13,959 bases of DNA, taken from Promethearchaeota archaeon. GTDB lineage: Archaea > Asgardarchaeota > Thorarchaeia > Thorarchaeales > Thorarchaeaceae. Position numbers and translations under genes: made by a program. The notes beneath the pieces are model-generated. The model ran no database searches. It was not told the origin of the DNA and saw only the letters and a list, made by a program, of their open reading frames with translations. Shown here in pieces: positions 1 through 13,959 of the stretch (the stretch's first letter is position 1; each line of letters opens with the position of its first letter). The DNA lies in contig JBHLPF010000044.1 of NCBI GenBank assembly GCA_048939765.1, positions 3,950-17,908 of the forward strand, written 5' to 3'.

Positions 1-158
1 TCCTATGGATACTAGCTGTTTTCCCGATCCTGCCACTCCTTGAGAGCATGGATTCTTCTCTCCAACCTTGGTTTTGGGGCATCTCGTTAGGAACCCTGAC
101 TATCATCCTTATTGGAATCGGCTTGGAATTCGGGGATAGAACTCATTCAAGAGAATAG
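1..158 (+). CDS. 3' end of a membrane protein (partial, begins before the window)
   Basis: Frame 3 is open from the edge: LWILAVFPILPLLESMDSSLQPWFWGISLGTLTIILIGIGLEFGDRTHSRE, TAG at 156-158. It has two hydrophobic segments and converges on the M50 gene stop at 176. Confidence 0.65.
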   Translation, partial: LWILAVFPILPLLESMDSSLQPWFWGISLGTLTIILIGIGLEFGDRTHSRE

Positions 159-175
159 GCGTTTCTATGGGACAT

Positions 176-1393
176 TCAAAAGAAGCCGACCATCTCCCAG
201 AGTGGTGGAATACAAAGGACTAGTATTATCATTGAGATGACGAAGAGCACCTTTCTCCAGAGAGGAATCTCTATTGTGTCGTTCAGCGGCCCCGGATGCT
301 CCCCGCCTTGCGAAATGAATAGGATAAGGAGGGCCATTAAATAGTAGCCAGCTAGCAGCATGACCACAATTCCTGCCCAACCAATGTACTTGTGGTTCTT
401 TCCTCCAACAATCGCACGCAGTGCATGCCCTCCATCGAGCTGAGAAATAGGGAAGAGGTTCAGAGATGTAATGAGCATTCCAATCCAGCTGGCAAATGCA
501 ACAGGATGCATGTAGAGGGTCCCTCCTGCTGGGATGAAGTCAGCAAACAAGATTTCCATCAATTGAAAGAGAAGTGGGACTCCGATGGAACCTGACATTC
601 CTGGGTAGGCTGCATCGAGGGCAGCAATCTGTTCAGCTGTAACAGGGACCGATAGAAAGAAGCCCCAGATCAGGACAAAAAGCGTGACAACAAAGCCGGC
701 TAGCGGCCCGGCAACTCCCATGTCAAATAGGTCCCTTCGATTGTAGGGCGGACTCTTCTGCTGAATGAAAGCACCAAAAGTGCCGCCAATTTGAGGTAGT
801 CCTGGAATGAAATACGGAGGAGTCGCCTCTATTCCTAATTTCCTGCTGGATAGATAGTGGCCCATTTCATGTGTGAAGATAATGCCCATCAAAGCGGCGA
901 TAAAGATGAAAGTATTCCAGAAAACATCAAAAGGGGTCCATCCAGTAGGACCATAGAAGAGTGTTAAGAATATAGGGCTTGTTACTTGCCAGAATCCAGC
1001 TAGAGCAATGGTTCCCATTGTGGCAACAAAGAGACCGTAATTGACTCTCACGTCCGATTTGGGTTGCTTCTCCTTAGGAACAAAGCGGATGAAGTACTCG
1101 CCATTGCTCTTGTCCCTCCATCTGACAACTGGCCAGACTGAGAGTTGTTCGCACCGGTCTGCAATTCCTCTGAACACAAGATCCTGTTCCTCTGTAGATG
1201 GTACAATTCCCTCATGCCATCTTACTGCGAATGTTGGCATACCGTGATAGAACTGCTCATCAAGGACTTCAAACTGATTCTGAAGAATGGTGCTTAGCTC
1301 GGCATGAGTCGGATAGGTAATCAATGTAGTCTGATATTCATCGCCTATAGCCACTTTTTCATCTCCATTGATGGTACGCGTGTTGAAGTCCAT
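176..1393 (-). CDS. Site-2 protease family (peptidase M50) intramembrane zinc metalloprotease
   Basis: HEMGH zinc motif in a TM segment, PYFIP..GTFGAFI, AGPLAG, NLFPISQLDGGH, and multiple TM helices. The true start may be GTG at 1354, which follows GGAGA. Confidence 0.93.
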   Translation of the reverse strand: MDFNTRTINGDEKVAIGDEYQTTLITYPTHAELSTILQNQFEVLDEQFYHGMPTFAVRWHEGIVPSTEEQDLVFRGIADRCEQLSVWPVVRWRDKSNGEYFIRFVPKEKQPKSDVRVNYGLFVATMGTIALAGFWQVTSPIFLTLFYGPTGWTPFDVFWNTFIFIAALMGIIFTHEMGHYLSSRKLGIEATPPYFIPGLPQIGGTFGAFIQQKSPPYNRRDLFDMGVAGPLAGFVVTLFVLIWGFFLSVPVTAEQIAALDAAYPGMSGSIGVPLLFQLMEILFADFIPAGGTLYMHPVAFASWIGMLITSLNLFPISQLDGGHALRAIVGGKNHKYIGWAGIVVMLLAGYYLMALLILFISQGGEHPGPLNDTIEIPLWRKVLFVISMIILVLCIPPLWEMVGFF

Positions 1394-1442
1394 ATCCTAT
1401 GTTATTAAGACTATTCTCATGTGCATCTCAATGTGAGATATA

Positions 1443-3356
1443 TCACAGTGAGAGTTTGTTAGCATAGATATAGGCCCCATGTACAATGTCTAAGAGCCAC
1501 TCATGGCCAGCTGCGCTTCCTAATGCATCGACTGATAACCCTATCTCTTTTGCTGCATCAATGAAGCGTGTCTTTGGCCTTGGTCGAGCTGCCACTACTA
1601 CGGTATCGACGCCTATTAGTGTAAGTTCTTCTGCAGAGCTGACTTGAACATAGTCCTTGGCAATCTGAGCTATCTCCGCGTTCCGGTGCATAATGACTCC
1701 CTTCTCGGCCAAGGCCTTGAGGATCACCCAACGTGTTGTTCGACCGAGATCAAGACCTATTCGTTCACCCTTCTCAAATAGCTCTACAGAGTCAGCGCGC
1801 GATTTCAGAAAGATCGATGCATAGCAGCCCAACGCGTTGCCACCAATGACAGCAACTCTACCCAAATCTACTGGAGATCTCTCAATCATATCTCTCGCTG
1901 TTGCTACATGTGGCAATTCGACTCCCTCTATTGGCGGCACAGAGGTATGAGTACCACCAGCAAACACGATTCTGTCAAATCCAGCATCCCCAATCGAATC
2001 CACGCCGACTCTTGAGCCAAGTCTAAGGTCCACGCCCAAGCGCCTCATCTCTCTCTCTTGGTGAACGACATACGACGCAAACTCGCCCCGGCCAGGTATA
2101 CGTGACGCTAGGTTTAGGAGACCACCAATCCGCTTGTTTTCATCAAACAAAGTCACGTCGAAGCCCCGTAAGGCGAGAACTCGCGCAGCTTCCAGACCAG
2201 CTGCTCCAGCTCCGACGATTGCGATGTTTCCTATCCCCTTGTCCCCTAGCTTTCTATTCAGCTCATATCCTGCTTCAGGATTAATTGCACAGGTGACTGG
2301 CTGAAGCTGGAACACCATGTCTAGACAGCCTTGATTGCATCCAATGCAGGTGCGGATTTTATGAACCTCTCCAGAACGGATCTTTTCCATTATCGCGGAG
2401 TCTGAGAGAAAGCCTCTACACATGCCAATAAGGTCTGCCTTTCCTCTTGCAAGAATTCGTTCTGCTACCGTGGGGCTATTTATTCTATTGCAGGCTACCA
2501 CTGGGACATCGACAGCATCCGCAATGCCCTCTGCCAGATATACAAAGTGTCCACGTGGCACGTCCATTGTAAGTTGTGGCACTCGTGTTTCGTGCCAGCC
2601 CCCGGTGACATTGATGCAATCCACACCGGCATCTACTAGCCATGGTGCTAGGACCTTGTTGTCATCCAGAGTGTTCCCTTCCTCAACGAAATCCTCTCCA
2701 CTCATCCGATAGAGAACAGGAAACTTGGGTCCTACTGCATCCCTTACAGATTCTACGACTTCAAGAGCGAATCTAGATCTCGACTCAAGGTCGCCGCCAT
2801 ATTCGTCATCCCTCTTGTTTGTTGCTCGTGCAAGAAACTGATTAATGAGGTACCCTGCTGAGCCAATGATTTCCACAGCATCGAAACCTGCTTTCTTTGC
2901 TCGTTGAGCAGCGAGCCCGAAATTCGCCACTGTGTTCATGATCTCTTCAATTGAAAGGGCGCGAGGGGTTTCTCTAGTAAGTCTGCAGGGTACAGCTGAT
3001 GCTGAAACGGCTTGCTCCCCAAGTATCAAGGAATGGACATATCGCCCTGCATGGTAGAGCTGAGCTGCAACCGGCACATCGAATGAGTGGATTGAGTCGG
3101 TAAGTCTCTTCAAACCTTCAATGTGATTGTCTTCACTGATACCAATCATTGTGGGTCCACTGGACCCATGCCTTTCTGTATAACAACCGCCAACAATTAT
3201 GAGACCGGGTCTGTATTGGGCTCTTTCCCTATAGAACGCCACTAGTCTGTCTGTTACTACACCATCCTCATCGCAATATCCAAGATGAGTGGCAAGGAGC
3301 ACTAGGCGATTCTCGAGCTCAAGAGTACCAATATTAGCTGACTCAAGTAGTCTCAT
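1443..3356 (-). CDS. fadH: 2,4-dienoyl-CoA reductase (FadH-type FMN/FAD/[4Fe-4S] oxidoreductase, Old Yellow Enzyme family)
   Basis: OYE barrel (QLYHAGR, GSAGYLINQF, GGWHETRVP with FadH-type Tyr/His), Fe-S motif CIGCNQGC-x11-C, and FAD motif VGAGAAGLEAA. Start set at ATG 3356, just after the upstream gene stop; the ORF track starts at 3395. Confidence 0.85.
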   Translation of the reverse strand: MRLLESANIGTLELENRLVLLATHLGYCDEDGVVTDRLVAFYRERAQYRPGLIIVGGCYTERHGSSGPTMIGISEDNHIEGLKRLTDSIHSFDVPVAAQLYHAGRYVHSLILGEQAVSASAVPCRLTRETPRALSIEEIMNTVANFGLAAQRAKKAGFDAVEIIGSAGYLINQFLARATNKRDDEYGGDLESRSRFALEVVESVRDAVGPKFPVLYRMSGEDFVEEGNTLDDNKVLAPWLVDAGVDCINVTGGWHETRVPQLTMDVPRGHFVYLAEGIADAVDVPVVACNRINSPTVAERILARGKADLIGMCRGFLSDSAIMEKIRSGEVHKIRTCIGCNQGCLDMVFQLQPVTCAINPEAGYELNRKLGDKGIGNIAIVGAGAAGLEAARVLALRGFDVTLFDENKRIGGLLNLASRIPGRGEFASYVVHQEREMRRLGVDLRLGSRVGVDSIGDAGFDRIVFAGGTHTSVPPIEGVELPHVATARDMIERSPVDLGRVAVIGGNALGCYASIFLKSRADSVELFEKGERIGLDLGRTTRWVILKALAEKGVIMHRNAEIAQIAKDYVQVSSAEELTLIGVDTVVVAARPRPKTRFIDAAKEIGLSVDALGSAAGHEWLLDIVHGAYIYANKLSL

Positions 3357-3363
3357 TGCGTCA

Positions 3364-4200
3364 TCATCCTTCATAATGTGCAAACCAATGCTCAACTGAC
3401 ATCTTCACTCGGTGTTCAGCGCCTTCTAGGTAATAGTCAGGTGTTCTTTTCTCATCGAGGAACTGCTTGGATGTCAAGCCCTCTTCAATGGCACCCTTGA
3501 TCAAATCCCTGAATTCCTTAAGAAACTCCAACTGCTCGATGATCCCCTCAGATCCGCAAAGAGGTCCGTGACCCGGGATTACAACTTCATACTCATCCGA
3601 TAATATCTCGTCAAGACCAGATATCCAGCGGTCTGGATCGCATGTGCTGTCCCCTGCATAGGGAAAGGACTTGTGGAACAGGAGATCCCCGATGAAGAGA
3701 ACTCGCTCAGGCTCCACAATGACAATGGAAGAACCAGCGGTGTGTCCTCCCATATGACGAAACACAACATCTCCACCAAATCTGAGCTCCTCATCAAACG
3801 TTATATCAGGAATATGGACTCTCACCGACTGAAAGGACTCCCATAGATCAGGACGAGTATCCTTGGATTCCTCACCCCAAGCCTTCAACTCCTCTTCAGA
3901 CCACTGACCATCTAAAGCAGCTTCGCAAATCTCCCGGGTCAGGCTAGAACTGATGAAACTCATTGGTTCAAATGCTTGAGCCCCAAGTACGTGATCTGAA
4001 TGATGGTGAGTGAGCAGAATCTTATTGATTGGCAATCCAAACTTGCTTGTCAAGAACTCCTTGGCCAGAGTGCTCTTCAGATGCATCATACCTGAGTCAA
4101 CCATCATAATCTCATCATCAAGCACAATAGCCCCAAAGTTTCCGCCATTCTCTCCAATGACGTCTGCATATACTCTGTCTGTTACTTTCTCAAGAGCCAT
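3364..4200 (-). CDS. Metallo-beta-lactamase-fold hydrolase (cyclase/glyoxalase II-like)
   Basis: THHHSDH (HxHxDH), GGHTAG, FIGDLL and IPGHG motifs. It lies 7 nt from the fadH start, so the two are probably co-transcribed. Confidence 0.9.
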   Translation of the reverse strand: MALEKVTDRVYADVIGENGGNFGAIVLDDEIMMVDSGMMHLKSTLAKEFLTSKFGLPINKILLTHHHSDHVLGAQAFEPMSFISSSLTREICEAALDGQWSEEELKAWGEESKDTRPDLWESFQSVRVHIPDITFDEELRFGGDVVFRHMGGHTAGSSIVIVEPERVLFIGDLLFHKSFPYAGDSTCDPDRWISGLDEILSDEYEVVIPGHGPLCGSEGIIEQLEFLKEFRDLIKGAIEEGLTSKQFLDEKRTPDYYLEGAEHRVKMSVEHWFAHYEG

Positions 4201-4281
4201 GAGAATGACACAGCGGCCTCTCTGATATAGTTCTCCATCCGATGCTGGAGTATTGGAAGGTAGACGCGGCAGTTGAGTCTT

Positions 4282-4716
4282 CTACTTTGAACGCCACTCT
4301 CTCAAAGTCCAGAGAACGAGGATTAAGTAGTAAGCTGCTACTGCAACAAGGTAAATCAAGACCATCCCTATAGCTGTGTTTGCAGCCTCAGTGCTCAGCA
4401 TATCTGCAAAAACAACCATCAAGAACACTGCAAGAAAGAGATTGACGACGAGAAATACAATGAAGGTGAAAAGACTCATTCCCGACTTGTACAAGTTTCT
4501 TGCTAGCTCGGCACCGGTAATCGCCATCATTGCGCCAACAAGCCAATATAATGTGAAAGCGCGATTTTGAACGTCGAGATTCAGACTGCCAAATGTGATA
4601 GACAGAAACAGCAGGACTGCAGCTAGAATGACCATTGAGCCATAGATACTTCCCAATACCTTGGAAATCTCAGTTCCATCTCCTTGACCAGACATATCTA
4701 TCATGTCTCCACACAC
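4282..4716 (-). CDS. Hypothetical integral membrane protein (about 4 TM helices)
   Basis: Four hydrophobic stretches and a basic C-terminus (REWRSK). It fills the gap between neighbours. The likely start is ATG 4695 (or 4704) after GGAGA. Confidence 0.75.
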   Translation of the reverse strand: MCGDMIDMSGQGDGTEISKVLGSIYGSMVILAAVLLFLSITFGSLNLDVQNRAFTLYWLVGAMMAITGAELARNLYKSGMSLFTFIVFLVVNLFLAVFLMVVFADMLSTEAANTAIGMVLIYLVAVAAYYLILVLWTLREWRSK

Positions 4717-4826
4717 GAATTAGATACATATTGTGAGGAATCACGCTTTGACTTTTTCGGCCGAATTAATGGATACATCACTAGGTTTTAGTCTGCTCAA
4801 GTGAACGCAAGATTGAGTGAAGATAA

Positions 4827-5171
4827 ATGGCTAAGACTCGAAAAGACCTCGCTACGTTGACTTGCGTACCATGCAGAGGAGGAATCCCTCCATTGGATAC
4901 CCCAAGAATCAATGAGATGATGAACATTGTTCCAGGGTGGACTCTGCAGAGAGAAGGCATTGACAGAATCGAGAAGGTGTTCAAGTTCAAGAATTTCAAG
5001 AAGGCGATGATTTTTGTAAATCGGGTGGCTGATATAGCAAATGAGCAAGACCATCATCCTGACATTTTCATTCACTGGAATGAAGTGACCCTGACATTAT
5101 ACACTCATGCAATCAAAGGGCTACATGACAATGACTTCATCATTGCTGCGAAGATTGACGAACTAAAATAG
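4827..5171 (+). CDS. phhB: Pterin-4a-carbinolamine dehydratase (PCD/PhhB family)
   Basis: FKFKNF, DHHPDI, YTH..GL..NDFI.AAKID signature and N-terminal CVPC.GG.PPL. GAGTGA lies upstream of the ATG. Confidence 0.92.
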   Translation: MAKTRKDLATLTCVPCRGGIPPLDTPRINEMMNIVPGWTLQREGIDRIEKVFKFKNFKKAMIFVNRVADIANEQDHHPDIFIHWNEVTLTLYTHAIKGLHDNDFIIAAKIDELK

Positions 5172-5175
5172 AGTG

Positions 5176-6786
5176 TCAACCAAACGACCATAACATCGTT
5201 AGGATTGCGGTGGCCAGCGTCATGAGCACAGCAACCACTGCCCCGTACTTGATGACTTCTCCCTCAATCCCAATCTCGTCAATCACTGCCGCCGCGTTCT
5301 GAATCTTAGCAGGACTGAGCACACTGGCGAGCCCGCCACCGATACCATTAGCAGCACCAACTACCATCGAATTGGCCCCAATCAAGACGGAGGTCTCGTG
5401 ATGATATCTTGTGAACATTGCGATGGCAGAAGTTTCGGACCCTGAAATGAAACCTGCCAGAAGTCCCAAGAACGGTGCAAAGAGCGGATAAGCAATTCCC
5501 AATCCGGCTGTTGCTGAGGCAAGGAGATACACCATGTTGTTGGTAGGGTCCATACCGTTGGCGGGATCAGTTGGCGAGAGCCAGACTCCGCCTGGACCAA
5601 CAATCCATCCACTGAAGTTCAACACCTCAGCCATGGCGAAGAAAATGGCAGCTGCCAGGACTGGTCTGGGGGCCCTCTTCATGAACTTCGAGAAGGTATT
5701 CTTCAGAACCTGTGAGTCTCTCTTGAAGAATGGAATCGCCACAATCGTAGATATGAGCATCAGAGTGTATGCCTGCCACAGAAACCGAGTGCTGATTGGT
5801 CGCGGATAACTCCCCAGAGTGATGGGGAAGCTCAACTGATTGAAAAGCAAGTCAAAGACGGGAGGTATCAGATTCGTGATGAGACTAAGAACCACAAGAA
5901 TAACCCATGGAATGCTGGCCCGCTTGAGACTCATGCCCTCCTCTACTTGCATGTCCGAATCATCCAAGACCTGTCTGTTTAACATCGGCAGTTTTCTTGC
6001 TCTGGTGTAGATAGTGAGTATCACGAGGACCATTGCGCCTGCGAAGACATTCGTCAATGTGGTCAATGGAAATACGATATTGCATAGAATCGCCATTCCT
6101 CCCGCCGTTAGGCCGCAGATTGCGGCAAGAATCAATCCTTCCCTGTTGAGAAGAAGCTTACGTCCACCGGCAATCCATAGCATAGAGATGGCAATGCCCA
6201 TGCTGACTATTGGCATGAATCCCGCAAATGCAGCACCTGACTCTTGAAGTGTGATAGGAGCAGCCCATTGAGAATACTCCCCTCTAAAGACAACAGCAGG
6301 CACTCCAAGGAGAGCATAAGTTGTCAGAGGATCGTAGCCAATAGATGGAAGGGCCACAGCAACCAGCGGCGAGAAACCCAAAGCTAGCATTACAGGGGGC
6401 AACATAGAAACAGGAGTCGCTCCAATTCCTACCAAGAATAGGCCTAGACCAAACGAGATGGCAAGAATCTGCATTGGTCGGCTTCCTCCACCAAGCGTCT
6501 TAAAGAACACAATCAATCTCTGAAGAGCCCCGGTCTCTTGCATCCAAGTAATCATGAGAATGGATGTGGCCACCATCAGCGAAATGGGGAATGATTTGAT
6601 AATTCCTGCAAGGCTTGACACAAGTGCTATGCCAACATCTGTCTGGAAAGCAATTATAGCTATCAGAAGTGTAAGGAACCATACCACTACACCAGTCACG
6701 TCTGCAGCCTGCTTCAAAATTAGCAACATGACAAATGCGAGTACAATTGGAAAGACAATCAAGAGAAAGCCAAAAAGCGGATCCAT
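5176..6786 (-). CDS. L-lactate permease family transporter (LctP/LldP-like)
   Basis: 536-aa polytopic membrane protein with METGAL-like (QETGAL), GFISGSETSAIAMF and GGGLASVLSPAKIQNA motifs typical of the lactate permease family. Confidence 0.82.
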   Translation of the reverse strand: MDPLFGFLLIVFPIVLAFVMLLILKQAADVTGVVVWFLTLLIAIIAFQTDVGIALVSSLAGIIKSFPISLMVATSILMITWMQETGALQRLIVFFKTLGGGSRPMQILAISFGLGLFLVGIGATPVSMLPPVMLALGFSPLVAVALPSIGYDPLTTYALLGVPAVVFRGEYSQWAAPITLQESGAAFAGFMPIVSMGIAISMLWIAGGRKLLLNREGLILAAICGLTAGGMAILCNIVFPLTTLTNVFAGAMVLVILTIYTRARKLPMLNRQVLDDSDMQVEEGMSLKRASIPWVILVVLSLITNLIPPVFDLLFNQLSFPITLGSYPRPISTRFLWQAYTLMLISTIVAIPFFKRDSQVLKNTFSKFMKRAPRPVLAAAIFFAMAEVLNFSGWIVGPGGVWLSPTDPANGMDPTNNMVYLLASATAGLGIAYPLFAPFLGLLAGFISGSETSAIAMFTRYHHETSVLIGANSMVVGAANGIGGGLASVLSPAKIQNAAAVIDEIGIEGEVIKYGAVVAVLMTLATAILTMLWSFG

Positions 6787-6791
6787 TCCAT

Positions 6792-7784
6792 CTACTCCTT
6801 TTTGAGATATCCCCGCTCAAAGTACCAATCTATCGCCCTTTTGAATCCCTCCTCCATGGTCACTTGGGGGGACCATTCCAGGAGGCGTTTGGCCTTTTCA
6901 TTGGAATATACGCGTTGTTGATGCAATAAGTCAACGGATTTTGTATGCCAGAAGAATGTCATCTTTTTGCGATTCTTGAATGGACTAAGAATCCCCATGC
7001 CAATCTTCGCAAGAAGTCTTGGAACTCGCAGACGAGGTGGCTTTACGCCGAGATATGTGGTCATGACTTCAACAAATCTCTCCCAGCTCATCGCCTCATC
7101 GGGCGCCAATATGATCGTGTTGTTGACAGCTTTCATGGGTGTAAGTGCAGCCAAGAAGCCGGATACAACATCGTCAATATGAATAAACATGATCTGGGCA
7201 CTCAGATCTCTCGGTAGTGCTAACACCTTTCCATTATACAGTTCGTGGGCGACTTCATATATGAGGTAAAGGTCCCCTTCACCCATGATGCCAGTTGGTC
7301 GAATAATGATATGATCAAGCCCTAACTCTTTCGAGATGCGTCTGATCGCAGATTCCGCCTCCACTTTGCTCTTCGCATAATCAAATTGAGGCCTAAGTTC
7401 CGTGTCTTCATTGCCAGGAGGATATCTCACCGGTCCAATGACCTCAGTCGATGAACAATAGATGAATCGAGATACTGTCGTACCCGAGCATGCGTTGATG
7501 AGATTGGTAGGACCCTCGATATTCACACGATACAACAAATCGACATCACTTGGATAGAAATCAAAGTATGCAGCCAGATGGACAACTACATCCTGCCCCT
7601 CGACCGCAGTCCTCAGGGATGTTTCATCTAGCATATCGCCCTCGCAGAACCTGATGCCTTCAGGAAGACCTGCCTTGCTGCTTGTGGGCCTCACAAATGC
7701 CGTTACATCCTGACCTTCTTTGACAAGAGCATCTACAAGTTTCCTGCCAATGAATCCAGTAGCCCCTGTCACAAGAATCTTCAT
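6792..7784 (-). CDS. NAD-dependent epimerase/dehydratase (extended SDR, HpnA/3-beta-HSD-like)
   Basis: ILVTGATGFIG Rossmann motif, VVHLAA, catalytic Ser region CSST, YAKSK (YxxxK), and IRPTGIMG. Stop is 5 nt from the permease start. Confidence 0.92.
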   Translation of the reverse strand: MKILVTGATGFIGRKLVDALVKEGQDVTAFVRPTSSKAGLPEGIRFCEGDMLDETSLRTAVEGQDVVVHLAAYFDFYPSDVDLLYRVNIEGPTNLINACSGTTVSRFIYCSSTEVIGPVRYPPGNEDTELRPQFDYAKSKVEAESAIRRISKELGLDHIIIRPTGIMGEGDLYLIYEVAHELYNGKVLALPRDLSAQIMFIHIDDVVSGFLAALTPMKAVNNTIILAPDEAMSWERFVEVMTTYLGVKPPRLRVPRLLAKIGMGILSPFKNRKKMTFFWHTKSVDLLHQQRVYSNEKAKRLLEWSPQVTMEEGFKRAIDWYFERGYLKKE

Positions 7785-7846
7785 GCTGGCATCCCGTCAA
7801 AAGCCCAGCCCTCCATCCAGCATTTATCTGTTCCCACTAGCCGAGT

Positions 7847-8575
7847 CTACAAGAGCTGGCCAATTGATGGCAAGACTTCTCCTGCTTTTCCTGAAACATG
7901 AACATCGGAAACCAGAGTTAGCGGAGTATGTTCGATATTGGCCTCCAGTATCTTGCCACCAGCATGCTTCACGACCAGGGGAAAAGAAGCCGCGGGCTGA
8001 ACCAATGCCGAGGTCCCCACAACAAGTATGATGTCTGCTGACGCAAGCTCTTCATAGACGCGAGCCATGATGCGTCCATCCAGACTCTCACCAAACCAGA
8101 CAACATCAGGTCTAAGCATATTCTCGCATTCAGGGCAAAGTGGAATTCCTTTTGCTGGCGAATCCAGTCGACCATGAAAGCTGCATGAAGTGCACTTTGT
8201 TGCCCATAAATCCCCATGCACTTCCAAAACTTTCTCCGATCCTGCGCGCCTGTGGAGACCATCAACATTTTGAGTGATCAAATGGCTTAGAATCCCATTT
8301 GCCTCCCATTCGGCAAGGGTCGTATGTGCCGGGTTTGGTTCACACTCAGAAATAAGGCCTTGGCGCCATGAATACCATTCCCAAACAAGCTTGGGGTTTC
8401 GAGCGAAGGCATGCGGAGTGGCTAGTTCCATTGGATCATAATTTCTCCAAAGCCCATCTACACCACGGAATGTAGGCACATTTGATTCTCTTGACACGCC
8501 GGCACCTGTTAGAGCAATTAGGTATTCCGCGTCGGAGATTATCTTTGCTGCCTCTTTCATTGTTTCAGAAACCAA
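7847..8575 (-). CDS. cobB: NAD-dependent protein deacylase, class III sirtuin
   Basis: LTGAGVSRES.VPTFRG, TQNVDGLH, HG catalytic His, CTSC...CPEC zinc site, RPDVVWFGE, and GTSALVQPAA. Start is TTG 8575 or ATG 8560. Confidence 0.95.
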   Translation of the reverse strand: MVSETMKEAAKIISDAEYLIALTGAGVSRESNVPTFRGVDGLWRNYDPMELATPHAFARNPKLVWEWYSWRQGLISECEPNPAHTTLAEWEANGILSHLITQNVDGLHRRAGSEKVLEVHGDLWATKCTSCSFHGRLDSPAKGIPLCPECENMLRPDVVWFGESLDGRIMARVYEELASADIILVVGTSALVQPAASFPLVVKHAGGKILEANIEHTPLTLVSDVHVSGKAGEVLPSIGQLL

Positions 8576-8666
8576 GCACTTCCACCATCTATATTCGTGA
8601 ACTGAAACCTCTTAACTCGTTTTATGCCACTTTGTTAATCCAGGAACCCTGCCCTCGCCATCATGC

Positions 8667-8672
8667 TTATAT
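8667..8672 (+). promoter_or_regulatory. Candidate TATA box for the HTH-iscS-like operon
   Basis: TTATAT about 55 nt upstream of the probable ATG 8726. Typical archaeal spacing would put the transcription start near 8695, inside the inverted repeat. Confidence 0.4.
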
Positions 8673-8682
8673 GGAACCATTC

Positions 8683-8711
8683 TTCACTATTGTGAATGAA
8701 ACAATAGTGAA
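8683..8711. promoter_or_regulatory. 11-bp perfect inverted repeat, putative operator
   Basis: TTCACTATTGT-gaatgaa-ACAATAGTGAA. It includes the near-palindrome TTCACTATTGTGAA (8683-8696) and lies between the candidate TATA box and the RBS (GAGGGT) of an HTH regulator gene. Confidence 0.65.
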
Positions 8712-8725
8712 TGAGGGTCAGATGG

Positions 8726-9187
8726 ATGTCAGAGTCGAAACCTAAGCAGCGGAAAGTTAGAAAGTGGTTGATGCCTCAAGAGGTGGAAGTCTGGTATGTT
8801 CTCCCTGCAATAAGAAGAGAGCTTGCTAAGGTGATGAAGTTTGATAGAGGCCAAGCTCAGAAGACCATTGCCCGCATGCTCGGAGTGACAGAGCCAGCTG
8901 TAACTCAATATATGCTCAGCAAGAAGGACAAGCCTAAACGATCCAGAGGCGATCAAGTGGACATTCCTGACAGTCTAAAGCCCGAGCTTCTCAAGTCGGC
9001 GGATGAAATGATTGAAGCTTGGAGCAAGACAGACCCACGTGATCCAAGTGACCACGCCTATGAAACTACAACAAGAGAGATAAATCGCCTCATTGAGGTC
9101 TTGCGGGATGACGGAGATCTGTGTGACATCCACAGAGAGCACTGCGAAGGCGTCCACATGGACTGCAATGCATGCAAAACGGAGTAA
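8726..9187 (+). CDS. Archaeal HTH transcriptional regulator (COG2522-like) with Cys/His-rich C-terminus
   Basis: MPQEVEVWYVLPAIRRELAK, HTH AQKTIARMLGVTEPAVTQY, SRG, and C-terminal CDIHREHCEGVHMDCNAC. ATG 8726 was chosen because it follows GAGGGT; the ORF track starts at 8711. Confidence 0.85.
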   Translation: MSESKPKQRKVRKWLMPQEVEVWYVLPAIRRELAKVMKFDRGQAQKTIARMLGVTEPAVTQYMLSKKDKPKRSRGDQVDIPDSLKPELLKSADEMIEAWSKTDPRDPSDHAYETTTREINRLIEVLRDDGDLCDIHREHCEGVHMDCNACKTE

Positions 9188-9194
9188 GATAGGT

Positions 9195-10406
9195 GTGGCC
9201 TATTTTGACAACGCTAATTCTACTCAGGTAGATGAACGTGTGATTGAAGCGATGCTCCCCTATTTCAGGGAGTACTATGGAACAGCTGGTCTTGAACTCA
9301 GTCATTCAAGGGATGTAGCAGCACTTAGGGGTCTCGAAACCGCCAGGAAGATAGTCGCAGACTCGCTTAATGCGGATCCGAGAGCGATAGTGTTCACTTC
9401 AGGTTCCACAGAGTCAAACAATCTGGCAATTCGCGGGACAGCCATTGCCAACAAGAAGCGTGGCAAGCATATCATAACTACTCCAATTGAACATCAGTCG
9501 GTCTTGGAATCATGCCGAAGACTTTCTGACGCAGGATATGACATCTCTTATCTCAGTGTAGATGAGTACGGACTTGTGGACATTGATGAGCTTCTAAGTA
9601 CGATTAGAAAGGACACGCAGTTGATTTCGGTTCAACATGCGAACGGGGAGATAGGCACTCTACAGCCTATAGGCGAGATAGCAAAGATAGCTGCTGAGAA
9701 AGACATTATGTTTCACACTGATGCAACTCATACCTTTCTCAAGGTGCCTATTGATACAGAAGCCAATCCTGTCAATCTTATTACTCTCGATGGTCATCAC
9801 ATTCATGGTCCAAAGGGAATAGGTGCGTTATTCATTAGAAGAAAGACGCGAATCACGAGGGTAATGGAAGGTGGCGATGAGGAGCGGCGCCTTAGACCCG
9901 GAGTGGAGAACATTCCAGCAGCGGTCGGATTAGGAAAAGCCATTGAGATTTGGGGCGAGAATGATACCGAGTACCTTCTATCGCTCCGTCACTATATGGA
10001 AAAGAGAATCTCAGAGAGTCTGACTGGTTTCAAGATAACAGGCCACCCGGTAGATCGAGTCCCACATATTTTCAGCATGGTCATTGAAATGATAGAGGGC
10101 GAAGCCATCCTTGTTCATCTGGATATGGAGGGATTTGCAGTCTCCACAGGTTCTGCATGTTCATCAAAGACACTGACTGGCAGTCATGTGCTCAAGGCCA
10201 TCGGGCTGCCTCCAGAGATATCACATGGTTCAGTGAGAGCATCCTTCTCAAGGTTCAACACCAAAGAGGAGATCGAAGACTTCGTTGAAGCCCTCGTACC
10301 AGTTGTTGAACGGTTGAGGGAGTTCAGCCCACTCAGAACTGGAGGGTACTTTGCAGAGGCCGACGAGAATGACCATCACCATGATTTACCAGACGACGAC
10401 TGGTGA
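9195..10406 (+). CDS. Group I cysteine desulfurase (IscS/NifS) homolog lacking the PLP-binding lysine
   Basis: YFDNANST, FTSGSTESNN, EHQSV, ANGEIG, HTDA, GPKGIG, STGSACSS (Cys at 10158) and GSVRAS are present, but SxHK is replaced by DGHH (9789-9800). Start is GTG 9195 (7 nt after the regulator stop) or ATG 9168. Confidence 0.9.
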   Translation: MAYFDNANSTQVDERVIEAMLPYFREYYGTAGLELSHSRDVAALRGLETARKIVADSLNADPRAIVFTSGSTESNNLAIRGTAIANKKRGKHIITTPIEHQSVLESCRRLSDAGYDISYLSVDEYGLVDIDELLSTIRKDTQLISVQHANGEIGTLQPIGEIAKIAAEKDIMFHTDATHTFLKVPIDTEANPVNLITLDGHHIHGPKGIGALFIRRKTRITRVMEGGDEERRLRPGVENIPAAVGLGKAIEIWGENDTEYLLSLRHYMEKRISESLTGFKITGHPVDRVPHIFSMVIEMIEGEAILVHLDMEGFAVSTGSACSSKTLTGSHVLKAIGLPPEISHGSVRASFSRFNTKEEIEDFVEALVPVVERLREFSPLRTGGYFAEADENDHHHDLPDDDW

Positions 10407-10418
10407 AGAATCCCAAAT

Positions 10419-10436
10419 ACAACCAAAACAACCAAA
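10419..10436 (+). repeat. Short tandem repeat (ACAACCAAA)x2 in a CCAAA-rich intergenic stretch
   Basis: Direct reading: ACAACCAAA ACAACCAAA, with further CCAAA units nearby. Confidence 0.6.
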
Positions 10437-10529
10437 AGGTGCCCAAAGCCATAGACGTGAGTCATAGGGTATTGAATCGAACTGAGATGACCCTGATAGC
10501 CAAACCAAGAATCCGATGAGGTCAGATAA

Positions 10530-10793
10530 TTGACTGAAAAGAAACGAAGAATAGTGCAAGTTGTGAGAGATGTCATCTACGGAATGGCATTTCATGGCAT
10601 GGCAAGATATGCTCTAAAGACACGTATGTACCTTGAAAACCTGTTTCTGATTCTAACATATGGTGATATGCTAGGTATACCGATTCTTCCGCCTTATTAT
10701 TCATTGAAGCTCCTACCTTATGCGGTTCCCAATATCAGAAATTGGAAGCGGACATTATTCAAGGAACGTGACTTCACAGACTCGCTTTATTGA
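10530..10793 (+). CDS. Small protein resembling the CstA/ArsA-associated small-protein family
   Basis: TTG start after GAGGT. The pattern LENLFLILTYGDMLGIPILPPYYSLKLLPY..P....WKR..KE.D matches, from memory, small proteins encoded beside CstA and ArsA-family ATPases. Confidence 0.7.
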   Translation: MTEKKRRIVQVVRDVIYGMAFHGMARYALKTRMYLENLFLILTYGDMLGIPILPPYYSLKLLPYAVPNIRNWKRTLFKERDFTDSLY

Positions 10794-10931
10794 GATAAGC
10801 ATGTAGATGTTGCGAAGAGGACCATTTCTCGATAGGGTTTGAATTCAACGCACATTGTTTGACAGATAATAAATGCCAAATAGGGGTGTTCTGATATCCC
10901 TCATCATAGAAGAAGAGCACGAGGGAATACT

Positions 10932-11342
10932 ATGGATCGTGATCAGCTTGTTAAATTGTTTGACAGACAGATAGATGTCGAAGACAGAGCCATCAAAGCA
11001 TATGGGGATGCGTTGGCGATGATTGGGAACTTCGCATTCAGACTCATTTTTGAAGGACTTCTAATGGACTCCAAGAAACACAAAAGAATCTTCGAGGTCC
11101 TTAAAGAGAACATAATGCTTCCTCCGTCGGAATGGGATCTGGCTGTGAGTAAGAAAATCGGTGAATATGTTTCCCCAATCGAGCTTGAAAGGCATATAAA
11201 ACTGGAAGAGGGAATGATTGAGCTAATTAAGAAGAACGCGAAATCAGTGGAGGACAAGACAATACGAAACCTTCTTGAACATGTCCTTGAGGATGAGGAA
11301 CGTCACCACTCTGTCATTAAGAAACTAATCGCCCAGCTCTAA
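10932..11342 (+). CDS. Ferritin-like/rubrerythrin-like four-helix-bundle protein
   Basis: Two helical-hairpin repeats, E..A...Y....DSKKH and E..M....DEERH. There is no rubredoxin domain. GAGGGA RBS and an AT-rich TATA-like ATAATAAAT at 10866-10874. Confidence 0.8.
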   Translation: MDRDQLVKLFDRQIDVEDRAIKAYGDALAMIGNFAFRLIFEGLLMDSKKHKRIFEVLKENIMLPPSEWDLAVSKKIGEYVSPIELERHIKLEEGMIELIKKNAKSVEDKTIRNLLEHVLEDEERHHSVIKKLIAQL

Positions 11343-11353
11343 AAGGGCAATAT

Positions 11354-11382
11354 CACTTCAGGGAATAGTTATCCCTGAAGTG
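11354..11382. terminator. 11-bp stem-loop between convergent genes (possible terminator or RNA-stability element)
   Basis: CACTTCAGGGA-atagtta-TCCCTGAAGTG, 11 nt after the ferritin-like stop. There is no long U tract. Confidence 0.5.
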
Positions 11383-11475
11383 TTCCAATTCTATAGAATC
11401 GAATGGCCTTGAAAACAGGCTCGATAGATTGAGATTTAGGAGCGACAATCGCGCCAACCCAGCACATTACTTCCC

Positions 11476-12024
11476 CTAGCGGTCAAAGAAGACGCTTTTG
11501 CCAGTTGCAGACAGAGGAATGCACATGACAATTGGACAATCAGGCATCAAGTCCATATTAACAGCAGCGGCACCAGCGCGATAGAAGATGCGGTTATCCA
11601 CATTATGAATCTGCGCAGTCTTAGCAGCGCTCCCTAGGGCAATACCTAAGTCGAGGGCCTTGATTGTGCAGATTGGTCCTGTGTATGCGGCTCCTTTCTT
11701 ATGGTCAGCCTTAGAAAATTCAGCGCATGTTACATGGCCGCAGGCACCGCAATTGATTCCCAAGGATTTGAAACCCTTCAATCCTATTAGAACAAGTGCC
11801 GATGATTGCTCTACATTCACGGCATCGCGAATGAAATTCTCTCCATATTCTTCAGCCATTTTTCGCATTTCTTTTGCTACCTCGTCCTTTTCCTCTCCTG
11901 TGAGAATGGCAGTCTCAATGTCATCTTTGCCTGCCGCTTTGGGAGCAGTTCTTGCAGAGAGAAGTATAAGACGCGCAACATCAATAACCGACTTGCTTTC
12001 TTCATCTACACCTGAGATACGCAT
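11476..12024 (-). CDS. DUF2148 family ferredoxin-domain-containing protein (COG4739-like)
   Basis: SARTAPKAAGKDDI, CGACGHVTC...GPIC, DLGIALGSAAKTA, VDNRIFY, and PLSATGKSVFFDR. GGTGA RBS lies upstream. Confidence 0.88.
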   Translation of the reverse strand: MRISGVDEESKSVIDVARLILLSARTAPKAAGKDDIETAILTGEEKDEVAKEMRKMAEEYGENFIRDAVNVEQSSALVLIGLKGFKSLGINCGACGHVTCAEFSKADHKKGAAYTGPICTIKALDLGIALGSAAKTAQIHNVDNRIFYRAGAAAVNMDLMPDCPIVMCIPLSATGKSVFFDR

Positions 12025-12129
12025 GATATCACCAAAGCATGAGTGTGCATCCGCAACCTATAGTCTTTGTCGTTCAAATTGAATACGAGAATCATGTTCG
12101 AACCATAAAATGGCTATTCTGAATTCGTT

Positions 12130-13056
12130 CTATTGTTCTATTCTCAGGTTCACGTTGTTTATGGCATCGAGGCAGGCAAAGATGAAGTCATTTGTCGGAG
12201 TGGAAACATGAAATTCACGACCAAGACGTACAACTGCGCCGTTTAGGATATCAATCTCAATTCTCCTCTTATTCGTCAGGTCGCGATACATGGAGGGTCT
12301 GATATCAGGATTGAGACCCAGTGAGAAACTCATGAGTCTTTGCAGAACGTCATCAGACAGTGAAACGCCCTTTGCTCTGGCAAGCTCAATGATTTCAGCC
12401 ATAGTGCGCTCATACAGCTGTTTCGTTCCTTCATAGCGTAAGATTGGGCCTACAGGTAGTCCTGTCAAGCTGCAGAGACCTCCAACTGCACAAATGAAAG
12501 TGAATTTCTCCCACTCCTCAGCAACAACATTCGTTGATAGGCTTGCATTTATTCCTGCGCTTTTGAATACTTCAAGAATTTGCTTTCCCCGATCAGATTC
12601 TCTCCCGTCTATTTCACCAAAGGCAAGCCTCTCCAGTCCTTCATGATTGATTATCCCGGGCGCCTCAATATAGGCGCTCAAGGTGCACAATCCACCCATT
12701 ACATTGTCAGCACCAAGAATGCTGCCAAGTATCTCTTCCTTCTCTATACCATTCTGCAATGATATGACTGTGGTATCATTTGACACCAATGGTTTGACCT
12801 GATTAGCAGCATCTTCTGTGTCGTACCCCTTAACACAGAAAAGAATCAGATCAACCGGGTCAAGCTCAGACGGGCTATCTGTCGCTACTGATTTAACAGC
12901 AAAATCACCCTTTGGACTTCGAATCTGCAATCCGTTCTTCTTGATTGCCTGAAGATGCTCCCCTCTAGCAATGAGAACAACATCCTCACCAGATTTGGCT
13001 AGTAGTCCTCCGAAGTATCCACCAACACCGCCTGTACCCATAATAGCAATTCGCAA
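12130..13056 (-). CDS. panE: 2-dehydropantoate 2-reductase (ketopantoate reductase family)
   Basis: IAIMGTGGVGGYFG, ARGEHL, CVKGYD, SLQNG, WEKF (catalytic Lys), and SMYRD....RRIEIDILNG (catalytic Glu). Start is TTG 13056 or TTG 13068. Confidence 0.9.
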   Translation of the reverse strand: MRIAIMGTGGVGGYFGGLLAKSGEDVVLIARGEHLQAIKKNGLQIRSPKGDFAVKSVATDSPSELDPVDLILFCVKGYDTEDAANQVKPLVSNDTTVISLQNGIEKEEILGSILGADNVMGGLCTLSAYIEAPGIINHEGLERLAFGEIDGRESDRGKQILEVFKSAGINASLSTNVVAEEWEKFTFICAVGGLCSLTGLPVGPILRYEGTKQLYERTMAEIIELARAKGVSLSDDVLQRLMSFSLGLNPDIRPSMYRDLTNKRRIEIDILNGAVVRLGREFHVSTPTNDFIFACLDAINNVNLRIEQ

Positions 13057-13194
13057 TTGACAAATCAACCCCGGCTGTGCGTTGATTGAATAAAGGGCTT
13101 CACTCTCTTAAGTATGCTTAACAGAAATGCATCTGAATGTCATCCAGTCGAATTGCAATCCACAAATCCTTGCCTCTCGACAAGGATATCTTTC

Positions 13195-13554
13195 CTATGG
13201 CATCATATGCCGCTCAGATGAGATGAATGCATCAATCATTCGGCAAGAAGGACAGCCATAGCTTTGATACTCAGTTCCTGCGAGGGCACCTACCATCATC
13301 TTCTCTACAGCCAATCCAAATCCGGACTTCTCATGTAGGTCAAGATGGTAGCCAGATTCCTTGGAAGCCTTGCTTAATTCGGAAACCTGCCTGTAGAAGG
13401 CGTCATTGCTCATCGAGAACATGAAATGAAAGACACTGGCGTTCTTCACGTGATCTCGAAGGCGCACGACCGCATAGCCATCAGTAGTGTCATGCTTCTC
13501 GCGATACCGGATATCAATACTCAGGATGTCCTCAGGTCCAACCATTATTCCCAT
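13195..13554 (-). CDS. Hypothetical protein with a C-terminal CxxC (CPSC)
   Basis: 119-aa ORF filling the gap, with an AGGTG RBS and a TTTTAAAG TATA-like box (13598-13605) upstream. No family recognised. Confidence 0.7.
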   Translation of the reverse strand: MGIMVGPEDILSIDIRYREKHDTTDGYAVVRLRDHVKNASVFHFMFSMSNDAFYRQVSELSKASKESGYHLDLHEKSGFGLAVEKMMVGALAGTEYQSYGCPSCRMIDAFISSERHMMP

Positions 13555-13597
13555 TTCTAATACACACCTTATTCTAGAAATAGCATAAGGATTAATG

Positions 13598-13620
13598 CTT
13601 TAAAAGTTAACTATAGTGAT
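13598..13620 (-). promoter_or_regulatory. TATA-like box with an adjacent operator-like palindrome
   Basis: Minus-strand TTTTAAAG (13605-13598), preceded by TTAACTATAGTGAT (13607-13620, + strand). The latter is 12/14 identical to the palindrome TTCACTATAGTGAA. Confidence 0.45.
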
Positions 13621-13716
13621 ATATTTTGGCAGGCCTGCATTTCATGAAATTCACTATGGCGGTGTATTGCCTGTTTTGGCTAATTCGATGCCGAGCTAGA
13701 CCCATCCATTGATTGG

Positions 13717-13959
13717 TTATTGAGGACTGAAAGATAGCATGTCCTCGCAGAATTTCTCAATGCCTTGCACACCCGCTACCTCAGAGGGGTATAGAGGCAC
13801 ATAGGCGTTGACCAAATCTCCGAGCTGCTCACTAATCATATCCATATATCTAGTCTGCTGAAGATAGCTGTTCTTCATGTATTCAGTCGCATCTTCATCA
13901 GCGGCCTTTTTGGGAATGATTCTATTTACAAACACGCCTCCTACCGGTATATCGAAAGC
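13717..13959 (-). CDS. 3' end of an ArsA/Get3-family ATPase (partial)
   Basis: The frame is open to the window edge: AFDIPVGGVFVNRIIP...Y...SYLQQTRYMDMI.....VPLYPSEVAGVQGIEKF. This matches the ArsA/Get3 C-terminal pattern IPV...vNRv ... Q..Y...I ... P....EV.G. Confidence 0.8.
   Translation of the reverse strand, partial: AFDIPVGGVFVNRIIPKKAADEDATEYMKNSYLQQTRYMDMISEQLGDLVNAYVPLYPSEVAGVQGIEKFCEDMLSFSPQ

Follow-up and report, generated by a model that had tools for sequence, protein, structure and literature searches.

A lysine-less type I IscS homologue of an Asgard archaeon as a candidate non-catalytic partner of IscU

The window (the whole 13,959-nt stretch of DNA that was analysed) carries an open frame on the forward strand that encodes P0001, a full-length IscS homologue of 403 amino acids. 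It is preceded by the gene of an HTH protein, P0122, and by promoter- and operator-like sequences:

8667-8672, forward strand: TATA-like box TTATAT of the regulator–IscS operon, a putative promoter element read from the sequence
8683-8696, no strand assigned: palindromic operator-like site TTCACTATTGTGAA, conserved in orthologous loci
about 8702-8711: partner half-site CAATAGTGAA, after the palindrome
8711-9187, forward strand: HTH protein P0122 with a C-terminal C-x2-H-x11-C-x2-C motif, from its homologues the probable transcription regulator of the operon
9181-9184, forward strand: ribosome-binding site GGAG, 10 nt 5′ of the GTG start, read from the sequence
9195-10406, forward strand: Lys-less type I IscS/NifS (MisS) homologue P0001 (Pfam, PDB, AF2, Foldseek)

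P0001 scored 239 bits against PF00266 (Aminotran_5) in Pfam, which identifies it as a class V aminotransferase of fold type I, and HMMER aligned it with the PDB sequences of solved IscS-type desulfurases. Its AF2 model (pLDDT 87.9) reached a TM of ∼0.9 to NFS1, IscS and Archaeoglobus fulgidus IscS in Foldseek, and superposed on A. fulgidus IscS from the IscS–IscU complex with an rmsd of 1.4–1.6 Å. P0001 falls below every NCBIfam equivalog cut-off (NifS, 419.8 versus 530.75; IscS, 355.5 versus 643.2). The GTG at 9195 is supported as the start codon by the N-termini of orthologues (MAYFDNANS), whose start codon (ATG, TTG or GTG) occupies the corresponding position, and by the GGAG at 9181-9184. 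Most annotation pipelines label P0001 a ‘cysteine desulfurase’, a name that almost certainly misstates its chemistry.

The IscS homologue gene would be co-transcribed with the Cys/His-motif HTH regulator. Genes of the P0122 type lie immediately 5′ of the IscS homologue in orthologous loci L011–L017 and L040–L042, and orthologues suggest that the true start of P0122 is the ATG at 8726. Its 330 homologues, mostly from Thorarchaeota, are named merely ‘transcriptional regulator’. The palindrome is identical in L040, L041, L042 and L011, ∼88 nt 5′ of the Met of the regulator's MPQE, and is perfect in L014 and degenerate in L016 and L017. Orthologous loci also have a CTTAT(A/T) stretch, resembling the TATA-like box, just 5′ of it. 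Within the window, four strand matches to the palindrome were counted against 0.14 expected. Genome-wide, the operator is the sole perfect match, and the genes near three further one-mismatch sites (ABC-transporter-like and others) are not evidently Fe–S related. P0122 probably binds the palindrome over the promoter, and a dedicated non-Rrf2 regulator with its operator in the focal clade is a testable lead.

We take the PLP contacts of type I desulfurases to be His104, Asp180, Gln183, Ser203, His205 and Thr243′ in E. coli numbering. The corresponding features of P0001, together with its Cys loop and substrate Arg, were located by alignment:

9492-9494, forward strand: H100, equivalent of the PLP ring-stacking His
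9720-9731, forward strand: D176-A-T-H179, the DAxQ motif with Q→H
9789-9800, forward strand: D199-G-H201-H202 replacing S-x-H-K (phosphate Ser→Asp, Schiff-base Lys→His)
9894-9905, forward strand: R234-P-G-V237 replacing R-S-G-T (partner-subunit phosphate Thr→Val)
10146-10169, forward strand: Cys loop T318-GSAC322SSK, invariant in the clade
10236-10238, forward strand: R348, equivalent of the substrate-carboxylate Arg (63/63 in the clade)

HMMER aligned LDGHHIHGPKG of P0001 with FSAHKMYGPKG of the solved IscS-type desulfurases (S→D, K→H, with the first His kept), HTDATH with HTDAVQ (Q→H) and RLRPGVEN with GVRAGTEN (T→V). The codon of H202 is CAC (9798-9800); D199 is encoded at 9789-9791, H179 at 9729-9731, V237 at 9903-9905, C322 at 10158-10160 and R348 at 10236-10238. 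P0001 consequently lacks the Schiff-base Lys of a type I desulfurase and has the catalytic Cys in a mobile SGSAC loop, for which the low pLDDT at 321–327 is expected. As for the remaining PLP contacts, D176 and H201 are kept and three others are changed (Q→H, S→D, T→V). EH (H100), NxE (N150/E152), TGSACSSK and GSVRAS are present. The first-pass annotation had described DGHH, DATH and RPGV at these positions in a full-length frame that kept the Cys, NxE and the substrate Arg, and translation and alignment confirmed every substitution, coordinate and retained residue.

Conservation was examined in the focal clade of ∼60 orthologues (63–90% identity, Thorarchaeota and kin; 64 members aligned). 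The Schiff-base Lys is absent in 64/64, its column holding H in 40, L in 14, R in 8 and V in 2. No member has the normal SxHK Lys; missing from all 64 aligned members, the Lys was not lost through a sequencing accident. Position 199 is Asp in 61/64, H201 is found in 63/64, P235 in 64/64, and position 237 is V in 45 and I in 15 (60/64) beside an invariant R234, the stable substitutions in this alignment being limited to S→D, P235 and V/I237. The Cys loop with C322, N150, E152, D176, T72 and H204 are also invariant. Position 179, the Q183 equivalent, is H in 37 and Q in 25. Among 61 orthologues, position 100 is T in 27, V in 26 and H in 6; EH, reported at first as kept, is indeed kept in P0001 but is an exception in its clade, where T or V stands in 53/61. 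Since S→D and T→V/I each change a phosphate contact and most members no longer have the stacking His, stable PLP binding by the clade proteins appears unlikely. The former PLP and substrate contacts that are retained (T72, N150, D176, H201 and R348) might mean that the pocket still binds some ligand.

These five residues, with C322, would also speak for retained cysteine desulfurase activity, with PLP bound in the absence of the normal internal aldimine or with a different base. We consider this very unlikely, because the Lys column is variable and never Lys, Ser has become Asp, the partner Thr is lost and the stacking His is mostly lost. Moreover, replacement of the Lys has left A. fulgidus IscS, the precedent, inactive, and one ligand of the IscU cluster is a Cys of this protein (PMC7585200). 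Nor is K207 of GPKG a relocated catalytic Lys, as it is invariant in the clade but equally so in canonical enzymes.

The first-pass annotation had also suggested that the new His and Asp residues form a metal site. Such a site for a metal (Fe/Zn/Ni) or a small ligand in the former PLP pocket would comprise D176, H179, D199, H201, H202 and H204, with H100 in a sub-lineage. The query and its nearest relatives do have the full set (H at 100, 179, 201, 202 and 204, plus D176 and D199), H179 and H202 occur together in 32/64 members, and D176, H204 and, in all but one member, H201 are conserved. However, residues of the H201/H204 type are present in ordinary Lys-bearing IscS as well, and the positions that would be new vary across the clade: 202 is L, R or V in 24/64, 179 is Q in 25 and 100 is T or V in 53. 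Since the Lys position is H, L, R or V, the Q183 position H or Q, and the ring-stacking His mostly T or V, a conserved new metal site is argued against, and we regard this explanation as quite improbable.

The P0001 gene is under strong purifying selection. Its dN/dS is 0.053 against L040, the closest relative, and 0.026 against L041, the estimates being confined to these two relatives because dS was saturated (NG86 undefined) for pairs at ≤79% identity. We rejected, as having almost no chance of being right, the reading of the gene as a pseudogene in decay or as an artefact of assembly or sequencing. The adjacent IscU gene has indeed been lost in the window's genome, but the frame is open throughout, dN/dS remains 0.05 even for the two IscU-less loci, and the same motifs recur in ∼60 independent assemblies. 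It had been proposed that four changes in one pocket reflect repurposing rather than decay. The absence of decay holds, given the dN/dS of ∼0.05, the ∼60 orthologues and the invariant Cys loop, whereas a fixed four-change design does not, as columns 202 and 179 vary.

Orthologous loci have the order HTH/Cys-His regulator–IscS–IscU, with a canonical IscU (GNPVCGD...FGC...MHCS) directly 3′ in L011, L012, L013, L015, L016, L041 and L042. IscU has been lost from the P0001 locus in the window's genome: the adjacent gene is absent in the window, as in L040, and tblastn found no IscU remnant 3′ of the P0001 gene in the window. One IscU was found in the genome (assembly 88.5% complete), on contig C10. 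With the adjacent gene gone in both loci and a single IscU in an assembly of this completeness, the identity of the partner here is uncertain. The C10 IscU lies beside the other type I IscS found in the genome, in a TusA-DsrE-IscS-IscU operon. This paralogue is also without the Lys (K→D, SSND motif), scores 444 bits against 4eb5, compared with 317 bits for P0001, and belongs to a different clade. Among the desulfurase candidates found, only one keeps the Lys, a SufS-like protein of type II on contig C12. A search of the genome for IscU, a Lys-containing paralogue and Suf proteins thus returned the first on C10 but no type I paralogue with the Lys, and SufB/SufD (SMS), which are present in 18/31 family genomes, were not found in this 88.5%-complete one. 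The earlier idea that P0001 is a partner subunit of an active IscS therefore has no candidate, the C10 type I paralogue being Lys-less and the Lys-bearing protein type II. As the C10 paralogue is next to IscU, the organism already has an IscS–IscU pair without PLP chemistry. Since both type I paralogues found are without the Lys, the IscU-based Fe–S assembly of this genome probably proceeds, judging by sequence, without a type I enzyme that cleaves cysteine with PLP.

Taking A. fulgidus IscS as the model, we think it reasonably probable that P0001, a type I IscS/MisS homologue, is PLP-less and non-catalytic and partners IscU through loop C322 instead of performing desulfurase chemistry. Presumably free of PLP, P0001 would dimerise and dock the scaffold IscU (here the C10 IscU), and C322 would either coordinate the nascent [2Fe-2S] cluster or serve as its hand-over thiol, with sulfur drawn from free sulfide or another carrier and not from PLP-dependent cysteine cleavage.

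An overlapping explanation, which we judge rather unlikely, is a persulfide relay in which C322 takes sulfane sulfur from a TusA/DsrE-type carrier or the C12 SufS-like desulfurase and delivers it to an acceptor such as IscU. The genome does encode TusA, DsrE-like proteins and the Lys-bearing SufS-family protein, and other Lys-less IscS lineages are found in TusA-DsrE-IscS-IscU operons, namely the K→T clade (L045, L046), the C10 K→D paralogue and the K→L loci L019, L024 and L035. A TusA-like gene adjoins 6/7 other Lys-less loci versus 0/17 loci recorded as keeping the Lys, of which L021, L033 and L038 were assigned by their SHK motif. Against a relay in P0001, the flanks read of 10 focal-clade loci contain no TusA or DsrE gene, their conserved neighbour being the HTH regulator, and no transfer partner was identified. 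The TusA-DsrE linkage in the other Lys-less clades and the share of IscS representatives that keep the Cys without the Lys are testable leads on the supply of S and Fe to IscU in anaerobic archaea.

Lys-less, Cys-keeping IscS proteins account for 14/150 of the nearest cluster representatives (∼9%). The Lys changes may number 2–4, their direction not being fixed because backbone forks are open in a quick tree, and rooting with a SufS-like paralogue left these forks open, with an outgroup branch of 7.6 substitutions per site. With such a backbone, the loss in this clade may or may not be homologous with that in characterised proteins. A tree constrained to unite the focal and Methanosarcina acetivorans IscS1-type clades fits no worse than the free quick tree, itself open in its backbone (lnL +8.4, p-AU 0.71). 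Lys-less IscS is recurrent in archaea and already documented, and P0001 is a new Asgard lineage or variant; within the literature covered, nothing relevant turned up on Lys-less IscS from Asgard archaea or on operons of the TusA-DsrE-IscS-IscU kind.

P0001 has, in addition, a C-terminal extension:

10338-10403, forward strand: disordered acidic and His-rich C-terminal tail ...YFAEADENDHHHDLPDDDW (alignment, AF2)

The tail consensus is [DE]n-H-H-H-D-[LIV]-P-[EK]-D-[DE]-W, with the final W in 47/56 full-length orthologues, and the tail has a pLDDT <50 in the AF2 model. The acidic partners frataxin/CyaY and IscX act in bacteria and mitochondria. Speculatively, the tail might be a built-in Fe-binding or docking module with a frataxin/CyaY- or IscX-like role in cis (Fe(II) delivery to IscU or access gating), the old PLP pocket perhaps a sulfide or metal site, and the repeated archaeal Lys loss, usually with TusA-DsrE, a PLP-free sulfur route to IscU; we think this unlikely as a whole. 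If true, tail and pocket would make a self-contained, PLP-independent Fe–S assembly factor in Asgard archaea.

Among known systems, the comparison with A. fulgidus IscS made in the first-pass annotation was apt, given the inactivity and Cys ligand of that precedent and the presence of its structures 4eb5, 4hvk and 4r5f among the matches to P0001 in PDB sequence and structure searches. A. fulgidus IscS2 (AF0564; 4eb5, 4eb7, 4hvk, 4r5f) and P0001, both from archaeal anaerobes, share the type I fold, a replaced Lys and the mobile-loop Cys, as expected of Lys-less archaeal IscS. IscS2 is encoded beside IscU, as are the orthologues of P0001 (7 loci), but not P0001 itself or its L040 relative. It has SSND (H→N, K→D) with the Ser, Q-region and RSG(S/T) kept, in contrast to DGHH, DATH and RPGV in P0001, and only P0001 has the His/acid tail, the upstream HTH regulator and a locus without TusA-DsrE. 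In this genome it is the C10 gene, not P0001, that is orthologous to IscS2.

M. acetivorans IscS1 (MA0808), whose recombinant protein was insoluble, is also without the Lys and other PLP residues (PMC7585200). Proteins of this type (K→T, STGSACFS) are ∼48–50% identical to P0001, share DATH and R-[AP]-G-[VL]-EN with it, and are followed by IscU. They differ in having IEDF rather than IE[TVH], Ser203 kept, the Lys replaced by T, L or I, and no C-terminal tail, and their operon, TusA-DsrE-IscS-IscU(NifU_N+FeS_assembly_P), was found at none of the 10 focal-clade loci. The canonical E. coli IscS, human NFS1 and NifS share the fold, dimer-type architecture, Cys loop, substrate Arg and GPKG with P0001, but canonical type I desulfurases have the SxHK Lys, Q183, S203, T243 and H104, of which the Lys, Q, S and T are replaced in P0001. 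Finally, the archaeal MisS–MisU of the MIS system (Garcia et al. classification) is, like the clade of P0001, a two-gene IscS-like and IscU-like module of an anaerobic archaeon without chaperones or carriers. MisS is described as a cysteine desulfurase (PMC13066941), whereas the usual mechanism is not open to P0001, whose MisU neighbour has disappeared from the window's genome. P0001 extends the small set of Lys-less IscS proteins by an Asgard lineage.

The IscS homologue of the window, an ORF at 9195-10406 (+), translates into 403 residues that Pfam Aminotran_5 covers end to end (239 bits). Its likely start codon is GTG 9195, which has a GGAG 10 nt 5′ of it and matches the position at which the orthologous proteins start (MAYFDNANS). 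Of the solved structures, type I cysteine desulfurases match it best (A. fulgidus IscS2, human NFS1 and E. coli IscS among others). The AlphaFold2 model (pLDDT 87.9) shows the fold expected, with TM ∼0.9 to NFS1, IscS and A. fulgidus IscS and an rmsd of 1.4–1.6 Å to 4eb5/4eb7; the Cys loop (321-327) and the final ∼17 residues are disordered in it. The first-pass annotation had described a probable pseudo-desulfurase with a remodelled PLP pocket, and every substitution that it listed was borne out by HMMER alignment and a residue-to-coordinate check:

D199-G-H201-H202 (+), in place of S-x-H-K; H202 is CAC 9798-9800
D176-A-T-H179 (+), in place of DAxQ
R234-P-G-V237 (+), in place of RSGT
H100, N150/E152, the loop TGSAC322SSK and R348, kept

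A database search placed the query in a sharply bounded focal clade of ∼60 proteins (63–90% identity) from Thorarchaeota, 'Hermodarchaeota' and 'Promethearchaeota' MAGs, beyond which identity falls to ∼50%. The clade forms one cluster at the 50% clustering level (593 bits vs 373 bits for the next representative).

Residues in the focal-clade alignment (64 members where a denominator is given)
Schiff-base Lys column: H 40, L 14, R 8, V 2; K in none
Ser203 equivalent: D 61/64
Pro235: 64/64
Thr243 equivalent: V 45, I 15
Gln183 equivalent: H 37, Q 25
Ring-stacking His: T 27, V 26, H only 6

In this pocket, therefore, the Schiff-base Lys and two phosphate contacts are gone, as is the stacking His in most members. 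An Asp occupies the former phosphate-binding place and the positions nearest the cofactor ring have drifted, while T72, N150, E152, D176, H201, H204, K207, R234, C322 and R348 show little or no variation; residual catalysis by such a protein is unlikely. The query is under strong purifying selection, with dN/dS (NG86) of 0.053 against the gene of its closest relative (L040; 90% identical) and 0.026 against that of L041. Because of this, we rejected both a pseudogene and an artefact, and the earlier view of a maintained rather than decaying gene holds. The new His/Asp residues had also been proposed to form a metal site, but positions 100, 179 and 202 drift within the clade, and the H100/H179/H202 combination occurs only in the query's nearest relatives. 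This counts against a conserved new metal site, and the putative metal or ligand site in the former PLP pocket lacks conservation across the clade.

Another suggestion was that the query partners an active IscS. In the assembly (3.37 Mb, 108 contigs, 88.5% complete; the window is on contig C81), which the names of homologues assign to the Asgard archaea with Thorarchaeota-type relatives, three paralogues on other contigs are relevant:

C10:6379-7557, type I IscS, with SSND replacing SxHK exactly as in A. fulgidus IscS2 (444 bits to 4eb5)
C12, SufS-family (type II), Lys intact; TIGR01979 436 bits, just below the cut-off
C37:84094-85506 (L002), SufS-like (type II), with SANI replacing SxHK and no Schiff-base Lys; Cys kept in the RSGxxC region

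Both type I IscS proteins found are thus Lys-less, and no active partner is evident. SufB/SufD were not found in this 88.5%-complete assembly and are present in 18/31 family genomes. On balance we favour, with moderate confidence, the reading that the query is a PLP-less, non-catalytic IscS/MisS homologue. Following the proposal made for A. fulgidus IscS, it would use C322 to assist IscU in assembling [2Fe-2S] clusters, with the sulfur coming from sulfide or another carrier. The main caveat is that a scaffold role alone leaves the invariance of T72, N150, D176, H201 and R348 unexplained.

Loss of the Lys extends beyond the focal clade. The next-nearest relatives (∼48–50% identity), from methanogens, Thermoplasmatota and Heimdall- and Thor-type MAGs, carry the motifs IEDF, DATH, SAH[T/L/I]IHGPKG, NLR[AP]G[VL]EN and TGSACFSK. 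They are of the M. acetivorans IscS1 type; Deere et al. (PMC7585200) had remarked that IscS1 itself is without its catalytic Lys and further PLP residues, and suggested that it may act like A. fulgidus IscS. Of the nearest 150 50%-cluster representatives, the Lys is missing from 14, which have T, L, Q, M, D, S, R, G or H in its place, and all 14 keep the Cys. A 60-sequence ML tree resolved the focal clade, a clade with Lys replaced by Thr (K→T), two K→L groups, K→D (A. fulgidus and the C10 paralogue) and several Lys-containing groups; between 2 (well supported) and 4 Lys-state changes are required, the backbone not being settled by this tree. With the focal and K→T clades forced into one group, the tree came out 8.4 lnL above the free quick search (p-AU 0.71), which makes a single Lys-less ancestor with DATH and RxG[VL]EN compatible with the data.

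The K→T operons (L045:3362-5826, L046:2061-4580) have the conserved order TusA–DrsE_2–IscS–IscU(NifU_N+FeS_assembly_P). Similarly, the C10 operon (C10:5753-8346; loci L004, L047, L049) is TusA–DsrE-like–IscS–IscU, its 260-aa IscU being extended at the C terminus by a segment weakly similar to pyridine-nucleotide-disulfide oxidoreductases (Rossmann). A TusA-like gene adjoins 6/7 non-focal Lys-less loci and 0/17 loci counted as Lys-bearing; in three of the latter (L021, L033, L038) the automated Lys-site readout chose another motif and SHK comes from a separate reading. The literature searched yielded no description of this linkage. The TusA–DsrE linkage in other Lys-less clades suggests that the query might relay persulfide, a role overlapping with that of a non-catalytic IscU partner, but these genes are absent from focal-clade loci (no TusA-like gene adjoins any of 10).

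Instead, the focal-clade loci share a regulator and an operator-like site:

8711-9187 (+), HTH regulator, 158 aa, directly upstream of the query, with its stop codon 7 nt 5′ of the query's GTG
8683-8696, operator-like palindrome TTCACTATTGTGAA, just 3′ of a TATA-like TTATAT

The regulator combines a helix-turn-helix segment with a C-terminal C-x2-H-x11-C-x2-C motif, and its 330 homologues, mostly from Thorarchaeota, are annotated merely as 'transcriptional regulator'. Its gene lies 5′ of the IscS homologue in every orthologous locus examined (L011-L016, L040-L042) and of a Lys-containing relative in L017. The palindrome, far above chance expectation within the window and the sole perfect copy in the genome, is identical and equally distant in L040, L041, L042 and L011, perfect in L014 and degenerate in L016 and L017. 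The regulator would control expression at this conserved operator. A second, weaker copy (TTAACTATAGTGAT, 13607-13620, 2 mismatches) lies upstream of a 119-aa gene (13195-13554, −) that is syntenic in L040. A regulator paralogue (C94:24310-24696; 33% identity, same C..H...C..C tail) lies in a region (C94:22383-27500; L044, L051) with a DsrE-like gene, an Mrp/ApbC-like P-loop ATPase, a radical-SAM-like gene and several ∼80-aa Lrp/AsnC-ligand-domain-like ORFs.

Seven orthologous loci have a canonical IscU (121–134 aa) directly 3′ of the IscS homologue. In the window and L040 it is absent, and synteny picks up at a rubrerythrin-like gene. The ancestral unit was thus regulator–IscS–IscU, from which the query's lineage lost the adjacent iscU, and the IscS homologue is still strongly constrained despite that loss. 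The only IscU found by tblastn in the 88.5%-complete assembly is on C10. In iscU's place lies an 87-aa ORF (10530-10793) with a weak NCBIfam match to 'cory-CC-star protein' (29.8 bits vs a cut-off of 80); its L040 counterpart is a 69-aa gene annotated DUF7990, separated from IscS by two inserted genes, one for an Arf/Ras-like small GTPase and one of 286 aa. In L041, where iscU is intact, a 550-aa gene downstream of it is flanked by two extra, near-identical 56-aa ORFs (8942-9112 and 11101-11239) that look like the last third of IscU (LPPQKMHCSNLA...) and could be partial duplications or an insertion footprint.

The focal-clade proteins end in a tail predicted to be disordered (consensus [DE]n-H-H-H-D-[LIV]-P-[EK]-D-[DE]-W), with the terminal W in 47/56 full-length members. 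Lys-bearing, apparently canonical IscS of Loki-type genomes (L018, L029, L030, L034) end ...YMFD-x3-5-HHH, and some K→L proteins have a ...HHHDFE... tail. Judged from these sequences, the His-rich tail appears to be a wider Asgard IscS trait, older than Lys loss and independent of it. In E. coli IscS the C-terminal segment is near the IscU docking site, and it is thus plausible, if speculative, that the tail helps to bind IscU or to handle iron.

Lys-less archaeal IscS proteins are already known: the A. fulgidus one has been characterised by structure and biochemistry, and M. acetivorans IscS1 was remarked on in PMC7585200. The query is neither of these and belongs to a distinct Thorarchaeota-centred clade, on whose protein no paper was found in the literature searched. 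Compared with the known Lys-less proteins, four features set this clade apart: the pocket signature D-x-H-[HLRV] with P235 and V/I237, a terminal tail that is conserved, an operator and regulator dedicated to it, and a locus without TusA–DsrE genes.
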